Sequence record: PV785814.1
Reading direction: 5' to 3' (one strand)
Length of the DNA stretch: 64,000 nucleotides
Of the stretch, positions 1 through 64,000 are shown in pieces. Every line of letters begins with the position of its first letter. Positions within the stretch are counted from its first letter, which is position 1. Made by a program: the position numbers and the translations under genes. The notes under the pieces are model-generated. The model had not been told where the DNA came from. It saw nothing but the letters and a program-made list of their open reading frames with translations, and searched no databases.

Positions 1-90
1 TCTTCAATGTCCAAGGCAAATAGGACTATGAATACTAGTGCGAGAAGATAGACAATCAAATTGCTCACCTCGCTTTGTTAGTGAGAGTAC
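1..90 (-). ncRNA. Putative structured RNA: H-type pseudoknot plus hairpin, probably truncated at the window edge
   Basis: Minus strand CUCAC(L1)GCGAG-GUGAG(L3 with CAAU/AUUG hairpin)CUCGC, followed by a UUCA/GUCC...GGAC/UGAA hairpin; no ORF here. Confidence 0.45.
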
Positions 91-92
91 AT

Positions 93-215
93 TGGTCGAG
101 TGTAACAGAATCGAACTGTTCCCACGATCTCCCTATGATATGCGTAAATTGGTTGCTGAATATAATCATGTCTGATTACAGTATGCTACGTGTGCTGCCA
201 CTACACCAACACTCG
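93..215 (-). ncRNA. tRNA-like stable RNA (123 nt): acceptor stem, D arm, T arm and encoded CCA, anticodon arm replaced by an insert
   Basis: CGAGUGU/ACACUCG acceptor stem + A + CCA; D stem GUGU/GCAC with AGUGGCA loop; T arm AACAG-UUCGAUU-CUGUU; enclosed by a 21-bp perfect inverted repeat (83-103/209-229). Confidence 0.75.
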
Positions 216-230
216 ACCAATGTACTCTCG

Positions 231-380
231 ATATTTTAAATGTGCGCTACTTGCACGCCGACTGAGCGAATTTTAACTCAGCTAGTTTTGTTCGTGAGTT
301 AGTCCGCTAAGACTTCTCGCTGCTCGGCAGAACTTAACTGCCCCTATGTATTCATTGCGGCTAGCGCACATTTAAAATAT
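231..380 (-). ncRNA. Putative multi-hairpin RNA closed by a 19-bp perfect duplex
   Basis: Inverted repeat atattttaaatgtgcgcta (231-249)/tagcgcacatttaaaatat (362-380); internal hairpins GGCAG/CUGCC, UUAG-CGGA-CUAA, CUGAG/CUCAG. Confidence 0.6.
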
Positions 381-381
381 T

Positions 382-487
382 ACTCATCTTCAGCAAAGAG
401 ACAGAAACGATGAGTCTAGTCTGTTTAATCAAGTTGTTCATCTTCAATGAAGAGGCGAGAACGATGAACTCTAGCTCGCTTAATCAA
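382..487 (-). repeat. Two tandem 54-55 nt units, each folding into the same H-type pseudoknot
   Basis: Units share UUGAUUAA leader, CUAG loop, GUU linker; stems covary (ACAGA/UCUGU vs GCGAG/CUCGC; ACUCAUC/GAUGAGU vs GUUCAUC/GAUGAAC). Confidence 0.75.
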
Positions 488-495
488 CTGTGTTA

Positions 496-523
496 ATCTT
501 ATCAGCTTTTCAGCGAAAGTCAA
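496..523 (-). promoter_or_regulatory. Sigma70-type promoter P2 of the ncRNA array
   Basis: TTGACT-16 nt-TAAGAT on minus strand with upstream A-tract. Confidence 0.6.
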
Positions 524-588
524 CATCTTTTTTCAAGTATTTCATCGAGTTAAGATTTTGTTTTCTGTCTCTCGACTCGATGAAATAC

Positions 589-616
589 ATTCTACATCCT
601 TTTCAGATGAAGTCAA
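589..616 (-). promoter_or_regulatory. Sigma70-type promoter P1 of the ncRNA array
   Basis: TTGACT-16 nt-TAGAAT on minus strand; spacer similar to P2; 14-bp inverted repeat (537-550/575-588) lies between P1 and P2. Confidence 0.6.
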
Positions 617-633
617 CAACTTTTTTAAAGTTT

Positions 634-888
634 TTAAGCGGAGATGATAATACCGCTTTCAGTCTCGCCTCGTTCAAGCGCAGCGTGCTTGATTTGAAGT
701 TGCGAAACTGCTTGCTGAAGTTCAAGAATAGCTTTGTCGTAAAGTTTGTTGTTCTCTTTAAGCAAAGTAATCTGATCGGTCTGCAAACCAACTACGTACG
801 TCAATAGAACGACGTTTTCATCAGAGTTCAGTGATTCAGGGTCTTCTTGATACTTTCGCAGCACTGCTTCAGTAGATAAGTCAGTCAT
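634..888 (-). CDS. Hypothetical coiled-coil protein
   Basis: ORF overlapping the 57B stop; ATG at 888; heptad-like C-terminal half. Confidence 0.6.
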   Translation of the reverse strand: MTDLSTEAVLRKYQEDPESLNSDENVVLLTYVVGLQTDQITLLKENNKLYDKAILELQQAVSQLQIKHAALERGETESGIIISA

Positions 889-1336
889 TATTTTCAACCC
901 AATCTAGGTCTAGTGGTTCGAGATATTCATTAACAAGACGAACTTCAGTGTTAACGGACATCGGTGTGATAGCGTCGTCATACGATAACGTGACGTGCGG
1001 TTGATAGTCAGGGTAGTCGTGAGTACCACCGATAGAGATAAGGTCTTCGTGACGCGCTACAAGAGCAGGACATGACATCTTAGCAACGACAGCGTGCTTA
1101 CCGTCTTGCGTTTTCCAACAGTCAATTTGTTCGACAGTGGCAACGAAAGTGGTATCTACTACAGGCACATCAATTTGCTTACGACTATAAAGCACAGTCA
1201 CGTGAAATTTATCTGGATCTAACGGATTTTTTAAACGAAGCGTTTGTTGCAATCGAACAAGTTCTTGCTTACTCGCTTCGTCTAATCTGATACCAACGTA
1301 AGTTCCCTGACTCTCAAGGAACTTAGATAGTTTCAT
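881..1336 (-). CDS. 57B: gp57B / Acb1 anti-CBASS 2H phosphoesterase
   Basis: Two HxT motifs (FHVT, PHVT); WKTQDG, HDYPDYQPHVTLSY and EPLDLDW match T4 gp57B; position next to 57A. Confidence 0.92.
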   Translation of the reverse strand: MKLSKFLESQGTYVGIRLDEASKQELVRLQQTLRLKNPLDPDKFHVTVLYSRKQIDVPVVDTTFVATVEQIDCWKTQDGKHAVVAKMSCPALVARHEDLISIGGTHDYPDYQPHVTLSYDDAITPMSVNTEVRLVNEYLEPLDLDWVENND

Positions 1337-1599
1337 TATTCAGCTTCTTCTTCTACAGCTTCGACCTCAACAGGTCGTTCAGCTTTGCCAGTTAGGTAAG
1401 CGATTTCGTCAACGTAGTTCTGAAGAGAACTTGCTTTTTCTTGATCGAAATCTAGTAGTTGCGCTAGTACACCTACGAATTGACCGAATGAGTTACGTTC
1501 AGCTTGAAGAGCTTCTTGTAGGTCAAAGGTACGAACTTTAAGATCTTTGATTACTGCTTCTTTCTGCTCGATTACTTGTTCTGGAGTTTGTTGTGACAT
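1336..1599 (-). CDS. 57A: gp57A tail fibre assembly chaperone
   Basis: Short acidic coiled-coil, MSQQT...LKVRTFDLQ resembles T4 57A; synteny 1-57A-57B. Confidence 0.8.
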   Translation of the reverse strand: MSQQTPEQVIEQKEAVIKDLKVRTFDLQEALQAERNSFGQFVGVLAQLLDFDQEKASSLQNYVDEIAYLTGKAERPVEVEAVEEEAE

Positions 1600-1608
1600 T
1601 TCTTCACC

Positions 1609-2247
1609 TTAAAATAAATTGTTGATTTTTTCATGCAGTTCTTCAAGAGAACCGTTATTGTCTATTTGAATTGCGTCGCTAATATGACCCAACTCAGTAT
1701 CGCTAATGTGATTAGATGCAAGCGAACCGTTTCTGGTTACTTGAAGCATCGTGCCACCAAGCTCTTGTACTAAATGCAATTCGTTTTCAAAACGAACATC
1801 CGTTATTATAAACACCAATTCGGGATTGTTAAACACTAGCTCATTGTATTTATTGCGTGCATAATTGATCCAGTGCTGATCATCAAGCGAACGAGCAACA
1901 TCAGTGCCAGTCATTTGTAGTAAGTCACGGATGCTGAAAAGTGTCGTGTGAGGCAGCAGAGAGTAGTAGACATAATCATAATCAGCGTCTACGTTTGCAT
2001 ATTCACAGCAGGTTAATACAAGTTCTACAGCTTCATCGAAAGTGAATGTCGGGATTTCTCTATCAAAGTCATTCTGCCCGTCGATGTCTGCGTACTCATA
2101 GCCGTATTCTTTTAGTCCAATGTACAATCCCTCTTTAATCGGGTCTGCAAATTTGTAAACATAAGCATTATCACTATGAGATTCTTTCAGGATGTCAGCG
2201 ACTGTATCTTTGCCAGATCGCTTCTGCCCATTGATTCCTATTATCAT
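1609..2247 (-). CDS. 1: gp1 deoxynucleoside monophosphate kinase
   Basis: IIGINGQKRSGKDT P-loop, FADPIK, RDLLQMTGTD, ITDVRFENE motifs. Confidence 0.93.
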   Translation of the reverse strand: MIIGINGQKRSGKDTVADILKESHSDNAYVYKFADPIKEGLYIGLKEYGYEYADIDGQNDFDREIPTFTFDEAVELVLTCCEYANVDADYDYVYYSLLPHTTLFSIRDLLQMTGTDVARSLDDQHWINYARNKYNELVFNNPELVFIITDVRFENELHLVQELGGTMLQVTRNGSLASNHISDTELGHISDAIQIDNNGSLEELHEKINNLF

Positions 2248-2282
2248 AATGAGTTACCAGTCAATAGTTGTTTCGTATCTCG

Positions 2283-2467
2283 ATTATACGATGAAAATGG
2301 CGTATTCTAAACAAGTGGGGATTACACTAGTTTCTCTAATTTTTCTAATATCTCTAAGTTCACTAAAACTACTAATACTACTAAGATGAGACGGAATTTT
2401 TCCGCCTCAGATCCAATCCTGCCGCTTCGCTCTAGATTCAGATACAAAAAAAGCCCCGAAGGGGCTT
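2283..2467 (-). repeat. Dispersed element copy 1: terminator + GCTTCGC + CGGAA-TTT-TTCCG palindrome + 9-bp CTAA iterons + promoter
   Basis: CTAG/CTAA at 2327, 2336, 2345, 2354, 2363, 2372, 2381; promoter TTTAGA(2306-2311)-17-TATAAT(2283-2288) toward gene 1; terminator hairpin 2452-2467. Confidence 0.8.
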
Positions 2468-2470
2468 AAT

Positions 2471-3001
2471 TTAGGTGATGGGTGTGATTGTTACTTCTTT
2501 GCCATCTACTTTATGAACCATTTCAAAGTAAGCGTATTCAAACTCAACATCACATGTAACTGTTTCAACGTCACCTGATTCTGTGTAGTTCCATTCGATT
2601 GCACTTAATGACTTTGGGAACGCATTGATAAAGCGATACGTAGCAACAGTCTTTTCTTTGTTATTGTCTAGAACATGTAGCAATAGAGTTACTGGAACTT
2701 TACCATCACTGTTACTGGGACCAATAGGGTTATTCATGGTGATTAACCACTTGTATAACTCAGCGTAAGTCCTCATTTCTTCATCGACTAGAAACTGAAT
2801 TGATAAGTCATCGTACGAAGTGCCTGAACCTGCTATGTTGTTGTTAGCTAGTTTGGCGTACTTTGAACCACGACTTATACTTGCAATTTCCATATTAACA
2901 CCCGGGATAGTGGCAGTTTGAATCTGCCACTGAAACGTTTCCGTTGCCCCGTTGTCTGGTATGTCGATTCGGAAGTTATTCTTCATCGTCAAGTTTTTCA
3001 T
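2471..3001 (-). CDS. 3: gp3 tail tube terminator
   Basis: NNFRIDIPD...FQWQIQTATIPGV, YDDLSIQFLVDEEMRTYAELYKWL, F-x-NAFP motifs. Confidence 0.88.
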   Translation of the reverse strand: MKNLTMKNNFRIDIPDNGATETFQWQIQTATIPGVNMEIASISRGSKYAKLANNNIAGSGTSYDDLSIQFLVDEEMRTYAELYKWLITMNNPIGPSNSDGKVPVTLLLHVLDNNKEKTVATYRFINAFPKSLSAIEWNYTESGDVETVTCDVEFEYAYFEMVHKVDGKEVTITPIT

Positions 3002-4959
3002 TAGTTGAACGTACCTCTTGTAGTTGGCATCTTAGCTTCGCCACCTGTAGTTAATGGTCTGGTGAAGTTCGTTGTATTCTGAACTGTGCTTACAGCGTTG
3101 TTAACAAAGTTCGAACCGACTTCTTTCGATTGCTGTGCTGCTCTGAATGCTGCTTCACGCGCTGCGACTGCTTCTAAGATTACTGAACGCTTGATCTCTT
3201 GGAATGGCTTGATAATCCCTTCGTCGATCATACGTTGTCTCTCAGCAGCAACAATGGCGTCTTCTTCCATTTGCTTCTTCTCAACTTCAGCAGCTAAGAA
3301 TCTGTCAAGTGTTTCGGCAGATGATGCAAGACGTTTAGCTGGATCTTTAACTGCATCCATCACACCCTTAGCACCGTCTACAACGCTCTGTGCTGCGTTC
3401 TTAGCACCGTCTGCGATTGCATCCCCAGCTTTCCCTAGGTAGTTAGTTTGATAGCGTTCAGTCAGTCTAGCGTTAACTTCTGACTTGTCGGCATCTAGCT
3501 TCCCTCGTTCAGCCGATAGCTTGTCTTTGCCTAGCATTTCTGGTCTATCAACACCTGGGATCCAGTCGATAATGCTACCAGCCATTTCTTTGATGTTTAA
3601 CATCAAGTTCTGAATTGATAACATAAGCAATCTGAACGAGTCAGGGATAGACAAGAAACTTGCAATCACGCTGTTAATCGCGTTCACGTACATATTGAAT
3701 GCTTTCTGAACAAACGAAGTTAGCTTCTGGAAGCCAGCAACTACGCCTTCGACTGCACCTTCAGGTATTGCTTCTTCAATACTCTCACCGACACCACCAA
3801 ACCAGTTCGAAATGCTCTGAATTACGCCATTAAACCAGTTCGAGACCATTGCAAACAATGCGGCTCGTTTTTCAGGGTCTGAGAATATGCTTTTCAGTGC
3901 TACGAAAATTCGGTCAATTTCTTCTTCGAATAGCTTGTAAATACCATAACCTGCAAGCATACCAATCAACGCAACTGGGTTTAGCATAATGCCAATCATT
4001 CGACCTAGACCTAAGAACAGTCTTTTCACGACGAACATCATCCAGCCTTTAACAGTACCTGACATGTCAGTTGCTAGAGCTTGAATTATGTTACCCGTCC
4101 CTTTACCGAATTTACCAAATCCGAGCAAGATCGTTGATGCTATACGTCCTAGTGCGCCGAATTTTGATGCTGCCATAGAAGCATTGGCTAACGATGTTGA
4201 TAGAAGTATTGCTTGTCCGCCTAAGAATCCCACAAATGCACCAAACAGTTTGAATACTTTAGCAATCCACCCTAGTTTCTGACCGATCAGGTGTGTGGCA
4301 ATTCGCTTCAAGTCTTTTGCTTGGTTTCGTTGAACTTTCATGTTCTCTTTGTAACGATGAAGTTCAGTTTTTCGATTTCGAGTTTCGGTTACTACTTGAT
4401 ACGCAAATATCTTCTTGTACAACGCGCTTATAAAGCCCACAGTAAGCGGTGAGTTATTACCCGCACCATTCGTCAAGAAACTATTCAAATCATCAGCAGC
4501 CGTCTTCTGAAGCCCGATAACGCGCTTCATGTCGTTGACTCTGAAAATCAGACGTTCAAACCAACGAGTAAACCCCTCCTGCATACGTGCGAACTGCATT
4601 TTTGCAGTCAAGTGCATTTCTTGAATGCCACGGTTGATTCTATTCAGATGTCCTTTAAAGTCTAACGTCGTTTTGATAACATCAGTAAGTGATATAATCG
4701 CAGCACGAACTTTATTAGATGTCTGATCAAAGTTTTCAATAACACGCTGAAACAGACCTTTTTGCTGTGCTACTGCTTTTTCATTTGTTTTAAACACCGA
4801 CTGCATAGTTTCGAGCATCGACGTGGTTGTAATATCAATGTTACTGATATGACGAGCCACGCGCTGCATCGTATAAACTTCAGGTCGGTCTTCTTGTTGA
4901 AGAATGATATGGTCTAATCTTCCGATTATCTCATTCATCTTCTTGTCGTCAGCCGCCAT
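3001..4959 (-). CDS. 29: gp29-like baseplate hub / tape measure protein
   Basis: 652 aa, helical and Ala/Gly-rich with hydrophobic stretches; directly downstream of 26/51. Confidence 0.7.
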   Translation of the reverse strand: MAADDKKMNEIIGRLDHIILQQEDRPEVYTMQRVARHISNIDITTTSMLETMQSVFKTNEKAVAQQKGLFQRVIENFDQTSNKVRAAIISLTDVIKTTLDFKGHLNRINRGIQEMHLTAKMQFARMQEGFTRWFERLIFRVNDMKRVIGLQKTAADDLNSFLTNGAGNNSPLTVGFISALYKKIFAYQVVTETRNRKTELHRYKENMKVQRNQAKDLKRIATHLIGQKLGWIAKVFKLFGAFVGFLGGQAILLSTSLANASMAASKFGALGRIASTILLGFGKFGKGTGNIIQALATDMSGTVKGWMMFVVKRLFLGLGRMIGIMLNPVALIGMLAGYGIYKLFEEEIDRIFVALKSIFSDPEKRAALFAMVSNWFNGVIQSISNWFGGVGESIEEAIPEGAVEGVVAGFQKLTSFVQKAFNMYVNAINSVIASFLSIPDSFRLLMLSIQNLMLNIKEMAGSIIDWIPGVDRPEMLGKDKLSAERGKLDADKSEVNARLTERYQTNYLGKAGDAIADGAKNAAQSVVDGAKGVMDAVKDPAKRLASSAETLDRFLAAEVEKKQMEEDAIVAAERQRMIDEGIIKPFQEIKRSVILEAVAAREAAFRAAQQSKEVGSNFVNNAVSTVQNTTNFTRPLTTGGEAKMPTTRGTFN

Positions 4960-5126
4960 TATTGTTGTTCCTTATTCTTTTCTTGGATGTAATGTATAAG
5001 CTGTGCGGCATAGATTTCACGCTCGAATAGAACCATTGTTTCTAAATCGTGAAGAGAGAAATTGCCATGAGTGATCATGGCAAAGTTTTCTTTGTAATAC
5101 TCTTCAAGTGAGTATCTACCGAGCAT
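4959..5126 (-). CDS. 51: gp51-like hub assembly protein (55 aa; possibly also the C-terminus of a gp26 frameshift product)
   Basis: SLEEYYKENF..HGNFSLHDLETMVLFEREIY motif; ATG overlaps gp26 stop (TAATG). Confidence 0.75.
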   Translation of the reverse strand: MLGRYSLEEYYKENFAMITHGNFSLHDLETMVLFEREIYAAQLIHYIQEKNKEQQ

Positions 5127-5974
5127 TATACGAAAAAATCTTCGATGCCTCGTAGGGTTACTTTCTCGTGGTTGCCACACTTCGGACATTTAACGTCAAT
5201 GTGTGATGTCACACGTGGTACAGAATCAACAAACGTTTGTACTTTCTTGAATGCTGCCGTGTCAAGTTCGCCCATGATGTTGACTAGCTGATTCTGGGCT
5301 TCTAGTTCTTCTTTGGTGTATACAGTATCACCAACGTGAACTTCTTTGATCGCAGCAACTGCAATGTTGAACAACCCTTGTGGTGTATTTGGGTCGTTGT
5401 TCTCGTACACGCGAATAGTTGGGTGTTGCAACTTAATCACAACGCGAGGGTTGACTTTAACAAAGTCTTCGCCTTTATATTCTGGTACGAATGCAGATTT
5501 CAAGTCGATGTTTGTTGTAATTCGTTCACCACACAGATGTTTTTCTGGTGCAAATACAGATTCGATTGCTTCTTCGTCTGATTGATTCATGATCTCAGCG
5601 AAGATGTCATCGGCAGATTTTTCAAGCTCTGCTTCTTCCTCTTGAGAAAGTTTCTGAAGCTCTTCTTCTGGCTTATCTGCACAGCAGTTGTATTCAGCTT
5701 GAATGCTAGTTACACCATTGCTGTTCATGTACATGTGCAAGAACAGATATTCAGCATCACCAACAGTCAGTTCGTCCATGTTGATGTCAGAAACAATACA
5801 GTTTTCAAGACATTGTTCGATTGCGTCTATCTTTTCATCGGATTCATTTGCGATTAGCAATGCCTTGTGTTCTTTTGCAAGCATTGCACGCAGTTTAATT
5901 TCTTCACCAGTTGATGGTAATTTTACAGTATATTGTGGCGCAGCTAGTACGCTAATATCAAATGTTTTGGTCAT
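5126..5974 (-). CDS. 26: gp26 baseplate hub assembly protein
   Basis: PQYTVKLPSTGEEIKLRAMLAKEHK; LTVGDAEYLFL; C-terminal CPKC...LRGIEDFF. Confidence 0.85.
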   Translation of the reverse strand: MTKTFDISVLAAPQYTVKLPSTGEEIKLRAMLAKEHKALLIANESDEKIDAIEQCLENCIVSDINMDELTVGDAEYLFLHMYMNSNGVTSIQAEYNCCADKPEEELQKLSQEEEAELEKSADDIFAEIMNQSDEEAIESVFAPEKHLCGERITTNIDLKSAFVPEYKGEDFVKVNPRVVIKLQHPTIRVYENNDPNTPQGLFNIAVAAIKEVHVGDTVYTKEELEAQNQLVNIMGELDTAAFKKVQTFVDSVPRVTSHIDVKCPKCGNHEKVTLRGIEDFFV

Positions 5975-5984
5975 GATGTTTACC

Positions 5985-6731
5985 TTAGAATAGACCTGAA
6001 ATCAATTCAGTGCCTGTATTGAAAAAGCTGTTATATGTTTTCTCGAATTTCTGAGTAATACCCAAAGCATCCGAGACTGTGCTTGATAAATCTTCAGTCA
6101 TATATGATGCACTTTCATACACAAATTCAACTTCAAATTCAGCGACCGCGTTGTTGTTTTCGTAACCTAATTGAACCCCACCAACACGAATCGGAAACGC
6201 ATTTTTAAGACTGGTCATTGTTACCATGTCAGCGTTTCGGTCGTACGTGTAGATCTCGATTGTACGAGCATAGTTAGAGAAGAATCCGACTTGTGCTGAA
6301 TCATTCGCGTAGATCTGTTTAAACCAACCTAGAAGCATCTTACGCTCTGGGTGAGTTGGTGACAAATACAACGACATTGTAACCGTCTCATCGGTCTTTG
6401 CTTTGACTACGTGATGCGGTCTGCGACGTGTCTTATCAACGTCTGTTTCGTACGACGAACCTGGGATGTTGACTGATTTAACCATCATCCCTATATTTCG
6501 TTCAAACTCAAACCCAGATCCGAATAGCGAAGCAGTTGAAGCAAGGGCATCTTGCACACCGACACCCTTAATGTCACTGAAATCGGCGTTCAAGAATGAT
6601 TCGCCGGTATTCATGACTTGCTTTGCTGTATCTTGCAGCGATGCAAATCGCACCGCATACAAGTTTTGTCTTGCTAAGTCGTTCTTCGTGATGTGAGATA
6701 AGAACTTCTTAACATCTATTCCGATTGCCAT
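5985..6731 (-). CDS. 54: gp54 baseplate tail tube initiator
   Basis: DLARQNLYAVRF start; gp19-like tube fold motifs (LKNAFPIRVG, AEFEVEF). Confidence 0.82.
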   Translation of the reverse strand: MAIGIDVKKFLSHITKNDLARQNLYAVRFASLQDTAKQVMNTGESFLNADFSDIKGVGVQDALASTASLFGSGFEFERNIGMMVKSVNIPGSSYETDVDKTRRRPHHVVKAKTDETVTMSLYLSPTHPERKMLLGWFKQIYANDSAQVGFFSNYARTIEIYTYDRNADMVTMTSLKNAFPIRVGGVQLGYENNNAVAEFEVEFVYESASYMTEDLSSTVSDALGITQKFEKTYNSFFNTGTELISGLF

Positions 6732-6734
6732 TCG

Positions 6735-7331
6735 TTATCTCCTTCTATAACGATCATCGTACGCACGAACAGCAGAAATGTTGCGACCATTTTTGGCAAC
6801 GAATTGTTGCAATGGCATGTGAATAACGTTGTACCAGTCATGTGGTTTAACTTCTTCAAGCGAACCTTTGATGCGCTTTAGAATGTACAATTTCACCATA
6901 TGTTTACTGAATTTAATGTTTTTCACTCGACCCCAGTCAATCATAAGCTTCGTGGAGTTGCTAACTGTTTTCGTGTTTGCGAATCTTAGTAATGTAGTTA
7001 AAAATTTCTCGCGATCTTTGGGCGGGATGTAATGCAAGTTCAAACCAAGCATATATCCCTTTTGTTGCCCCAAGCATATGATACATGGGAACTTATCCCA
7101 ATACGGTAACTGGTGCTTAGTCTTTGCGTCGTACGCGAAAACATACATGTTGCCTTTATGCGGAACTTGCACTTTTCGACTACGAATTGCGTCATGAACT
7201 CGCTTTTTAAACCACGCTAGTGATTTTCGCTGATTCTTTGCAATTGGAGTACGACCAAGCTCATGAGTTTGAGCTTGAAAGCTGGCAAGAAGACTCTCTT
7301 TTTTCTTCGGTGATCTATCTGTTCTAGCCAT
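6735..7331 (-). CDS. 2: gp2 DNA end protector protein
   Basis: YDAKTKHQLPYWDKFP, GLNLHYIPPK, VKLYI motifs. Confidence 0.92.
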   Translation of the reverse strand: MARTDRSPKKKESLLASFQAQTHELGRTPIAKNQRKSLAWFKKRVHDAIRSRKVQVPHKGNMYVFAYDAKTKHQLPYWDKFPCIICLGQQKGYMLGLNLHYIPPKDREKFLTTLLRFANTKTVSNSTKLMIDWGRVKNIKFSKHMVKLYILKRIKGSLEEVKPHDWYNVIHMPLQQFVAKNGRNISAVRAYDDRYRRR

Positions 7332-7786
7332 TACACTCTCAATCCTATTAGTTTTCTAAGCCCGACTTCAGTCAGAACTTTGAAATGCCACCCTTTTTGT
7401 TTAGCGAACTTAATCGCAGCAGCCCACTTATCTTGGTTCACTTGAAACGTATATATCTCTTTCAATAAACGCTTCTTTGACTTTTCAGTAAGTCTTTGTG
7501 GCTTCTCGGGTGGCATCGTTTCTTTGTTTGGTTTGATCTCGAAAATGAATTCTCGACCGTCACTGAACTTCACATAAAAGTCCATGAAATATCTACGTTT
7601 TTTACCACCATCAGCCGAGCTAACGTAAGGTATAACGATTTCTTCAGAATTCCAACGAACAACATGCGGGTTGTTGTCACACCAGCGCATGAAAGACAAT
7701 TCCCATGAGCTTCTGTACTCGATCTTCTGATAATTGCCTTTGTACTTCGATTTGTTTGCTGGAACGTATTTGCCAGAATATGCCAT
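7331..7786 (-). CDS. 4: gp4 head completion nuclease
   Basis: AYSGKY.P.NKSKYKG, YRSSWE, RRYFMDF, EIKP motifs. Confidence 0.95.
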   Translation of the reverse strand: MAYSGKYVPANKSKYKGNYQKIEYRSSWELSFMRWCDNNPHVVRWNSEEIVIPYVSSADGGKKRRYFMDFYVKFSDGREFIFEIKPNKETMPPEKPQRLTEKSKKRLLKEIYTFQVNQDKWAAAIKFAKQKGWHFKVLTEVGLRKLIGLRV

Positions 7787-7803
7787 AAACGCCTCCTTTC
7801 TTA

Positions 7804-7825
7804 TATTTAGTATCGCGTCTAAATA
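7804..7825. promoter_or_regulatory. Divergent late promoters for the gene 4 and gene 48 operons
   Basis: ACTAAATA (minus, 7804-7811) and TCTAAATA (plus, 7818-7825); variants of T4 TATAAATA. Confidence 0.55.
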
Positions 7826-7851
7826 CAGATATATTTTAAGGAGAAACTAAC

Positions 7852-8997
7852 ATGGGACTATTTGGTTACATAGGTCTTAGCGGCAAACAGAGTGATACGC
7901 TTGACCGTGTGTTGGCTGTTACTGATAGTGGCGGCGTAGAAAGCAGCACATCAGAAATCACTCAGGAAACCGACCAAGGGCGAGTAAGCACGTCTAATAT
8001 TGTGGCATTGACATACCCGCCAAATTTAGGCGCACGTTCTGGTCACTCGAACTTCTTCATATTTCGTGCATATGACTTGGCGAGTACAACTAAGCAACAT
8101 TACACGGATATGCGACAGTCATTCACTGCTTCGTCGAAAGAATCAAAGCAAGCGGCTGAGATCCCGAGCGAGTTGATGGCAACTATGGCATTGTATGCTC
8201 CTAACCTAATTGAAGAAGTTTCACACGAATACGACAAAACACCAACGTCTGTTCTTAATGATTTCTTAGCGGCAGCAGCTACAGCGGCAGGCGCAGATAC
8301 TGTATCGCAAGGAGTTGAAGCGGGTAAGAAAGCAGTTGCTACAGCGGCAGGCGCTACGTTGGCACAGATTAAACGTTCGTTCATTCAATCGAATGCAGCC
8401 GGTCAGCTTGAGAAAAACAGCAGTGTCGTTACTGATAACGTTACTGTCACAGCGTACAAGGGTACCGCGCAACGTCAACAAACTTTGATGTATCAATTTC
8501 ACCCAAAATCACTAGATGAGTTGAAGATTGTTGGTGAGATTATCAAGACGTTTTATCGCTTGTCGCTGCCAGTTAAAGGTCAGATTTCATCACAGCTATT
8601 AGATACTGGCACTGCAAATCTAGGCTCTGGCTTTGCGAATGGCTTTGCGAAATATGCAACGTTGTTGAAAACGCCACCTGTGTGGATGATTGAAGAAGTG
8701 TCAGATGTTGACGCAGCAAGATACACGCCACGATTCGTTTTCGGTCCCGCGGGTATCACTTCAGTTAAATTGAACAGAACGCCAGATCAATATTGGCGAA
8801 CTTTCAGAGGCACAGCAGGTGACCCAGCGGGCATCGAGCTTGAGATTACATTCAGCGAACTTATCCCTATGGATCGTGCAATGTACGAGCGAGATCAAGC
8901 AAGTAGCGTTCGTGGTTACGATAACGGTACGACTACTGCAAGCGGCAACAGCAATGATTCGGGTTCATTCTTTGGTGATATTGGGAGCTTATTCTAA
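7852..8997 (+). CDS. 48: gp48 baseplate tail tube cap
   Basis: LTYPPNL, FFIFRAYD, ALYAPNL, FHPKSLDE, ELEITFSE motifs; upstream of 53. Confidence 0.82.
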   Translation: MGLFGYIGLSGKQSDTLDRVLAVTDSGGVESSTSEITQETDQGRVSTSNIVALTYPPNLGARSGHSNFFIFRAYDLASTTKQHYTDMRQSFTASSKESKQAAEIPSELMATMALYAPNLIEEVSHEYDKTPTSVLNDFLAAAATAAGADTVSQGVEAGKKAVATAAGATLAQIKRSFIQSNAAGQLEKNSSVVTDNVTVTAYKGTAQRQQTLMYQFHPKSLDELKIVGEIIKTFYRLSLPVKGQISSQLLDTGTANLGSGFANGFAKYATLLKTPPVWMIEEVSDVDAARYTPRFVFGPAGITSVKLNRTPDQYWRTFRGTAGDPAGIELEITFSELIPMDRAMYERDQASSVRGYDNGTTTASGNSNDSGSFFGDIGSLF

Positions 8998-9575
8998 TGA
9001 TTTTCGCGATATTTGACAAGACTGAATATCAAGGTGTTGAGACGGCTAACATATTCAAAAATTTGAATTACTATCACAAGCAGATCATCCCGTCTTACAC
9101 GCTGATTCAGTATAAAATTAGGGGCGACTATCGCCCCGAACAGATTGCATATGAACTGTACGGTGATACGTCGCTGTACTGGATGATTATGCTTTTAAAT
9201 CAAAGAGTTGACCCGTTTTATGATTGGGTTCAGCCCAACGAAACCGTTTCTGAGAACGCTATTTATCGTTATCAATATATCGGTGGCAATGAGCAAGTTC
9301 ATCACCATGTAGATGAGCAAGGTCGTTGGTGGTTTGATATGGTCGAAGACCCAGAAAACCCACGAAACTGGTACAACGAATTTGATTGGAACAATAACGC
9401 GCCTGAAGAAGGTCAAGAAGATTATCGAGAAATTCTTTATCATGGCGTAATGATTCCAGTTTCAGTTGATGAATATGAGTTCAACCGAAACGAAGAAAGT
9501 CGAGTGATTAATGTATTGTCTACCGATGATGTAAGTACATACATTAGCACATTTATGAAATTAGCAGGGGTATAA
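8997..9575 (+). CDS. 53: gp53 baseplate wedge subunit
   Basis: YKIRGDYRPEQIAYELYGDTSLYWMIMLLN LysM-like motif; DPFYDW. Confidence 0.92.
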   Translation: MIFAIFDKTEYQGVETANIFKNLNYYHKQIIPSYTLIQYKIRGDYRPEQIAYELYGDTSLYWMIMLLNQRVDPFYDWVQPNETVSENAIYRYQYIGGNEQVHHHVDEQGRWWFDMVEDPENPRNWYNEFDWNNNAPEEGQEDYREILYHGVMIPVSVDEYEFNRNEESRVINVLSTDDVSTYISTFMKLAGV

Positions 9576-9576
9576 A

Positions 9577-10848
9577 ATGTTTGAAATGCGCTCCGCTAAC
9601 CCAGTTGAGAACTTCGTGGTTAGCAAGATTCATATTCGTGGTCTAGATTTCTCCGCGACTGTGGAGAATGAAATCACTCACATGGAAATTTATGAATCAC
9701 TTAATGGGTTGGTTTCTGGCATGTTCATGTTCAAAGATTCGATTGGTGTCGTTGACACGATTCGCATGACGGGATTTGAAGCTATCGACGTTGAGTTTGC
9801 GTCGTATGTCGGGGAGCAAGCAAATCGAGTATACCAAAAATCGTTTCGTGCTACAGGCATATCAAGAATGCCAGCTAGAACAGGTGGATTTGAATCTGTA
9901 TTGGTACGTTTCACAAACAACTTGATTACGTTGAACGATTATGTTAAGCGCCCGTACGTGTTTAACAAAACTAGTATATCGAACATCATCAAGTCAATTC
10001 TTGATAATTTAGGCGATGAAGCTCCCGTGTACGACATCGAAACATCGTTGTATCAAAGAGATTTCGTCACAAAAATCGGCAAGCCTTATGACATCATTAA
10101 GAGCATTGTCGATCACGCAAGCACAGACGTGAACAATAGCTGTAAATTCTTGTTCTACGAAGACCGAGATTCAGTTAAGTTCGCGTCTCTTGGTACAATT
10201 CGTTCAAAAGAGTACGAATACATAATTCGCAAGGGTGCTGATACTGGTGATGGTAAATGGACATCAGGCAACACAAACACAATCACAGCATTGCGAGTTG
10301 TGGTGAAAGAACAATCTAACATGCATGAGATTTCTAGTGGATTATTTGGGTCTAGGACATATTCTCATAGTTTAATTCGAAAGAAATTGACAACAAAAGA
10401 CGTTCGTCGAAGCGACTACATAGCTCAAGTTGGCATACTCAATGAACGTGCTCATATGTATACCGATAATCTTGAATTTGCAAGTGAAGTACCTGAGACT
10501 GAACAGCCATTGAATAGCATTCAGTTATTGCCAAACGATGGGTTTTACGAGCATGATAATAAACACCCGCTTGGGTCTATTCATGGCGTATCTCTAATGG
10601 AAGAGACTTATCTAAAAGCGAAGCAGATCATTGTCGAAATCCCGGGAAATACGAATATAACCGTGGGTGATGTAGTGTTCATGGACTATCATGCTGTAAC
10701 AGGTGAGAATCATTCTAGTTTAGATGCGTCGGGTCGTTGGATTGTTCATGAGCTTAAACATCGTGTAGAGCCGAATGCATTCATAACGACTCTTGAGCTT
10801 TCGAGTGATTCATCGGTGAATATCGCAATTGCGGGGAGCAACAAATAA
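9577..10848 (+). CDS. 27: gp27-like baseplate hub protein
   Basis: Between 53 and 5; FLFYEDRDSVKF and EIPGNTNITVGD...SGRWIVHELKHRV motifs of the hub/GPD family. Confidence 0.72.
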   Translation: MFEMRSANPVENFVVSKIHIRGLDFSATVENEITHMEIYESLNGLVSGMFMFKDSIGVVDTIRMTGFEAIDVEFASYVGEQANRVYQKSFRATGISRMPARTGGFESVLVRFTNNLITLNDYVKRPYVFNKTSISNIIKSILDNLGDEAPVYDIETSLYQRDFVTKIGKPYDIIKSIVDHASTDVNNSCKFLFYEDRDSVKFASLGTIRSKEYEYIIRKGADTGDGKWTSGNTNTITALRVVVKEQSNMHEISSGLFGSRTYSHSLIRKKLTTKDVRRSDYIAQVGILNERAHMYTDNLEFASEVPETEQPLNSIQLLPNDGFYEHDNKHPLGSIHGVSLMEETYLKAKQIIVEIPGNTNITVGDVVFMDYHAVTGENHSSLDASGRWIVHELKHRVEPNAFITTLELSSDSSVNIAIAGSNK

Positions 10849-12065
10849 TGTTTATGGGATTAGATGGGTTTGAGTGGTGGACTGGCGTAGTTGAAGATCG
10901 AACTACTGACCCACTCAAATTAGGCAGAATTAAAGTTCGCATGATAGGTCTGCACCCTGATAAGAAAAGTTCAGATCAGGGTATTCGAACTGAAGAACTG
11001 CTTTGGGTTCATCCCATGCAGTCTCTTGATAATGCAGCAATGAATGGCATTGGCAACGCGCCGATTGGTGTCGTTGAAGGCACATGGGTTTTTGGATTCT
11101 TTCGTGACAAATTGCGTCAAGATGCAGTTGCCATGGGAGTATTGCCTGGCATACCAGAAGAAGTAGCGAATGGTAGTATTGGGTTTAATGACCCGAATGA
11201 AAAATATCCGTTAGCAGATAAGCTCAATGAGCCAGATACAAACCGTCTAGCTCGTAATGACGTTGACCCCGATGTGTACGACGAATCACAGTCTCAGCAA
11301 GCTTTTGATAGTGGCGACGCGCCATACGTTTATCGACCTCACTCCATCATAGGTCTTAAACGAAATGCCGAAGAGAAGCAAATCCCGCTTGCTGGGTATG
11401 ATGCAGAGGGTGTGAAATACGATGAGAAGCCAACACCGTATGCTGCTCAATACCCATTCAATCACGTTCGTGAATCTGAATCGGGGCATGTGCATGAAAT
11501 AGATGACACGGCAGGTTCTGAACGTCTTCACACGTATCACAGAACGGGTACATTTGAAGAGATTCACCCCGACGGCAGTCGAGTTACGAAAATCGTTGGT
11601 GATGATTTTGAAATTGTCCAAATGAATCAGAACGTGTACATCAAAGGCAACTTGAATATTACAGTTGTTGGTGATGCTACGTTCTACTGTCAACAAAACG
11701 TAACTCAACAGATCGACGGCGACTTGAAGCAACATGTCAAAGGGAATGTGGATCAACACGTCGAAATGAATGTAACTCAGACAGTCGATCAAGATGTCAC
11801 GCAAACAGTGCATCAGAACGTCACACAGACGGTCGACGGTAATGTTCAACAAAGTGTGGGCGGAAACGTTCAAAGCACTGTTACGGGCGATTACACGCAG
11901 CATATCAGCGGTAATTACACTCTTACAGTCGGTGGTTCAGTTTCCGAAAGCGTTAGCTCATCATATACACGTTCAGCAGCTTCGATTAGTGATGATGGTG
12001 GCGGTGCAACGTTGAACTTAGCTGGCGCGGCTGCACTAGATGGCTCAACAGTAAGCCTAGGGTAA
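10848..12065 (+). CDS. 5: gp5 baseplate spike (OB fold + beta-helix; no lysozyme domain)
   Basis: WWTGVVEDR.DPLKLGRIKVR, YPFNHVRESESGHVHEIDDT, 8-residue beta-helix repeats. Confidence 0.93.
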   Translation: MFMGLDGFEWWTGVVEDRTTDPLKLGRIKVRMIGLHPDKKSSDQGIRTEELLWVHPMQSLDNAAMNGIGNAPIGVVEGTWVFGFFRDKLRQDAVAMGVLPGIPEEVANGSIGFNDPNEKYPLADKLNEPDTNRLARNDVDPDVYDESQSQQAFDSGDAPYVYRPHSIIGLKRNAEEKQIPLAGYDAEGVKYDEKPTPYAAQYPFNHVRESESGHVHEIDDTAGSERLHTYHRTGTFEEIHPDGSRVTKIVGDDFEIVQMNQNVYIKGNLNITVVGDATFYCQQNVTQQIDGDLKQHVKGNVDQHVEMNVTQTVDQDVTQTVHQNVTQTVDGNVQQSVGGNVQSTVTGDYTQHISGNYTLTVGGSVSESVSSSYTRSAASISDDGGGATLNLAGAAALDGSTVSLG

Positions 12066-12069
12066 TTGA

Positions 12070-12552
12070 ATGGCTAGTATTCTACCAATTGAGTTAGAAG
12101 AGATAGCAGAAGGTGAGAACGTCGATGTGACGTTCTCTGCCGTTCTTGATCTCGGAGAAACTCTTGTTGACATCAACATAACAGATTATCGAGTTAATAA
12201 CGGCATCACAGTTGTTGGTGCTCGTTATCACGGGCAGTATCAAGACTCGTTTGATTTGGGACCAAGTGGTTTAAAATATCGCGATACACGAGACAATAGT
12301 TATCATGAGGTGAGCAGGTTTGAAGACTTGCCTGCCAATCCGATTCATGGTCATGTGTATCGTTTCGAAGCGCCGAGCCCGTTGTCTACTGATTATTTCT
12401 ACGAAGTTACTGTGAATTATCAGTATGAAGACCCTTTATTGCCAGGTGTGATTGAAGATCGGCAGATTGTCGAGACGTTCACGCAGACAGTTAAAGGTAA
12501 GTGGGATACGTGGGCGCAGCAACTTAGAGATTACATAGCAGCAGGAGCATAA
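12070..12552 (+). CDS. 5.1: gp5.1-like conserved protein
   Basis: Position between 5 and 5.4; C-terminal WDTWAQQLRDYI. Confidence 0.65.
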   Translation: MASILPIELEEIAEGENVDVTFSAVLDLGETLVDINITDYRVNNGITVVGARYHGQYQDSFDLGPSGLKYRDTRDNSYHEVSRFEDLPANPIHGHVYRFEAPSPLSTDYFYEVTVNYQYEDPLLPGVIEDRQIVETFTQTVKGKWDTWAQQLRDYIAAGA

Positions 12553-12553
12553 T

Positions 12554-12850
12554 ATGCCAGCATTAGCAGGTGCAGATGAACCGACAACAGGTCATGGCAC
12601 ATATCCACCAACTATCGTGACAGGCGGCAGTGGGAAAGTATCAGTACAAGGGAAACCAGCGTTATCAGTAGCGAACTTAGTTCATGTGACGCACTGTAAC
12701 ACAGTAAAACCGTATGATTGCCACGCAGGTAGCGCAGCAACATACAGTCCGAAAGTGTTTATCGAGGGGAGTAATGCAATCCGTATCGGTGACACGCTAA
12801 CATGTGGCGATACGGTTGCAGGTGGTGCAGGGAAGGTTGTTAGTTCGTAA
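12554..12850 (+). CDS. 5.4: gp5.4 PAAR spike-tip protein
   Basis: GHGTYPP...H.HC...CH...RIGDTLTCGD PAAR motifs. Confidence 0.92.
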   Translation: MPALAGADEPTTGHGTYPPTIVTGGSGKVSVQGKPALSVANLVHVTHCNTVKPYDCHAGSAATYSPKVFIEGSNAIRIGDTLTCGDTVAGGAGKVVSS

Positions 12851-13208
12851 CTGAATTTGCAGCATGTTCTTTGATTTTAGCTTCGCTTTTCAGAGTTGTT
12901 ACGTCAACTTCTTCAGATTTGAATGAATTGTCGTTTGCTTTTGGCGCTTCGAGTTTAATCATCGGATCGACTTCATATCGTGCAGTGTCGTTCACAGCTC
13001 CGTTTACAGTCGGGCGTGTAATTGGCGAAGTGAAGACTTTGTAGCCACTTACAATCGTAGTCAGAACTAGCGTAGCTAGAATGATTTTGCCGTATGGTAG
13101 TTTCACATCATACTTGAAGATCTTTGACATGATGAAAACAATTAGTAGAGCAAGTAATACAATAACGAAGATGCCTACTACAGGTGCGATAGCTAATAAA
13201 AATTCCAT
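12840..13208 (-). CDS. Hypothetical membrane protein
   Basis: Two N-terminal hydrophobic helices; downstream of the SPFH gene. Confidence 0.7.
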   Translation of the reverse strand: MEFLLAIAPVVGIFVIVLLALLIVFIMSKIFKYDVKLPYGKIILATLVLTTIVSGYKVFTSPITRPTVNGAVNDTARYEVDPMIKLEAPKANDNSFKSEEVDVTTLKSEAKIKEHAANSVTN

Positions 13209-13261
13209 GTATTTTTCCTTTTAAAAAAGGGCAGCACTATGCTGCCCTAATGTTTGTTGTA

Positions 13262-14137
13262 TTACTTAATCGGAGTTTGTACTGCGATTTTGTCAAGCAT
13301 TTCAGTTGGTACGAACACTTTGTTGTTTGATTTCGCAAGCTCACGTAGAGTTTTTTGCTCTTCAAGGAATCGTACGTTGTTGTTCATCAGCTTGTCAGCT
13401 ACTAGCTTTTTAGTTTCAGCTTCGTAAAGCTCGATTTCACGCTCACGTTTTGAAACTTCTTCACGTGTTGAAATCTGTAGTAAGTCTAGCTTACGTTGTG
13501 CTTTAACAGTGTCTTCTTGTTGACGACGCTCTGCCGATGCTTCTTGTGCTTTAGTGATTGTTGGTGGGTACACAACATCAGTGATACCTACGACTTTAAG
13601 CACGAACGGTGTATCTGACAGTTCTTGGTTCAGACGCTGCATTACGAACGTGTTCAGTTTTTCACGAGTCGATGCCACTTCTGAAATGCTGTATTCAGCA
13701 AGAATTGATGGGATGACTGTGTTTAACTTAGCACGTGCATATCGAGAGAACACGTCTTGTTGTGAAATCACGCCTAGCTGATCAGTCTGCGATTTGAATG
13801 GAACTTTCGCAAACACGAAGTTGTATTTCGCCGGATCGACTGTCATTGTCATTTCGACGTTGTACTTCAGCATCAGTTCATCTTTTGGCATGAACGTGTC
13901 GAACTTCATGGTGTAGAAGCTGTCTGATACGTCAAGAAGTACTAGACGATCAGGGTAGCGCCATGCCCAATCAAGACGGAACTTAGATGGTTGACGAGGT
14001 TCTTGTTTCAAATTGAAGCCGTCTTTCGTCTGAATCTTACCAACGAAGCCAGTCGGGATTTCAGCAGGAGTACCACAACCAGTTAGTGCGAAGCCCAGTG
14101 CTGCTACTGAAAGAAGTTTAGCGATATTTTTAAACAT
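13262..14137 (-). CDS. SPFH/band-7 domain lipoprotein
   Basis: Lipobox LTGC; IPTGFVGK; ITDVVYPPTITKAQE; C-terminal coiled coil. Confidence 0.8.
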   Translation of the reverse strand: MFKNIAKLLSVAALGFALTGCGTPAEIPTGFVGKIQTKDGFNLKQEPRQPSKFRLDWAWRYPDRLVLLDVSDSFYTMKFDTFMPKDELMLKYNVEMTMTVDPAKYNFVFAKVPFKSQTDQLGVISQQDVFSRYARAKLNTVIPSILAEYSISEVASTREKLNTFVMQRLNQELSDTPFVLKVVGITDVVYPPTITKAQEASAERRQQEDTVKAQRKLDLLQISTREEVSKREREIELYEAETKKLVADKLMNNNVRFLEEQKTLRELAKSNNKVFVPTEMLDKIAVQTPIK

Positions 14138-14169
14138 GTTTTGCTCTCTTAGTTAAGTTGACGAAGTAG

Positions 14170-14282
14170 ATGATACGTTATGTTCTTCAGTTCGTCAAGT
14201 TGTTTTCACAAATTTCTCATTTTGTTTGTGCGCTTCGTTGCGCTGAGGAGTACATAATAGGCAAAACGCACACCCCTGTCAA
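14170..14282 (-). promoter_or_regulatory. Two tandem early sigma70 promoters for the SPFH operon
   Basis: TTGACA(14277-82)-17-TATTAT(14254-59) and TTGACG(14193-98)-17-TATCAT(14170-75). Confidence 0.75.
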
Positions 14283-14290
14283 CACTTTTC

Positions 14291-14298
14291 TATAAATA
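14291..14298 (+). promoter_or_regulatory. T4-type late promoter
   Basis: TATAAATA upstream of gene 25. Confidence 0.8.
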
Positions 14299-14320
14299 AA
14301 TTTAAAATTCGGAGAAAACT

Positions 14321-14740
14321 ATGGCAATTGCAGAGTTGAACACTCTAAAGCCAGGGAGTTACTACTACAGCGACATCCCAGCAAATTTCAGCAAGAGTGT
14401 TGTTAACAATGACTTGAGCGCATCATACGACTTAAAGGCAATACAAGAATCAATCATCGGGATTGTTAGTACAAAGAAAGGTGAACGACCTTTCAACCCA
14501 GAGTTTGGGTGTGATATAAGCAATCAGTTGTTTGAGAATATTTCGCCTGCAAGTGCGTTTGCTATCAAATACAGTATTGAGAACGCGATTTCAAAATGGG
14601 AGCCGCGTGTTGTGATTCAAAAGATTGAGGTCTTACCGCTCTATGACCGAAACACATATGAAATTGTGGTTCAGTATCATTTAAGAACGAACTTCGACCG
14701 CTTGTTTGCATTAAAAACGAGTCTAGTGAATCGTTTATAA
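14321..14740 (+). CDS. 25: gp25 baseplate wedge subunit
   Basis: AIQESIIGIVSTKKGERPFNPEFGC...WEPRV. Confidence 0.95.
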   Translation: MAIAELNTLKPGSYYYSDIPANFSKSVVNNDLSASYDLKAIQESIIGIVSTKKGERPFNPEFGCDISNQLFENISPASAFAIKYSIENAISKWEPRVVIQKIEVLPLYDRNTYEIVVQYHLRTNFDRLFALKTSLVNRL

Positions 14741-14742
14741 CA

Positions 14743-14770
14743 TCAGCCCGCCATTGAGCGGGCTTTTTTG
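14743..14770 (+). terminator. Intrinsic terminator
   Basis: AGCCCGC-cattga-GCGGGCT + T-tract. Confidence 0.75.
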
Positions 14771-14823
14771 TGCATTAAATATAAGAAACGAAATTTACAT
14801 AATTTTACCAACAGGGGAATAAC

Positions 14824-16782
14824 ATGGCAACTAACTCGAATTTACCTGTTAGTTCTGGCTCGTTTGAAACAATCAAGCAAGACCTTATTCAGTATTTGAA
14901 AGGTCAAGACGAGTTCAAGGATTACGATTTCAAAGGAAGTCGTCTGAACGTACTAACAGATTTGCTTGCATACAATACAATGTATCTTCAGCACTACTCG
15001 AATGCAGCACTATTCGAGGGATTTATTCGCACTGCTCAAAAACATAGCAGTGTGGTTCAGCACGCGCAAGATATGGGTTATGCACCAAGCTCTCTTTCAG
15101 CAGCAACGCACACAATCGGAATCAAAGCGTATCACGCTGAAAACCCAGTTGAGATTACTCTAGGTACGGGTACTCGATTCAGTGCTGACGTTGACGGCGT
15201 TTATTACTACAGCTACATCGTGTGGGAACCTCACATCTTGATCGGTGCGAAGCAAGACCCACTAAACCCAGCTAGTCCGCTTGTATATCAAGATCAGATT
15301 GACTTGGTGCAAGGTACTCTAGGTCGTTATGAGACGCTTTTCAGCGAATCAGAAGCGATTACTATCAAAGACCCAGATTTAGACCGCAACTATGTGCGTG
15401 TGTTCGTAGATAACGCTGAATGGACAAACTGGACAGACAAATCAATTGTAAACGTGACAGGTGGTTCGAATGTGTTCTACTTGCGCGAAACAGTAGACGG
15501 CTACACCGAAGTGTATTTCGGTGAGGGTGAATTGACTGACTTTACTGAAAACGCAGGTGCGTATAACCCGGGTTACATCGGTGGTCTACGCCCAATCGAA
15601 GGTCAGCGCATTCGTGTTCAATACGTCAAGACATCGGGACCAGTAGCCAACGGCTCACAGCGTTTCACATGGGCAGATGACATCCCTAACTTCCAGTTAG
15701 ACGATAAGAACATCGACGACAACCCGAATGACGATGAAAACTTCGTCGGTTCGATTGGCGGTGGTTATGCTGAAGGCACAGAGCGTATTCGCGAACTAGC
15801 ACCGATTTTCCGTGAATCGCAACGTCGTTGTGTCACCAAGCTAGACTATGAAACTTTCGTGTCTCAGAAGTTCGGTAATATCGTGCAAGCAGTTCAGGCA
15901 TTTGGTAGTTCAGATAAACCGGGGTATGTGTTCATTTCAATCAAGCCAAAGCTAGGGTTGACACTGCCGCAAGTCGCACGAAACGACATTGAAGAATATC
16001 TGAAAGAATTCAACATCGTTACGGTTACGCCTAAAGTAGTTGACCCAGAATACTTGTACGTTAAACACAATCTACGTGTTAACTACCGTACTGGTTCATT
16101 GGCAGAAGGTGCGGACTATCTGAAAGCTCAGATCATCAACGCGATTTCTGATTACTACTACAACGAAGTTGAAATTTTCAACGCATCGTTCCACGTTTCG
16201 AAGATGTTGAGCTACGTTGATGGCGCGCACGCATCAATTCTAGGCTCACGCTGTGACATCAGTTTGATTCGCGAATTGACGAACTTTGCACAGACACCAA
16301 TGAGCGGTTACAGTTTCTTGAACCCGATTTCACCAGCTTCTGTTAAATCAGACGACATAACATTCACGCCGAAAGGTTATACGGTTCAGATTCGAACTAC
16401 AGAAGCGCGTACTGCCCCGACTCAAGAAGACATCGGTACTGTTCTTTTGGGTCCATTTGCGGCAGGTGATATTACAGCACCGATTGACCCAGAAACTGGT
16501 CTACCGACTGGTGCATATACTGCAAACGACTTTGATCGCGAGATCATTGGCAGCCGTAGTTTATACTACCGCGTTGGTACAATCAATTATGCATCAGGGT
16601 TGATGGACTATGACTTCATCAACTTGGGCATCAACTCGGCAGATTGGGATGTCACTGGCAATTTGATTCTTTCATCAACACCGACACGTGCGAATATATA
16701 CACAGACGACGGTAGCTTGATTGTATATGAGAACGAGCTACGTCCTGAATATACTGACATCGTTCTAGAGGGTATTTCTTAA
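14824..16782 (+). CDS. 6: gp6 baseplate wedge subunit
   Basis: FKDYDFKGSRLNVLTDLLAYNT, QRRCVTKLDYE, YENELRP motifs. Confidence 0.95.
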   Translation: MATNSNLPVSSGSFETIKQDLIQYLKGQDEFKDYDFKGSRLNVLTDLLAYNTMYLQHYSNAALFEGFIRTAQKHSSVVQHAQDMGYAPSSLSAATHTIGIKAYHAENPVEITLGTGTRFSADVDGVYYYSYIVWEPHILIGAKQDPLNPASPLVYQDQIDLVQGTLGRYETLFSESEAITIKDPDLDRNYVRVFVDNAEWTNWTDKSIVNVTGGSNVFYLRETVDGYTEVYFGEGELTDFTENAGAYNPGYIGGLRPIEGQRIRVQYVKTSGPVANGSQRFTWADDIPNFQLDDKNIDDNPNDDENFVGSIGGGYAEGTERIRELAPIFRESQRRCVTKLDYETFVSQKFGNIVQAVQAFGSSDKPGYVFISIKPKLGLTLPQVARNDIEEYLKEFNIVTVTPKVVDPEYLYVKHNLRVNYRTGSLAEGADYLKAQIINAISDYYYNEVEIFNASFHVSKMLSYVDGAHASILGSRCDISLIRELTNFAQTPMSGYSFLNPISPASVKSDDITFTPKGYTVQIRTTEARTAPTQEDIGTVLLGPFAAGDITAPIDPETGLPTGAYTANDFDREIIGSRSLYYRVGTINYASGLMDYDFINLGINSADWDVTGNLILSSTPTRANIYTDDGSLIVYENELRPEYTDIVLEGIS

Positions 16783-19700
16783 TGGCAAATAATTTACAGG
16801 CACCTCCGATTATGGAGGTGTCAATCGACAAATTGACGCGAAACTATGCTGAACTTTCGTGGACGACCGTGGGTGAAAACTTCCGCTACGAAATTCATGT
16901 TCGTTCGGCGGTCAATGTATCGTTCTTGCCGTTTCAGTCATATCAACCGCTATACCCAAACCCGTTTACGGCTGAAACAAGACTGTTCACTGGCATTAAC
17001 GAATCAGTGCGTTACTATCAATGGCGCGTTCGCTCAGTATACAAAGGGTTTGAGCCAAGCGAATGGATTGAATCTGACGTTGGTTACACATCAGAAACGA
17101 ATGATTACGATATAACAACTCAGTCTGAATTCACACCTGCGTCTTCATTCATCGAAGCGCGTTTGAATAATGACAACGACCAGTATCTTAACAGCCGTAA
17201 CCAGCTTCAAGCAACCTTAGTACGCCCAGGTTTTGAATTTGACCCTAATATGTTCAACGCAGATTCTGCCGCATATTGGTTTGTAACTAACCCAGGATTC
17301 AGTGCGAACTACGGGAAAGTGCCGTCTGTGTGTCAGAGTAACAGTCGCGTAATCCCATCGGTTATTGATGACGTGATTTATGCGTTCGAGCGTTGGCAGG
17401 AAGTTTGTAAAGTGTCGAATGACGGCGGTCAAACTTGGCAGACATACAGAGCAACAAACTCACGTCTTGGTAGCCCTGTGTATGATTGTATCTGTAAGCA
17501 GTCTAACACGTTCAGTTACTTGCTAGGGTACGATTACCTTATTCAAGGCGTTGCGTCTACTGACGTTGATTACTCGCACGATAACGGTACAGAATACAGC
17601 CATGCCTCAGTTGACTTGACGTTCGATAAACTAGACTTCGATTTAGGATTCGGATTTGATGTTGAGCGTTTCAAAGATCTTGCTATTCTACCACCACAAG
17701 TGCGTCACAAAGCAGATGCATTTGGTGTAGATGACGTGATGACTGTGGTTACTCATGGTAACACATACGTATGGCACAACAATAGAATCCCACGAATCTT
17801 CGATGAAGTTCTATCAGATCTTTACGGCGAACGTATATTCGAAACTACGGCTATTGTAGATAACGAGCCAGTATATTTTGCCGAACCGATTGTATTGAAC
17901 GATGTTAGCCGACCTGCGTTTGATGAAAACACAGCCGACGTGTGTGTTAAGAAAATTCAGTACTTCGATGACCCAGAACAAGGTATCGAATATCAAGACG
18001 GTAACATGTATGCTCTAGTTATCGGTGAGTGGGAACACGACGGCAATGGTAAACGAATCGGCACATCAGACCCAAATGAAATTCGTGGCGTATATCGTCT
18101 GAATCGTGTTCCGATTATGGACGGTGCGATTGTAGTTGGGTATGAGAACTTAGAGTGGGAACGTGTATACGGAAACATTCCAGAAGAACGTGAACTATTG
18201 AATGAGCGTTCGGTTATTTCTCGCGATAATACTCACTTGATTGTAGGTCATGACTTGACTAAAAACTATGGTGAAGAAGGCAACCCTGCTTATGACAATC
18301 GCCAAGAGTCAAGCGGTGCACCGGGCAACTATCACTCACAACCGGGTGATCGTTACGGTACAATTGACGACCCGTACTTAGTTGCAGACAACGACGAAGT
18401 TGACGAAGCTGTTCGCATGTTCACCAAGCCGTTCTTTACGACTTACGTTAAGCCAATGACTCAAATCATTGCAACAAAAGACGGTGATACATGGGATTAC
18501 AAGCCACAAGATTACTACGGTGCAGCGCATTTTAACTGGATGCAGCGTGCAGAAACACGCGACTGGAAATCGTGGGCAAACGAAATCATGTACTACAAGA
18601 AAGAGTCAATCTTCCGTCATGATTTTGCAGATCTTGAAGCAGTTCGTTGGAAAGAAACATTCAACGAAGGCGAATACATGTTTGAAGCGCCAAATCTGAC
18701 TATTTTCGGATTTAACGGCTATTCAGCAGGTGCGATTATTCACACCAAGAACGACAACAAAGTGGTTGGGTACTATAGATTCCCGTATCGCGTAGACATC
18801 ACAGCACCGATTCGTTGGTCGCCAGAACGTCGCGTAATCACAGCAAGTCTTTCTAACTATACGCCTGTTATCATTGAGCCGCCAGCAGAAGATCCAACAA
18901 CTATGTTAGATCCAACGTTGACACCATTGGTTTACAAAATGATGCCAGAAAACTACTTAGACGCAGACGGATTCTACAAGAGTTTCGCGAAGCACTACTT
19001 AGATTTCATCAGTAAAGGCGACGGCACAGCATACAACAACGTATACAACTTGCTAAACAGCAAAAACCCGCTTGATGATCATTACACTGAGTATCTTCAC
19101 AAGCTAGTATACGAGCGTAACCGAATTCTAGAGCCAGAGAAGCGTGATGCAGTTGTTAAGTTCTTCTTAGCAAGACGCGCAGACTTCTACAGCACGAAAG
19201 GTATTCTTGATTCGTACAAATTCTTGTTTAAGTTGCTGTACAATGAACAAGTCGATATTGAAATTGAATCCCTGAACACATTCGAATACGCGATTGTTGT
19301 AAACTCTAATGATGTAACAGATGATATTGTTGGTCGTCGTATATACTCAGAAACGGGTAACGCAGACGTGACATACATCGACCGTTACTACATTGAGGGT
19401 AAGCGTTACTGGAAATTGACTCTAAACAACCTAATCGGTGAGCTTAATATCGGTGATGCATTGTCTATTGACGGCATTGAATTTGCAGCAACTGCAATCA
19501 CTCGCGTACAAGGTGAGCGAATCGACTATGACTCGAACGAGTTCTTAGATCGAAGCAAAACTTACTACGTTATGAAATTGCGTTCTGAATTGCAATTGAG
19601 CCAGTACAAAGACGACGTAATCCGTTTTGTACATCCAATCGGCTTCGGCTTCTTGGGAATCACGTTGCTAACAGTTCTGATCAATCATGGTATCTCAGTT

Positions 19701-20279
19701 GAGCACCATGAAACAATCGTAGATTCGTTCAGATTGGTTCGTTACGACAACGGCATTGGTTTGAATTTCACCGAAGAAACATCATTGTTGAATTTCAGTG
19801 ATGAGCGTGTTTATAACTCGTTTGGTGAGATTCAATTGAAACCACACCCATTAGCACTAGAAGACCCGCTTGATCACGTGATTCATGACAGAATCAACAA
19901 CACTCAAGGGGTTACAGTAACCGAATACAACGATTACTGGAGCAATGAGCGTGTGATTGCACTCGATGAATCAGTCGTGATTGATGAGCAACGATATATA
20001 GAGACAGACACGGGTGATATTAACGACATTTGGGGCGGGAAACAGCGCGTGCTTAACCCAGATTACAACCCAACTGCGAAAGTTCAACCGGCAGATGCAA
20101 ATGGTTCAATTCAGTGGAGCATGACTCCATACGAACGTGCACCATCATTCATGTTCGACTGGTCGACTGCCGCAATGAGTATTTCAGACATGTACGAAGA
20201 TGTTGAGTACAGACTGAAAGACAATGTTGGTAACCCATATGACCCAGAAACGCCGACTCAAAAACAAATAGGTGAATAA
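16782..20279 (+). CDS. 7: gp7 baseplate wedge initiator
   Basis: N-terminal Fn3-like segment, FYSTKGILDSYKFLFKLLY, FVHPIGFGF, YRLKDNVGNPYDP. Confidence 0.93.
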   Translation: MANNLQAPPIMEVSIDKLTRNYAELSWTTVGENFRYEIHVRSAVNVSFLPFQSYQPLYPNPFTAETRLFTGINESVRYYQWRVRSVYKGFEPSEWIESDVGYTSETNDYDITTQSEFTPASSFIEARLNNDNDQYLNSRNQLQATLVRPGFEFDPNMFNADSAAYWFVTNPGFSANYGKVPSVCQSNSRVIPSVIDDVIYAFERWQEVCKVSNDGGQTWQTYRATNSRLGSPVYDCICKQSNTFSYLLGYDYLIQGVASTDVDYSHDNGTEYSHASVDLTFDKLDFDLGFGFDVERFKDLAILPPQVRHKADAFGVDDVMTVVTHGNTYVWHNNRIPRIFDEVLSDLYGERIFETTAIVDNEPVYFAEPIVLNDVSRPAFDENTADVCVKKIQYFDDPEQGIEYQDGNMYALVIGEWEHDGNGKRIGTSDPNEIRGVYRLNRVPIMDGAIVVGYENLEWERVYGNIPEERELLNERSVISRDNTHLIVGHDLTKNYGEEGNPAYDNRQESSGAPGNYHSQPGDRYGTIDDPYLVADNDEVDEAVRMFTKPFFTTYVKPMTQIIATKDGDTWDYKPQDYYGAAHFNWMQRAETRDWKSWANEIMYYKKESIFRHDFADLEAVRWKETFNEGEYMFEAPNLTIFGFNGYSAGAIIHTKNDNKVVGYYRFPYRVDITAPIRWSPERRVITASLSNYTPVIIEPPAEDPTTMLDPTLTPLVYKMMPENYLDADGFYKSFAKHYLDFISKGDGTAYNNVYNLLNSKNPLDDHYTEYLHKLVYERNRILEPEKRDAVVKFFLARRADFYSTKGILDSYKFLFKLLYNEQVDIEIESLNTFEYAIVVNSNDVTDDIVGRRIYSETGNADVTYIDRYYIEGKRYWKLTLNNLIGELNIGDALSIDGIEFAATAITRVQGERIDYDSNEFLDRSKTYYVMKLRSELQLSQYKDDVIRFVHPIGFGFLGITLLTVLINHGISVEHHETIVDSFRLVRYDNGIGLNFTEETSLLNFSDERVYNSFGEIQLKPHPLALEDPLDHVIHDRINNTQGVTVTEYNDYWSNERVIALDESVVIDEQRYIETDTGDINDIWGGKQRVLNPDYNPTAKVQPADANGSIQWSMTPYERAPSFMFDWSTAAMSISDMYEDVEYRLKDNVGNPYDPETPTQKQIGE

Positions 20280-21303
20280 AGTGGCAAAAATTTACAGATC
20301 AACAATCACAACAGAATATCGAGTTAATAACTTGATGAACTTCTACGAAAACGTAGGTGATGAAGACGACAAGAACACGATTTACCTTATGTTCGGTCGT
20401 AATGAACCATGGTCAGATCGCGAAGATGAAATAAACTTCGCGCCACCTTACCCGAACGATAGCCCAGACGGCAAAGCCGACGTTTGGGCTCGTGCGCTAG
20501 GTCTGATCAAGATTCCAAAAGCACAGCTTCGCCCTGTAATCCCTCGTAAGGATTGGGGCGACCCTGATTTGAACAACTCGCTTCGTTTTACGTTCGGTGA
20601 CATCGTAACAGTTAACACAATGTCTGTCAACAGTCACCCGAGCGCGTTGAACGGCTACATGGTTTATCGCTGTATTGACATCCCTGAAACAGACCCGAAT
20701 AACACTAATATTCGAGGTACATGTTCGATTGCAACGGTGACAAACAAAGACGACTGTGTGGCAGTTGGCGGTGAATGGCTAGCGCCTTCATCACCTGGCA
20801 ACCAAGAGAACATCCCTCACGGTACAGGTAACGCGATTGAAACAGGCGACGGCTACATTTGGGAATACTTGTACACGATTCCGCCGAACGAAGTTCTGAC
20901 TAACGTAACGCAAGAATACATCGTATGTCCGTTCCCAGAAGACATCATTGAAAATCGCGTGGCATGGGGTCTTGATCAGAACATCGTTTTCAATGAAAAC
21001 TATGACGAGACGATTTTCAGTGTTGGTGCAGTTCAGCTTCGATTCAGAGCAAAACTAGCAGGTTCTGACTTCATTCATTTGTTCGGACCCGGTAATCAGG
21101 GCTATCGTCAAATTTCGATAGTTCAAAACCCGTTACTAGTTCGAGAAGAAGGTGCGACTGAAGACACTAAAGCGACTGCAACACGTTATGACCCATATCA
21201 GATTCAAGCCGGTACAGGTCAGGTAATCTACATGGAAAACCGACAGCCGATTCGTAAGACGCTCGACCAAGTAGAAGAGTTCAACTTGATCTACAACTTC
21301 TAA
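20272..21303 (+). CDS. 8: gp8 baseplate wedge subunit
   Basis: IYRSTITTEYR, FAPPYPND, PRKDWGDP, GDGYIWEYLYTIP, YMENRQPI. Confidence 0.95.
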   Translation: MNKVAKIYRSTITTEYRVNNLMNFYENVGDEDDKNTIYLMFGRNEPWSDREDEINFAPPYPNDSPDGKADVWARALGLIKIPKAQLRPVIPRKDWGDPDLNNSLRFTFGDIVTVNTMSVNSHPSALNGYMVYRCIDIPETDPNNTNIRGTCSIATVTNKDDCVAVGGEWLAPSSPGNQENIPHGTGNAIETGDGYIWEYLYTIPPNEVLTNVTQEYIVCPFPEDIIENRVAWGLDQNIVFNENYDETIFSVGAVQLRFRAKLAGSDFIHLFGPGNQGYRQISIVQNPLLVREEGATEDTKATATRYDPYQIQAGTGQVIYMENRQPIRKTLDQVEEFNLIYNF

Positions 21304-21359
21304 TAAATACAGTAAATAACTCATTAGGCGCGAAGATCGCGCCTTTCTTGGAGATTAAG

Positions 21360-22316
21360 ATGGGACGACAAAGATTAGAAACTGGTACTGCGGGTTCGGT
21401 TGGTACTGGTGACACAATTCACAACGGTGGTAACAAGCTGCGTGATAACTCAGACGAGTTCTACCACATCAATTCAGACTTTGAATTGACTGAAGCAGGC
21501 GAAAACTATATCCCTGCATACAATGACAACGCGCCTCGACCACACGCAGGTGGTTATTGGAACAGAATTCCGCCAAGTTCAACTGCGGGTGGTTCAGGTG
21601 GTCCGAACAACACAAACTTGCTTACGTCTATCGTGACGGGTGGGAAATACGACATTGACACATCAGCACTAGGTGGCGGTGCATCAATGACGCTGAACTT
21701 GCCTAAAATCGGCACGACTGCGGGTATGGCAAAGCGCGGTGAGCGAATTGAATTTCAAAACACAACTGCGACGTTAGACACAAACCCGATTGTAATTTCA
21801 CCATCGGCTGGTGATGCTATCGTAGGCGCTTCTGAGTTAAACGGAACACAAATCGTTCGTACGAATCGCTGCCATATTGTTTGTACAGTAATCGACGACG
21901 GTACTGGTCTAGCAGGTACGCCACAATGGGGAATTAAGATAAACCCATTAGTAGGTGACTTTGGCGCGCCAGTAAACGACACGATTTACTCAATCCCAGA
22001 TACAGTGACAGTTACAATGCCGCTATTTGACGTACTATCATATGCAGCATGTAAATTGATGGTATATGCAGAGAACAGCGACCCACTACAAGGTGGCGCG
22101 GTTACTCGTCGTATGTCTTCGGAATTGTTGCTGCTAAATAATGTAACAGACGTTTATATTGATGAATACTCAGTAATCAATACAGACAAAGATTTTGGTA
22201 ACTTGATTCTGATTGAACCTAGAGTTGACAGCGGTGTTATTGTACTGGACATCACTTCTAATGATGACAACGTTTCAATTGCTATCAAATCTATCGAAAC
22301 AATCAGACTATCGTAA
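21360..22316 (+). CDS. 9: gp9 baseplate long tail fibre connector
   Basis: GTGDTIHNGGNKLRDN; C-terminal VSIAIKSIETI; ATG after GGAG at 21360. Confidence 0.88.
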   Translation: MGRQRLETGTAGSVGTGDTIHNGGNKLRDNSDEFYHINSDFELTEAGENYIPAYNDNAPRPHAGGYWNRIPPSSTAGGSGGPNNTNLLTSIVTGGKYDIDTSALGGGASMTLNLPKIGTTAGMAKRGERIEFQNTTATLDTNPIVISPSAGDAIVGASELNGTQIVRTNRCHIVCTVIDDGTGLAGTPQWGIKINPLVGDFGAPVNDTIYSIPDTVTVTMPLFDVLSYAACKLMVYAENSDPLQGGAVTRRMSSELLLLNNVTDVYIDEYSVINTDKDFGNLILIEPRVDSGVIVLDITSNDDNVSIAIKSIETIRLS

Positions 22317-22325
22317 GGGACAATA

Positions 22326-24572
22326 ATGAAACAGACGATCAACGTCGGGCAAATTGTTGACGACGGTACTGGTGATTACCTAAGACAAGGTGGCATCAAG
22401 ACTCGTGACAATTTCGACGAAATATACAGTCATTTAGGCGACGGTAGCAGACTATATGCTGCCGGTGCTTGGCGCACTTGGAAATTTGCTTCTACATATC
22501 TGAACGGTGATTCATCGTACAACCCTGCTAACGCTGAACTGTATTTCGACGAGAACGGCGATGGTCAGGGCCCTGAGCTATATGCAAGCTTCGGTGAGTC
22601 ATGGACGGTCGACACGTCTCTTGGTTCAGTGAACGTATATCTACCATCAGGGGTAGAAGAAGCAGACTACGGCAAAGCTATTCGAGTTCGTGACGTTAAA
22701 GGCACATGGGATAAACAGCTTGTTACAATCTACCCAGACCCTAAAGACTCAATTAAGCGTGTGGCTGGTGCAGCACAAAACGAATTAGGTTCGGGTGCAG
22801 AATTCAGCAATGCGTATCAAGACTTAGAGCTAGTTTTCACACCACCACGCCACTGGGAATATGTTGCTCAGAAATACGTAAACGGCTTGACATTTGGTGA
22901 TGTTCCTAGTGTTTTACGTCGTGCATTAATTTCACGTCAAGATCAGCGTGACTTTAACATGTCACTTGAGCTAAACGGTGGTATATACAACCAAGCAGCG
23001 GTTGAAGTTTATCGTCGCGGTAACTTGCTGTACTTCGGTACAGATTTAAACGACTTCAGCGACTACGGTTCAGTTCCGTTGCATACAGTTGATGCGTGGG
23101 TTGCTAACAACCCTGAAACGTACTATGTTGGTGATTTAGTTCGAGGTGATGCAGTTACAGGTCGTGACGACCGCGTGTGGCAATGTATTGTCGAGCACAA
23201 CAGCATCGGTACATGGCAAGAGAACAACTGGGCTGAATTCGCAGATTTCCCAGATTACGTAGACCATACAGGCTCAACGGCATATGCAGTCGGCGATATT
23301 GTAACTCAAGATCATGGTGGGTTCTCTCAAACGTTCGAATGTTTGATTTCTCACACTTCAGCAGCGGGCTATACAGACCTGACAGCCGATAGTCGTTGGA
23401 AACAATTGACAAACGATGACTTAGCACCATTAGACGGCAGAACTATTCGCTTGCGTCTACCTGCTAACGAAAACGACCCGATTGCAATGGTCACCTACTT
23501 GAGTGACGTATCGAGCTTCCGTAGCAGCTATGTTTTGAAATCGATCAGATTAATTGACGAAAACAACTATGGTGTCGAAGAGTCGCCGGGTGCTATTGTC
23601 AAGAAAGAATTTGTTCCTGACATGACAGTTGAACTAGTAGACTTTGGTTTCCCAGAGTATACACAATTCAACACAGAAACGCTAGAAGTTCTTGTGAACG
23701 GTACTCAGTTGACACGTGCTAACACAGCCGGTAACGGTGATAGTCAGAGTGGCGGTGATTACGATTTCGACTACATTCAAGATGCTCAAGGTCGATGGAA
23801 TACGCTAGTTTTTGCTGAAGCACTAAGCGATAGCGACATCGTGACAGTTCGTTGGTACGATAACGTAATCGGCACGCTCCTTTCATGGGATGAAGGCGAC
23901 GATAACCTGCAAGAAAGAACTCGTGAGATCTTCGTATCTCGTGATGACTGGGCAGACGTTCGACGCTTCAACAAAATTCTGTACACTGACCCACTAAACC
24001 CAAGTGCGGCAGTTACTGAAGTACTACCAGACCCAGAAACATTCGCACCTGGCGGTACGTTGATTTCATTGTTTGAAAGTATCTTCCCGATTGGTTCAGT
24101 TTACACGAATGCAAACAACCCGAATAACCCAGCCGATTACATGGGATTCGGTACTTGGGTTCGTTACGGTCCCGGTCGTACAATCGTTGGATGGAACCCG
24201 AATGATGACGGTAAATTCCATCGAAACAATAACAACGAAAACATTGTTCAAGCGGGTGGTACTGGTGGTTCAATTGGCGTTACGCTTACACAAGCTAACA
24301 TCCCAGAACTAATAAGTACAACAAACCCTAACTACAACAATGAAGCAGAGCGCGACATCGGTAACACGACTGAGCAATATAGCTTAGTTGCGCGTTCAGC
24401 AACAGCGGGTGGTGATATTAACTTGAATGGCTGTCTAGGTGACCCAGAGAACACCGTTCCTCTAGCTTACTACAAAGAAGAGCCAATCAAAGTAAACCAC
24501 GGTCAGGTAGCACAAGCAGTTGACGTAACTCAACCGTACATCACTGCATACACTTGGTTAAGGACTGCATAA
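22326..24572 (+). CDS. 10: gp10 baseplate wedge subunit with inserted CBM5/12-like modules
   Basis: KQTINVGQIVDDGTGDYLRQGG, FESIFPIGSVY..NPNNPADYMGFGTW, QPYITAYTWLRTA. Confidence 0.93.
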   Translation: MKQTINVGQIVDDGTGDYLRQGGIKTRDNFDEIYSHLGDGSRLYAAGAWRTWKFASTYLNGDSSYNPANAELYFDENGDGQGPELYASFGESWTVDTSLGSVNVYLPSGVEEADYGKAIRVRDVKGTWDKQLVTIYPDPKDSIKRVAGAAQNELGSGAEFSNAYQDLELVFTPPRHWEYVAQKYVNGLTFGDVPSVLRRALISRQDQRDFNMSLELNGGIYNQAAVEVYRRGNLLYFGTDLNDFSDYGSVPLHTVDAWVANNPETYYVGDLVRGDAVTGRDDRVWQCIVEHNSIGTWQENNWAEFADFPDYVDHTGSTAYAVGDIVTQDHGGFSQTFECLISHTSAAGYTDLTADSRWKQLTNDDLAPLDGRTIRLRLPANENDPIAMVTYLSDVSSFRSSYVLKSIRLIDENNYGVEESPGAIVKKEFVPDMTVELVDFGFPEYTQFNTETLEVLVNGTQLTRANTAGNGDSQSGGDYDFDYIQDAQGRWNTLVFAEALSDSDIVTVRWYDNVIGTLLSWDEGDDNLQERTREIFVSRDDWADVRRFNKILYTDPLNPSAAVTEVLPDPETFAPGGTLISLFESIFPIGSVYTNANNPNNPADYMGFGTWVRYGPGRTIVGWNPNDDGKFHRNNNNENIVQAGGTGGSIGVTLTQANIPELISTTNPNYNNEAERDIGNTTEQYSLVARSATAGGDINLNGCLGDPENTVPLAYYKEEPIKVNHGQVAQAVDVTQPYITAYTWLRTA

Positions 24573-25258
24573 TGACAACTAAAGCAAGACATGCGTCACG
24601 AGTGTGGAGCAATGATTCTCGCATGAAAATCTTCGATCAAACGGCAATTGATGACTCGGGCTTGTTCCCGGGTGATCGCTTCAACTTCCGCGGTGCGGTA
24701 TTAGGCGATTCAACAATTGATGAGATTCAAGAGGGTGCGTGGGATCCAAACGTTCAAGCTGCTATCATGCAGCTTGCAATGGCAGCAATCATGCCAGTAG
24801 GCACGATTATTGCTTCATCAGACGCAACGAACCCGTTCAACACGAACCAGTTCAATGAAACAATCACGTATAGCGGAACATCAGGCGTAGATAACATCAG
24901 CTTGTATGGTGTATCAGTTCAACTTAACGTCGGTGATTCAGACAACGACATTGCAGAAAAAGTCTTCACGGCTCTTCACGCATCGGCATTGTTTGATACT
25001 GTACCAACAGACCACGTTGCACCGTCGAATACGTTTCTTTTGAAACACCGTAGTTCAAGACCGCACAATACAGCGTACACAACGACGCTCACAGACATTT
25101 TAGACCCTGAGGGTAGTCCAACAGGGATTCAAGCTCAAAGTGTCGTGACGGGTACTTCAGACGGTCAGAAGAGCTTAGGTTACGGTGAGTGGGAACTGTA
25201 TTACACAGACACGCTAACATTCCCAGATACAGTTTATTACTATAGAAGGATTGCATAA
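24572..25258 (+). CDS. 11: gp11 short tail fibre connector
   Basis: Synteny; GAVLGDSTI...IMPVGTII; GYGEWE; YYYRRIA end. Confidence 0.85.
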   Translation: MTTKARHASRVWSNDSRMKIFDQTAIDDSGLFPGDRFNFRGAVLGDSTIDEIQEGAWDPNVQAAIMQLAMAAIMPVGTIIASSDATNPFNTNQFNETITYSGTSGVDNISLYGVSVQLNVGDSDNDIAEKVFTALHASALFDTVPTDHVAPSNTFLLKHRSSRPHNTAYTTTLTDILDPEGSPTGIQAQSVVTGTSDGQKSLGYGEWELYYTDTLTFPDTVYYYRRIA

Positions 25259-26796
25259 TGTCAGGAACAAACATATTCACGCACGTTAGTGACGAGGCAC
25301 AATATGTTTACCTGCAACCGTTCGTATCGCCTGGCGCAGCTTTTGAGTCAGGCGGTGACGTACAGAGTATCTTAGAGCAAATCGACCCAAGTGCGTTAGC
25401 TGAATTGCCACCACTCCCTTATGCGACTTCAACTGAGCTAGGGGCGGTTGAATATTCAACTCAAGCCGAGGCAAACGCACTAGACGATCTGCTAACTGTG
25501 CTTACACCTGAGACTCTTGACGGGGTTGACCAGTTTGTATCGCCAGCAACGGATACTCAGTTAGGTAACTTACAAGAACTACGCACAATTGATTTGACTC
25601 GAACTTATGCATCATCGGACGCAAGTCGCTTGCTATCATATCGTCGATTAGAAGAAATGATGACAGTCAGAAATGCTCTTGACGATGACACAACTGATCA
25701 GTCTCGTGGATTTTCGCAATTTGCAACGCTTGCTGAATCACTGTCATATGCGCCAAACCGATTTATTTCACCGATGAGAACGTGGAACTTAATCAAAACT
25801 GAGATTCCAAACCCATGGTCTCAAGCCACTGAAGCATTGAAAGGCGTCGTTAGAACAGTAGGTCCCGGTGATGCTAACAAATCAGATGCATCAATCGCAA
25901 TCAGTGTGAAAGGCTTGAACTACGTATCGGCTGCTAAAGCAAAACGCGGTGCGTTTAAGCTAACTCAAAACAACTATGATAGAAACGCAAGTGATGCCAA
26001 TGAATACGCAATCACGCCAAACACAATAGACAATTTGTTGGGCACGTCTGACAAACACGGCTTCTTTCAATTACCTGCTACGTACGTGAATGATAGCACG
26101 CAAGTAACAAGCGCAGCACTAGGGTATGATTTAGCAGATAAGTTGGGACCGACTGGCGGTACAATCACAGGAACACTTCAGTGTGACAATATCATCAGTA
26201 AACTAGTTACTAGACAAAAACAAACGAACTATAACGGGACGTATTATGTCAATGTAACTGAGAACAGAGAAATGTTCCCAAATGATCAGTTAGACGGTAA
26301 GATCGGTCTAGCAGGTCGCCCAATAGGCAGTATTTTCCACTGCACTGCAAACGTTGACCCGAATACGTTGTTCGGTGGTGTTTGGTATAGAATCACGGGC
26401 GGTCAGACTATGATGGGGCAGGGAACGGGCAATGACGGTCTTCGTAAGCGATTTTTCTCAGCCGGTTCTACTAGAAATGATAGCAGAGTGACACTATCTG
26501 AATCACAATTGCCGAAACACAGTCATAAAAGTTGGGGTGAAGCATACACGGGTTCTAAATCACAGTGTATAAAATACGATGAAATTCGCAACCCATACGG
26601 CGTGACTTACAAATGTACTCAATATAGCTATGTTGACTACTGGCCATTTGGCTACACCGGTTCAAGAAATAATGTGGGCATGGGTGCTACTGACCATGAT
26701 AACTACATGTACTACACATCACCAGTCGGTGGGAATCAGGCTCATGAAAATATGATGCCATTCTACGCCGTTTATATTTGGAGACGAGTTAAATGA
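25258..26796 (+). CDS. 12: gp12-like short tail fibre, paralogue A (512 aa)
   Basis: NIFTHVSDEAQYV start, ASE/AT..G repeats, collar motif PIGSIF, HSH metal motif, YAVYIWRRV. Confidence 0.85.
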   Translation: MSGTNIFTHVSDEAQYVYLQPFVSPGAAFESGGDVQSILEQIDPSALAELPPLPYATSTELGAVEYSTQAEANALDDLLTVLTPETLDGVDQFVSPATDTQLGNLQELRTIDLTRTYASSDASRLLSYRRLEEMMTVRNALDDDTTDQSRGFSQFATLAESLSYAPNRFISPMRTWNLIKTEIPNPWSQATEALKGVVRTVGPGDANKSDASIAISVKGLNYVSAAKAKRGAFKLTQNNYDRNASDANEYAITPNTIDNLLGTSDKHGFFQLPATYVNDSTQVTSAALGYDLADKLGPTGGTITGTLQCDNIISKLVTRQKQTNYNGTYYVNVTENREMFPNDQLDGKIGLAGRPIGSIFHCTANVDPNTLFGGVWYRITGGQTMMGQGTGNDGLRKRFFSAGSTRNDSRVTLSESQLPKHSHKSWGEAYTGSKSQCIKYDEIRNPYGVTYKCTQYSYVDYWPFGYTGSRNNVGMGATDHDNYMYYTSPVGGNQAHENMMPFYAVYIWRRVK

Positions 26797-28214
26797 GTAA
26801 AGGAACTCAAATTTTCAACCACGTGATTGATGATGCGGGTACGGTTACAGTCGAAGTTGCTGGTACTGCCTTTGAAGGGCAGACTGGCGGCAATGATGAT
26901 CTTCAGACGTGTCTTGAATTGATCCAAGAACATGCGCTGTCACCTATCCCAGATTATCCAGTCGCATCGACTACAGTCGCGGGTATTACATTACTAAGCG
27001 ACGAAACAGCAGTGTCAAACCCAGCCAATGATACGAGCGCGGTAACTCCGTATGCGCTTAATTACTGGATGGAAAATCACTCGACTGCAACTGAAGTTCA
27101 GTATGGTTTCGTTAAAATCATCACCGAAACTACGATTGATACAGTTTCGCCGTCTGCGCCAGTTGAAGCAGCACAGAGTCACGCATTCACACTGAAGACG
27201 CTGAACTATGCATTGAACAACCGCTTCCATGCGACTGAATCTGCACCGGGTGCAGTGCGTCTAGCGACATCAGCACAAGCTACCACTACAGGTTCGTTAT
27301 CGTCAACTGTAGCAATGACTCCTCAGCGAGTCAAGCAAATGCTCGACGTATGGGCTAACACTACAGCATCAGACGCTTCGGAATCTACAAAGGGTTTGAT
27401 TCGTTTAGCAAACGGGACAGAAGTTAACAGCACTTCAGCTAGTGAAGATAATCTTGCAATCTCGCCGTATCGTTTTAACTTCAGAACAGCAACGACAACT
27501 AGAAAAGCGGGTTTTTATCTACCAGACGCGACAGTTGCGAATGCTCGTTCATCGAACGATCACGCTGTGACAGTCGGTACGTTGAGTTTATTCAGCGCGA
27601 ATAGTTCACGTGTGGGTGTAGCAAAGGTTGCAAACAACTTAACAACAAATGACCCGTTGCAAGCACTTAGTGCAGCTATGGGATATAAGCTGAATAATGA
27701 AAAGATTGGTGCACCTGGCGGTACAATAAACGGAACGCTGAAAGTAAATAACATTCAGTCAGTTTCTGGCACTCAATTAATGCAGAATGGTTTGATTGCG
27801 TCTAGAGCTATGCTGAACATGTATCCAGTCGGTGCAGTTTACATGTCTCTAGTGTCAACATCACCTGCAACATTATTTGGTGGCACATGGACTCGTTTAG
27901 CACAAGGTCGCGTTCTTGTTTCAGAAGGGTCATATGGTGGCAGAACATTCAACATCCGTCAAACTGGCGGTGAATATGAAGTTACTCTAACCGAAGCAAC
28001 AATCCCGTCTCACAAACACGCGGGTTGGGGTGAACATCACGACGGAAACGGTGTAGGATTTGGTGTAGCTTATCAGTACGGGCGTAATAACCCGGGTTCT
28101 CGTAAGACTGACCGAGACAACTACTTGTACTACACATCACCAGTTGGTGGTAACCAAGCGCACAACAACATTCAGCCGTATTACACTGTTTACATGTGGG
28201 AAAGAACTGCATAA
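26793..28214 (+). CDS. 12: gp12-like short tail fibre, paralogue B (473 aa)
   Basis: QIFNHVIDDAGTV start, repeats, MYPVGAVYMS collar, HKH motif, QPYYTVYMWERTA. Confidence 0.88.
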   Translation: MSKGTQIFNHVIDDAGTVTVEVAGTAFEGQTGGNDDLQTCLELIQEHALSPIPDYPVASTTVAGITLLSDETAVSNPANDTSAVTPYALNYWMENHSTATEVQYGFVKIITETTIDTVSPSAPVEAAQSHAFTLKTLNYALNNRFHATESAPGAVRLATSAQATTTGSLSSTVAMTPQRVKQMLDVWANTTASDASESTKGLIRLANGTEVNSTSASEDNLAISPYRFNFRTATTTRKAGFYLPDATVANARSSNDHAVTVGTLSLFSANSSRVGVAKVANNLTTNDPLQALSAAMGYKLNNEKIGAPGGTINGTLKVNNIQSVSGTQLMQNGLIASRAMLNMYPVGAVYMSLVSTSPATLFGGTWTRLAQGRVLVSEGSYGGRTFNIRQTGGEYEVTLTEATIPSHKHAGWGEHHDGNGVGFGVAYQYGRNNPGSRKTDRDNYLYYTSPVGGNQAHNNIQPYYTVYMWERTA

Positions 28215-28252
28215 AGACAAGCATAGTATAGCTTGAAAGTCAATATGATTAA

Positions 28253-28423
28253 ACGGGTGAGATTCATTTCTCACCCTTTTTTGTATGAGCGAAGCGGCAG
28301 AATGGAAAGAGGCGGAAAAATTCCGCATCATCTTAGTAGTATTAGGGGTTTTAGTGAACTTAGAGATATTAGTATTATTAGTATTAAATACTTGTTTAAA
28401 CCCGTGAATGTAACTGCTATTAT
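28253..28423 (+). repeat. Dispersed element copy 2 (opposite orientation)
   Basis: Terminator GGGTGAGA...TCTCACCC-T6; GCGAAGC; GCGGAAAAATTCCGC; TTAG at 28333, 28342, 28351, 28360, 28369, 28378; TTTAAA(28395-400)-17-TATTAT(28418-23). Confidence 0.8.
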
Positions 28424-28463
28424 TAACGCATAAAGACAATCCCTCCTTGATCCTTTGTATTGC

Positions 28464-28471
28464 TATAAATA
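28464..28471 (+). promoter_or_regulatory. T4-type late promoter
   Basis: TATAAATA upstream of wac. Confidence 0.8.
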
Positions 28472-28510
28472 GTAGTAAGCTATGTTCATTTACAATACAA
28501 GGGAACAAAA

Positions 28511-30193
28511 ATGACAATTCAAAAGCCTATCATAACAGAGCTTAGATATGTAAATGGTCAACCAGATCCTTCTCAACGTCCCGATCAAACTCGAATTAAC
28601 TGGGCTAAGAATGGCGAAAGCATCAACGGTGCTTCTGGTGACACTGTTTCTGACGGTGTGTTAAACCGCGCAGGAGTACAGATTCAAGAAAACGTTCTAA
28701 ACTCTCATAACAACACAAAATCACAACAAGCAGCTATTGAAGAACTAGTTGATACTGTTAACGAATTAACAGGTGGCGGTGACGCTAACCTTGGTGCTCG
28801 TGTAACCCAAAATGAGTTCGATATTGACGTTCTTGAGAATCAGTTTAGCGATATTCAAGCAAACGTTGGTGTAGCTAGTACAGTTGATGTTATCGCTACT
28901 GGTCTACATCGTACAGTAGAAGACATCGAAGCTGATCTTGGTACTCGAAATGTCAACGACATTCCCAACGACGTTGAGAACAACGATACAATTCGAAAAG
29001 ATTTGTATTTCATCAAGCGCCGTATCGGTAATGATCGTAACTATGATGTGAATGGCAACTTGTCGCCAAGTACAAACCCGACTGGTATGAAATATCAAAT
29101 CGAAGATCTGTACAACAAGACTGCTACTATCAATGCTGAAATTGGTGAGAACGCAATCCCGTTGACTATTAACGGTCGTTTGTATGATCTTGAGCAGAAT
29201 TCACAAGTTGGTGCGATTGCAGATATTCGTGATGAAATTGGTGATGCAGTTGACGCAGACCCAGGTCGTTCGATTTACTTGCGTCTTGACGACGCTGAAA
29301 GCGCAGTTAGTGATAATACTTCAGACATTGCATTGCTGCAACAAGAAGTTGAGGCACCTACAACTGGTCTGATCGACCGTGTTACTGCGAATGAGCAATC
29401 AATTTCAGATACAAACACTCAAGTTGGTATCAACGTCCAAGCGACGACTGATATTTCAGCCGATATTGGTTCTTACTCAGTAGGTGATGTGTACGCAGGT
29501 ACGATTAAAGCTCGTCTATCGACGTTTAACACCGATATTTCTAACTTGTGGAGTCGTCTTGGGGCTACTGACGCAGAGACCGGCACAATCTCATACAGAG
29601 TCACTTCGCTTGAAGCGAGTCTAGGTGATCGTGATAGTCCAGTTGAATTTACAGCGTGGTATAGCATTCAAGAAAACCGTGGGTTGATTGATTCTGCTCA
29701 ATCAGATGTTGATGGTCTATTGACTGTAGTTGGTCAATCGGATACTGAAGTGGGTACGTTGCGTGCTCGTGTTCTTGAGCTAGAAGCTCGTGCAGACTAC
29801 GCCCTGATCACATCAGACACGCCAGCAACCGTTGTTATGCCAACTACGCCTACTGACGTATTCAGTCTGTTCAACTCAGTTTCTGACACAACTGGTTTCA
29901 CGTTCACGGGTGGTGTGATTACTCGCGAAGGTCTTGACTTCAAGAAGCCTCTTGTTATCAACTGGATTATGGTTTCACCGACTGCTACGACTGTGACTAT
30001 TCGTATTGATATTCTTCACGATGACATGAGCAACGAGTCGTTTGAATCAACACGTACACTACGTGCGGGCGTTGTTACACCAGTTACAATCCCTGCTATC
30101 GCAGATTTACATGATTTATCTGAGATTCGTATCTACGCTCACACGAATGATGCAGTGACTATTGAACACGAATCATTCATGTTGAAACTTTAA
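28511..30193 (+). CDS. wac: Fibritin (neck whisker), C-terminal foldon replaced
   Basis: ELRYVNGQP...RINWAKNGE..GVLNRAGVQIQEN N-terminus; segmented coiled coil. Confidence 0.9.
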   Translation: MTIQKPIITELRYVNGQPDPSQRPDQTRINWAKNGESINGASGDTVSDGVLNRAGVQIQENVLNSHNNTKSQQAAIEELVDTVNELTGGGDANLGARVTQNEFDIDVLENQFSDIQANVGVASTVDVIATGLHRTVEDIEADLGTRNVNDIPNDVENNDTIRKDLYFIKRRIGNDRNYDVNGNLSPSTNPTGMKYQIEDLYNKTATINAEIGENAIPLTINGRLYDLEQNSQVGAIADIRDEIGDAVDADPGRSIYLRLDDAESAVSDNTSDIALLQQEVEAPTTGLIDRVTANEQSISDTNTQVGINVQATTDISADIGSYSVGDVYAGTIKARLSTFNTDISNLWSRLGATDAETGTISYRVTSLEASLGDRDSPVEFTAWYSIQENRGLIDSAQSDVDGLLTVVGQSDTEVGTLRARVLELEARADYALITSDTPATVVMPTTPTDVFSLFNSVSDTTGFTFTGGVITREGLDFKKPLVINWIMVSPTATTVTIRIDILHDDMSNESFESTRTLRAGVVTPVTIPAIADLHDLSEIRIYAHTNDAVTIEHESFMLKL

Positions 30194-30205
30194 TAGGGGG
30201 CAACT

Positions 30206-31129
30206 ATGCAAGCGTATAACGCTACATCGCCTCGTGAAATGAAAGACTTGATTTTAAGGCGCCTTGGTGCGCCTATTGTCAACGTCGAAGTATCTGAAGA
30301 TCAGGTATACGACTGTATTTCACGTGCGCTAGAACTTTACATTGAATATCATCCTGACGGCGTGAATAAGACATATTCTATCATTTCGTTGACTGAAGAA
30401 CAAGCACAGACTGGTATCATAGATTTAGATATTCCAGCCACTGCAATCACTAAAATTTTGCGTGCAGAAAGTACGTTTTTCACTTTAGATGGTAATGCGA
30501 CATACTCTTGGTTTAGTGACTTCTTGCAAGGTCTTGCAGGTGGCCCGGGTGCGGGTTCTTGTAACTCATATCATCAAGGTATGCTAGGTCAGGGTAGTCT
30601 TAGCGACTACTGGAATTTGATGTCATATAAGAACATGTTGAGCGATTTACTTTCGCCTGAATATGACTATTGGTACAATGGCGTCAATAAGCAATTGCGC
30701 GTTAATGCAAACTTGAGAGTTGGAGATTTGATCGTAGTTGAAGCATTTGTCCCGAGTGCATTGCTAGTATCTGAATCAGCGACTGGTATCATCGGTAACA
30801 AAGCAGCGACAATCGGTTCGTATGAAGATACGACTGCTCAAGAACGATGGGATGACCCGTATAGCATACTGCGCCAGAACAACACAATCGGTAACCCTAA
30901 CCAGTTTGCCGAGCAGAATGCATATTCTGTGCGTTGGGTTAAAGACATGGCAACTGCTATGACTAAACAAATGAACGGCGTGATCTTGAAGAAACACCAA
31001 GGTCTACAATTGCCAGGTGGTATAACAGTTGACGGCAAAGAGATCTACGACGAAGCTACTCAAGAAATGGAGAGGTTACGCGAAGAGCTAATGTCATTGA
31101 CTGTTCCGCTTGGTGTATTCATGGGGTGA
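30206..31129 (+). CDS. 13: gp13 neck protein
   Basis: KDLILRRLGAPIVNVEV...RWVKD...QLPGGITVDG. Confidence 0.95.
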   Translation: MQAYNATSPREMKDLILRRLGAPIVNVEVSEDQVYDCISRALELYIEYHPDGVNKTYSIISLTEEQAQTGIIDLDIPATAITKILRAESTFFTLDGNATYSWFSDFLQGLAGGPGAGSCNSYHQGMLGQGSLSDYWNLMSYKNMLSDLLSPEYDYWYNGVNKQLRVNANLRVGDLIVVEAFVPSALLVSESATGIIGNKAATIGSYEDTTAQERWDDPYSILRQNNTIGNPNQFAEQNAYSVRWVKDMATAMTKQMNGVILKKHQGLQLPGGITVDGKEIYDEATQEMERLREELMSLTVPLGVFMG

Positions 31130-31132
31130 TTT

Positions 31133-31969
31133 ATGAGCGCATACGACACTAACTCAGGTGGTATGTTCGCTAAATTGGAAAGTCAAAAGGGTTTTGACAA
31201 GATCTATGATGAACATCTTGTCAACCCGTACTTCAATTGGGTGAAGCATACAAATGAGCAGAATCTAACTGACATGCTTGTTGCAGAGGCAATCATCAAC
31301 CGTGGTGTTGAGTGTGTGTATCTGCGTAGAGAAATGGAAAAGGTCGATCTTGTATTCGGCGAAGATCCTTTGAGTAAATTTACTCAAAACTTCAGAATGG
31401 CTCTTTACGTTGAGTCTTTCGAGGGTTGGGACGGTGATGGTGATTGGTACAGCAAATTCGGATTTCAAGTTAACGATGAAATGAATGTTTGTATCAACCC
31501 GAAATTATTCGCGCAGCAAGGTGACGGGAAACAGCCGTTAATGGGTGATTTGATTTACTTCCCGCTTGCTAATTCTCTATTTGAGATTAGCTGGATTGAG
31601 AGAGAAGACCCGTGGTATATGAATGGCGTCTTGCCAATGCGCAAGATGAAAATGACTAAATTCGTGTACTCAGGTGAAGAAATCAATCTTGAGAAACCAG
31701 ACGCGGTTATTGATTCAATCGACGACTTATTAAACTTTGGTTCAGACACTGACGAAATGATTGATATTGACAGAATCAATGCACTTGACGGTCGATGGGA
31801 TATTGGCATCGAGCAAGGCGAGGAAATCACTCAAATCGAAGATGAAGTTGATAAATTCTACGAAGGTGAGCAAGTTGTTCCTCACGGTAGTGATATTCAA
31901 CCGACTGACCCACGTCAAGCGACGATTGGATTTAATGTAAATAACAGTAATCCATTCGACAGTTTTTAA
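31133..31969 (+). CDS. 14: gp14 neck protein
   Basis: LVNPYFNW, EQNL.DMLVAEAII, GDLIYFPLANSLFEISWIE. Confidence 0.95.
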   Translation: MSAYDTNSGGMFAKLESQKGFDKIYDEHLVNPYFNWVKHTNEQNLTDMLVAEAIINRGVECVYLRREMEKVDLVFGEDPLSKFTQNFRMALYVESFEGWDGDGDWYSKFGFQVNDEMNVCINPKLFAQQGDGKQPLMGDLIYFPLANSLFEISWIEREDPWYMNGVLPMRKMKMTKFVYSGEEINLEKPDAVIDSIDDLLNFGSDTDEMIDIDRINALDGRWDIGIEQGEEITQIEDEVDKFYEGEQVVPHGSDIQPTDPRQATIGFNVNNSNPFDSF

Positions 31970-31978
31970 GGGGGCATC

Positions 31979-33289
31979 GTGAAAGGGTATTTCTATCACA
32001 GATCGATACGAAAATACGTTCTCTTGATGGGAAACTTGTTCTCTAACATATACGTGTCTCGCGGAGACGGGTATAGAAAGGTGCCAATAACAGTTTCATC
32101 AAAGGAGCACTTTGTTGCTTCTTTGAATAGTCAAGAGCTTAACGGCGACGGCAGTGTGGCTAACGTAGCTACAATGCTACCAAGAATTGGCTTGGACATG
32201 GTCTCGTGTACGTATGACGCCACGAGAAAAACTAACATTGCAAATCGTAAGCTGACACGAGACTATACGGGCGACCGACCAAAGTCGAACAAGTTATTCA
32301 ACCCTGTCCCTTACGACTTCGAATTTGAAGTGAGCGTGTATACGCGACATCAAGACGATGCATTTCAGATTATAGAACAGATACTGCCATACTTTCAACC
32401 TCAATTCAACACAATGATCAAAGAACTTGATGAGAATGAGGTTGTAGTAGATCAGCGTGACATTCCGATTATCTTAGAATCAGCAACGCCAGAGACAACG
32501 TTCGAAGGCGCTGCGGGTGATATGAGACACATAGAATGGACGCTGAACTTGCGCATGAAGGGTTGGTTATACCCGCCTACAAATGCTCAATTTGGTGAAA
32601 TTAGAACAATTTACTTGAATTTCAATGATGAAGAGCAAGTTATCATTCATGCAGAGCGTGAGCCGGTTACAAGTACGCACGATATTCTTTGGAATGTTCG
32701 TTCAGAAGTTGAATCGCTTACTACGTTCGGATGGCGATACAGCGTTGATAGTCTATACGGTATCACTTGGAATACTCGTGAGATCATCACAGATGAGCTT
32801 GATATTAATTGGAATCGTCGATTCAGCATTACAGATACATTGATGATCGATTGGGCAACACGTTCATTGATTGATTCTGATTTGTCAATTGATTGGTCAG
32901 TTCGTGATTTTGCTGCGAATGAAAATGCATTAGCATGGGATGTTCGTAGTGATATTGATGCGACGTATGTAGCCGAATGGGGCACTACGCCAATTGCATC
33001 GAATGAGCTTGATATTGACTGGCTAGTTCGTAGTTCAGTTGAGACAATCAACGACATTGACTGGAGTTCCGGAATATATGTTGAAAGCGTAAATTCAATT
33101 GATTGGTCAGTTCGTTCAGAAACATCAGGTGCGCTTGATGTAGATTGGTCAGTTCGTTCAGACCTATCGGCAACAACTGATATTAACTACAACATGTCTT
33201 CAGAAGTGACAAGTACTTACGAGATCTACTACGCTCCAGGTGCGATAACATGGAACTTCAACGACATATCGTACAACATTGAAAACTAA
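31979..33289 (+). CDS. 15: gp15 tail sheath terminator with Trp-repeat C-terminal extension
   Basis: YFYHRSIRKYVLLMGNLFS, QIIEQILPYFQP; about 13 repeats of 14 aa after residue ~235. Confidence 0.92.
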   Translation: MKGYFYHRSIRKYVLLMGNLFSNIYVSRGDGYRKVPITVSSKEHFVASLNSQELNGDGSVANVATMLPRIGLDMVSCTYDATRKTNIANRKLTRDYTGDRPKSNKLFNPVPYDFEFEVSVYTRHQDDAFQIIEQILPYFQPQFNTMIKELDENEVVVDQRDIPIILESATPETTFEGAAGDMRHIEWTLNLRMKGWLYPPTNAQFGEIRTIYLNFNDEEQVIIHAEREPVTSTHDILWNVRSEVESLTTFGWRYSVDSLYGITWNTREIITDELDINWNRRFSITDTLMIDWATRSLIDSDLSIDWSVRDFAANENALAWDVRSDIDATYVAEWGTTPIASNELDIDWLVRSSVETINDIDWSSGIYVESVNSIDWSVRSETSGALDVDWSVRSDLSATTDINYNMSSEVTSTYEIYYAPGAITWNFNDISYNIEN

Positions 33290-33343
33290 TATGAATGGTC
33301 TTCTAAATATGAAGACCATCCTTATCTTTTTGGAGAGATAACA

Positions 33344-33892
33344 ATGCCTATCGTAACAGGTGATTTAAAATTTAACAAAAGTCTGCACGTTGTTGCAGCA
33401 GGACCGGGTAATGGCAACACGCACGATCTTGGAATTGATTCACTAGGTGGCGGCATTAGCTCTACCGAGTTGGTTTCCGGCGCATTACACGATCTTTTTG
33501 ATGCGGTACCATCAGCGGAAGCGGCTTCTGGTCGTGTTGAGTATCGTTTGATTTACGTACAAAACACTCATGCAACGTTGACATTATACGACGCGAAGAT
33601 TTTCATGTTTGCGAATACGGCATCGCCAGATTCGTTGATTGAAATTGGTCTAGATCCGGTTGCTGGAAACGGCGTTGATTCATTGATTTTACTTGATGAT
33701 GAAGTCGATTCGGGTGCCGAACTATCAGCGGTTGTATTCGGTGCGCATTCTGATTTTGCAAACGGTCTTGACATCGGCAACTTAGCAGCCGGCGAACAGC
33801 GTGCAGTTTGGATTCGTCGTACAATCGAAGCAGGTGCAGCGGCAGCAAATGAGACAGCATCGATCTCATTGCGCGGTGACACTGACGCTTAA
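33344..33892 (+). CDS. Conserved hypothetical virion-associated protein
   Basis: Clean ORF with GGAG RBS, behind TCTAAATA at 33302, between 15 and 16. Confidence 0.75.
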   Translation: MPIVTGDLKFNKSLHVVAAGPGNGNTHDLGIDSLGGGISSTELVSGALHDLFDAVPSAEAASGRVEYRLIYVQNTHATLTLYDAKIFMFANTASPDSLIEIGLDPVAGNGVDSLILLDDEVDSGAELSAVVFGAHSDFANGLDIGNLAAGEQRAVWIRRTIEAGAAAANETASISLRGDTDA

Positions 33893-34002
33893 TTGCTTAT
33901 TGAACGCTGTGTGCAGTGCGTACACAGCGTTTGTCTATTGTATTGAGTGTTTGTACTCATATTATTGTAAAGACGCTTACAGAGCGTTTTAGAGAGGAAC
34001 GT

Positions 34003-36307
<2,305 letters not shown>

Positions 36308-36308
36308 T

Positions 36309-36316
36309 TATAAATA
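36309..36316 (+). promoter_or_regulatory. T4-type late promoter
   Basis: TATAAATA upstream of 18. Confidence 0.8.
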
Positions 36317-36353
36317 TTGAATGAACAAACAACTTAATGGTAAGGAAAAATAA

Positions 36354-38369
36354 ATGACTCTTTTATCTCCGGGCATCGAAAATAAAGAGATTAACCTTGC
36401 AAGTGCTATTGGTCGTGCGGCAACGGGTCGTGCAGCAATGGTGGGGAAATTTGAGTGGGGTCCAGCTTACAGCATCACTCAGGTAACTTCAGAGTCTGAC
36501 TTGGTTACTATTTTCGGTCGTCCAAACGACTATACCGCAGCTTCATTCATGACTGCAAACAACTTCTTGAAGTACGGTAACGACCTGCGTTTGGTTCGTA
36601 TCTGTGATGAATCTTCTGCACAGAACGCGACTCCGCTTTACAACGCAGTAGAATACACGATTGGTGCTTCAAACGGTTGTGTTGTTGGTGATGAAATCAC
36701 TATCACTTACTCAGGCGTGGGTCCACTTACTGAGAAAGGCGTGGTTCTTGAAGTTGACGCAGGAAACAACAACGCTGCATCGAAGATTTTCTTGCCATCG
36801 GCTGAGATCGTTGCTGCTGCAAAAGCTGACGGTAACTACCCAGGTGTAGGTACAGTGACGCTTCAACCAACACAAGGTGACATTGCTCTAACGAACATTG
36901 AAATCATCGACAAGGGTTCAGTTTACTTCCCTAATATCGAGCTTGCTTTTGATGCGCTAACAGCAATCGAAACTGAAGGCGGCGACTTGAAATATGCTGA
37001 TCTTATTGAGAAGCAAGCTTTCCCTCGTCTGTCTGCTCGTTACGTAGGTGACTTTGGTGATGCAATCTCTGTAGAGATCATCAACTACGCTGACTACCAA
37101 ACTGCATTCGCATTTGCAGCGGGACATACACTAGGCGACGTTGAACTGCCAATCTACCCAGATGGTGGCACACGTTCAATCAACTTGAATAGTTACTTCA
37201 CATTCGGTCCGGCAAACAGCAATCAATACGCTGTAGTTGTTCGCGTATCTGGTGAAGTTGAAGAAGCGTTCATCGTTTCAACTAGCGCAGGTGATAAAGA
37301 CGTTAACGGTCAATCTATCTTCATCGACGAGTTCTTTGAAAATAGCGGTTCTGCTTACATCACTGCAATCGCAGAGGGTTGGAAGGCTGAATCAGGCGCA
37401 TACAACTTCGGTGGTGGTTACGACGCTAACGCGGGCGCTGACGACTGGCTATTTGGTCTAGACATGCTATCTGACCCAGAAGTTCTTTACGCGAACTTGA
37501 TCATTGCGGGTAACGCTGCGGCTGAAGAAGTTTCAATCGCTTCGACTGTTCAGAAATACGCAATCGACTCAGTTGGTAACGTTCGTCAAGACTGTGTGGT
37601 ATTCGTATCTCCGCCTCAGTCAATGATCGTTAACAAGCAAGCACACGTTGCAGTTGCTAACATTCAGGGATGGCGTACAGGTATTGACCCAACTAACGGT
37701 CAGCCAGTAGTAGACAACTTGAACGTAAGCACAACTTACGCAGTAATCGACGGCAACTATAAGTATCAATACGACAAGTACAACGACCGAAATCGTTGGG
37801 TACCACTAGCGGGTGATATTGCTGGTCTATGTGCGTACACTGACCAAGTATCTCAACCTTGGATGTCGCCTGCGGGCTTCAACCGTGGTCAGATCAAGGG
37901 TGTGAATCGTCTTGCAGTTGACCTACGTCGTGCTCATCGTGACGCGCTATACCAAATCGGTATTAACCCAGTAGTGGGCTTTGCAGGACAAGGCTTCGTA
38001 CTGTACGGTGATAAGACTGCTACACAACAAGCAAGTGCATTTGACCGCATTAACGTGCGTCGTCTGTTTAACTTGCTGAAGAAAGCGATCTCTGATTCTG
38101 CTAAGTACCGTCTATTTGAATTGAACGATGAGTTCACACGCTCAAGCTTCAAATCAGAAATCGACGCATACTTGACTAACATTCAAGATCTAGGCGGCGT
38201 GTATGACTTCCGCGTTGTGTGTGATGAGACTAACAACCCAGGTTCTGTCATCGACAGAAACGAGTTTGTAGCAAGTATCTACGTGAAACCTGCTAAGTCA
38301 ATCAACTTCATTACGCTGAACTTCGTAGCAACGTCAACTGACGCTGACTTCGCAGAAATCATCGGCTAA
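36354..38369 (+). CDS. 18: gp18 tail sheath protein
   Basis: MTLLSPGIENKE, WMSPAG.NRG, FDRINVRRLF. Confidence 0.97.
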   Translation: MTLLSPGIENKEINLASAIGRAATGRAAMVGKFEWGPAYSITQVTSESDLVTIFGRPNDYTAASFMTANNFLKYGNDLRLVRICDESSAQNATPLYNAVEYTIGASNGCVVGDEITITYSGVGPLTEKGVVLEVDAGNNNAASKIFLPSAEIVAAAKADGNYPGVGTVTLQPTQGDIALTNIEIIDKGSVYFPNIELAFDALTAIETEGGDLKYADLIEKQAFPRLSARYVGDFGDAISVEIINYADYQTAFAFAAGHTLGDVELPIYPDGGTRSINLNSYFTFGPANSNQYAVVVRVSGEVEEAFIVSTSAGDKDVNGQSIFIDEFFENSGSAYITAIAEGWKAESGAYNFGGGYDANAGADDWLFGLDMLSDPEVLYANLIIAGNAAAEEVSIASTVQKYAIDSVGNVRQDCVVFVSPPQSMIVNKQAHVAVANIQGWRTGIDPTNGQPVVDNLNVSTTYAVIDGNYKYQYDKYNDRNRWVPLAGDIAGLCAYTDQVSQPWMSPAGFNRGQIKGVNRLAVDLRRAHRDALYQIGINPVVGFAGQGFVLYGDKTATQQASAFDRINVRRLFNLLKKAISDSAKYRLFELNDEFTRSSFKSEIDAYLTNIQDLGGVYDFRVVCDETNNPGSVIDRNEFVASIYVKPAKSINFITLNFVATSTDADFAEIIG

Positions 38370-38398
38370 GAGCAATCACAAAAGGGGCTGAAAGCCCC

Positions 38399-38406
38399 TA
38401 TAAATA
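38399..38406 (+). promoter_or_regulatory. T4-type late promoter
   Basis: TATAAATA upstream of 19, immediately after a GGGGC/GCCCC hairpin. Confidence 0.75.
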
Positions 38407-38421
38407 AAAGGTAAGAAGAAA

Positions 38422-38922
38422 ATGGCACTTAATGTAGACAACATTAAAAGAGCTTTCAGTAACGGTGATTTCGCTCGTCCAAACTTGTTCGAAGTTGAGA
38501 TTCCGTATCTGGGACAGAACTTTAAGTTTCAATGTCGCGCCTCTTCAATGCCACCGGGCAGTGTTGAGAAGCTAGAAGTTTCATACCAAAACCGTAAGTA
38601 CAACATTGCGGGCGACCGTACGTTCGACGATTGGAACGTGACTGTGTACAACGATGAAACTCATGACATTCGTAAAGCAATTATGGCATGGCAAGCTCGT
38701 GCTGTAGGCTTAGGCAAAGACATTTCTGGTGAGACGCCAGATCAGTACAAACGTACTGGTACAATCACTCAGTTAGACCGTAACGGCGATCCGACGACTA
38801 CGGCGACTGTTTACGGGATTTTCCCGACTGTGGTAGGCGAAATTGCGCTTGATTGGGACTCAAACAACGAAATCGAAACGTTTGAAGTTACATTCAGCCT
38901 AGACTACTTCACATTAGATTAA
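38422..38922 (+). CDS. 19: gp19 tail tube protein
   Basis: DFARPNLFEV, AGDRTFDDW.VTVYND, WDSNNEIETFEVTF. Confidence 0.97.
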   Translation: MALNVDNIKRAFSNGDFARPNLFEVEIPYLGQNFKFQCRASSMPPGSVEKLEVSYQNRKYNIAGDRTFDDWNVTVYNDETHDIRKAIMAWQARAVGLGKDISGETPDQYKRTGTITQLDRNGDPTTTATVYGIFPTVVGEIALDWDSNNEIETFEVTFSLDYFTLD

Positions 38923-38960
38923 GAACTTTAGGGGCGCAAGCCCCTTTATTGAGGTAAAAT

Positions 38961-40508
38961 ATGTTAGAATTTATGAAGTTCTGGACAAAAGAAGAAGAGC
39001 AGGACATCCAACAGATTGAGAAAAATCCAGTTCGTTCGTTCTCTGCGCCAGATAACGTAGATGGTGCTAAAGAGATTCATACTAACTTATTAGCACCTCA
39101 ACTTGGTCATGCTGCGATTCCCTCAGACATTCAAGGTGAAGGTACTGTTTCAGTTAAAGAACTGATTAAGGGATACCGCGCACTAGCAGAATATCACGAA
39201 GTCGATGATGCTATTCAAGAAATCGTCGATGAAGCAATCGTTTATGAAAACGATAAAGAAGTTGTATGGCTTAACTTAGATAATACAGACTTCTCCGAAA
39301 ATATCAAGACAAAGATCAATGAAGAATTCGACCGCGTTGTTGGCTTGCTTCAAATGCGTAAGCACGGTTATAAGTGGTTCAGAAAGTGGTATGTTGACTC
39401 TCGAATCTACTTTCACAAGATCTTAGATAAAGATAACAACATTATTGAATTGCGCCCACTCAACCCGATGAAAATGGAGTTGGTTCGCGAGATTCAGAAA
39501 GAAACAATTGAAGGCGTTGAAGTCGTAAAGGGCACGCTTGAATACTACGTGTATAAGCAGTCTGACTACAAAATGCCGTCATGGATGAGCGCAACAAACC
39601 GTGCTCAGACATCATTTCGAATTCCTAAAGATGCAATCGTATTTGCTCACAGTGGGTTAATGCGTGGTTGTGCAGACGATCCGTATATCATCGGCTATCT
39701 TGATCGTGCGATCAAGCCTGCAAACCAGTTGAAGATGCTAGAAGATGCATTGGTAATCTATCGCCTAGCTCGTGCGCCAGAACGTCGTGTATTCTATGTT
39801 GACGTTGGTAACTTGCCTACTCAAAAAGCGCAGCAATACGTAAATGGCATCATGCAAAACGTTAAAAACCGTGTAGTTTACGATACGACTACTGGTCAAG
39901 TTAAGAACACGACTAACGCAATGTCGATGCTTGAAGACTACTACCTACCGCGTCGTGAAGGCTCGAAAGGTACTGAAGTAAGCACGCTGCCAGGCGGTCA
40001 ATCGCTAGGCGATATTGAAGACGTTCTGTACTTCAACCGTAAGCTGTATAAAGCAATGCGTATTCCGACCTCACGTGCGGCGTCTGAAGATCAGACGGGT
40101 GGTATTAACTTCGGTCAAGGCGCTGAAATTACTCGTGATGAATTGAAGTTTACTAAATTCGTAAAACGTTTGCAAACTAAATTTGAAACTGTAATTACTG
40201 ACCCTCTTAAACACCAGTTGATTGTTAATAACATCATTACTGAGGAAGAGTGGGATGCTAACTACGAAAAAATCTATGTAGTATTCAACCAAGATTCGTA
40301 TTTTGAGGAATCGAAAGAATTAGAGATACTAAATAGTCGTATGAATGCAATGCGAGACCTGCAAGAATATGCTGGTAAATATTACAGTCATAAATACATT
40401 CAGAAGAACATTTTACGTTTGTCTGACGATCAAATCACTGCAATGCAGAATGAAATTGATGAAGAAGAGACAAACCCACGATTCCAACAAGACGATCACG
40501 GATTTTAA
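38961..40508 (+). CDS. 20: gp20 portal protein
   Basis: LVIYRLARAPERRVFYVDVGN, MLEDYYLPRREG.KGTEV. Confidence 0.97.
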   Translation: MLEFMKFWTKEEEQDIQQIEKNPVRSFSAPDNVDGAKEIHTNLLAPQLGHAAIPSDIQGEGTVSVKELIKGYRALAEYHEVDDAIQEIVDEAIVYENDKEVVWLNLDNTDFSENIKTKINEEFDRVVGLLQMRKHGYKWFRKWYVDSRIYFHKILDKDNNIIELRPLNPMKMELVREIQKETIEGVEVVKGTLEYYVYKQSDYKMPSWMSATNRAQTSFRIPKDAIVFAHSGLMRGCADDPYIIGYLDRAIKPANQLKMLEDALVIYRLARAPERRVFYVDVGNLPTQKAQQYVNGIMQNVKNRVVYDTTTGQVKNTTNAMSMLEDYYLPRREGSKGTEVSTLPGGQSLGDIEDVLYFNRKLYKAMRIPTSRAASEDQTGGINFGQGAEITRDELKFTKFVKRLQTKFETVITDPLKHQLIVNNIITEEEWDANYEKIYVVFNQDSYFEESKELEILNSRMNAMRDLQEYAGKYYSHKYIQKNILRLSDDQITAMQNEIDEEETNPRFQQDDHGF

Positions 40509-40521
40509 GAGGTAGCACATT

Positions 40522-40689
40522 ATGGGCTTAGAAACAATGGTAGCAGCGGCACGCGACGGTAAACTAGCAGATTTTGAAGCGCAATTCCGCCAAGAAATCG
40601 GGCAACGTGTAGCGGCTCGCATTGACGACATGAAGCAAGAACTTGGTCGTTCAATCAAAGTAGACGGTGAAATCAATCAGGAGGACTAA
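40522..40689 (+). CDS. 67: gp67 prohead core protein (55 aa; absent from the ORF track)
   Basis: Manual translation MGLETMVAAARDGKLADFEAQFRQEIGQRVAARIDDMKQELGRSIKVDGE..., T4 gp67-like; synteny. Confidence 0.85.
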   Translation: MGLETMVAAARDGKLADFEAQFRQEIGQRVAARIDDMKQELGRSIKVDGEINQED

Positions 40690-41174
40690 TGAAGTTCATT
40701 TCCGAAGCCGTTCAAGATAAGATGGTAGAAGACTTGGTTGAAGCAGTACTTGACGGTCACTTAGATCGTCAAGATATTAGCGACACGATCAAGGCATTTG
40801 CCGAAGCTGAAGACATTGGGGTTCATAGCAACGCTGAGATTACAAACTCGGTGAATGTTGTACTTGATGCGATTAGTTCTCTTGAAGACGGATTATCATT
40901 TGAAGAAGTTTGCGAAAAGTTCAATCTTAACGAACGCATGGTTAAAAGCGTATCGGTGGGTCGTCAAAAAATGGGCGGGCCGCTGATTAAACGCCAAAAA
41001 GACCGCGAGACGCGCAAACGAAAAGCAACACAAACAACAGGTCTAAGTAAGTCGAAGCGTGTTAAAACTGCTCGTAAAGCAGCTAAGACTCGCAAGCGCG
41101 ACGTTTCAGGTAAACGCATTGCGAATAAGAAGCGTAAAAAATCGCTTAAAAAACGCAAACAACTAGGGCTTTAA
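40689..41174 (+). CDS. 68: gp68 prohead core protein
   Basis: Basic C-terminus RETRKRKATQTTGLSKS.R...ARKAAKT. Confidence 0.9.
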   Translation: MKFISEAVQDKMVEDLVEAVLDGHLDRQDISDTIKAFAEAEDIGVHSNAEITNSVNVVLDAISSLEDGLSFEEVCEKFNLNERMVKSVSVGRQKMGGPLIKRQKDRETRKRKATQTTGLSKSKRVKTARKAAKTRKRDVSGKRIANKKRKKSLKKRKQLGL

Positions 41175-41176
41175 TT

Positions 41177-41818
41177 ATGGAATTACAACTATTAATTGAA
41201 GACTGGGGCGTATCGAGTTTTGCTACTTCCGAAACGGGCGAAAAACCTCTTGTTGAAGCTAAAATGCCTGCCGAAAAAGGCGGCGACTTGTATATTGAAG
41301 GGATTTTCATGCAATCGAATGTCGTGAACCGCAATGGTCGCAGATATCCGAAAAAAGTCATGGAAAATGCCGTATCTAAATACATTCAAGAGCAAGTCAA
41401 GACGAATCAAGCGTTAGGCGAGCTTAATCACCCTAGCCGTTCAAACGTCGATCCTGCTGAAGCTGCAATTCGAATTACTGAGTTGTGGTGGGATGGCGAT
41501 AACGTAATGGGTAAAGCAATCGTACTAAATACTCCGAAGGGACAAATCGTTCGCGGTCTAATCGAAGGCGGTTGGGTACCGGGTGTGAGTTCACGAGGTC
41601 TTGGTTCAGTTAAACAAGTTGACGGGATCAACGAAGTACAAGACTTTCGTCTTACAGTTGGTGTAGATGTAGTGTGGGGTCCAAGTGCGCCTGCTGCATA
41701 CGTTAAACCAGTAACTGAGTCAAATGAAGCTGCTAAACCAGTAAAAACAGAAGAAATTACCGAAAGTAATGACGCTGAGTTTGCGAAACTAGCGGAAACG
41801 TTAAAAACTCTCTTATAA
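41177..41818 (+). CDS. 21: gp21 prohead protease
   Basis: IEGIFMQS.VVNRNGRRYP, GELNHP, GVSSRGLGS, DVVWGPSAP. Confidence 0.97.
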   Translation: MELQLLIEDWGVSSFATSETGEKPLVEAKMPAEKGGDLYIEGIFMQSNVVNRNGRRYPKKVMENAVSKYIQEQVKTNQALGELNHPSRSNVDPAEAAIRITELWWDGDNVMGKAIVLNTPKGQIVRGLIEGGWVPGVSSRGLGSVKQVDGINEVQDFRLTVGVDVVWGPSAPAAYVKPVTESNEAAKPVKTEEITESNDAEFAKLAETLKTLL

Positions 41819-41850
41819 ATATATAAAACATATTTAAGGAATTGAAGAAG

Positions 41851-42693
41851 ATGCAAATCAAAGAGCAACTACTTGAAGCGGTATCGAAAGACGATACTAA
41901 AATCACTACTGCTTTGGATGGCATTTTTGAATCGGTTGAACTTTCCGAAGATGTTCGTAATAAGTTCAGCACTGTTTTCGAAAGTGTAATTAAAACTAAA
42001 GCCGTTGAGCTTGCGGAAGCACATATTGCTGAAGCTGCTGAAAAGGCTGAAGCAGTAATCAACGAACACAAAGAAGAGCTAAATGAAGCTGCTGAAAAAT
42101 ACGGCGAACATCTAGCAGAACAAATGGCGAACAAACTTGATTCGTATCTTGACCACGTTGTTGAAGCTTGGATGGCTGAAAACAAACTGGCGGTTGAAAA
42201 CGGTCTTAAAGTTTCTATGTTCGACGGCTTGATGGAAGGCATGAAAAATGTATTCATCGAGAACAACGTTCACTGCCCAGACGACAAGATCGACATGATC
42301 GAAGCTCTTGAAGAAAACATTCAAGATCTTGAAGGTCGCCTAGACGCAGTTGTTGTCGAAAATCGCCAACACAAAGAATACGCTAACTACGTAGAAAAAA
42401 ATATCATCATCGAACGTGTAACTGCGGGCATGGCTGAATCTCAAAAAGAGAAAGTTTCTGACCTAGCAGAATCAATTCGATTCGATGAGCACTTTGAAGA
42501 CAATCTAAATAGTGTTATCAAGTTCGCTGCTGGTATCAAACTTGCTGAAAAAGAAGATATGCCAGACGACAAGAAGCCGGCTGATAAAAAAGACGGTGAA
42601 GAAGACGCTGAGAAGAAAGACGACAAAGAAATGAAAGAATCCGCAGTACCTTCAATGGCTGCATATCTAAACGCTGCTCGTTCTACTCGATAA
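41851..42693 (+). CDS. 22: gp22 prohead scaffold protein
   Basis: FESVELSEDV..KF.TVFE, YLDHVVE.WM.EN; late promoter TATAAATA at 41814-41821. Confidence 0.93.
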   Translation: MQIKEQLLEAVSKDDTKITTALDGIFESVELSEDVRNKFSTVFESVIKTKAVELAEAHIAEAAEKAEAVINEHKEELNEAAEKYGEHLAEQMANKLDSYLDHVVEAWMAENKLAVENGLKVSMFDGLMEGMKNVFIENNVHCPDDKIDMIEALEENIQDLEGRLDAVVVENRQHKEYANYVEKNIIIERVTAGMAESQKEKVSDLAESIRFDEHFEDNLNSVIKFAAGIKLAEKEDMPDDKKPADKKDGEEDAEKKDDKEMKESAVPSMAAYLNAARSTR

Positions 42694-42763
42694 GCAATAA
42701 AACGCAATTTCGCGTTGTATAAATACTTTTGTAAATTTTAGAATTAATTAAGGAATCATTCAA

Positions 42764-44311
42764 ATGAACCTAACTGAAAAATGGAAAGACTTGCTTGAAG
42801 CAGAAGGCGCAGACATGCCAGAGATTGCAACTGCAACTAAGCAAAAAATCATGTCGAAAATCTTTGAAAACCAAGATCGCGACATCAACAACGACCCAAT
42901 GTATCGTGACCCACAGCTAGTTGAAGCATTCAACTCTGGTCTTAACGAAGCTGTAGTTAACGGTGACCACGGTTACGATCCTGCGAATATCGCTCAAGGC
43001 GTTACTTCAGGTGCAGTAACTAACATCGGTCCTACCGTAATGGGTATGGTTCGTCGTGCTATTCCACAGCTTATCGCATTCGATATTGCTGGTGTTCAGC
43101 CAATGACTGGCCCTACTAGCCAAGTGTTTACACTTCGCTCAATCTACGGCAAAGATCCGCTAACTGGCGTTGAAGCATTCCACCCAACTCGTCAAGCTGA
43201 CACTTCATTCTCTGGTCAAGCTGCTGCAAGCACTATCGCAGACCTACCAGACACTGGCGCAGCAACTGACGGTACTCCATACAAAGCTGTAGTAGCTTCT
43301 GTAGGTGGCGACGCTGACACTGTACGTTACTTCCTAGCACTTGGTGCTGTGACTGTAGCTGTAGCGGGTGCAATGACAGTTGATGAATACACTACTCTAG
43401 TGTCAAGCGGTCTGATTGTTGAAATCGACGCAGGTATGGCAACTTCACAAGCTGAACTACAAGAATCATTCAATGGTTCAAGTAACAACGAGTGGAACGA
43501 AATGTCATTCCGCATCGACAAACAGGTTGTTGAAGCGAAATCTCGTCAATTGAAAGCTCAATACTCAATCGAGCTTGCACAAGACCTACGTGCTGTACAC
43601 GGTCTAGACGCTGACGCTGAACTGAGCGGCATTCTTGCTAACGAAGTTATGGTTGAGCTTAACCGCGAAATCGTTAACCTAGTTAACTCTCAAGCTCAAA
43701 TCGGTAAGTCTGGCTGGACTAAAGGCGCTGGTGCTGCTGGTGTGTTTGACTTCTCAGACGCAGTAGACGTGAAAGGTGCTCGTTGGGCGGGTGAAGCTTA
43801 CAAAGCTCTATTGATCCAAATCGAAAAAGAAGCGAACGAAATCGGTCGTCAAACTGGTCGTGGTAACGGTAACTTCATCATTGCATCACGCAACGTAGTT
43901 TCTGCACTATCAATGACTGATACTCTTGTTGGCCCTGCTGCACAAGGTATGCAAAACGGCTCAATGAACACTGACACAAATCAAACTGTGTTCGCGGGTG
44001 TTCTAGGTGGTCGCTTCAAAGTGTACATCGACCAATACGCAGTGAACGATTACTTCACAGTTGGTTTCAAAGGTAGCACTGAAATGGACGCAGGTGTGTT
44101 CTACTCACCATACGTACCGCTGACTCCACTACGTGGTTCAGACAGCCGCAACTTCCAACCAGTAATCGGGTTCAAGACTCGTTACGGTGTGCAAGTTAAC
44201 CCATTCGCAGATCCGAACGCAACTCACACTAAAGTGGGTAACGGCGCTCCAGTTGCTGCTTCAATGGGCAAAAACGCTTACTTCCGTCGCGTATTCGTTA
44301 AAGGTCTATAA
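42764..44311 (+). CDS. 23: gp23 major capsid protein
   Basis: LVRRAIP/IAFDIAGVQPMTGPT, SRQLKAQYSIELAQDLRAVHG, FQPVIGFKTRYG; TATAAATA at 42718-42725. Confidence 0.98.
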   Translation: MNLTEKWKDLLEAEGADMPEIATATKQKIMSKIFENQDRDINNDPMYRDPQLVEAFNSGLNEAVVNGDHGYDPANIAQGVTSGAVTNIGPTVMGMVRRAIPQLIAFDIAGVQPMTGPTSQVFTLRSIYGKDPLTGVEAFHPTRQADTSFSGQAAASTIADLPDTGAATDGTPYKAVVASVGGDADTVRYFLALGAVTVAVAGAMTVDEYTTLVSSGLIVEIDAGMATSQAELQESFNGSSNNEWNEMSFRIDKQVVEAKSRQLKAQYSIELAQDLRAVHGLDADAELSGILANEVMVELNREIVNLVNSQAQIGKSGWTKGAGAAGVFDFSDAVDVKGARWAGEAYKALLIQIEKEANEIGRQTGRGNGNFIIASRNVVSALSMTDTLVGPAAQGMQNGSMNTDTNQTVFAGVLGGRFKVYIDQYAVNDYFTVGFKGSTEMDAGVFYSPYVPLTPLRGSDSRNFQPVIGFKTRYGVQVNPFADPNATHTKVGNGAPVAASMGKNAYFRRVFVKGL

Positions 44312-44330
44312 GACTAGCGAAACAGACAAA

Positions 44331-44358
44331 CAAAAGGGACTCTTCGGAGTCCCTTTTT
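44331..44358. terminator. Bidirectional terminator with UUCG tetraloop
   Basis: AAAAGGGACTC-TTCG-GAGTCCCTTTTT between convergent 23 and cca. Confidence 0.88.
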
Positions 44359-44362
44359 GCGT

Positions 44363-45451
44363 TTATAGACTATGCAAATAATCGTATGCGATAGCCACTC
44401 GCGCATCATGTAACGCAGCACCATATGCAGGTCCCGGCTCAACATCGACTTTAATGTTTCGTGTCAGTAAGATCAGTTCTGTCATTACTTTACGCGATAA
44501 CTCATCACTGACTTGTGTCAGTGCGACTCTGAACGGCAAACCTTGCTTATATGCACCTAGATACTCAAGCGTTGTAATGATTGATTCGTCGAGTGCGTGT
44601 GAGTTATTGAGGGAAAGCAAAATCTCAGACGTTTTATCAAACTGCTTAGTTGCACCGAATTTGGCAGTGTAGCGATTGCGATGGTCAAACGCTGCCCATT
44701 TAGCCATTAACAGCACGTCTTTCTCAACTTCAAACGGCAATGTTTTGAAGTGTTTCAAACTCATCAACTCACGAATACTAGGTACAGAACAGAACCCCAC
44801 GCGACCTAAGAATGCAAAATACATGTAGGCGTCTTTTTCTGTCAGTGCTTTTTGAGTCTCTAACCAAACACGTTCTTTCGGTAGATTATCAAGCATACCA
44901 TCAGCTACCATTTTCTTGCAAAGCTCGAAAGTTTCTTCGGCGACTTTGAATCCCATACTGTAGTAACGAGCAAAGAAACGTGCAACTCGTAGAACACGTA
45001 ATGGGTCTTCAGCAAATGCTTCAGTCGTGTGTCGAAGAATCTTGTTTCTCAAGTCGTCTAGACCGCCGTACGGGTCGATGACATCTTCAGTCGAACCCCA
45101 CATAAACAAGCTGTTTGGCGTCATGTCTGGGATTGCCATTGAGTTGATAGTCAGATCTCGACGAGATAAATCATCTTCTAATGTCACACCATCGGTTGTG
45201 AACGTAAAGTCAGTTGTTTTGCCACCCGTGCTTCTCTCAACACGTGCGAGTGCAACTTCATTGCCTTGTTGGTCCAACCACACGGGAAAATCTGCGCCGA
45301 TAGGTTCACCGTACATCATTTTCATTTGTTCGTGTGTGCAGTTTGTCACGACATAATCAATGTCGTTCGGGAACTGAGCCCAACCATCAACATGTTTTAG
45401 AATTGAGTCGCGAACTGCACCGCCAACGATATATTTCTTCATTTCGAACAT
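44363..45451 (-). CDS. cca: tRNA nucleotidyltransferase (CCA-adding enzyme, class II)
   Basis: YIVGGAVRD, DIDY, DLSRRDLTINSMA, EDPLRVLRVARF, ERVWLE; ATG at 45451 after GGAG; promoter TTGACT(45499-504)-17-TATTGT(45476-81). Confidence 0.93.
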   Translation of the reverse strand: MFEMKKYIVGGAVRDSILKHVDGWAQFPNDIDYVVTNCTHEQMKMMYGEPIGADFPVWLDQQGNEVALARVERSTGGKTTDFTFTTDGVTLEDDLSRRDLTINSMAIPDMTPNSLFMWGSTEDVIDPYGGLDDLRNKILRHTTEAFAEDPLRVLRVARFFARYYSMGFKVAEETFELCKKMVADGMLDNLPKERVWLETQKALTEKDAYMYFAFLGRVGFCSVPSIRELMSLKHFKTLPFEVEKDVLLMAKWAAFDHRNRYTAKFGATKQFDKTSEILLSLNNSHALDESIITTLEYLGAYKQGLPFRVALTQVSDELSRKVMTELILLTRNIKVDVEPGPAYGAALHDARVAIAYDYLHSL

Positions 45452-45523
45452 TTTAAATCTCCTTTGTAGACCTACACAATACAAGACTAAATAATATAAG
45501 TCAACCAGATATATGGGAAGATT

Positions 45524-45865
45524 ATGGAATATACGAAATACGAAATAGAAAAGTATCGAAGTCGCCGTAGTCATGGTATCAATCTACCTGATTACAAAGG
45601 GGCGATTTACATCGACTTGCAAAGCAGCCCATGCGGATCAGACAGCAATTATTTCGCTGTGCTTAATAGCGAAGAGCAAGTTGCAGTCGAGATAGCTTTC
45701 GGAGGGTATTATAACGAAACTGAGCCAGACCGTGACCCGATACCAGAAGATACAGATTTTCATTTGATTGGCTCTCAAGGACATTACGAAGTTCAAGGGA
45801 GAATGTTTAACAGCAACATGCGAGTTTGGCTGCGTGGTGTAGGTAGAATAACAGTAATTTACTAA
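45524..45865 (+). CDS. Hypothetical protein (113 aa)
   Basis: ORF downstream of ACTAAATA (45486-45493), directly before the foldon fibre gene. Confidence 0.7.
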   Translation: MEYTKYEIEKYRSRRSHGINLPDYKGAIYIDLQSSPCGSDSNYFAVLNSEEQVAVEIAFGGYYNETEPDRDPIPEDTDFHLIGSQGHYEVQGRMFNSNMRVWLRGVGRITVIY

Positions 45866-45874
45866 GGAAATATT

Positions 45875-47335
45875 ATGTCAAGTATTAATATACCGGGCTT
45901 CGGGTTTACTGCTATCCCTGAAGCACCAAACGACGGTCAGCTTTACGCTCGTCGTGATGCTACATGGGAGCTTGTAGCTCTATCAGATGGTGTATTAGAA
46001 GCACCAGCCGATGGTACTGAGTACGTAAGAAAAGATTTTCAATGGGTAAACCCAACATATCCGATGTATTCAGCCGTTGAGATTTCATTTACGGCAACCG
46101 ACTCTGGTATTCAGGCAATAAACGTTGCAGATGCTATTGAAGAGCTTTATGAAAAATACCCAGAAAATATGGTATTCGTTCGAAGTTCTGCCGACTTGCC
46201 AACACCGCAATTACTAAACGGTGTCCTGACTCACAAACTTGAGGCATATGAATATGTAATTGATGGGGATGTGTCAATAGCCGCAGCAATAGCATTCCCG
46301 GGTCCCGGTCTAAATGCTACGATTCGTGCAGTGAACCGTTCTATTTTGACTTACACTGGAACAGCGGCAATGTTTCATGACTTGAACGCACAAGGTGCAA
46401 TCGAAATTGGTGGTCAAACTGAGTTTCAAGCGCCAAATGGGGATATGTTCAACTTACTATCAGGCGCAGCCGGATTTTCGTTTCAGTCGTCTAAAGCTGA
46501 CCGTTTTACAAATTGTGATTCGCTAGGTGAAGTGTATTGTAGTGGTCTATCGACGTTTGTATTGAACAATGGTACATTTAGAAACTTCAATCAGGGACTA
46601 ATTGTTCATGACCCGGGTTTCTTTGAAATCAATACGTTCTTTGCATTCGGTAACAACCAAGTCGGGTGTACATATTTCACAGTTGAGGGAACATCGTCTT
46701 CTGGCTCAGTGAACATGGATACATTGACTGTTTCAGTCGGATCAAACGAAACAGTATTCAACTTCAACCCTAATATTCAGAACACAATTGATACGATTAA
46801 TGTCAGAGATTGCACACTGAGAGGTCCATTGAATGGTCAAGTATTCGCGCCGGGTAGTTTAACACCACGTGACCGCAAATTTGAAGCATCAGGCAATACT
46901 CTTATCGGTAACACTGTTCATGGTGGCTTGATTTATCTGAGCGGTAATACGACACAAACACCAGTTGCAGCAATCAATACGCCGACTAAGGCACTTGGCA
47001 CGTGGACAACTGCTGATATATCTCACTTCAATCACACAGTCAACGGTGCATTACAATCGGAAGTCATACGCAATATATCGAGTAGCGTTGATTTGTCTGT
47101 AAGTGTTCAACCGGCTTCTGGTAACGGTGTTGTAATCCGATGCTATCTAGCTAAGAATGGCGTTCCGATTGCAGGTAGTGCAAAAACAACAACTGCTGAT
47201 AACGGAAAAACGGCAAACTTGTCTATTTCATGGCATGTTGATATAGCACAGAACGATTATTTTGAATTGTTTGTAGAGAACAGAACTGGTACAACACCAA
47301 TCATCGTCACGGACGCGACATTGCGCATACCGTAA
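45875..47335 (+). CDS. Putative trimeric virion fibre: two N-terminal foldons, beta-rich shaft, C1q/TNF-like tip
   Basis: IPEAPNDGQLYARRDATW and VLEAPADGTEYVRKDFQW resemble the T4 foldon [20 protein letters not shown]. Confidence 0.7.
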   Translation: MSSINIPGFGFTAIPEAPNDGQLYARRDATWELVALSDGVLEAPADGTEYVRKDFQWVNPTYPMYSAVEISFTATDSGIQAINVADAIEELYEKYPENMVFVRSSADLPTPQLLNGVLTHKLEAYEYVIDGDVSIAAAIAFPGPGLNATIRAVNRSILTYTGTAAMFHDLNAQGAIEIGGQTEFQAPNGDMFNLLSGAAGFSFQSSKADRFTNCDSLGEVYCSGLSTFVLNNGTFRNFNQGLIVHDPGFFEINTFFAFGNNQVGCTYFTVEGTSSSGSVNMDTLTVSVGSNETVFNFNPNIQNTIDTINVRDCTLRGPLNGQVFAPGSLTPRDRKFEASGNTLIGNTVHGGLIYLSGNTTQTPVAAINTPTKALGTWTTADISHFNHTVNGALQSEVIRNISSSVDLSVSVQPASGNGVVIRCYLAKNGVPIAGSAKTTTADNGKTANLSISWHVDIAQNDYFELFVENRTGTTPIIVTDATLRIP

Positions 47336-47370
47336 TAAATAGAACTGAATGAATTAATTTGGAGATTCAA

Positions 47371-47871
47371 ATGAGTCAATTGAAAACACATGCAGATTCA
47401 CTAACAAAAGCTGAACTAGATGAATTCGCACAAGAATATTTCGGCATCGACTTAGATCGTCGTAAATCAAAAGGCGCAATGACTAAAGCACTGCTAGAAG
47501 CTGCTGAAGACAAAACGCCACTTAAACAACTGCCATGGGAAGAGCTTCTTTTAGAAGAAACGCCTGAGCCAGAAGCTGTAGTTGTCCCGGAACCAGTAGC
47601 TGAAGTGAAAGAAACGCCAGTAGTCGAACTACCGAAAGATGAATCATTCTCGCCTATCAAGCTTGCATTCAAGCGCGGTGCTGAACAATTCATGATTGCG
47701 TCTGCTTCTGCCGTTGACTCTGCAACTGCAATTTTATCAGGCAAAGATACGCTTGAAAGTGTATTGGCGTCTGATCTGCGTGTCGTGAAATCAATTTTAC
47801 ATTACGTCGAACGTGATGGTAAAGTGTTAGTTCGCGAGACTCGAAACAGTCAATTTATCACAATCAAATAA
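47371..47871 (+). CDS. inh: Inh-like prohead protease inhibitor, copy 1
   Basis: ELDEFAQEYFGIDLDRRKSKGAM resembles T4 Inh LAEYAEQFGIKVKKNKS; C-terminal VLVRETRNSQF. Confidence 0.7.
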   Translation: MSQLKTHADSLTKAELDEFAQEYFGIDLDRRKSKGAMTKALLEAAEDKTPLKQLPWEELLLEETPEPEAVVVPEPVAEVKETPVVELPKDESFSPIKLAFKRGAEQFMIASASAVDSATAILSGKDTLESVLASDLRVVKSILHYVERDGKVLVRETRNSQFITIK

Positions 47872-47880
47872 GGTAACGAA

Positions 47881-48210
47881 ATGACAACACCAATCAACAC
47901 AGAACTGAACTTGACTGTTACTACAGATCAAACCGTAGTTGATGCTGCTATTCTAGCAAAAAGCGGCTACGATGATGCTGATCAGTCACCGCTAAACCAC
48001 AACGGTGAAACGTACATCATCGTTGACAAGCAAACTTATGCTGAACTAGAAGCTGCAATCGCATCAGGTGCAGTTGGTTCAATCGACGGTCTATCTCAAG
48101 AATGCGTTGACATTCTAGCAGGTGCCGAAGATGGTATCACTCTATTGTGTCGCGAACATACGAATAGTCGATTCTTCAGAATTGAATTCGTTGTTGCTGT
48201 AGCACCATAA
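47881..48210 (+). CDS. Hypothetical protein, possibly virion-associated
   Basis: ORF with RBS in the late operon; terminator at 48211-48240. Confidence 0.7.
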   Translation: MTTPINTELNLTVTTDQTVVDAAILAKSGYDDADQSPLNHNGETYIIVDKQTYAELEAAIASGAVGSIDGLSQECVDILAGAEDGITLLCREHTNSRFFRIEFVVAVAP

Positions 48211-48268
48211 CAAAAAGCCCGCTAAATGCGGGCTTTTTTTAGGTCTGTGCGACGCTCTGTATGCGATT

Positions 48269-49447
48269 CTAAGCGACGAACGCTACACGCTGTACGATTG
48301 TCTGTTTTTCGTCACGAAACTCGCTGTGCTCTTTTACAGTAGCTTTAATCGTAACAGTCTCGCCAGCTTCAATCTTGTCGTTGTCATTGTTGCGTAGACG
48401 TTTAGTTCCGAACCAGATAATTAGGTTGTTTTTCTCATCACGGAAGCGGTGAATGAATGTGTCGCCGTAGTAACCTTCAGTAACGATTGTTTTCTCAAGA
48501 GTCACCGTGAAGTTTTCACGCTTCTTAACTGTACCAACGTGCTCAGACTCTGGTAGGTCAGCTTTACGCTCTGCTTCTAGTTTCGCTAGAATCTCACGCT
48601 CTTTTGCTTTGTTGAAAGCAACGATTGCCGCTGTGATAAAGCCAGTTTGTTTGTATTCTGCATATGGTGCAGCACATGACGCGATTACATTGTGCATGAA
48701 ATCGTTAGTTGCTTCTTGAACAGCAACCCATTCTAAGATTTCTTTTGCTTGCTCTTCACACTTGTCATAGTTGTATTCAGCAAGCATTGCATCACGCTCT
48801 TCGCGCATTTCTTTTGTATGTGCGTTGATCATGTTCATTACCCACTGACGAGTGATGCCGCCACCGTGGTATGAACCGTTATGCTCAACATACATAGCAG
48901 CCCAAGAAACAATCTGAAGTGCATTGTATACTGGTTTCGCTGAGCCACGACCCCATGAATCTTCCTCGCCGAACTCTGAAATTGCAACGTAGAATGTAGC
49001 TAGTGAGTCGATTGATTTAGTAGGCAGGTAGTATTTCAGGCATGAACCACCCACGCGAATCTCTTCTTTTGTTTCTTCGTTTTGAATAACGTAAGTCACG
49101 TTACGCTGACGATTTGAGTTGCAGTGATCGCATGTAGTATCGCCAAGAAGATGACGGTGATTTGTTTCGTTGTTTGAACGAACAAGATTTGTTGCGTGAT
49201 CAAGTTGAGTCAAGAATGACCAACCTTTGTTTGATGGGTATTCGCCGCGAATTGTAACGTCAACGTAGTATTCACGCTCTTTTTGACCGTTTACTACGCG
49301 AACTACTGAGTAAACTTCACCAAATTCAGATTCGATTTCAGCAACGTTTAGACGCTTTGCAATTTTGTTAGTAGATGCAACACGAGCTTCGAACTCGCTC
49401 ATGAAGATAGAACGGATTGTGTAAGTGTTTTCGAATTGGTTAGTCAT
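48269..49447 (-). CDS. Conserved phage protein with CxxC...C Zn site and C-terminal OB-fold-like domain
   Basis: CDHC...VGGSC; C-terminal GETVTIKATVKEH.EFRDEKQT; early promoter TTGACA(49512-17)-17-TATTAT(49489-94). Confidence 0.65.
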   Translation of the reverse strand: MTNQFENTYTIRSIFMSEFEARVASTNKIAKRLNVAEIESEFGEVYSVVRVVNGQKEREYYVDVTIRGEYPSNKGWSFLTQLDHATNLVRSNNETNHRHLLGDTTCDHCNSNRQRNVTYVIQNEETKEEIRVGGSCLKYYLPTKSIDSLATFYVAISEFGEEDSWGRGSAKPVYNALQIVSWAAMYVEHNGSYHGGGITRQWVMNMINAHTKEMREERDAMLAEYNYDKCEEQAKEILEWVAVQEATNDFMHNVIASCAAPYAEYKQTGFITAAIVAFNKAKEREILAKLEAERKADLPESEHVGTVKKRENFTVTLEKTIVTEGYYGDTFIHRFRDEKNNLIIWFGTKRLRNNDNDKIEAGETVTIKATVKEHSEFRDEKQTIVQRVAFVA

Positions 49448-49556
49448 AATATTCTCTCTCAGTTAGTCGATGTCGTTTCGATGTAGAGATAATACGACTA
49501 TATGGTGAAAGTGTCAATAGGTAAAAACAAAAAAGCGCAAATTAATGCGCTTTTGT

Positions 49557-50537
49557 TTATTTGTTGAGTGTGAACATAGTTACATCGCCTTGAGTTTCAA
49601 ACGAAGGCTTGTACCCATGCTTGCCGCCATATCGCTGAAATAGACGCTTGTACAATCTAACTCGCTTCTCATTTCCATCTTTGATTGATGTCGCGATTGT
49701 ATTACAGTCATATGTCGTTGCAAATTTAACCGTTTCATTAACTACAGTCGCAAATACTTGAAGTGGGTTTTCTGACGCGGTTAAATCATTCGTCCAACTT
49801 CCCATGTGTCGAACTTGGAAATGCACTTCAACGCCGCCAACTGACTCTGGTGGATTGAAATTGAACAACTCGCCATTATCACCCCAATTAATATCATGCG
49901 GGACTAGAATGACACGATATGTTTGTTGACCAATCTGAAACAGAGCTTCAATTGGCTTTTTATCACCCTTCGGGTCATCGCCTTTTGGATACATGACTTT
50001 AGCGGGCTTGTCCATAGATTCAGAGAACAGACTAGATTCACTCAAGTTTACCGATGTTAGCCATTCAGACCACGTCTTCTTATTGCCGATTTTAGCAAAC
50101 GGAATATCGTCATGATCTAGCCATTGAGCCGAACGGTCATAAGACTGAGTAGTGTTGAACCCACGATAATCATCGCCAACCCACAGCCATTTGTGGTGCC
50201 AGATTTGATTTACTTGACGTGACTTAGAAACAGCACCGTCTTTGTAAGTAACCATTAAACCAGCCGCAGGTTCTTGAACAGTATCAAATTCAACTGAGTC
50301 ATAGAACGCGACCCCGCCTTTCTTGTAGTCAATGCGAACTATATTCGGTGTGAATTGTGGATTGGCAATAGAAACTTGAGTACGAGCATCAGCAACCATT
50401 TGCTTGAACTCGTCTGGTACATAGTCAACGTGAACATATAATGAACCACCGATGTCTTTACCCACGCCCCATTTGCTGCGTTTAATCGCGCTACCTTTGC
50501 GAGTTTTCAACGTCGCACGTTCAAAAATCATGTTCAT
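49557..50537 (-). CDS. Two-domain putative internal head protein; N-domain resembles a domain of phosphorothioation-associated methyltransferases
   Basis: GK.IGGSLYVH...FDT..EP...HHKW.WV.DDY...IGNKKTW.EWL; linker LSE..FSE; late operon. Confidence 0.55.
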   Translation of the reverse strand: MNMIFERATLKTRKGSAIKRSKWGVGKDIGGSLYVHVDYVPDEFKQMVADARTQVSIANPQFTPNIVRIDYKKGGVAFYDSVEFDTVQEPAAGLMVTYKDGAVSKSRQVNQIWHHKWLWVGDDYRGFNTTQSYDRSAQWLDHDDIPFAKIGNKKTWSEWLTSVNLSESSLFSESMDKPAKVMYPKGDDPKGDKKPIEALFQIGQQTYRVILVPHDINWGDNGELFNFNPPESVGGVEVHFQVRHMGSWTNDLTASENPLQVFATVVNETVKFATTYDCNTIATSIKDGNEKRVRLYKRLFQRYGGKHGYKPSFETQGDVTMFTLNK

Positions 50538-51127
50538 CGTCTTGCCTCGTTAGTAATGTTTCTGATCATGCGTACTGCGAATTGAGTATCGCCGGTCATT
50601 GCTGCTGAAGCTGCTTTGTCAACGTAAAACGTGCTGTCTTCAATCATGTTCAAGTGATGATAGATTTCGCGAAAATCATGACGGTCGTACTCGCGAGCAT
50701 TGAATCGTAGTGCACCTGCTTTCTTGTCATCATCGTGAACACGCTTGTACTCATCAACGACACGAATCATTTCAGCGGCGTATTTCTTCATTGTCATGTT
50801 GTCAAGCTTCAGCCTCTTAGCTGCTGCCATGACTTCTTCACGCGGTCTATCAAGTTCAATCGCATCTTTTAGAATGTTCAAGCTGTGAATTGTATCAACG
50901 GCTGACTTTTCCATTCTTAGTTTATGCTCTTCGAGAGAACGATTGTGCTTTTTCAATTCACCCGAAGCAGTTGCACCAGCAATTAAGCCAGCAAATGTAC
51001 CCCAGAAACCACCTTTTCGTTGCAGACGTTTTTTAACCTCTCCCTTTGAACCGGCAGTCATTGCTTGAAATTGCGCCCATCGTCCGCTTTTTTTCGCTTT
51101 GTCCATTTCTGTTAAAAATTCAATCAT
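50534..51127 (-). CDS. Putative internal head protein with capsid-targeting leader
   Basis: N-terminus MIEFLTE resembles T4 IP leader MKTYQEFIAE; TCTAAATA promoter at 51153-51160. Confidence 0.6.
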   Translation of the reverse strand: MIEFLTEMDKAKKSGRWAQFQAMTAGSKGEVKKRLQRKGGFWGTFAGLIAGATASGELKKHNRSLEEHKLRMEKSAVDTIHSLNILKDAIELDRPREEVMAAAKRLKLDNMTMKKYAAEMIRVVDEYKRVHDDDKKAGALRFNAREYDRHDFREIYHHLNMIEDSTFYVDKAASAAMTGDTQFAVRMIRNITNEARR

Positions 51128-51208
51128 AGTTTTAACCCCTTATTGTTTATTATATTTAGACAGAAACGAAAAAAGGGCGACCGAAGTCACCCTTTTAATG
51201 TGGTTAAA

Positions 51209-51835
51209 TTAACCGTAGATTGCTTTGATGTTGTTGAAAAATGCACTTGATTTGTTCACCTTGGCAATCACATATGTTGCATTATCACGAACCAATTTAG
51301 TAACATTGATTTTCTCAAGCTCTTCTTTTGGTAGATTTGCTTTGCTGACAATATCTAGAATCTCACTAGCATTGTCACGTAGAGCAATAGAAGTCAAGTA
51401 ACGAATTTGCTGTTTTGTTTCTAGAGCTTTAAACGCATCAATGGCTTGCTGACCTGCAACGGCAACCGATAGACCGAGACCACGATTCAACGAACGAGTC
51501 AGTAGCTTCTCAAAACCTTGAATAGGCTTGCGAGGTGATTTGCGTTTCGGGATGTCGATTGCTAGACGACCTTTAGTGTCTAGTGTGTAAACGTAAACTT
51601 CGCGACTGCCGAATTTCTCAAATCGACAAACGATAACCTTATCTGAGCTTTGTACGTTTGCTTGAACTCGACGACGTAGAGTTTCATTGAATTCGCCGCC
51701 GTTCAGTGCGTACACGATTTCAGCTACTGTCAGTTCTCGCTTCTCTAGAAGTTCGTGAACAGCTTCGCGGAATACACTGCGTTTTAGTGTTTCATTGTTT
51801 GCAAGTGCTTTACGTACGATTTCGATATTAGTCAT
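51209..51835 (-). CDS. Hypothetical basic protein, possible winged-helix DNA-binding domain
   Basis: ELTVAEIVYAL...VRRVQ-like helix and VYVYTL wing-like strand; terminator at 51169-51196. Confidence 0.5.
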   Translation of the reverse strand: MTNIEIVRKALANNETLKRSVFREAVHELLEKRELTVAEIVYALNGGEFNETLRRRVQANVQSSDKVIVCRFEKFGSREVYVYTLDTKGRLAIDIPKRKSPRKPIQGFEKLLTRSLNRGLGLSVAVAGQQAIDAFKALETKQQIRYLTSIALRDNASEILDIVSKANLPKEELEKINVTKLVRDNATYVIAKVNKSSAFFNNIKAIYG

Positions 51836-51851
51836 GATATATTTCTCTCAA

Positions 51852-52127
51852 TTAAAGTGGTTTTTCAACGGGAACTTGTAGTTCAGTGAACTGCTCATTA
51901 CAATATTGTACATAAGCTTCGTGAAAGCTGTCAAGTTCATCGTCAACAATAATCTGTTCGCCGGTGTCGAATACATACATAATGCAATCGTGCATACCAG
52001 TGGCAGTATTATACATTGGTTCAGTTGTGAATCTCACACCGCAAGGCGTGAAAAGCTCAGTTCTGACTTCAGGCACAGAAACTTGTTCTGCGTTGTATTC
52101 AGCAAATGCTTTTTCAAGAATAGTCAT
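51852..52127 (-). CDS. Hypothetical acidic protein
   Basis: ATG at 52127; early promoter TTGACA(52183-88)-17-TAAACT(52160-65). Confidence 0.65.
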   Translation of the reverse strand: MTILEKAFAEYNAEQVSVPEVRTELFTPCGVRFTTEPMYNTATGMHDCIMYVFDTGEQIIVDDELDSFHEAYVQYCNEQFTELQVPVEKPL

Positions 52128-52188
52128 AATGTGCTCTCTATATTGTCTCAACGAAAACAAGTTTAGGCTAAGACAATATCAATGTCAA

Positions 52189-52677
52189 TTACTTTTTGCG
52201 CCATTTTGCAAGTTTTTCATCATATTCGCTGTGCTTCCACAAATCAAACACGATTGTCCCACTCTGAAACCACCACACTAGTGCGATTGTATCATTTAGC
52301 TTCGGATCTTTCGGGTTTTTGCCAGTGTAAAGCTCAGTACTCGGGTGTGAGTGATAGATAGCTTTCTTGACCGCAAACTTATACCCCGTCTCTGGCTTAC
52401 CGACTTCTTTCGGTGGGTGAATGTTACCTAGATACGCAACTTGATAAACTGTGTTTTTGAACACAATACGACTAGAGTCGATGTTGAAAAGCAACGTCTG
52501 ATACTTAGCAGCATTCGGTGCAATTTTCCATTTATGCTTCGGTTTAGTCTCAAGTAGCTTGTCAATCTCAGGTTCAGGTATCATCTTGCCTAGATTGTGA
52601 TTACCCCATTCCTCATCAATTGAAAGACTGATATGAACACCGTATAGAGTGTTCTCATATTCGTTGAATCGAAACAT
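52189..52677 (-). CDS. Hypothetical protein with weak HigB/RelE-like C-terminal motif
   Basis: Ends IALVWWFQSGTIVFDLWKHSEYDEK. Confidence 0.55.
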   Translation of the reverse strand: MFRFNEYENTLYGVHISLSIDEEWGNHNLGKMIPEPEIDKLLETKPKHKWKIAPNAAKYQTLLFNIDSSRIVFKNTVYQVAYLGNIHPPKEVGKPETGYKFAVKKAIYHSHPSTELYTGKNPKDPKLNDTIALVWWFQSGTIVFDLWKHSEYDEKLAKWRKK

Positions 52678-52681
52678 GTTA

Positions 52682-53194
52682 TTACCTCAGATAAGTAAAG
52701 CTGTTTGATTGGCGTTCATGGACTAGTAGTTGACCGCGAAGTTTAACCCAGTGTTCAATAGTTTTCAGATCATGCGAATCGCGACGACCGATATGCCAGT
52801 CATGAATAATATCAGCCGAAAGCGGTTGATACATTTCATCACCTCGACGATAAGTAGGCATCCACTTAGGCTTGAACTCGTCTTCGATTACAATCACTAA
52901 ATCTTCTTCGCCTAGCGGGCAATCTAGTTTAATAGTGGTTAAATCGACTTCAGCCGCAATCTCAGCGTCTTTAATTGGAATCGCGTCTGATTCATCGACT
53001 AGATCGCATGTAGTCTTAGACTCGATTACAGTGCATTCTAGCGGCACATCAGATTTGCTAACGATTTCGTTAGACAATAGCTCTTCGATCATCTTGCTTT
53101 TAGTAAGTGCATTGTCGAGTTCAATGTCGTAGTGCTTCAACGCGAATTCAGCTACGCCACGTTTGGTTTGTTTCTTCAGATATTCAGTAATCAT
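52682..53194 (-). CDS. inh: Inh-like prohead protease inhibitor, copy 2
   Basis: VAEFALKHYDIELDNALTKSKMIEEL; C-terminal GQLLVHERQSNSF parallels copy 1. Confidence 0.62.
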   Translation of the reverse strand: MITEYLKKQTKRGVAEFALKHYDIELDNALTKSKMIEELLSNEIVSKSDVPLECTVIESKTTCDLVDESDAIPIKDAEIAAEVDLTTIKLDCPLGEEDLVIVIEDEFKPKWMPTYRRGDEMYQPLSADIIHDWHIGRRDSHDLKTIEHWVKLRGQLLVHERQSNSFTYLR

Positions 53195-53202
53195 AATTTC
53201 CC

Positions 53203-53409
53203 TTAGACCTTAATCGTTACCCATACATTTTCGTTCAAGTCGAAGAAAGTCACCGTGTCGGTAGACTTTTCATTTTTTCGCATTTCCTCGCGATTTGTTT
53301 CTAGTACAGGTAAATAATGTTTACACAATGTTCCGTGATATGCTCGACCGTCGCGTTCGAATTTCAGACAACCCTTGTCCATTTGCGACATCATTTCGGC
53401 TCGTGTCAT
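53203..53409 (-). CDS. WYL_2 / DUF2693-like small SH3-fold protein
   Basis: F.RDGR...GTL...LP...TFFDLNENVW pattern; TCTAAATA at 53441-53448. Confidence 0.6.
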   Translation of the reverse strand: MTRAEMMSQMDKGCLKFERDGRAYHGTLCKHYLPVLETNREEMRKNEKSTDTVTFFDLNENVWVTIKV

Positions 53410-53472
53410 GTTTTTAGACCCCTATAAATACAGTTATACATATTTAGACAAAACTCGCATAGAGAGAAAAAC

Positions 53473-55002
53473 ATGGCAGATATTAAAATTGAGTACTTCG
53501 ATGAGAGTTATGCGAGAGTCGTAGCAGAGCCAAGCATTACTCATGAAATGATTGACTACTTTTCATTTCTGACTGACGGGTACAAATTCAACCCTAAATT
53601 TAAAATGGGCATATGGGATGGTAAGATTCGACTAATGACTTATCAAGGTTTCTTGCCATATGGTCTAGTCGGACAAGCTAGAGCGTTCGCATCAAACATG
53701 ATGTATTCGATTGAAACTGACTCGATGATTGATCCAGTCGAGAAAATCACTCGCGGAGATTTTGAAGCATGGGTTGCGTCGCTTGATATTTACGGCGGTG
53801 GCAATAAAATCGACCCGTATTGGTATCAAATGGACTCAGTGTTTCATGGCATCAACCATCAGCATAGTCTATTAAATCTACCAACATCAGCCGGTAAATC
53901 ATTGATTCAGTCGTTAATAACTCGCTGGTTCTTAGAGCAAGAAGAACACGAAGAAGAAAAAGTTCTAATCATCGTACCGACTACTGCGTTGGTTCAGCAA
54001 ATGCGTGATGACTTTTTAGACTATCGTCTATTCGAACACAGTGACATCTATCAGATTCGAGGTGGTGTTGACCGTGATGCAATCGGTGATTGTAGAATCG
54101 TTGTTTCGACGTGGCAATCTGCTGTTAAGCAAGACAAGTCATGGTTCGACCAGTTCGGTATGCTTCTAGTCGATGAGTGTCACTTAGCAACTGGTAAATC
54201 TCTTGATGGTATCATTAAGAAGATGACAAACTGTAAATTTAAAATCGGTCTTACTGGATCACTACGAGATGGTAAAGCGAATATTCTACAGTACGTGGGT
54301 TCATTCGGTGATATTTTCAGACCTGTTTCAACTGCACAGCTAATGGAAGAAGGGCAAGTAACTGATCTGAAGATCAACTGCTTAATGCTCGAATATCCAC
54401 AGCCACTGCGTGATGAAATGAAAGGCAGTTCATATCAAGAAGAAATGAAATTCATTCTTGAGAACAAGCAGCGAAATCGTTATTTGATCAAGCTTGCGCA
54501 TCATCTAAGTGCCAAGAAAGGCGAAAACACGCTATTGCTGTTTAAGAACATCAAGCATGGTAAGTTGCTGTACGAAGCATTGAAGAAAGTTTATGACCCT
54601 GAGAAAGTGTTCTACGTATCAGGTGAGACTAAAACCGATGACCGCACGCATGTGAAGAAGATTGCAGAAGACATTGATGGTGCGATTATCGTCGCGTCGT
54701 ATGGTGTATTCTCGACTGGTATCAGTATCAAGAAACTTCACAACGTAATCTTCGCTCACCCAACGAAGAGTAAGATCATCAACTTGCAGTCGATTGGTCG
54801 TATTCTACGTAAACACGGTTCGAAAGTTACTGCGAAGCTGTTTGACATCATAGACAACTTAGCAATCAAGCCGAAACGTGCGAACGCTAAGAAGCCGTAC
54901 ACTCACGTAAATTATACAATGCGGCATGGGATGCAGCGTATTGAGCTTTACAACCAAGAAGAGTTCAAATATGCAGTTAAGAAAGTAGACCTTGCCGCAT
55001 AG
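53473..55002 (+). CDS. uvsW: UvsW SF2 DNA helicase
   Basis: LPTSAGKSLI, VDECH, GLTGSL, QSIGRILRK; TATAAATA at 53423-53430. Confidence 0.97.
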   Translation: MADIKIEYFDESYARVVAEPSITHEMIDYFSFLTDGYKFNPKFKMGIWDGKIRLMTYQGFLPYGLVGQARAFASNMMYSIETDSMIDPVEKITRGDFEAWVASLDIYGGGNKIDPYWYQMDSVFHGINHQHSLLNLPTSAGKSLIQSLITRWFLEQEEHEEEKVLIIVPTTALVQQMRDDFLDYRLFEHSDIYQIRGGVDRDAIGDCRIVVSTWQSAVKQDKSWFDQFGMLLVDECHLATGKSLDGIIKKMTNCKFKIGLTGSLRDGKANILQYVGSFGDIFRPVSTAQLMEEGQVTDLKINCLMLEYPQPLRDEMKGSSYQEEMKFILENKQRNRYLIKLAHHLSAKKGENTLLLFKNIKHGKLLYEALKKVYDPEKVFYVSGETKTDDRTHVKKIAEDIDGAIIVASYGVFSTGISIKKLHNVIFAHPTKSKIINLQSIGRILRKHGSKVTAKLFDIIDNLAIKPKRANAKKPYTHVNYTMRHGMQRIELYNQEEFKYAVKKVDLAA

Positions 55003-55007
55003 ACACG

Positions 55008-55036
55008 AAAAAGGGAGCAAATTGCTCCCTTTTTTA
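55008..55036. terminator. Bidirectional terminator
   Basis: AAAAAGGGAGC-aaatt-GCTCCCTTTTTT between convergent genes. Confidence 0.8.
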
Positions 55037-55147
55037 TTAGTCAGAAAAGATTGCCGAGAGAATCGCGCCGATTACCTCAAACAATAATTCAATTGGATAA
55101 AATAACCAATCGAAGAACCCTCGATCTCGTTTGCGATCTCTGCTCAT
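55037..55147 (-). CDS. Small membrane peptide (36 aa; absent from the ORF track)
   Basis: Manual translation MSRDRKRDRGFFDWLFYPIELLFEVIGAILSAIFSD; fills the gap before the terminator. Confidence 0.55.
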   Translation of the reverse strand: MSRDRKRDRGFFDWLFYPIELLFEVIGAILSAIFSD

Positions 55148-55151
55148 ATCT

Positions 55152-55322
55152 TTACCCGTTTAGAAGTTGTGTTTCAACTAGCTGCTGATCACCGCCAGAT
55201 TCAGACATCGCCATTTCGGCAAGATGTTGCTGACATTGACCTGCGTGTACAGTGCCTTGTGGCGTGTCGATAGTGACATCGCCTTCTTTAATTGGCTGTT
55301 TACATACAACACAATGTGCCAT
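55152..55322 (-). CDS. uvsY.-2: UvsY.-2-like Zn-binding protein
   Basis: CVVCKQPI...HAGQC...SE...VETQLL matches T4 UvsY.-2; ATG at 55322. Confidence 0.85.
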   Translation of the reverse strand: MAHCVVCKQPIKEGDVTIDTPQGTVHAGQCQQHLAEMAMSESGGDQQLVETQLLNG

Positions 55323-55486
55323 TAGTCTAACCCCGTTTTTGTTAGTGATTGGTAGAGGTAGAACTGGTCGACTTGTAAAGAGCCATGTAGTTCCCATCCC
55401 TCGTTAAGTAGTTTCTGCACTTCTTCTTCAAAAGTTTTTGAATTGTTATGCGTCACTACTTTGTATTTAATGTAATCAGTCTGCAT
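55322..55486 (-). CDS. DUF1737-like small protein (54 aa; absent from the ORF track)
   Basis: Manual translation MQTDYIKYKVVTHNNSKTFEEEVQKLLNEGWELHGSLQVDQFYLYQSLTKTGLD. Confidence 0.7.
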   Translation of the reverse strand: MQTDYIKYKVVTHNNSKTFEEEVQKLLNEGWELHGSLQVDQFYLYQSLTKTGLD

Positions 55487-55487
55487 A

Positions 55488-55901
55488 TTACAGACCGATT
55501 GCTAGTTTGAATAGAGCAGACGCCTTGCCACCATCGAAAACTTTACCAGTTGCTTTCAAAGCACCCATCAGTTTACCCATGTCACGCATAGAGTCAGCAC
55601 CAGATTCAAGAACGAATTCAGAAACGAACGTATCTAGTTCAGAGTCTGAGATTTTCGCAGGTAATAGAGACTCAAGCACAGCGTTTTCTTTGTTAAGAAT
55701 GTCAACGTGGTCGCCTTGGGCGTGCTCAAGTGCTAGTTTGTTGTTGTCAATCGCGCTAGAGATTACTTTGATACAAGATTCGTCATCGTGATTCTGACGA
55801 CGGTCAAGTTCACCCATGATAACACCCAGAACGGATGCCACTGCGTTGTTACGGTCTTTACGTGCTTGTAGACGTGTTGCTTTGATAGTTTCGATGATCA
55901 T
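55488..55901 (-). CDS. GatB/YqeY domain protein
   Basis: QARKDRN...ENAVLESLLPAKISDSEL...MRDMGKLMGAL...DGGKAS. Confidence 0.88.
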   Translation of the reverse strand: MIIETIKATRLQARKDRNNAVASVLGVIMGELDRRQNHDDESCIKVISSAIDNNKLALEHAQGDHVDILNKENAVLESLLPAKISDSELDTFVSEFVLESGADSMRDMGKLMGALKATGKVFDGGKASALFKLAIGL

Positions 55902-56311
55902 ACTATGCCACTCTCAATTTTTCTGTTATCAATAATGTGTTTAATTGTGAAGCCCATTTGGCTAATGCCTTTTAAAGCCTCTTCGATGAAAGACAACGTA
56001 TCTTTCATGTGTTGGAAACGAGCAATCGCAACTTGTAGATATTCATCACCTGCAAGTGCGTACTTCATTTCACTCTTCTCAACGATGAAATCACAAACTT
56101 CATCATCGTGTTTGCCGCTATAAAAGAGCCAGCGGTCTTTTCTCACAGCTTCCATTTTCATTTCAGCTTTAATAAGAAGTTGTCTTGCATCGGCTCGATA
56201 TGCAAGCCACTTTGCATGAAGAACAGGGATGCGTACGGCTGCTGTTTCTAGTGCAGTCGTATCGATCTTAACGTCTTCATGGTATTGTGCTTTTAAATCT
56301 TGTAGCTTCAT
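55898..56311 (-). CDS. uvsY: UvsY recombination mediator
   Basis: MKLQDLKAQYHEDVKIDTT.L..AAVRIP.LHAKWL; RWLFYSGK; GFTIKHIID.RKIESG. Confidence 0.95.
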   Translation of the reverse strand: MKLQDLKAQYHEDVKIDTTALETAAVRIPVLHAKWLAYRADARQLLIKAEMKMEAVRKDRWLFYSGKHDDEVCDFIVEKSEMKYALAGDEYLQVAIARFQHMKDTLSFIEEALKGISQMGFTIKHIIDNRKIESGIV

Positions 56312-56331
56312 ATAATACCCTCGCTTCATCA

Positions 56332-56480
56332 AGTATACATATCATTCGAGTGTCTGTAAACAAGAATCTCACTAATACTTCTAATATCACTAAAAGTACT
56401 AATTCTACTAAGATGATGCGGAATTTTTCCGCCTCTTACCTTTTTTGCTTCGCATACAAAAAAAGCCCCGAAGGGCTTTC
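56332..56480 (-). repeat. Dispersed element copy 3, upstream of uvsY
   Basis: CTAA at 56372, 56381, 56390, 56399, 56408; GCGGAATTTTTCCGC; GCTTCGC; terminator AAAAAAAGCCCCGAAGGGCTTT; promoter TTTACA(56355-60)-17-TATACT(56332-37). Confidence 0.8.
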
Positions 56481-59159
56481 TTATTTCATTGAATAGTCAA
56501 TGGCTGTTAGCGTGTTCTCATAGAAACAAGCAACTTTCACTTCAGACACGATAGGCAATGCCCACATTGTTTGACTTTCAGTTATTGACGCTGTATCTCT
56601 GAATCTCAGATTAAACTTAGCATGTTCTGATTTCCATCTTAGTACGCTAGTAGCTGTAGTGTAATAACCGATGCCTTTCGCTGTTTTCAACGTAATATCA
56701 TCTTCAGGGTTGTGAACACCGAAGTAGTTCTCGAACTTATCTTCGAATTCTTGGTGTTGTTCATCAGTCCAATCATGTGGTAGTATGAACGTCTGAAGAA
56801 GAATCCATTTTCCGTTGTCAGCCGGGAAGTTGTCTACGACTTGAGTAGTCGGAAACAATACAGCATCAGTTCCATCACTCTTGACTAGAGAAGTTGTCGA
56901 GTCAAGTGCAGTTTTTACCTCACAGCCGAATGTCAGTGAACCGTTATCTTTGTCAATTGAGTTAACCCACATTGAAGCAAAGTATGGTCTAGACGGATCA
57001 ATGTCAACTTCATCCAATTCAATCCAAGAAGTTGCGCCAGTTGAACGAGTGAAAACTTTTTCGCCATTTGATAAAACATAGTTACCCCAATGAACGTTGT
57101 CACTTTCTAGAACAGGCATTGTAACACCGTCATACAGATTCGAATCTGAATTGTATGCATTAAGCCAACTTGTGTCATCAACTGCATTTCCTGAGATTGG
57201 CGAGTTGATTACGTCTTGAGCAGCCATACCATTGATGTTCGAGATCATATGAGGCACGCCGTCTGGCGTAGAAAATCCGCCTTTGAACAATAGAGCATAG
57301 TCAAAATACTCTTGATCTAAGTCAGACCATACACCAAATGTAACTGCGCCTGTTGGTACAGTTACAAAGTACTCTTGAGTTTCGAACATTTCAGACGAAC
57401 CAAATATAGCATTCTGACGACCTATTTCAGCATTGATAGCGTTGTAGAATCTCAAGTTGCAAGATTTAGTTCCGTTACCGATTGCAGTTGTTCGGTCAAT
57501 ACAAGCTCTGACTTTGTAAATCAAATTTTGACCCTCGACTATTCCGAAATCAGCAATGTTCTGGCGTTGATCGACTGGCACAATATCACGCGCTAATAAA
57601 GCGTTGCCGTAACCCGCTGAACCGATTCCATCTTTGTCTTCGAATGCAGTATCTACAATGCTATCACCCTCAGCGAGGTGAATACAACGGTCATATACAA
57701 TTCCCAGATCAGCGCGACCAAATGCAGCGTAGCTATACGGATAATTTCCGAAATACGAAGCACCTCGATACTCAACTGGTCGGTATTGATTGATTGCAGT
57801 ATCTACCGCAGTATCTGCATACATTGACCCGTTCGATATGATAAGGAATATCTCATTTGTCAAGTTATTCAGCGCATTGATAAAGTTACTTCTCTGCGTC
57901 GAGTTGTTTAACAGATATTTGCTGTTTGTCTTCACTGTCATGTTATCATTGAAAATGATGATTCTGATTTGTGAAGTTGATCTTGCTTCTGGTGTGAATA
58001 CGCTAACGTCATTCAAATAACATGATGCTAGATTTGAGCTTCCGTTTGCTACGCCTGTTGCTACTAGTCTAAAATTGTTGTTTGAAAACTCTCTTAGATG
58101 TCGCGTTGCAAGCCCATACTCGCCTATCATCGAACCAACTGGTGCATAAATCCACAGTTCGGTAATGTTTACTGTTTGACCGGGACCTGGCGTTGTATTT
58201 CCAGTGTATGCTTCTTGTTGACCAATTGCATACCACCACGATGTGCTATCAACCGAACCATCTGCAAGTGACTGAGGTCCCGTATTGAACTCTAAGCCAC
58301 CCCAACTACTAGCTGTAGACTGAATCGAGATTGCTTCATATCCGCGAACCCCACCTGCATACGCATCGTAATCGCCCGTGTAGTTTTTGATCAATGGTGC
58401 ATCTGACATCATGAAGTTGGTAATCCAACGTTTTCCAGACGGAACTTGACCACTTGTGTTCGTATAGCCGACAAACCACGACATATTTGACGTGTTTAGA
58501 GACGATGGTGTTGTGATTCTAGCATAGTGTCGTTTCCACACGATGCCGTCAATTGTTACTTCATTTCCCGCTGCTTCGAAAACATCACCGGGAGTTGGGC
58601 TTAGTGAAGACGCTGTACCTGACGCATTGAACCATTGCGCATGAAAAATTGCCGCGGTATCATGGTCTGATTCGTTTTCATATCCCACCCAACAAGACAG
58701 TGTATATGTTCTGTTTGGAAGTAAACGTGTTTGAGGTATATCAAATCTTAGCTGATTGTTTATTGCAGGCGTTGGCTGTTCTATTGTATACTTCGACGAC
58801 CCGGGATTCGATTTCTCGATGATATTCCACGTGCCTGTTGTCGATGTCTGCTCAGTTACAGATACGCCACCTGCTAAGTTACCGTTTGTTAGAAATTGAC
58901 CAACGCTGTTTGCTGCAAAGTTGTTACTCTGCTTCCAAATGTTAGTTACACCGAGTTCAGGGTAGTGTAGCTTGAATTGGAATTTGCCGTCTTCACGGCG
59001 AAATTCCTCAAGTCCATTTAACGCACTGAATTTAGCTTCAATGTCGGGATCAGTCCCGACACTTCTAGCCTCAGCGTTGGAGGTGAAATAAACACCTCCC
59101 GTAGAGTCGTGGCGAAAGACAAGAAGCCAATCGCCATCACGTTTAAGTCTTTCGTACAT
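56481..59159 (-). CDS. 35: gp35 long tail fibre hinge, enlarged (892 aa)
   Basis: Central segment resembles T4 gp35 (LATRHLREF..., SYAAF); downstream of 34; extra N- and C-terminal domains. Confidence 0.75.
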   Translation of the reverse strand: MYERLKRDGDWLLVFRHDSTGGVYFTSNAEARSVGTDPDIEAKFSALNGLEEFRREDGKFQFKLHYPELGVTNIWKQSNNFAANSVGQFLTNGNLAGGVSVTEQTSTTGTWNIIEKSNPGSSKYTIEQPTPAINNQLRFDIPQTRLLPNRTYTLSCWVGYENESDHDTAAIFHAQWFNASGTASSLSPTPGDVFEAAGNEVTIDGIVWKRHYARITTPSSLNTSNMSWFVGYTNTSGQVPSGKRWITNFMMSDAPLIKNYTGDYDAYAGGVRGYEAISIQSTASSWGGLEFNTGPQSLADGSVDSTSWWYAIGQQEAYTGNTTPGPGQTVNITELWIYAPVGSMIGEYGLATRHLREFSNNNFRLVATGVANGSSNLASCYLNDVSVFTPEARSTSQIRIIIFNDNMTVKTNSKYLLNNSTQRSNFINALNNLTNEIFLIISNGSMYADTAVDTAINQYRPVEYRGASYFGNYPYSYAAFGRADLGIVYDRCIHLAEGDSIVDTAFEDKDGIGSAGYGNALLARDIVPVDQRQNIADFGIVEGQNLIYKVRACIDRTTAIGNGTKSCNLRFYNAINAEIGRQNAIFGSSEMFETQEYFVTVPTGAVTFGVWSDLDQEYFDYALLFKGGFSTPDGVPHMISNINGMAAQDVINSPISGNAVDDTSWLNAYNSDSNLYDGVTMPVLESDNVHWGNYVLSNGEKVFTRSTGATSWIELDEVDIDPSRPYFASMWVNSIDKDNGSLTFGCEVKTALDSTTSLVKSDGTDAVLFPTTQVVDNFPADNGKWILLQTFILPHDWTDEQHQEFEDKFENYFGVHNPEDDITLKTAKGIGYYTTATSVLRWKSEHAKFNLRFRDTASITESQTMWALPIVSEVKVACFYENTLTAIDYSMK

Positions 59160-59167
59160 AAGTCACC

Positions 59168-62100
59168 TTATATCGCGTGACCGAAAGTGAACTCCAGCAC
59201 GCCTTGATTGTTTGTTGACATTCTTACAGAGCCAACTTGAATATAGTCTCTGTATTTAACACTGTCACCTGTACCGCCGTCTGGTGTGAACAAGTCGATA
59301 CGCTCAGAAAGCGTCTTACCTGCACCTGCCGATAGAGCTTGGTGTGGGTCTGAAGCATTCACTGGATCGGCTGTACGAACGTCACTTGTTACTTGAACGA
59401 TACCTTGACTTGTACGACTTGACTTGATTAGTCGAGCGTTTGCAATTGTACCGCTAGTGATGTTCTCACCAGAGTGATTGTGGCTATTGTCGTTAACTTG
59501 CACGTTTGTTGAAACGTTTCCGCTTCCGTCAATTGTGAAGTTACCAGTCAAGTCGCCAGTTAGTGTCACTGTACGCGCTGTAACCCACTTCTCAGCCGCT
59601 TTAGCTACGTTATTAATACCCAAGTACTTCTGACGTAGTGTTCCTGCTGCTGGGCTGCTGTAAGTCGCGTATGTACCATCGACGTTTGCAGTGCTTTGAG
59701 TCTCAGTAACCGCACCAGTAACGAATAGTCGAGAAGCATCAGTTGCCGAAGCACCGTCATTCACTCGAACAATACCCGAACCGTTTTGGAACGAAGTATC
59801 ACCGTTCGCAGCAAACAATTGGCGAACAGTTGCTGATCCGTCTTCTCGAATGCTCAATCCCGAAAGACTTACAAGAACATTCCATTCTTTATTAGATTGA
59901 TCTGTTTCAATCAGTGTTAAACGCGGCGAGTCCCCACGAACAATCAAATCATTCTGTGTGAATGTGTAAACGCCGTCAATCACATCTGATTCGTCACTAC
60001 GTGCAAACTGCGTGCTGTCGATACCATCTAGCAATTCTGAATCATCAGCTTTTGCATGTAATGGTAAGTAGTTACGCAATGCGTAATGCAAACCGTACGG
60101 GGTTACTGCATATGTGTTACGCAAGTAAGACGTATATGGCTGTGTTGAACCAACTGTGTCGTTACCAACGAACGTTTCTGCAATAGTCGCGTTATGAACT
60201 GTACCCCATTGAGATTCAGTCGCACGTGAGTTTGTACTGTTACGAGTCCAGTGCAGCAATTTAGCAGGCGTAACAATAGTTACATCATCTGTACCTGTAT
60301 CAATCTCGCCAGTTGTTGCAAGTTCAGCGATACCCGCTAGTGATTCTGTTGCACGACGTGCATTCAGTTTCGCAGGCGTGATGATCTTCGTATCTGACGG
60401 TACTAGCTGTGCGTTTGCTTCAGATTGCGTTGCAACTTCAAGCGTACCACGTTGAGTCTCAGTCGCTAGTGCAATCTCAAGATTGATGCCATTCCAAATA
60501 TCGCCTGTATGAGAGATACCAGAAACGCCGTAACCTGCACCTTGCAACACACCGTCACTTGTAAAGTGATCGTAAGCAAGCCACGTTTGTAGTTTCAGTG
60601 GGCTAACGATATGCGTATCAAGAGCACCAGCATCAACTTCAGCTTGTGTAGCAATCTCTGCAACACCGCGACGTGTTTCAGTAGCTGAACGGTTATGCAA
60701 TGTTTCTGGTGTGATGAACACAGTAGTCCATGATTCACCTGAGCCAGTAATTGCATTAGCTTCAGTTTGTGTCGCTGAACGAGCAATACCGCGAATTGTT
60801 GCACTTGCTTTCCACGCTGCTAATTTCTTAGGCGTGATGATTGCGTCATCTACTGTAGAATCGTTAACGCGAAGTTCACTTGATTTAGCAACCCACAATG
60901 TACCCGGTTGGTTCTCCGTAGCGCGATATTCATTAAGCATCTTCGGTGTTACGATACGAACATGATCATTGATGTCGTATACTGTATCAACTAGACCGTT
61001 AACTGTTCTGTCAGAACGCATATTTGCAGTAGAACCTAGCGTTCCGTTTGCATTTATGTTGTTAGAAGCCTTGACAAGCTCTGCTACACCTGTTAAATTC
61101 TCTTCCGCTTGAGCAGCATGAAACTTCTTCGGTGTCAGTACTTGTACATCGTTAGTTGTGCTTCGAGTTTCAGTCTGTGTTGCGATTTCAACAACACCAC
61201 GACGTGTCTCTGTAGCAGTTCTTGCGTTCAAGCTTCGAGGCGTGATAATAATATCATGTCTGAATGCTGAATCTGGGTAACGAACAAGCGTACCTGAACG
61301 TGATTCTTCAAGTGCTTCATCAGTATCGAGTGTAGCAATACGCGCAATACCGACTTGATCTTCTGCTGCACGACGTGCATCTAGAGTTTCAACCGTGATT
61401 ACGTGATCTTTCAGAGGACTTTGATCAGCCCATGGCTGTGCTGCGTCTTCTGAGTGTGCGTACTCAATGCCGTGTGCAAGTGCTTCAGTAGGGTCCGCTA
61501 ACGGAACAATACCTGGGCGTTTACGATGTAGTTCATCTGCAACGTCGATACGAGTTGCAATGTTACCGAACGACCATACTTTACGTGTGCCGTCGTAGTA
61601 CAGAACAAACGAGTAACCGCTGTCATAGTCGCTAATATCGAACGATTCAACGAAGAATGGTACGAAATCGACGTAATGACGATATTTCTGGTAGCGATAC
61701 GTTTCAAAGTCTAAGAATACTTTGTATTCATCGACGCCATGACCCGGGTCGTTATCACCGAAGTTTGGGTGTACTTGAACTGTTACTGTTTTATGTGCTG
61801 TTTTGTTATGCGAAATCTCAATCCAGTCACCATCAACTGGTTTTTCTGGTAGAGTGATCGTCATTGACGGTACAGCATCTGCGATTTCAATCGCGTAACG
61901 AGTACGTGGTTTAAGCGTTACTGAGCTTGATTCACCTACGTAGTTCCACAAGTGTGGGTTGTTCGCAAGTGTAATAATCCATACGCCTGTGCCGTTGTCA
62001 TCAATGAATGTGATGTCAGCCGCACCGATTGTATCTAAGCTGATCGTACTACTACGAACACCTGAGAATGGGTCTTGAACAATTTGACCAGTTGATACTG

Positions 62101-62908
62101 TTCGCACGCCAATTTGAATTGACGTTTGATTTTCAAGATACGCAACATCTTTAAGATGAATTGTGTCGCCCACGTTCGGGTTAAGCGGTAGCGAGATCGC
62201 AATTTTCTTCACTGAGCCGTCAAACGTAACAGTTTCACCGACGTTAGTGAAGTAACCACCTGTTGTCAGATACGCGCCTTGTTGGCTTGCGTGACTGTCA
62301 TCTAGGTATGTATGGTATGGTTGTTGGTTGATCTGATACGTCCATGCAATCCCGTTGTACACAAGATAAATTGTGCTTGAAGGGCGATTGAATGAAATAC
62401 TTGTGTCAGATTGTACGCCACCATTGATACCGTAATGCTGAATAGTTTTACCGCCAGCCGCAACAATAGAACATGGGTATGTTGAAATAACGCCACGCCC
62501 GTCTTTGATTGTTACTGTGTCGCCAGTAAGTGGCGATGCTGGTAGTGTAACTGTGATTGCTGAACTAGCAGTCAACAATAAGAAGTCACCGACGTTAGCA
62601 CCAACTGAAGAGTCTGTATCTTCCCATTCTGGGTCGTTACGCATCTTCTTCCACTTTTGTGGATCGAATGCTTCGGGCGCGTTGACTTCAATAATATTTT
62701 TGTAGAGACGTTGGTTAAATTCAACGATGAAATCTACTTTGTAGTGCGCTCGTGTTGAATCATACTCTTGAACGGTGTTTTCATCAATAAAGTAACCTTG
62801 GTTAATACCGTCGAACAGTTCATCAGTTCTTGGGTTAGCTACGTTGATTACGTTTTGATTACTTGCATCAAGACCTGACGCACGAAATGCTCTGCGGAAT
62901 TCCGACAT
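59168..62908 (-). CDS. 34: gp34 long tail fibre proximal subunit
   Basis: FRASGLDASNQNVINVA, repeated ATETRRGVAEIATQAE..., ELLDGIDSTQFARSD; ATG at 62908; TCTAAATA at 62949-62956. Confidence 0.95.
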   Translation of the reverse strand: MSEFRRAFRASGLDASNQNVINVANPRTDELFDGINQGYFIDENTVQEYDSTRAHYKVDFIVEFNQRLYKNIIEVNAPEAFDPQKWKKMRNDPEWEDTDSSVGANVGDFLLLTASSAITVTLPASPLTGDTVTIKDGRGVISTYPCSIVAAGGKTIQHYGINGGVQSDTSISFNRPSSTIYLVYNGIAWTYQINQQPYHTYLDDSHASQQGAYLTTGGYFTNVGETVTFDGSVKKIAISLPLNPNVGDTIHLKDVAYLENQTSIQIGVRTVSTGQIVQDPFSGVRSSTISLDTIGAADITFIDDNGTGVWIITLANNPHLWNYVGESSSVTLKPRTRYAIEIADAVPSMTITLPEKPVDGDWIEISHNKTAHKTVTVQVHPNFGDNDPGHGVDEYKVFLDFETYRYQKYRHYVDFVPFFVESFDISDYDSGYSFVLYYDGTRKVWSFGNIATRIDVADELHRKRPGIVPLADPTEALAHGIEYAHSEDAAQPWADQSPLKDHVITVETLDARRAAEDQVGIARIATLDTDEALEESRSGTLVRYPDSAFRHDIIITPRSLNARTATETRRGVVEIATQTETRSTTNDVQVLTPKKFHAAQAEENLTGVAELVKASNNINANGTLGSTANMRSDRTVNGLVDTVYDINDHVRIVTPKMLNEYRATENQPGTLWVAKSSELRVNDSTVDDAIITPKKLAAWKASATIRGIARSATQTEANAITGSGESWTTVFITPETLHNRSATETRRGVAEIATQAEVDAGALDTHIVSPLKLQTWLAYDHFTSDGVLQGAGYGVSGISHTGDIWNGINLEIALATETQRGTLEVATQSEANAQLVPSDTKIITPAKLNARRATESLAGIAELATTGEIDTGTDDVTIVTPAKLLHWTRNSTNSRATESQWGTVHNATIAETFVGNDTVGSTQPYTSYLRNTYAVTPYGLHYALRNYLPLHAKADDSELLDGIDSTQFARSDESDVIDGVYTFTQNDLIVRGDSPRLTLIETDQSNKEWNVLVSLSGLSIREDGSATVRQLFAANGDTSFQNGSGIVRVNDGASATDASRLFVTGAVTETQSTANVDGTYATYSSPAAGTLRQKYLGINNVAKAAEKWVTARTVTLTGDLTGNFTIDGSGNVSTNVQVNDNSHNHSGENITSGTIANARLIKSSRTSQGIVQVTSDVRTADPVNASDPHQALSAGAGKTLSERIDLFTPDGGTGDSVKYRDYIQVGSVRMSTNNQGVLEFTFGHAI

Positions 62909-62986
62909 TTCATTGCTCCTTTGTTTAGATATGCAATTCGCTATGTTATATTTAGACACACGATATAAACACATAGGAAACGGCAC

Positions 62987-63919
62987 ATGAGTTTAGAGGG
63001 TTTCTTCAAACGAAAGACAAAATCGTTTGACGGCTTACCAGCGGGGGTTAATCTCGTTGACTTTAGTCAGATTGTTTTGAGTACAATCATGGCGACGTAT
63101 AAGCCGACTGATTTACTTACCGTCGATTTGATTCGACACATCGTTCTGAACACGTTGCGTAGTAACGTATTAAAGAACAAGATTAAATACCCGCGTATTA
63201 TCTTGTGTATTGATAACGGCAAAGGCGGTTATTGGCGTAAGAAAGAAGCGTGGTATTACAAATACAAGCGTAGTGAGCAGCGGGACGAATCTGGGTGGGA
63301 TTTTGACACCATTTTCGAAGCAATGGCAACAATCAAAGAAGAAATTAAGCAGAATATGCCGTATTTCGTTATGGACATTGAAGGCGTAGAAGCCGATGAC
63401 CATATTGGTGTGTTGACTAACTATTACGTAAGTAAAAACGTACCTGTTTTAATCACGTCTTCAGACGGTGACTTTACTCAGTTGCACACGAGCAAGCTTG
63501 TGTCACAGTGGTCGCCAATTCAGAAGAAGTGGGTAAAACCAAAACATGGTTCGCCAGAAATGGACATCATGTTCAAGTGCATCAAAGGCGATAAGAAAGA
63601 TGGCGTTGCACCGATGAAAGCGCCAAATGATCACTATACACATGGTGATGGTCGTCGTGCGCCGTCTGTTCGTAAAGAAGAGCTTCGCACGCTTATGACT
63701 TCTACGCCAGAAGAGCTTAAAACTCTTCTTACTGACGAGCAATTTGCTCGTTACGAAGAAAACAGAAAATTGTTAGATTTCGCGTTTATTCCTAAGAATA
63801 TCAGTGATAGTATTATCGAACAATTTGAAACGCAAAAGCCTGCACCGCGCAGTAAAATCATGATGTATTTCGCTTCTAAGAAGTTAGATAAACTGATTGA
63901 GAGCATGAGCGAATTTTAA
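62987..63919 (+). CDS. rnh: T4-type RNase H (5'-3' flap exonuclease)
   Basis: LVDFSQIVLST, GYWRK, EADDHIGVL, SSDGDFTQL, KGDKKDGVA. Confidence 0.97.
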   Translation: MSLEGFFKRKTKSFDGLPAGVNLVDFSQIVLSTIMATYKPTDLLTVDLIRHIVLNTLRSNVLKNKIKYPRIILCIDNGKGGYWRKKEAWYYKYKRSEQRDESGWDFDTIFEAMATIKEEIKQNMPYFVMDIEGVEADDHIGVLTNYYVSKNVPVLITSSDGDFTQLHTSKLVSQWSPIQKKWVKPKHGSPEMDIMFKCIKGDKKDGVAPMKAPNDHYTHGDGRRAPSVRKEELRTLMTSTPEELKTLLTDEQFARYEENRKLLDFAFIPKNISDSIIEQFETQKPAPRSKIMMYFASKKLDKLIESMSEF

Positions 63920-63926
63920 AAAACTG

Positions 63927-63954
63927 TTTAGAACAACTCGTGCTGCTGTATAAT
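63927..63954 (+). promoter_or_regulatory. Early-type promoter for the next gene (outside the window)
   Basis: GTTTAGA-16/17-TATAAT followed by GAGG RBS at the window end. Confidence 0.6.
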
Positions 63955-64000
63955 GAGCAGCACGAAACAACGACATTGAACAAAACATATTGAGGTAACG

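Follow-up and report, generated by a model that had tools for sequence, protein, structure and literature searches.

The DNA that follows the anti-CBASS gene of a KVP40-like phage raises the question of whether it encodes anything, and, if what it encodes is RNA, what that RNA might do for the phage. The window analyzed here is a stretch of 64,000 nucleotides that corresponds, with 100% identity, to the final 64 kb of PV785814.1, the record of Vibrio phage QD01, which belongs to the KVP40-like Straboviridae. The array and the genes leading up to it lie on its minus strand, and RNA coordinates are given in the direction of transcription. The gene order on this strand is gp3 (tail completion, 2471-3001), gp1 (dNMP kinase, Pfam DNMK, 1609-2247), a 57A-sized ORF, the T4 57B homologue Acb1 (881-1336), an 87-aa ORF (634-897) between Acb1 and the array, and then the RNA array itself. 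The identity of Acb1 as an anti-CBASS cyclic-nucleotide phosphodiesterase, and with it the claim of the initial annotation that the array adjoins an anti-CBASS gene, was confirmed by matches to Pfam PF23474 (E = 4e-46) and PDB 7T26 (E = 5e-26).

In phage T4, the same gp3/gp1/57A/57B order leads to ipI, three small ORFs, eight tRNAs, and rnaD with rnaC, and this synteny agrees with the T4-like position that had been proposed for the array, downstream of 57B and at a cluster of tRNAs and stable RNAs. The array was also expected to continue leftward, and it does, with further tRNA-like modules and then a canonical tRNA cluster, which lies to the left of the window in phi-pp2, phi-ST2, and other phages; altogether, more than 20 hairpin-rich tRNA genes follow the array. 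The T4-like gene order and the tRNA cluster to the left lead us to regard the array as the promoter-proximal head of a tRNA operon. Because its adjacency to Acb1 is inherited T4 synteny, that adjacency is not specific evidence for a role in counter-defense. The array region is conserved in all 50 Vibrio-phage records that match it at E <= 1e-5 (73-100% identity) and is as well conserved across the genus as the neighboring genes, while an IMG/VR search via Acb1 returned only KVP40 and VH7D as relatives.

One possible answer is that the region encodes small proteins, as the QD01 record itself suggests by annotating six CDS of 26-34 aa between positions 65 and 590. In the relatives, however, these frames are not conserved, with starts lost, early stops, or net indels that are not multiples of three, the annotations of other records disagree and hold no consistent counterpart, and the same bases carry compensatory RNA pairs, so that we give the small proteins next to no credence. 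Comparison with the relatives left bases 1-630 without a conserved ORF, in line with the initial annotation, which had seen no credible one. What the region does show is a strong tendency to fold, since the minus strand from 590 to 1 reaches -190.2 kcal/mol against -144.8 +/- 5.9 in shuffles (z = -7.7), and this value, together with the compensatory evolution described below, substantiates the earlier description of dense folding into discrete modules, which abut with spacers of 0-3 nt. Comparative sequence analysis thus firmly identifies the locus as a minus-strand array of noncoding RNAs that are under selection for fold and lie behind conserved, predicted promoters.

The expression of such an array would depend on its promoters, and two tandem sigma70 promoters had been proposed. 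A consensus scan alone is weak evidence for them, since it found 7 sites where shuffles gave an expected 6, but phylogenetic footprinting across 16 distinct relatives bears them out. The upstream promoter, P1 (616-589), combines a -35 hexamer TTGACT (616-611) with a TG-extended -10 element, TGTAGAAT (596-589), and matches the consensus at 10 of 12 positions; the downstream promoter, P2 (523-496), also with a TG, has TTGACT (523-518) and TAAGAT (501-496) and matches at 9 of 12. In the alignment of the relatives, the P1 hexamers (TTGACT, TG-n-TAGAAT) are invariant, those of P2 are invariant except for a variant -10 hexamer in phage 1.081.O, the 16-nt spacers of both promoters vary without constraint, and each -35 has an A-rich tract upstream of it. 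Both promoters are contained in a 42-nt direct repeat. A transcript from P1 would begin with a 52-nt leader hairpin (588-537; 19-nt arms, 14-nt loop), which corresponds to the inverted repeat I3, is 89% complementary, and is kept in all relatives with changes that are mostly one-sided. No U tract follows this hairpin, and a scan for terminator-like sites on the minus strand within 1-620 found none.

The first two modules, PKA (487-436) and PKB (432-382), are tandem direct repeats of about 52 nt each, spaced 54-55 nt apart, with PKA beginning a few nucleotides from the expected start site of P2. Each folds into an H-type pseudoknot in which the 5' strand of a 7-bp stem S2 lies inside the loop of a 5-bp stem S1 (PKA, S1 479-475/459-455 and S2 469-463/442-436; PKB, S1 424-420/405-401 and S2 415-409/388-382), and they score 68.7 and 79.9 bits, respectively, with the pseudoknot model R1. 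All 177 cells of the predicted pairs (100%) are paired in 15 distinct copies from 18 loci, with changes on both sides in 4 of the 5 pairs of S1 and 3 of the 7 pairs of S2, so that together 7 of 12 are compensatory. None of 500 shuffles reached this covariation score, and pairing falls to 25-56% when the stem partners are slid out of register. A nested fold alone is no better than shuffles, as is expected of a pseudoknot. Differences between PKA and PKB, as well as those between orthologues, are compensatory in both stems, and the flanks and loops are nearly invariant in sequence. Most phages carry two tandem units, and phage 1.081.O carries a single, chimeric one.

Outside the KVP40-like phages, we found the pseudoknot motif in one unrelated marine element only, represented by a contig from a Chloroflexota MAG bin and by two contigs of Tara Oceans. 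The marine copy scores 68 bits, shows new compensatory variants in both stems, and is a single unit, separated by 14 nt from a tRNA-Asn(GTT) downstream. Its position is internal rather than promoter-proximal, sitting behind repeated promoter-like units and other hairpins. Besides the marine contig, no host copy was detected among 185,579 bacterial and archaeal species, each represented by one genome; motif scans of IMG/VR returned only KVP40, VH7D, and chance matches in coding DNA, and a metagenome scan added to the two Tara contigs only four chance matches without complementary stems. As for the nature of the marine element, 10 ORFs of the contig had no PHROG match, Pfam gave DUF4942 only, the ORFs near the motif, including one of the two that flank it, had no Pfam match, and tblastn produced only a Helicobacter prophage-like match.

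The pseudoknots are followed by a duplex-closed RNA of 150 nt, DC (380-231). A perfect 19-nt inverted repeat (380-362/249-231) and 4 further base pairs (361-358/260-257) close a four-way junction with three hairpins (342-326, 320-294, and 282-261). In 11 sequences, 97.9% of the cells are paired and 23 of 43 pairs are compensatory, and all five measures lie above 500 shuffles. DC is a single-copy module that scores 175.8 bits with its model, R3, and neither T4 nor the marine contig contains a relative. An internal deletion in VH7D, which has thereby lost two of the three hairpins, leaves an 83-nt DC that consists of the closing stem and the first hairpin; together with the single pseudoknot unit of 1.081.O, it exemplifies module loss among the relatives.

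Next in the array lies a tRNA-like RNA, TLa (123-147 nt; 229-83, with the tRNA-like core at 215-93). A perfect 21-nt inverted repeat provides both its 7-8-bp acceptor stem (216-209/103-96) and a 13-bp extension that pairs the 5' leader with the CCA and trailer (229-217/95-83; CCA, 95-93). The core further holds a D arm (206-190), an extra arm composed of a hairpin (181-161) and a motif (160-149), an anticodon-like hairpin (142-123), and a T arm (120-104) with a canonical, GTTCGATTC-type loop. Pairing reaches 99.2%, and 21 of 44 pairs are compensatory: the acceptor stem and T arm covary, all six pairs of the extra-arm hairpin change on both sides, and the D arm and anticodon-like hairpin are invariant, so that the covariation support covers the other helices. 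Approximately 100 of the 836 paired cells of the tRNA-like alignment (about an eighth) are G-U, and read from the opposite strand these pairs would become A-C mismatches. The tRNA-like model scores 27-40 bits on the reverse strand versus 150-166 on the minus strand; the two observations establish that the RNA strand is the minus strand.

That TLa is not a decoding tRNA is firmly shown. The 6-bp stem of its anticodon-like hairpin is bulged, and the loop, 7-8 nt long, differs between orthologues; ARAGORN found nothing in the window in its default mode and detects TLa only with introns allowed, in which case the anticodons are inconsistent, and the Rfam tRNA model matches neither TLa nor its paralogue TLb even at E <= 10. 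In phi-pp2, TLa is annotated as a pseudo trnX/tRNA-OTHER. A hammerhead reading of the CUGAYAAG loop was rejected, as this loop caps a hairpin instead of forming a junction and matched no hammerhead model.

To the left of the window, each phage has another two to four tRNA-like genes, whose inserts measure 31-54 nt, for four scaffolds overall. The model built from the window's tRNA-like type gives 21-40 bits on the other three scaffolds and at most 15 bits on ordinary tRNAs. The extra arm consists of a covarying hairpin, whose loop is of the UGAYAA type, and a YNGCA motif downstream of it. Both parts aligned with high posterior probability on these three other tRNA scaffolds, so that one homologous arm is carried on several tRNA bodies at different positions. 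The Rfam tRNA model recognizes the three out-of-window scaffolds (the T2, T3, and T4-type scaffolds) with scores of 48-55 bits, placing an insertion of 45-54 nt in the anticodon arm. On a direct reading, the insertion in two of them is enclosed by an anticodon stem-loop of tRNA-Asn(GUU) that is intact, and in the third a variable A-run takes the place of the anticodon.

The initial annotation had listed the modules as two pseudoknots, a duplex-closed RNA, a tRNA mimic, and a third pseudoknot; this order stands for the first four, but the last (82-1) does not match the pseudoknot model R1 and turned out to be the 5' end of a different RNA, module X. Module X is a conserved structured RNA of approximately 230 nt that ends about 165 nt to the left of the window, so that the window holds only its 5' part, namely a hairpin (73-40) and, at 19-11, the 5' strand of a long-range stem. 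Among 12 relatives, 13 of its 44 predicted pairs are compensatory, most of them outside the window. A 9-mer shared by positions 1-9 and 441-449 had been taken as a sign of leftward continuation; it is indeed present, but the copy at 441-449 occurs in QD01 only and is therefore no evidence for another repeat unit. The covariation check across relatives that had been suggested thus revealed compensatory changes in every module, those of module X lying mostly outside the window.

A comparison with Rfam, suggested at the same time, mapped no module to any known family. In the whole window no family matched at its gathering score, and a search of bases 1-1000 at E <= 10 returned noise only. These null results extend to the ribozyme, large ornate RNA, intron, and ToxI families of Rfam, none of which matched any module, and to the models of self-cleaving ribozymes (hammerhead, twister, pistol, hatchet, and HDV-like), none of which matched in the window at gathering score or in bases 1-1000 at E <= 10. 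The accessible literature contained no description of the array RNAs, although the KVP40 genome paper may mention them briefly.

The closest known things to the array are T4 rnaC and rnaD, which are likewise small noncoding RNAs (119-139 nt) in a tRNA cluster downstream of 57B. To our knowledge, these stable RNAs of the T4 tRNA cluster have been known for about fifty years without ever being assigned a function. Like TLa, rnaC combines a canonical T arm and a terminal stem with expanded inner arms, so that the two have a design idea in common. In contrast to the T4 RNAs, which are located at the distal end of their cluster, the array of the KVP40 group is located at the promoter-proximal end and comprises a far larger set of modules, pseudoknots and a junction RNA among them. 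The models R1, R2, and R3 did not match rnaC or rnaD, and their sole T4 match was one of 15 bits on the T arm of a tRNA.

Several other structured RNAs resemble parts of the array. TLa shares with canonical tRNA (RF00005) an acceptor stem of 7-8 bp, an encoded CCA, a D arm, and a T arm, and differs from it by a core of 123 nt rather than about 70-95 nt, by the extra arm, and by a degenerate, variable anticodon arm. In engineered "tRNA scaffold" RNAs, an aptamer for display replaces the anticodon arm; there, as in TLa, a tRNA body would provide for folding, processing, and stability and present an inserted hairpin, but the one is a laboratory design and the other would be natural. YrlA is likewise noncoding and combines a tRNA-like domain with a long terminal stem, but its topology differs, in that the tRNA-like RNA of the array has its ends at the acceptor stem. 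The YrlA model (RF02553) had no match in the window, and on neighboring modules outside the window it scored 22.9 and 29.8 bits, where the gathering score is 69. HDV-like theta ribozymes, GOLLD, and ROOL are also structured RNAs found beside phage tRNA genes; the array modules are smaller and have no Rfam match, and HDV-like or pistol folds have additional helices that the array pseudoknot presumably lacks.

Our results lead us to propose, with a probability of roughly one half, that the array is the noncoding head of a tRNA operon whose modules are released as stable RNAs and act by binding proteins. Two early sigma70-type promoters would drive a single minus-strand precursor, from which host RNA-processing enzymes may free the abutting modules as stable small RNAs. 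Such a release is suggested by the 0-3-nt spacers, the duplexes of RNase III length, and the tRNA-like ends: at 19-21 bp, the perfect duplexes closing DC and TLa have the length required of an RNase III substrate, and ends that resemble those of a tRNA would suit RNase P and 3' trimming. The tRNA scaffold would supply stability and processing, and the arm, the pseudoknots, and the junction RNA would offer specific surfaces, possibly as decoys or sponges of host factors that handle or attack tRNA. The array would then be the counterpart in the KVP40 group of the T4 stable RNAs C and D. Besides the conserved folds, promoters, and synteny, points in its favor are the arm shared by four scaffolds, the pseudoknot motif beside a tRNA in the marine contig, and the CCA-adding-enzyme-type nucleotidyltransferase encoded in the window. 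Against it count the modules that some relatives (VH7D, 1.081.O, and TCU-VP03) can do without, the lack of a match to rnaC and rnaD, and the result that the genomes searched yielded no host RNA for the modules to mimic.

It is plausible that the array RNAs serve as decoys or in counter-defense, a role that only the context suggests, through the neighboring Acb1 gene, the gain and loss of modules between phages, and the published role of phage tRNA clusters, which act against tRNA-cleaving defenses (PMC13096335). A more specific version of this proposal would have tRNA bodies, on at least four scaffolds, display the arm of about 40 nt and, together with the pseudoknots, bind and neutralize host proteins that target tRNA, which would amount to a counter-defense set made of RNA only, unless the arm is instead a new small intervening sequence; we advance this composite idea only tentatively, with a clear leaning against it.

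Functions in cis or no function at all also have to be weighed. The pseudoknots and the long closing duplexes might be cis-acting elements only, without a function of their own in trans, serving the expression of the tRNA operon in processive antitermination or pause suppression on RNA polymerase, in 5'-end protection, or as processing signals, and the position of PKA next to the expected P2 start recalls HK022 put, an RNA element that acts on the polymerase just downstream of a phage promoter. In both lineages the motif stands directly upstream of a structured RNA or tRNA, and in the phages the array leads into a long run of hairpin-rich tRNA genes, which would fit such a role. The marine motif, however, has hairpins before it and lies away from the promoter, two tandem copies are present in most phages yet one suffices in 1.081.O, and a tRNA scaffold with an encoded CCA, a conserved extra arm, and an elaborate junction RNA would be left unexplained, so that we consider a purely cis-acting array unlikely. 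At the opposite extreme, the locus could consist of decaying tRNA pseudogenes and selfish insertions that are useless to the phage, as might be read from the tRNAscan-based annotations (pseudo or tRNA-OTHER) and from the modules that are lost or truncated in some relatives. Decay is at odds with the 98-100% of cells that are paired, the 7-23 compensatory pairs per module, the long invariant single-stranded motifs, the conserved promoters, and a conservation of the region like that of its neighboring genes, and in our view it is very improbable.

Two further explanations concern single components of the array. The arm of about 40-50 nt may be a new small tRNA intron or mobile insertion whose excision would yield working tRNAs; it is homologous at different anticodon-arm positions in four scaffolds, the tRNA model accepts three of these with the insertion in place, and two retain the anticodon stem-loop of tRNA-Asn(GUU). 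On the other hand, that model misses TLa and TLb, the loops differ between orthologues, the third scaffold has its A-run where an anticodon should be, and the insert, which matches no intron family, falls far short of the length of a self-splicing group I intron, all of which makes excision a rather doubtful proposition. The tandem pseudoknots, in turn, might mimic a host type III antitoxin and so neutralize an abortive-infection toxin. Type III antitoxins (ToxI) and the phage pseudo-ToxI escape locus consist of tandem pseudoknot repeats behind a promoter, an arrangement that PKA and PKB share as direct repeats behind a strong promoter, but the unit here is longer and no toxin gene, host homologue, or Rfam match, including ToxI, was found. 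The marine copy precedes a tRNA and not a toxin gene, the ORFs near it gave no Pfam match, and both 1.081.O and the marine element make do with a single unit. We dropped the antitoxin mimic, which now appears highly improbable, because no host copy of the pseudoknot was present in the genomes searched except for the marine contig.

Returning to the noncoding head of a tRNA operon, our findings give the KVP40 group a much richer T4-like set of stable RNAs, one that is well resolved by comparison. At least three RNA folds are new in being absent from Rfam, each with strong compensatory evolution, and with them come an arm that is common to four tRNA scaffolds and a pseudoknot motif that is common to these phages and a distant marine element. 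The modules are small, concrete targets for structure work and for the identification of binding partners. If the array RNAs do bind tRNA-directed defense nucleases, they would represent a new RNA-based layer of phage counter-defense. The analysis also corrects existing annotation, namely the six spurious CDS of QD01 and the "pseudo-tRNA" and "tRNA-OTHER" calls made elsewhere.

Two observations may be added on the surroundings of the tRNA-like genes. In TCU-VP03, a homing endonuclease occupies the place of the downstream tRNA-like modules, and the window also encodes a nucleotidyltransferase of the CCA-adding-enzyme type.

The minus-strand sigma70-type promoters that head the RNA array, P1 (616-589) and P2 (523-496), both lie inside a 42-nt direct repeat of 81% identity (506-547 and 599-640), and the promoter itself was therefore duplicated.

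The QD01 record carries eight small CDS, QD01_346 to QD01_353 (window 65-590, and 3558-4068 of L001, a locus that includes a QD01 stretch). At least seven of the eight (QD01_347 to QD01_353) overlap RNA modules, QD01_347 spanning two tRNA-like genes, and none of the six small CDS tested is conserved as an ORF. Those that lie over RNA modules look like annotation artefacts.

The same arm of about 40 to 50 nt that marks the tRNA-like RNA TLa is inserted in the anticodon arm of three further tRNA scaffolds. Arm-bearing scaffolds lie at L001 1877-1989 and, in locus L002, at 1670-1782, 3344-3464, and 3475-3587 (all minus strand). Two of the three further scaffolds read as tRNA-Asn(GUU), and because their anticodon stem-loops are unbroken around the insertion, the question arises whether the arm ever gets excised. 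YrlA, a Y RNA-like family, gives hits below its gathering score of 69 at L001 3656-3727 (22.9 bits) and L002 3439-3503 (29.8 bits), both on the minus strand and located at junctions of neighboring tRNA-like modules. A class II nucleotidyltransferase of 403 aa (44363-45574, minus strand), with a PolyA_pol head and an RNA-binding domain, is the CCA-adding-enzyme-type gene of the phage. It is of relevance here since the CCA is not encoded in some of the tRNA-like modules.

RNA modules are variably present or absent between related phages. The junction RNA of VH7D has an internal deletion located at a short direct repeat (L005 6956-7038), the pseudoknot unit of phage 1.081.O is single and chimeric (L006 3819-3870), and in TCU-VP03 a homing endonuclease gene takes the place of downstream tRNA-like modules (L011 2605-3258).

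A single pseudoknot of the phage family also occurs in an unrelated marine element, 14 nt upstream of a tRNA-Asn, on three contigs, one from a MAG (PBMB01000011.1) and two from Tara (L029 10311-10362, minus strand, with the tRNA-Asn at 10227-10302; L024 908-959; L028 8834-8885). Almost all ORFs of this element lack known relatives, and upstream of its pseudoknot are two direct repeats of about 120 nt, both of which contain small hairpins and a promoter-like site.

Five copies of the 9-mer TCTTCAATG are present in the window (1-9, 441-449, 15987-15995, 38542-38550, and 54578-54586), against 0.83 expected from shuffling.

Follow-up and report, generated by a model that had tools for sequence, protein, structure and literature searches.

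A toxin-less, antitoxin-like pseudoknot array at the head of the tRNA cluster of KVP40-like vibriophages

The DNA analysed here, referred to throughout as the window, is a stretch of 64,000 nt from sequence record PV785814.1, which is 100% identical to Vibrio phage QD01, 88-93% identical to KVP40, phi-pp2, nt-1, ValKK3 and other phages; for relatives further removed the identity is about 73-81%. On the minus strand, the genes gp3, gp1, 57A, 57B and an ORF of 87 aa follow one another and are succeeded by non-coding DNA at positions 1-640, a region that is single-copy in each of about 50 KVP40-like (Schizotequatrovirus/Mylasvirus) genomes. The homologue of T4 57B is acb1 (881-1336, minus strand), encoding an anti-CBASS 2H phosphodiesterase, as identified by the Pfam family PF23474 (E = 4e-46) and by synteny with T6; in the records of this phage group it mostly appears as an RNA ligase or a hypothetical protein (“57B / RNA ligase”). 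The 87-aa ORF (634-897, minus strand; phrog_15958), which is conserved, separates acb1 from the array of RNA pseudoknots that is the subject of this work, so that the array lies one small ORF downstream of acb1. In T6 the same gene order continues with genes for internal proteins and then with the tRNA cluster, and therefore the pseudoknots occupy a variable slot between acb1 and the tRNA cluster, of which the array is the first RNA. The KVP40-like cluster of tRNA and tRNA-like genes has been described in publications as a region of about 9 kb with 29-30 tRNAs.

Two promoter-like elements precede the array on the minus strand, both conserved in the aligned relatives (13 phages in the case of P1): P1 (589-616), of the form TTGACT-16-TAGAAT and situated within direct repeat D1, and P2 (496-523), of the form TTGACT-16-TAAGAT with an upstream TG. 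Both are sigma-70-like, and the start predicted for P2 falls about 5-10 nt before the first pseudoknot unit, which puts the array right behind a promoter of the early type. The module containing the promoter is duplicated as a 42-nt direct repeat (506-547 and 599-640; 81% identity, spacing 93 nt), hence the tandem promoters, and between P1 and P2 lies a conserved hairpin (537-588, minus strand; inverted repeat I3) with 19-nt arms and a loop whose length varies among the aligned phages. The sequence CTGATAAGAWT, which is found in the -10 region of P2 (496-505), also occurs in the inserts of two tRNA-like genes of a related locus (L004, at about 2640-2650 and 2775-2785 on the minus strand), and the 3' end of the pseudoknot unit (CTGAAGATGA) is similar to it.

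Downstream of the array there is no toxin ORF, no conserved ORF and no ribosome-binding site; structured RNAs and tRNA-like genes are found instead, and no intrinsic terminator is predicted on the minus strand in window positions 1-1400 or across the whole tRNA cluster. The array is adjoined by RNA1 (231-380, minus strand), a structured RNA whose ends pair in a perfect 19-bp stem (231-249/362-380; inverted repeat I2) that was delineated with the alignment of relatives, and then by a tRNA-like RNA (83-229, minus strand) with acceptor, D and T arms and a non-canonical centre, enclosed by a perfect 21-bp stem (83-103/209-229; inverted repeat I1) and annotated in phi-pp2 as “trnX / tRNA-OTHER”. 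These stems of 19-21 bp, 100% complementary, may serve, like those of rRNA operons, as sites where double-strand-specific processing takes place. In phage VH7D (locus L013) most of RNA1 is deleted (corresponding to window positions of about 257-328) and both pseudoknot units are kept; RNA1 is therefore dispensable, and the pseudoknots are not. Phage R10Z, which shows the same coverage of 84% as VH7D in the table of blast matches, probably carries the same deletion.

The array consists of two homologous units on the minus strand (487-380), each of about 54 nt and together of about 106 nt, in which the octamer UUGAUUAA is followed by the 5' strand of a first stem (S1a, 5 bp), CUAG(A), the 5' strand of a second stem (S2a, 7 bp), GUU, S1b, a 12-nt loop, S2b and a short AU-rich linker. 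Unit A (433-487) is composed of the octamer at 487-480, S1 at 479-475/459-455, the loop L1 at 474-470, S2 at 469-463/442-436, L2 (GUU) at 462-460, the long loop L3 at 454-443 and the linker at 435-433; in unit B (380-432) the octamer is at 432-425, S1 at 424-420/405-401, L1 at 419-416, S2 at 415-409/388-382, L2 (GUU) at 408-406, L3 at 400-389 and an AU-rich 3' tail at 381-380. Both units were delimited by covariation, by the alignment of relatives and by a strict descriptor. The two-unit architecture proposed in the original prediction is thus present in the sequence, and Tandem Repeats Finder (TRF) reports it as a repeat with a period of 54, 2.1 copies and 78% matches, that is, 22% mismatches between the units. 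The pair counts given there were also reproduced, as the units differ from each other in 4 of 5 pairs of S1 and in 2 of 7 pairs of S2, all of them still Watson-Crick. The reading of L1 as CUAG holds for unit B and needs correction elsewhere: L1 is CUAGA in unit A of QD01, which has two 1-nt insertions relative to the related phages, and CUAA or CUGA in most relatives. No pairing is predicted for the linkers of 10-12 nt.

The strict descriptor (5/5 pairs in S1, 7/7 in S2, L2 = GUU) matches only units A and B in the 64 kb, both strands included. With a relaxed pseudoknot descriptor 343 matches are obtained in the window, so the bare geometry is not rare, and the z-scores of minimum free energy (MFE) folding, which cannot represent pseudoknots, are about 0. 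Because the geometry is common by chance and the z-scores are null, the significance of the motif rests on covariation. The region was aligned from 13 KVP40-like relatives, which yielded 15 distinct units, or 16 together with a marine lineage from Tara Oceans assemblies (alignment A2). Across these 16 units 99.6% of the cells pair in the pseudoknot as drawn, versus 36-50% when the 3' partners are slid, and both S1 and S2 are 100% paired. Changes on both sides of the pair are seen at 7 of the 12 S1/S2 pairs, three of the seven showing three pair types, and none of 500 shuffles reached a covariation score as high as that observed. Six haplotypes of S1 and four of S2 were found, all complementary; unit B of F86 and D482 has an S1 of only 4 bp, with an alignment gap at the fifth position. 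In phage 1.081.O, which has a single unit, S1 is of the B type and S2 of the A type on either strand of the respective helix, and a simple crossover would not give rise to this combination. The comparisons thus strongly support a pseudoknot fold that is real and under selection, the latter having been claimed from the two units of the window in the first place.

The RNA is encoded by the minus strand, since the G.U pairs (one in S1 and seven in a 3-bp CUU/AAG mini-hairpin within the long loop) would be A.C on the opposite strand. The mini-hairpin itself is invariant across units and never varies, and therefore covariation neither supports nor refutes it. The invariant nucleotides are the single-stranded octamer, CUA, UYAUCGUU, CUCUU and UGAAGAU. 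The indels of the relatives across the array are of 1 nt and not multiples of three, which means that no ORF is conserved there and that the short CDSs annotated over the array are probably spurious. The KVP40 and QD01 records place short CDSs with non-conserved frames on top of the promoters and pseudoknots (412-636 on the plus strand and 425-526 on the minus strand, and 3282-3590 of L004).

The element is present in all of the approximately 50 KVP40-like genomes, from phages of many Vibrio hosts, in two copies or in one. Two pattern scans of IMG/VR recovered real units in KVP40 and VH7D only, nearly all of the remaining matches being due to chance, and a search of the same database for loci anchored on Acb1 again found KVP40 and VH7D only. 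Three IMG/VR matches (L168, L176 and L185) have stems that look paired, but a variant (L179) breaks S1 and they were read as coding sequence. Among 185,579 bacterial and archaeal species, scanned with one genome per species, the pattern gave 43 matches, of which one was real and none belonged to a bacterial genome proper; with its 18 specified bases the pattern was strict and could have overlooked an original that has diverged. The sole real match is a marine contig binned as Chloroflexota, which belongs to the same viral lineage as the two real matches among the 13 obtained in a metagenome scan, both in Tara Oceans assemblies (CEUY01000564.1 / CEVA01033652.1). A blastn search of plasmids returned no related repeat.

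The single unit of this Tara lineage has new compensatory stems, and its octamer, CUAG, UAUCGUU, CUCUU and UGAAGAU are identical to those of the KVP40-like units; the octamer is conserved at 8/8 positions between the unrelated phages. Duplicated TTGTAT-17-TATAAT promoters precede the unit by about 150 nt, and a canonical tRNA-Asn follows it at a distance of 10 nt. Almost all proteins of the Tara contigs remain without assignment, Pfam and PHROGs saying little about them, and tblastn of the Tara ORFs against the window and its flanks gave no match that would point to a shared phage-encoded partner, which is weak evidence as only about 14 kb of the lineage was covered. The lineage probably represents a marine phage not yet characterised, whose contig was binned into a metagenome-assembled genome (MAG) by mistake. 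The unit is thus a portable module, present in clusters of RNA genes both in the KVP40-like phages and in the Tara lineage, and so in at least two marine phages that are unrelated to each other. The Tara contigs (L247, 9100-11300 on the minus strand; L246; L226) carry a dense cluster of RNA genes, with the tRNA-Asn, several non-canonical RNAs bearing a T arm and duplicated modules of promoter plus hairpin.

The RNA motif matches no known RNA family. The covariance models of Rfam 15 have no match at gathering thresholds in the whole window, and in positions 1-1200, searched up to E = 10, all matches are at chance level (E of 2.6 or more) and concern unrelated families, of snoRNAs, microRNAs and sRNAs. 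Literature searches found no paper describing the motif, and it is rated here as a new one, a toxin-less, phage-borne, antitoxin-like pseudoknot array.

The likeness to antitoxins from toxin-antitoxin systems of type III, from which the original prediction started, proved to be partial overall and, in the case of the published TenpI arrays, closer than had been supposed there. The repeats of type III antitoxins are in general about 31-62 nt long and present in at least 1.9 copies, and those of the tenpIN systems, known from Vibrionales including Vibrio cholerae and from Alteromonadales, have 39-57 nt (mean 50.9) and 1.9-3.0 copies (PMC3401426). With a period of 54 and 2.1 copies the QD01 array falls within the general range, and phage 1.081.O and the Tara lineage have one unit. 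Many TenpI arrays consist of two non-identical repeats, up to 35% different, that form H-type pseudoknots; their single-stranded ends sit in a groove of the toxin, and one characterised cassette measures 102 nt (PMC13682666; PMC12283969). Like TenpI, the phage array comprises two tandem, non-identical repeats of about 50 nt in a cassette of about 100 nt, each unit being an H-type pseudoknot with single-stranded flanks, and has a promoter directly upstream; the TenpI family is, moreover, present in Vibrionales.

Repeat size, copy number and the H-type fold are thus shared, whereas the terminator, the toxin gene and the A-rich loop are lacking, and no counterpart was found in the bacterial genomes and plasmids searched. 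The array is an orphan, with no TenpN gene and no terminator, and no gene for a ToxN/CptN/TenpN endoribonuclease lies immediately downstream. The signature of TenpI is a conserved A-stretch in the long loop, an L1 of 1 nt and an S1 longer than S2 (PMC13682666; PMC12283969); by these published descriptions the phage units differ, since their L3 is pyrimidine-rich and has no conserved A-stretch, their L1 is of 4-5 nt and their S1 is shorter than S2. Unlike TenpI, moreover, the array resides in an RNA-gene operon of lytic phages, one unit suffices in two lineages, and no sequence relative was detected in the bacterial genome scan. No likeness to a host type III antitoxin was found with the strict pattern in the 185,579 species genomes or by blastn against plasmids.

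A phage-encoded parallel is pseudo-ToxI of the Pectobacterium phage PhiTE, which likewise consists of tandem pseudoknot repeats without a toxin and in variable copy number. Pseudo-ToxI is reportedly recognisably similar to the host ToxI, and is said to work only after expansion or recombination. The vibriophage units differ from it in having no detectable host counterpart and in being under long-term purifying selection across the whole phage group.

The presence of invariant loops and of an invariant single-stranded octamer on covarying helices points to sequence-specific recognition by a partner. The reading preferred here, which is tentative and to which a probability of about 0.3 is assigned, is that of a processed RNA that sequesters a protein and works as a decoy in the manner of an antitoxin. 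Each unit would be a stand-alone protein-binding module, in which a covarying H-type scaffold displays the invariant nucleotides. The precursor would be cut in the AU-rich linkers and at the processing sites of its neighbours, in the Tara lineage by RNase P at the tRNA next to the unit and in the KVP40-like phages at the neighbouring long stems, and the cutting would release compact, stable units. Once released, the units would act in trans, holding an RNA-binding or RNA-cleaving enzyme through their single-stranded flanks and loops, much as a type III (TenpI/CptI-like) antitoxin holds its endoribonuclease; conservation of the octamer at all positions in unrelated phages is as expected if the flanks contact a protein. 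As the units would be synthesised early by the phage, the inhibitor would persist after the shut-off of host transcription.

Features counted for a decoy are the TenpI-like architecture, the conserved flanks and the copy number of two or one, together with a counter-defence neighbourhood made up of acb1, the tRNA cluster and the slot occupied in T6 by genes for internal proteins. Counted against it are the lack of a terminator and a toxin gene, of an Rfam match and of a host original among the genomes and plasmids searched, and the absence of the TenpI hallmarks. Retention in all of the approximately 50 KVP40-like genomes, on many Vibrio hosts, resembles that of a core function and is likewise counted against, as is the identity of the loops in two lineages with no detectable protein in common, given the great diversity of type III antitoxins; a sporadic toxin is an unlikely constant target. 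A more specific version of the decoy is less likely still, namely that the units are antitoxin RNAs of a type III-like kind, fixed in nature without a toxin, in KVP40-like vibriophages and in an unrelated marine phage, made early from the tRNA operon and neutralising a ToxN/TenpN-family (or other RNA-inhibited) abortive-infection toxin, as a constitutive RNA counter-defence beside acb1.

Invariance of the loops in two unrelated lineages, always in RNA-gene clusters, is more in keeping with a conserved partner than with a host toxin of sporadic occurrence, and a cis-acting leader is nearly as likely as a decoy. The array would then head a long and largely untranslated operon of tRNAs and other non-coding RNAs, and the nascent pseudoknots would bind conserved host machinery of transcription or RNA processing, bringing about processive antitermination or an anti-Rho effect, as known for rrn leaders, HK022 put and EAR RNAs, or else organising or protecting the precursor. 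The setting suits such a role: the KVP40-like array stands a few nucleotides after the tandem P1/P2 promoters and heads the tRNA cluster, the Tara unit lies downstream of duplicated promoters and just before tRNA-Asn, and the element is retained in every KVP40-like genome. Loops that are identical in unrelated phages would accord with a partner found universally, for example RNA polymerase or the Nus factors, and the invariant CUCUU, which may recall the boxA core, is counted in favour as a lead. As in rrn boxA leaders, HK022 put and Bacillus EAR, a structured RNA lies just downstream of promoters at the head of a long untranslated operon, and rrn operons share the tandem promoters and the neighbouring RNAs flanked by long processing stems. 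Unlike these elements, however, the array has no match to them in sequence or in Rfam and no predicted intrinsic terminators to bypass, so the likeness is positional only. The lack of predicted intrinsic terminators downstream on the transcribed strand tells against a leader, as does the fact that the element is missing at the other promoters and RNA genes of both clusters. In the Tara lineage the unit would be cut off from the transcript by RNase P cleavage at the tRNA; invariant loops would be unnecessary in a 5' structure that only protects, and the duplication of the unit is left unexplained.

It is improbable, though the units have the typical pattern of covarying stems and invariant loops and junctions in a compact pseudoknot of about 44 nt, that they are ligand-sensing aptamers forming a tandem riboswitch or small self-cleaving ribozymes that process the polycistronic RNA. 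Their occurrence in unrelated genomes and their position between RNA genes that need separation would agree with either function. No such family is among the Rfam matches listed up to E = 10 in positions 1-1200, however, and a riboswitch would have no expression platform here, there being no terminator, ribosome-binding site or ORF downstream, and would, unusually for its class, be absent from the bacterial genome scan. A non-RNA element, be it a chance repeat, a protein-binding repeat in DNA or part of a small ORF, is effectively refuted by the covariation, for although short ORFs (425-526 on the minus and 490-807 on the plus strand) and deposited CDSs of QD01 and KVP40 overlap the region and the unit is similar at its 3' end to the -10 region of P2, the interleaved compensatory changes in two helices are inexplicable at the level of DNA or protein, the 1-nt indels of the relatives break any frame, and the G.U pairs are strand-specific.

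Three narrower candidates were rejected. Pairing of the octamer with the anticodon loop of tRNA-Asn fails because UUAAUC is absent from the QD01 cluster, and a mimic of AvcI, from the Vibrio AvcID system, because AvcI needs about 171 nt and is non-repetitive, and no Vibrio genome in the species scan matched the motif. The third candidate was an operator of the gene 32 type, rejected because two motif scans of the whole KVP40 genome found only the two copies of the array. The autoregulatory pseudoknot of gene 32 in T4-type phages (PMC3014915) is similar in being a small H-type pseudoknot in a T4-related phage, adjoining an AU-rich single-stranded sequence of the UUAA(A) type, whereas the vibriophage unit lies outside the gene 32 leader, is larger and has an embedded 12-nt loop.

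The motif is a small RNA with unusually clear covariation, both internal and across genomes, located between an anti-CBASS gene and a phage tRNA cluster in a much-studied group of phages. If the decoy reading is true, an antitoxin-like RNA would for the first time be known to be fixed throughout a phage genus, and RNA-based counter-defence would reach beyond the single case of PhiTE; a leader would instead show how T4-like phages secure the transcription of long untranslated tRNA clusters. On either reading a defined RNA of about 54 nt is available for structural work and for the identification of its partner.

The tRNA cluster of the KVP40-like phages also contains tRNA-like genes of 112-124 nt, in which the acceptor, D and T arms are canonical and about 40-45 nt are inserted at the anticodon loop. 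Such genes are found at window positions 83-229 on the minus strand, at 2569-2680, 2700-2835 and 877-989 of L004 and at 925-1045 of L014. They score 48-55 bits with the Rfam tRNA model, are annotated as pseudo or “OTHER” in the records, and could be intron-bearing or deliberately altered tRNAs.

Follow-up and report, generated by a model that had tools for sequence, protein, structure and literature searches.

Replication of bacteriophage T4 is initiated at no common local motif but from at least five origins that fire early (PMC3016281). Two of these, oriF and oriG, consist of a middle promoter and an unwinding element located downstream of it, and a third, oriE, needs an early promoter and includes so-called iterons for which no protein or role has been established (PMC3016281). 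The PeSL module of T4-type phages, including nt-1 and KVP40, comprises a stem-loop, an AT-rich stretch, an early promoter, an SD and an ATG (PMC4122927, PMC2839356). In KVP40, AsiA is present and MotA absent, and a further partner has been postulated (PMC1524935). Mini-hairpins with the consensus GCGNAGC are known from primase-dependent single-strand origins such as RSF1010 ssiA (PMC13037366). KVP40-type phages form a widespread group of marine jumbo phages that infect a broad range of hosts and serve in phage work for aquaculture; the origins even of T4 are only loosely defined. Contiguous short repeats, set head to tail at a sub-helical period near promoters, are typical of regulators of the ribbon-helix-helix type such as MetJ (8-bp boxes) and omega (7-bp heptads), and occur likewise in the ParR/ParG centromeres.

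The window analysed here, a stretch of 64,000 nucleotides, corresponds with 100% identity to the terminal 64,000 bases of the record of Vibrio phage QD01 (PV785814.1, 248,370 bp), a KVP40-like, T4-type myovirus of the Straboviridae; a window coordinate equals the record coordinate minus 184,370. Three copies of an intergenic element are found in it (Table 1). The original prediction had listed their parts, all of which were recovered by site reading, alignment and promoter/terminator consensus scans, and the feature is thereby confirmed as real. The core of about 76 bp is made up of the palindrome CGGAA-AAA-TTCCG, the pentamer TCATC and 5–7 TTAG motifs at an exact 9-bp period. Read in the direction of the flanking genes, copies 1, 2 and 3 run from a terminator through GCGAAGC, GGCGGAAAAATTCCG, a dinucleotide (TC or CA), TCATC and 5–7 units of TTAG-N5 to a promoter. 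The claim of five to seven repeats at exact period was upheld, with 7, 6 and 5 units in copies 1, 2 and 3, respectively, and period-9 arrays were called independently at all three sites by Tandem Repeats Finder. The promoter pointing away from the array, with 17 nt between the -35 and -10 elements, was likewise recovered in consensus scans at all three copies and is of the T4 early type (TTTANA-17-TATAAT-like). A 28-nt core, CTAAGATGANNCGGAATTTTTCCGCCTC, gave three exact matches in the window against 0 expected (100 shuffles).

Table 1. Features of the element in the window (copies 1–3, window coordinates) and positions of the three further loci of the QD01 genome (A–C, record coordinates).
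Feature	Position	Strand	Genes downstream
Copy 1, intrinsic terminator after gene 3 (PeSL stem-loop)	2451..2467	-	
Copy 1, GCGAAGC (GCGNAGC mini-hairpin consensus), sense strand	2424..2430	-	
Copy 1, palindrome GGCGGAAAAATTCCG	2392..2406	-	
Copy 1, TCATC junction and 7 units of 9 bp (6 TTAG, 1 CTAG)	2322..2389	-	
Copy 1, early-type promoter TTTAGA-17-TATAAT	2283..2311	-	gene 1 (dNMP kinase)
Copy 2, intrinsic terminator after gp12-like gene	28255..28276	+	
Copy 2, GCGAAGC	28289..28295	+	
Copy 2, palindrome GGCGGAAAAATTCCG	28311..28325	+	
Copy 2, TCATC and 6 TTAG units of 9 bp	28328..28386	+	
Copy 2, early-type promoter TTTAAA-17-TATTAT; TATAAATA late promoter next	28395..28423	+	wac
Copy 3, terminator hairpin after gene 35	56462..56479	-	
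Copy 3, GCGAAGC	56447..56453	-	
Copy 3, palindrome GGCGGAAAAATTCCG	56419..56433	-	
Copy 3, TCATC and 5 TTAG units of 9 bp, touching the -35 element	56367..56416	-	
Copy 3, early-type promoter TTTACA-17-TATACT	56332..56360	-	uvsY
Locus A	QD01 record 34.9 kb		glutaredoxin gene, then genes 24 and 55
Locus B	QD01 record 78.2 kb		gene without assigned function, then DNA methyltransferase gene
Locus C	QD01 record 129.9 kb		lipoprotein gene

The analysis was extended to the whole genome using a profile built from 24 copies of the element (six from QD01, five from KVP40, four from VH7D, orthologues from 1.081.O, nt-1, F86 and D482, and five distinct metagenomic copies). The profile search of QD01 returned six matches with E ≤ 6e-19, the next match being noise (E ~4), and the family of three in the original prediction is therefore one of six, with three more copies outside the window. 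All phased runs of at least three TTAGs in the 248-kb genome fall inside the six elements (0.016 expected), and no partial copies were found in QD01 by the profile search or the phased-TTAG scan of the genome. Each of the six copies is co-directional with local transcription. The fixed order of parts that had been proposed holds at loci A, 1, 2 and 3 but not at loci B and C, neither of which has a terminator, and C also lacks a promoter. Specifically, locus B lies directly after a stop codon, with no stem-loop and with a TTGACA-type promoter, and locus C follows a stop codon with neither stem-loop nor promoter, its array reaching the start codon in QD01, KVP40 and VH7D and itself supplying the ribosome-binding site through a GGAG within the last unit. 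A sigma-70/T4-early-type promoter is present at the other five loci. Since loci B and C do without the full order, terminator and promoter constitute a frame of the element rather than its core. The anchor and the -35 element are separated by a variable distance (53, 56, 67 and 78 nt), and the -35 element directly adjoins the last unit at loci 3 and A. The GCGAAGC part, which the original prediction gave as GCTTCGC, is present in all three window copies, but genome-wide only four loci out of six have it on their sense strand, and it is a common heptamer in the window (15 occurrences against 7 expected). No DNA-binding or initiator-like domain was found in the neighbouring genes.

The frame seen at loci A, 1, 2 and 3 is that of the PeSL. 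A terminator followed by a promoter is the generic PeSL frame of T4-type phages, which weakens the argument for origins as originally framed (PMC4122927). Unlike PeSLs, which are numerous, lie in hyperplastic regions and are associated with insertions and deletions, the core of palindrome and TTAG array occupies six fixed syntenic core loci, and the accessible text of the two PeSL papers makes no mention of the palindrome or of 9-bp repeats (PMC4122927, PMC2839356).

Searched with a 156-bp query, ~50 KVP40-type Vibrio phage genomes each gave about six matches, and nothing else matched. The gp35–element–uvsY arrangement was kept in all 51 related records, down to ~70% flank identity, and the 9-bp phasing, the absence of which from relatives would have counted against the original prediction, is retained in ~50 phages and in metagenomic relatives. 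With the 24 copies anchored at TCATC, TTAG also held at the units that the search pattern had left free, in 23–24 of the 24 copies at units 4 and 5 and in 17–23 of the 24 at unit 6. TTAG, its phasing and the junction were constant across the compared copies. Spacer identity between orthologues was 0.44–0.68 as compared to 0.52–0.74 at third codon positions of the adjacent uvsY, and by this comparison of sequences the array spacers drift at about the synonymous rate of that gene. Retention of such a short motif in exact period, between spacers that vary freely, implies that motif and phasing are recognised by something. At locus 3, the number of units changes in whole 9-bp steps, with five in QD01, six in 1.081.O and three in D482. 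Similarity between copies was 0.84–0.86 within the same genome, 0.84 for non-orthologous copies of different genomes and 0.88 for orthologues; the copies of one genome are thus no more alike than those of different genomes, indicating that the six loci are old, vertically inherited and not homogenised, and on these figures concerted evolution or a recent spread of copies was rejected. Among the metagenomic copies, two are orthologous to loci 2 and A, and their flanking proteins are 57–72% identical to those of QD01. In the D482 group, the locus-3 copy has partly decayed with the promoter still intact, suggesting that the copies are redundant. No equivalent was found 5' of uvsY in Aeromonas phage Ah1, the nearest outgroup, where the gene context is different. 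A generic scan of viral contigs for five TTAG-N5 units returned only unrelated coding or simple repeats, and a skeleton scan of bacterial genomes, which missed the island described below, gave 11 matches, all to simple (TCATCTTAG)n-type repeats and none in Vibrio. No published description of the element was found in a literature search the scope of which excludes the KVP40 genome paper (PMC180978). The feature is strongly conserved and, as far as searched, undescribed.

In nearest-neighbour calculations of duplex stability, all six arrays ranked among the least stable 0.5% of 60-bp windows genome-wide, and four reached the top 0.1%, with the minimum on the array itself, upstream of the promoter (offset 0–30 from the anchor), and not downstream. 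The sense strand of the arrays contains 1.5% C against 23.6% G, as compared to 20.5% C in the genome. Both the low duplex stability and the C depletion could be explained by motif composition alone. The gaps between the six sites on the circle are 43.2, 51.7, 56.9, 25.9, 28.1 and 42.5 kb, a spacing more even than that of random points (P = 0.0045–0.0075 over three measures, in a test made post hoc). GC and AT skew along QD01 follows transcription only and shows no replication signature.

Beyond the phages, three metagenomic copies had flanks without similarity to QD01, and one of the contigs carried Thoeris (ThsA, ThsB) and a restriction-modification pair. An exact look-up of this ThsB led to six variants of an island of ~18 kb, which sits between an lpxL-like gene and one for a peptidase M32. 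The genomes carrying it belong to V. parahaemolyticus, V. alginolyticus, V. fluvialis, V. vulnificus and V. cyclitrophicus. Its genes include those for a large serine recombinase, a Cro/CI-like HTH protein and a small resolvase, together with defence cargo and the gene of a 346-aa protein that has a gp45 C-terminal clamp domain, a homologue that shares 50% and 43% identity with QD01 gp45 over the two clamp domains, between which lies an insertion of ~135 aa. The element is present in all six variants (E 1e-18 to 1e-22), within a gene-free stretch of 1.1–1.7 kb, and is the only DNA common to the island region and sequenced phages, matching the same 51 genomes. In the same stretch, directly 5' of a gene for a protein of 334–382 aa, are iterons, which in one variant are at least 10 copies of TCGACATG at 11–12 bp and in a second at least seven copies of CGTAGTTGTAT; both repeats fit the definition of an iteron-type origin. 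The C-terminal ~125 residues of this protein are conserved and the N-terminal ~200 are unrelated between the two iteron variants. An N-terminus that varies in step with the iterons would be expected of an initiator with a swappable DNA-binding head, and from its sequence the protein is a candidate initiator; no phage homologue of it was found. The gene-free stretch contains 4–5 C(GNA)G mini-hairpins on the sense strand of the element against 0–1 on the other, with a shuffle mean of 0.15 and a background of ~0.25 per kb. GCGAAGC occurs in all island copies. In three variants, the left arm of the palindrome is mutated, with AAAAATTCCGCATCATC and the array kept, so that neither a hairpin nor a dimer site is indispensable. 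Comparison of the island proteins with Pfam, PHROGs, PADLOC, NCBIfam and PDB sequences identified only the gp45 domain, Thoeris, the restriction-modification genes and the recombinases; capsid, packaging or terminase genes were not seen in the island, and a literature search found no paper describing it. That a host island tied to these phages borrowed the site points to a phage factor, or phage-modified machinery, as its reader. With iterons and a candidate initiator of its own, the island might put its copy to another use, for instance in packaging, in sensing infection or as a decoy. The gp45 homologue and the Thoeris and restriction-modification cargo could equally belong to a pure defence island.

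The strand features, easy melting, even spacing, redundancy, uvsY position and island context (iterons, candidate initiator, DNA mini-hairpins, clamp homologue and clamp-dependent late promoters) are jointly best explained by a site at which the duplex opens and replication proteins load on one strand. The core is probably a strand-oriented cis-acting site, with the GCGAAGC mini-hairpin optional, that is read by the machinery of KVP40-type phages. The reading we tentatively favour is that the element is a candidate site for unwinding and for loading the phage replication machinery (helicase, primase and clamp), the six copies being origins or fork-assembly sites. In such a mechanism, a sequence-specific factor would nucleate at the TTCCG(Y)(M)TCATC junction and spread across the phased TTAGs, and the array, as the most easily melted DNA, would open, aided by negative supercoiling behind the outward-firing early promoter and shielded from incoming transcription by the upstream terminator. 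The exposed sense strand would present stable hairpins followed by a C-free unstructured tract on which a 5'->3' helicase and primase may load, and loading on this strand would send the fork in the direction of transcription. A clamp loaded at the element could also feed late transcription, and a Vibrio island depending on or targeting these phages may have copied the site into its own origin region, thereby tapping the same machinery. A more ambitious version, in which the six sites are the first sequence-defined origins in a T4 relative, with the clamp loaded there switching on late transcription, and the island is the first satellite or parasite of a T4-type phage, tapping or poisoning its machinery, seems to us rather unlikely.

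The idea of origins put forward originally is thus partly supported: it keeps phasing, spacing, melting, strand bias, the uvsY position and the island context on its side but loses parts of its T4 reasoning. In the analogy with a promoter paired with an unwinding element, that element lies downstream of the promoter in oriF and oriG, and the unstable DNA lies upstream here. The likeness to oriE, which requires an early promoter, lies in the direct repeats found close to it (PMC3016281), and its "protein-bound iterons", which had been cited in support, are without an established protein or role (PMC3016281). In the T4 record they consist of GTTGAAGGTAAT-type 12-mers spaced 24 bp apart within gene 5, which to judge from the sequence are probably coding repeats, and oriE was dropped as an analogue on this account. 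The QD01 profile gave no match to the T4 origin regions, including oriE. A parallel is provided by oriF, which the T4 annotation places where uvsY begins, immediately downstream of late gene 25, copy 3 of QD01 having the same topology at a uvsY promoter downstream of a late gene. Like the R-loop origins of T4, the element occurs several times per genome, is tied to promoters at five of its six loci and includes an easily melted segment; unlike oriF and oriG, which need no specific site and have a MotA-dependent promoter, it consists of six near-identical modules, five of them upstream of early-type promoters and one lacking a promoter altogether. The adjacent easily melted region is shared with the iteron-type origins of plasmids and lambda-like phages, whereas their repeats of ~17–22 bp at helical phasing with an initiator nearby differ from the contiguous 9-bp units of the element. 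Mini-hairpins of the GCGNAGC/CCGAAGG type, known on one strand from the single-strand initiation signals of the G4/St-1/alpha3 complementary-strand origins and of RSF1010, where ssiA/ssiB adjoin iterons (PMC13037366), have a sequence match in the GCGAAGC of the element, but no phased TTAG array is known from those signals and two of the six phage loci have no mini-hairpin. The island, with its mini-hairpins beside iterons and a candidate initiator, resembles an IncQ oriV in this respect. A short conserved site repeated six times offers a direct handle that can be mutated, used for pull-down or moved to a plasmid.

The promoter adjacency of five of the six phage copies counts against origins, since such a position would look like that of a regulator site. 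In this alternative, the main rival, which we consider somewhat unlikely, a phage or host DNA-binding protein on the phased TTAGs activates, represses or insulates the early promoter directly 3' of the array. At loci 3 and A, where array and -35 element abut, orthologues shift by whole 9-bp units with the junction kept, contiguous short repeats would suit a regulator of the MetJ or omega kind, and the presence of the array at only a few of the early-type promoters of the genome suggests a special regulon. Satellites commonly copy helper-responsive promoters, as with P4 and P2. QD01 encodes AsiA, and one version of this explanation holds that the array is the missing middle-mode switch of AsiA+ MotA- phages, the island copy being an infection-responsive control region; a regulatory role would point to the missing AsiA partner in MotA-less phages, a question standing since 2004–2006. 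Against this stand the absence of a promoter at locus C and, in island variant L194, of any sigma-70-type promoter for ~500 bp after the array, as well as the varying distance to the -35 element. No regulator was found, and the even spacing, the strand-specific C depletion and the single-stranded DNA mini-hairpins are left unexplained; to our knowledge, strand-specific composition and even genome-wide spacing are not features of MetJ, omega or ParR/ParG arrays.

A packaging signal, a recombination substrate and an RNA element are less likely than either the origin or the regulator reading. Packaging-initiation (pac-like) sites read by the small terminase, one of which the island copied in order to be packaged, appear improbable. 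Pac sites such as that of P1 contain phased short repeats within bendable AT-rich DNA, the element is directional, 9 bp per unit is by our estimate close to the arc per subunit around an 11–12-mer terminase ring, satellites typically carry the packaging signal of their helper, and this island has iterons and a candidate initiator besides. However, packaging in T4-type phages is regarded as essentially sequence-independent, a headful phage needs a single pac site rather than six that face both ways, no copy in QD01 is located at the terminase genes, the mini-hairpins and strand bias would go unexplained, and in the island neither capsid nor terminase genes were seen. It is distinctly improbable that the element is a PeSL subfamily or mere homology without a dedicated function, serving as a recombination substrate, including for recombination-dependent replication of the island. 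A homology of ~84 bp at 80–96% identity would suffice for T4-type recombination. Four of the six copies are framed by terminator, AT-rich stretch, early promoter, SD and ATG, as PeSLs are defined in nt-1 and KVP40 (PMC4122927), and the promoter lies ~97 nt past the stem-loop at element loci against ~30 nt in ordinary PeSLs of QD01, a comparison that is qualitative as to spacing, the terminator pattern used for ordinary PeSLs being too strict. Selection on a phased 4-nt motif with drifting spacers indicates recognition rather than mere homology, however, and the loci are fixed core positions instead of hyperplastic regions with insertions and deletions, B and C lack the PeSL frame, and the copies show no concerted evolution. 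Finally, a hairpin with a UUAG-repeat platform for an RNA-binding protein, or a strand-specific termination signal, is highly improbable. The orientation with transcription at all six loci would suit an RNA, B and C being necessarily transcribed within an operon, and so would the folding energies of -21 to -25 kcal/mol for the sense RNA against -10 to -12 kcal/mol for the antisense, together with C->T variants of the palindrome that retain G.U pairing on the sense strand. The strong folding of the sense RNA arises because UUAG self-pairs through G.U. Four loci are situated between a strong intrinsic terminator and the next promoter, and C(GNA)G mini-hairpins are a feature of DNA and not of RNA (PMC13037366). 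The fold of the alignment conserved only the 6-bp palindrome hairpin, with 0 compensatory pairs and no conserved pairing register within the array, and Rfam gave 0 matches for the element; a structured RNA family was dropped on these grounds.

The island copy amounts to a natural experiment on the role of the site, and its occurrence in an island with a clamp homologue, Thoeris, restriction-modification genes and iterons suggests a new phage–host or satellite interaction. In its recombinase, repressor-like HTH protein, iterons and initiator candidate, and in its helper-type promoters and cis element, the island resembles satellites that copy their helpers (P4/P2 with late promoters and cos; PLE/ICP1 with RepA and iterons), from which it differs in that no packaging or capsid genes were seen and that its presumed helper would be a T4-type phage. 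KVP40-type phages have the five Vibrio species carrying the island among their hosts. The T4 late-promoter consensus TATAAATA occurs in the gene-free stretch, before the initiator candidate and, in the opposite direction, before cargo genes. Between island variants, only the loop N of the mini-hairpins varies, and one variant has an array enlarged to 14 units.

The element, a module of about 76 bp comprising a palindrome, TCATC and five to seven TTAG motifs at a 9-bp period, is also found in an integrated island of Vibrio genomes. The island encodes a large serine recombinase, a Cro/CI-like HTH protein, Thoeris, an R-M pair and a homologue of the gp45 sliding clamp sharing 43-50% identity with QD01 gp45 and carrying an insertion of ~135 aa. 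It further contains a single copy of the phage element, iterons accompanied by a candidate initiator, and T4-type promoters matching TATAAATA, the T4 late-promoter consensus. This ~18-kb island appears to be a previously undescribed satellite or defence island directed at T4-type vibriophages.

The iterons differed between island variants. The initiator candidates of L190 and L194 shared a conserved C-terminal region of ~125 aa and had unrelated N-terminal halves, a combination that looks like specificity switching. In variant L193 a 36-bp block of four units had been triplicated, enlarging the array; this could reflect selection for extra putative binding sites, for example as a decoy or a stronger site.

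Positions of features in the island, QD01 and related phages
Feature	Position	Context
Integrated island, ~18 kb	L190 1548-20061; also L191-L195, L157, L151, L143	V. parahaemolyticus, V. alginolyticus, other Vibrio genomes
Differing iteron sets	L190 12162-12334 (TCGACATG); L194 12005-12142 (CGTAGTTGTAT)	Upstream of initiator candidates
Enlarged TTAG array, 14 units	L193 12646-12792	One island variant
QD01_383, annotated ORF, hypothetical, 63 aa	window 28245-28433	Covers copy 2 wholly (terminator, palindrome, array, promoter)
Degenerate element copy, uvsY locus (locus 3)	L137 748-826	Phage D482 group
oriE "iterons" of T4	L187 7403-7570 (T4 record 79.4 kb)	Within gene 5 coding sequence
Identical terminator AAAGCCCCTTAATTGGGGCTTTTTT, three intergenic sites	QD01 record 77249, 105177, 126652 (L003, L004)	
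AsiA homologue QD01_303	L005 10756-11055	QD01

Among the phage copies, the one upstream of wac (copy 2) is overlapped by QD01_383, probably a spurious gene call since no equivalent ORF was found at the remaining copies of the element. At locus 3 of the D482 group the palindrome reads GTGGAAAAAAACCG and only three TTAGs are left, with the promoter intact, which suggests that single copies of the element are dispensable. The oriE "iterons" of T4 consist of 12-mers spaced 24 bp apart; as this period matches eight codons, they probably encode repeats in the gp5 needle rather than serving as initiator sites.

The three AAAGCCCCTTAATTGGGGCTTTTTT terminators are ordinary stem-loops of the PeSL (promoter-early stem-loop) type, one of them with a promoter 30 nt further on. 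Across both strands of the whole QD01 record TATAAATA occurred 15 times, fewer than the ~25 expected from base composition; the majority of these sites lay upstream of structural genes, and two followed elements A and 2 at distances of up to about 330 nt. QD01 has a gene for an AsiA homologue and no annotated MotA, the same unexplained combination as reported for KVP40 and Aeh1 (PMC1524935). Near the start of the window (384-500), a coding region contains a tandem repeat with a 54-bp unit (2.1 copies, 78% match).

Follow-up and report, generated by a model that had tools for sequence, protein, structure and literature searches.

Gene 26 of a KVP40-like phage and its relatives ends in a conserved slippery heptamer that probably directs a −1 ribosomal frameshift into a gp51-type extension

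The T4-type proteins gp26 and gp51 are listed as chaperones of baseplate hub assembly, gp51 being needed for assembly and absent from the finished particle (PMC3004832). The gp51 of cyanophages and vibriophages lacks the first ~200 amino acids, a feature noted in the literature with no explanation offered (PMC3037559). The locus described here raises the question of where such a short gp51 comes from. Gene 26 runs directly into a 55-aa ORF (5126..4959, minus strand) annotated as a gp51-like ‘baseplate hub assembly catalyst’ (phrog_634, E = 3e-20): is this small ORF a gene in its own right, or is it the end of a longer protein whose translation begins in gene 26? The window, a stretch of 64,000 nucleotides from record PV785814.1, was 100% identical to Vibrio phage QD01 over the 2 kb compared (positions 4500–6500). 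QD01 is a KVP40-like phage of the Straboviridae.

All genes of the block lie on the minus strand, in the order tube paralogue, gene 26, −1-frame ORF, 652-aa gene and gp3-like gene. The tail-tube paralogue (gp54/gp19-like; 5985..6731), directly upstream of gene 26, matched phrog_45 ‘tail tube’ (E = 1.3e-38), and its match to PF06841 (E = 2e-6, 28.0 bits) fell slightly under the gathering cut-off of 28.2 bits. Gene 26 (5126..5974) encodes 282 aa in the zero frame, matching PF12322 (E = 3.6e-48) and phrog_150 (E = 2.5e-53), and its product is the putative ‘G-like’ hub assembly chaperone. It is followed by an extension in the −1 frame (4959..5132; 57 codons plus stop), by a 652-aa gene directly downstream of the extension (3001..4959), and by a gene for a gp3-like tail completion protein with a tube fold (2471..3001), identified through PF06841 (E = 6e-8), phrog_45 and its annotation. 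Gene order was matched in D479, Aeromonas phages 65 and PX29, and syn9. Overlaps of the form TAATG are frequent in this block, and one of them, at 4959, opens the 652-aa gene.

On the minus strand, gene 26 ends GAA GAT TTT TTC GTA TAA. The heptamer T_TTT_TTC (5138..5132) lies in the X_XXY_YYZ phase, and the TAA stop (5128..5126) follows one sense codon later. From base 5132, the −1 frame continues through 57 sense codons to a stop at 4961..4959 and includes the annotated 55-aa ORF, whose annotated start is an ATG (5124..5126) overlapping the gene 26 stop as TAATG. An earlier, sequence-only reading of this DNA had described a −1 heptamer in phase at the end of gene 26, leading into the gp51 ORF, and we found it as described, with the minus strand as its strand. 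The heptamer alone was dropped as evidence: TTTTTTC occurred 10 times on the two strands of the window, against 22.7 ± 5.4 in shuffled sequences, an insignificant single-genome count that is, if anything, a depletion. Because one such heptamer in the window is within chance, the case for the site rests on its conservation in relatives.

The survey of relatives took in annotated junctions from KVP40, D479, Aeromonas phages 65 and PX29, Synechococcus phage syn9, Methylophilales phage Melnitz, Stenotrophomonas phage Moby, Pseudomonas phage pf16, Cronobacter phage LPCS28, Rhizobium phage IG49 and Ralstonia phage RSP15, together with 80 cyanophage-type contigs from IMG/VR and a few metagenome contigs. 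Relatives were gathered with single-protein queries, and the alignment of divergent gp26 proteins held no conserved stretch of 7–10 columns. The first survey comprised 92 loci with 86 distinct junctions, and six further lineages brought the set to 92 distinct junctions, which are related by phylogeny (77 of the 92 are of cyanophage type), so that counts over them are not counts of independent events. The earlier reading had proposed that the T-run itself, and not only the amino acids that it encodes, should be kept in relatives, and that synonymous changes breaking it would speak against a shift site. The run was intact throughout, with T_TTT_TTC or T_TTT_TTT present in phase at all 92 distinct junctions. 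Spacing was also tightly held: exactly one codon separated heptamer and stop in all 92 loci of the first survey, compared with 0 codons in Melnitz, 2 in IG49, 8 in one further relative (L113) and 0–2 in the six extra lineages.

The synonymous sites of the heptamer are frozen, whereas those beside it are nearly saturated. Third-position entropy over the three heptamer codons was 0, 0 and 0.30 bits (92 distinct junctions), and over neighbouring conserved codons it was 1.0–1.9 bits (Gly 1.94, Leu 1.62). The codon that supplies the first T varies, encoding Ser, Asp, Asn, Ala and others, and ended in T at 92 of 92 junctions. Phe-Phe at the shift site was written TTT-TTC in 87 of the 92, whereas elsewhere in gene 26 the same dipeptide appeared as TTC-TTT 65 times, as TTT-TTT 32 times and as TTT-TTC only once. 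Family members that depart from the usual C-terminus extend the pattern. Among 166 family proteins, 36 ended other than in Phe-Phe plus 0–3 residues, many of them carrying Phe-Leu instead, and three of the four such members whose DNA was examined keep the run, as T_TTT_TTA and T_TTT_TTG (both Phe-Leu) and as T_TTT_TTT; in the metagenomic T_TTT_TTT variant, eight more zero-frame codons precede the stop. The fourth member (L114) has neither the T-run nor an extension ORF, and a long downstream gene adjoins its gene 26. A point on the other side is that relatives from the Ackermannviridae have the extension in the −1 frame but lack a canonical heptamer.

The −1 frame behaves as coding sequence from the point at which a shifted ribosome would enter it. 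In all lineages, conservation of its peptide begins at the first post-heptamer codon, and the first ATG of the frame falls anywhere between codon 2 and codon 33. No ATG, GTG or TTG occurs within the first 8 codons at 28 of the 86 distinct junctions of the first survey, nor within the first 18 codons at 21 of them. Across the 77 cyanophage-type junctions, the −1 frame was open in every case, the zero frame closed in every case and the +1 frame closed in 72; 25 of the 77 were start-less in the first 8 codons. In these 25, the start-less stretch carried −1-frame periodicity from the heptamer onwards (entropy 0.76, 0.56 and 1.26 by codon position), and amino-acid identity was 0.67, against 0.65 in the remainder of the ORF. 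The −1 frame of D479, Aeromonas phage 65 and PX29 has a stop two codons ahead of the first codon past the heptamer, thus confining the change of frame in these phages to the heptamer and the codon that follows it. In QD01, KVP40 and K567, the gene 26 stop is overlapped by an ATG that D479, Aeromonas phage 65, syn9, pf16, LPCS28, IG49 and many cyanophage contigs lack; this ATG is possibly an extra, independent start confined to the clade of the window. The −1 ORF of syn9 reaches codon 19 before any ATG, with a TTG at codon 8 as its sole earlier candidate.

T4-type phages offer a natural control. In T2, JK32 and CkP1, the neighbour after gene 26 is gene 25, and gene 51 stands on its own, transcribed divergently and encoding 249–257 aa. 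Gene 26 of these phages ends in Phe-Phe or Phe-Leu, written TTC TTT or TTT CTG, with no T-run. In another relative (L104), TTT TTT stands out of phase and a −1 stop comes directly after it. The full-length gp51 of T2 has two parts. PF12322, the family of gp26 from both the window and T2, covered its residues 1–201 (E = 4e-55), and phrog_634 aligned to residues 147–246, with the small ORF of the window corresponding to the distal part of that profile. Using hhalign, the gp26 family was placed on residues 7–185 (E = 2e-5) and 28 −1-frame peptides on residues 205–244 (E = 2e-5). Direct comparison of T2 gp26 with T2 gp51 by BLASTP was also positive (E = 1e-5), and precomputed Pfam assignments resolve T4-type gp51 into PF12322 followed by PF28602 (Gp51_C). 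An AlphaFold model of a natural T4-type gp51 (pLDDT 92, pTM 0.87) comprised a gp26-like body and then four confident helices at residues 196–249. The homology of the window’s −1 ORF to Gp51_C is visible with profiles only: BLASTP between the 55-aa ORF and T2 gp51 gave no significant similarity, and no precomputed Pfam hits are listed for the ORF. The frame had been called the gp51 ORF in the sequence-only reading; its homology to gp51 holds, and it corresponds to only the C-terminal ~40–55 residues of T4 gp51, not to the whole protein.

As judged from these alignments, the predicted frameshift product is collinear with T4-type gp51, a gp26-family domain followed by the extension. In our reading, T4-type phages arrive at an equivalent outcome with no frameshift, through two paralogues, gene 26 encoding the body and gene 51 the body plus extension. 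Separate, divergently transcribed genes without a slippery run stand in T4-type phages where the window has a single gene and predicted recoding.

The strongest competitor to recoding holds that no frameshift takes place, and that the small ORF is a gene of its own whose translation starts at TAATG through coupling or reinitiation, giving a free 55-aa protein, with the T-run incidental. This would agree with the public records examined, all of which annotate the small ORF, where it is called, as a separate gene, and with the overlapping ATG (5126..5124) of QD01, KVP40 and K567 in a block where TAATG overlaps are common, the next one lying at 4959. However, D479, whose gp26 is 50% identical to that of the window, has no early ATG, GTG or TTG, and neither do Aeromonas phage 65, syn9, pf16, LPCS28 and IG49; at the 28 start-less junctions, the peptide is still conserved and retains coding periodicity. 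A separate gene also leaves unexplained both the frozen synonymous sites of the heptamer and the fusion of gp26-like body and extension in T4-type gp51. We consider it improbable as a general account. In the KVP40 clade, with its ATG across the gene 26 stop, reinitiation could operate alongside frameshifting, and a free 55-aa protein could arise in addition to the extended one or in its place.

Our preferred reading, to which we assign a probability of about 0.85, is that gene 26 carries a programmed −1 ribosomal frameshift site, yielding gp26 and a minority form extended by Gp51_C. Most ribosomes would pass through T_TTT_TTC and a single further codon, terminate at the stop and so give the 282-aa gp26. 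According to the established tandem-slippage model for X_XXY_YYZ sites, a minority would slip back by one base at the heptamer, with both Phe-tRNAs re-pairing with UUU; such tandem re-pairing would be possible because both heptamer codons encode Phe and both tRNAs face UUU after the slip. Shifted ribosomes would then read on from base 5132 through 57 codons of the −1 frame, giving a predicted product of ~338 aa in which the gp26 body is joined to a helical, Gp51_C-type extension. Both products would serve as a chaperone pair, made at a fixed low ratio, for assembly of the hub and the tape measure.

An upstream element may contribute to the slip. In the window, conserved Glu-Gly codons create a Shine–Dalgarno-like GAGG (5148..5151), 9 nt ahead of the heptamer. 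Shine–Dalgarno-like matches of at least 4 nt were found in the 15-nt upstream window at 86 of 92 junctions, compared with 39% of control windows, and the Glu codon of the motif was GAG in 62% of cases, compared with 31% elsewhere in gene 26. As the motif coincides with conserved Glu-Gly codons, the enrichment may in part be a protein-level effect, and the case for GAGG as a frameshift stimulator is suggestive only. In Escherichia coli dnaX, the heptamer A_AAA_AAG is accompanied by a downstream hairpin and by a Shine–Dalgarno-like element, at a comparable upstream distance, that is known to stimulate −1 ribosomal frameshifting. The gene 26 junction resembles dnaX in its tandem-slippage heptamer and in an element ~9–10 nt upstream that is enriched across the gene 26 family. 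It differs in the heptamer used, in having no conserved downstream hairpin and in the predicted shifted product, which would be the longer of the two here and is the shorter in dnaX. A downstream structure was rejected as a family feature: locally, the window folds well (z = −3.8), other lineages do not share the fold, and RNAalifold predicted no pairs across 32 cyanophage junctions. Lambda G/T is likewise not known to have a conserved downstream RNA structure, but without one the gene 26 site loses a potential supporting argument.

The same extended protein could come from transcriptional slippage, in which RNA polymerase would add one U on the T-run and so place a minority of mRNAs in frame. 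Every junction has a run of 6–7 Ts, and comparative sequence cannot fully separate ribosomal from transcriptional slippage, because the protein would be the same. However, the run is short, efficient slippage by bacterial polymerases usually taking about nine or more identical bases, and its last base is C at 87 of 92 junctions, where a T would leave the amino acid unchanged and make the run longer. The strict X_XXY_YYZ phase, starting from the third base of a variable codon, matters to tRNAs and not to a polymerase, and the Shine–Dalgarno-like element sits at the distance at which it is stimulatory in dnaX. We regard transcriptional slippage as less probable still than a separate gene. Least credible of all is a T-run that is merely the by-product of a conserved Phe-Phe C-terminus and AT-rich codon usage, without any recoding, for although Phe-Phe is invariant in the gp26 protein alignment, TTT is the commoner Phe codon (624 versus 300 TTC) and TTTTTTC is not over-represented in the window, T4-type gp26 keeps Phe-Phe and writes it TTC TTT, the variable codon before the run always ends in T, variants exchange Phe for Leu and keep the run, and the one sampled lineage without an extension is also without the run.

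What the two products might do was approached through protein families and folds. The gp26 of the window matched PF12322 (T4_baseplate) over residues 13–281 at 164.6 bits, against a cut-off of 24.5, as its sole Pfam match; its AF2 model was confident (pLDDT 95), and its invariant Cys residues suggest a zinc ribbon. A search of representative sequences for this family returned 2465 clusters at E ≤ 0.001. A sequence search of the PDB gave no match. Foldseek against the PDB returned nothing significant (best E = 0.31 and TM-score ~0.1 for gp26; 0.09 for T4-type gp51), and the structural neighbours of gp26 in BFVD were all ‘baseplate hub’ proteins. Across Pfam, PDB, Foldseek and BFVD, gp26 showed no sequence or fold similarity to known families of tail assembly chaperones. 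The structural comparison with tail assembly chaperones proposed in the earlier reading thus found no similar fold for gp26 (Foldseek against the PDB, and BFVD), and of its proposal that gp26 and gp51 form a chaperone pair, the organisation and logic stand and membership of a known chaperone family or fold does not. We read the pair as G/GT-like chaperones for the hub and tape measure on the basis of gene order and the T4 reviews, and, with gp26 unlike known tail assembly chaperones, this likeness would be one of analogy and not of family membership.

The gene order 26-51-29 had also been likened to lambda G-T-H and P2 E-E′-T. Order and logic agree, and the downstream gene can be identified with gene 29 only weakly. 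The 652-aa protein matched phrog_167 ‘tail length tape measure protein’ weakly (E = 1e-4). It gave no match to PF25671 (T4_Tape_measure) even at E ≤ 10 in a scan in which a T4-type gp29 fragment scored 1e-118, and no similarity to T4-type gp29 by BLASTP. Position, size and the weak PHROG match make it, weakly, a tape-measure (gp29-like) candidate.

Xu, Hendrix and Duda reportedly described, in Mol Cell in 2004, the production of the lambda gpG/gpGT and P2 gpE/gpE+E′ pairs by programmed −1 frameshifting. The gene 26 locus shares with these systems a pair of overlapping ORFs flanked by a tube-type gene and a gene of tape-measure size (lambda V-G-T-H, P2 FII-E-E′-T), an X_XXY_YYZ heptamer ending the first ORF, an often start-less second ORF in the −1 frame, a short product with a C-terminally extended minority product (predicted here), and retention of the frameshift arrangement in proteins that have diverged strongly. 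The T4 counterparts are, moreover, assembly factors, gp51 being absent from the particle (PMC3004832). In contrast to lambda and P2, the fold of gp26 (PF12322, with probable zinc-binding Cys) is unlike those of known chaperones, T4 genetics places gp26 and gp51 in assembly of the hub and not of the tube, the heptamer is T_TTT_TTN with the zero-frame stop almost directly after it, and a large clade containing T4, T2, Krischvirus and others has two paralogous genes in place of the frameshift.

On a broader scale, and with distinctly less confidence than for the site itself, we favour the view that the T4 superfamily uses a G/GT-type pair built on an unrelated fold, with the ‘GT’ form existing solely as a frameshift product in most lineages (cyanophages, KVP40-like phages and phages of Aeromonas, Stenotrophomonas, Pseudomonas and Rhizobium) and T4 gp51 being the same molecule encoded as a separate paralogue. 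We found no published description of a gene 26/51 frameshift, although subscription journals were thinly covered and an earlier report is possible. If this view is correct, the tail-assembly frameshift of lambda, P2, Mu and many other phages would extend to the T4 superfamily, a group that counts the most abundant marine myoviruses among its members, and T4-like phages would no longer be an apparent exception to its conservation. It would also offer a molecular reading of T4 gp51 as a gp26 body with an adaptor tail, a protein required at low levels and not present in virions.

A frameshift would account for the ‘gp51’ of cyanophages and vibriophages that lacks its first ~200 residues (PMC3037559), and would point to a systematic error of annotation: in most T4-like genomes outside the Tevenvirinae, a ribosomal-slippage product ought to be annotated for gene 26, and thousands of genome records would mis-annotate or miss the gp51-type gene. 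Current gene calls at the site would be explained in the same way. Public annotation places there a stub of 26–47 aa that starts 48–90 nt past gene 26 in D479, Aeromonas phage 65 and syn9, and LPCS28 and two further relatives (L112 and L113) carry no gene call for the extension.

The -1-frame extension of gene 26, homologous to the C-terminal part of T4-type gp51, is present in both of two Ackermannviridae relatives, Escherichia phage ECML-4 and Vibrio phage VAP7, whose gp26-like stop codons end at positions 2741 and 2723, respectively. No in-phase X_XXY_YYZ heptamer was found at the end of the gp26-like gene in either phage. The ECML-4 gene closes with GAA ATT TTC ATT TAA, its stop lying only 4 codons beyond the point where the -1 frame opens, and the ECML-4 record carries no annotated ORF over the extension region. 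In VAP7, the gene closes with GTT TTT CGC TAA and the stop is overlapped by an ATG.

One lineage, represented by metagenome contig L114 (gp26-family gene at 1201-1983), has no T-run at the end of that gene; a search of all frames recovered no extension ORF, and a long gene of tape-measure size follows directly. Such a lineage either lacks the gp51-like part or has its gene at another place. In L090, an IMG/VR contig of 233,234 bp whose gp26 shares 80% identity with PX29 gp26, no ATG occurs in the -1 ORF before codon 18, which is one. Sullivan et al. 2010 (PMC3037559) reported gp51 as missing in Aeromonas phage Aeh1 only; should L090 prove to be Aeh1-like, what was scored as 'missing' may be no more than a frameshift ORF without a start codon.

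Within the -1 ORF of the window, a GC-rich hairpin of 9 bp lies at ~5062-5083 on the minus strand, ~50 nt 3' of the heptamer T_TTT_TTC, and the 80 nt at 5131..5052 (-) give a folding z of -3.8. Conservation of the hairpin structure was checked in the cyanophage clade and was not found there. Across the whole window, TTTTTTC is rarer than expected from dinucleotide-preserving shuffles (10 occurrences against 22.7 +/- 5.4), consistent with a general avoidance of slippery runs.

Five cysteines of the window gp26 (gene at 5126-5974, minus strand), namely C59, C97, C148, C263 and C266, are invariant or nearly so across 65 family members, a pattern that suggests a zinc ribbon. The AF2 model of the protein is very confident (pLDDT 95). 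Compared with PDB structures it has no significant neighbour, whereas in BFVD it is surrounded by proteins labelled 'baseplate hub' that come from a very wide range of large myoviruses, among them Campylobacter CP220, Bacillus SP-15, Ralstonia phiRSL1 and Pseudomonas PaBG. By alignment, an acidic, helical stretch of ~40 residues is inserted at ~100-145 in KVP40-like gp26 and is absent in the cyanophage and Aeromonas homologues; the AF2 model places helices at residues 103-141 of the window protein.

At the place expected for the tape measure, the gene at 3001-4959 (minus strand) encodes a 652-aa protein that neither matches the Pfam family of T4 tape-measure proteins nor resembles a T4-type gp29 by BLAST. 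Counterparts of this gene in other lineages are annotated as lysozyme-like, glycoside hydrolase 19 or amidase. Elsewhere in the window, PF08722, the N-terminal domain of TnsA-like endonucleases, is hit at E=4e-24 by the gp4-like head completion protein encoded at 7331-7786 (-).
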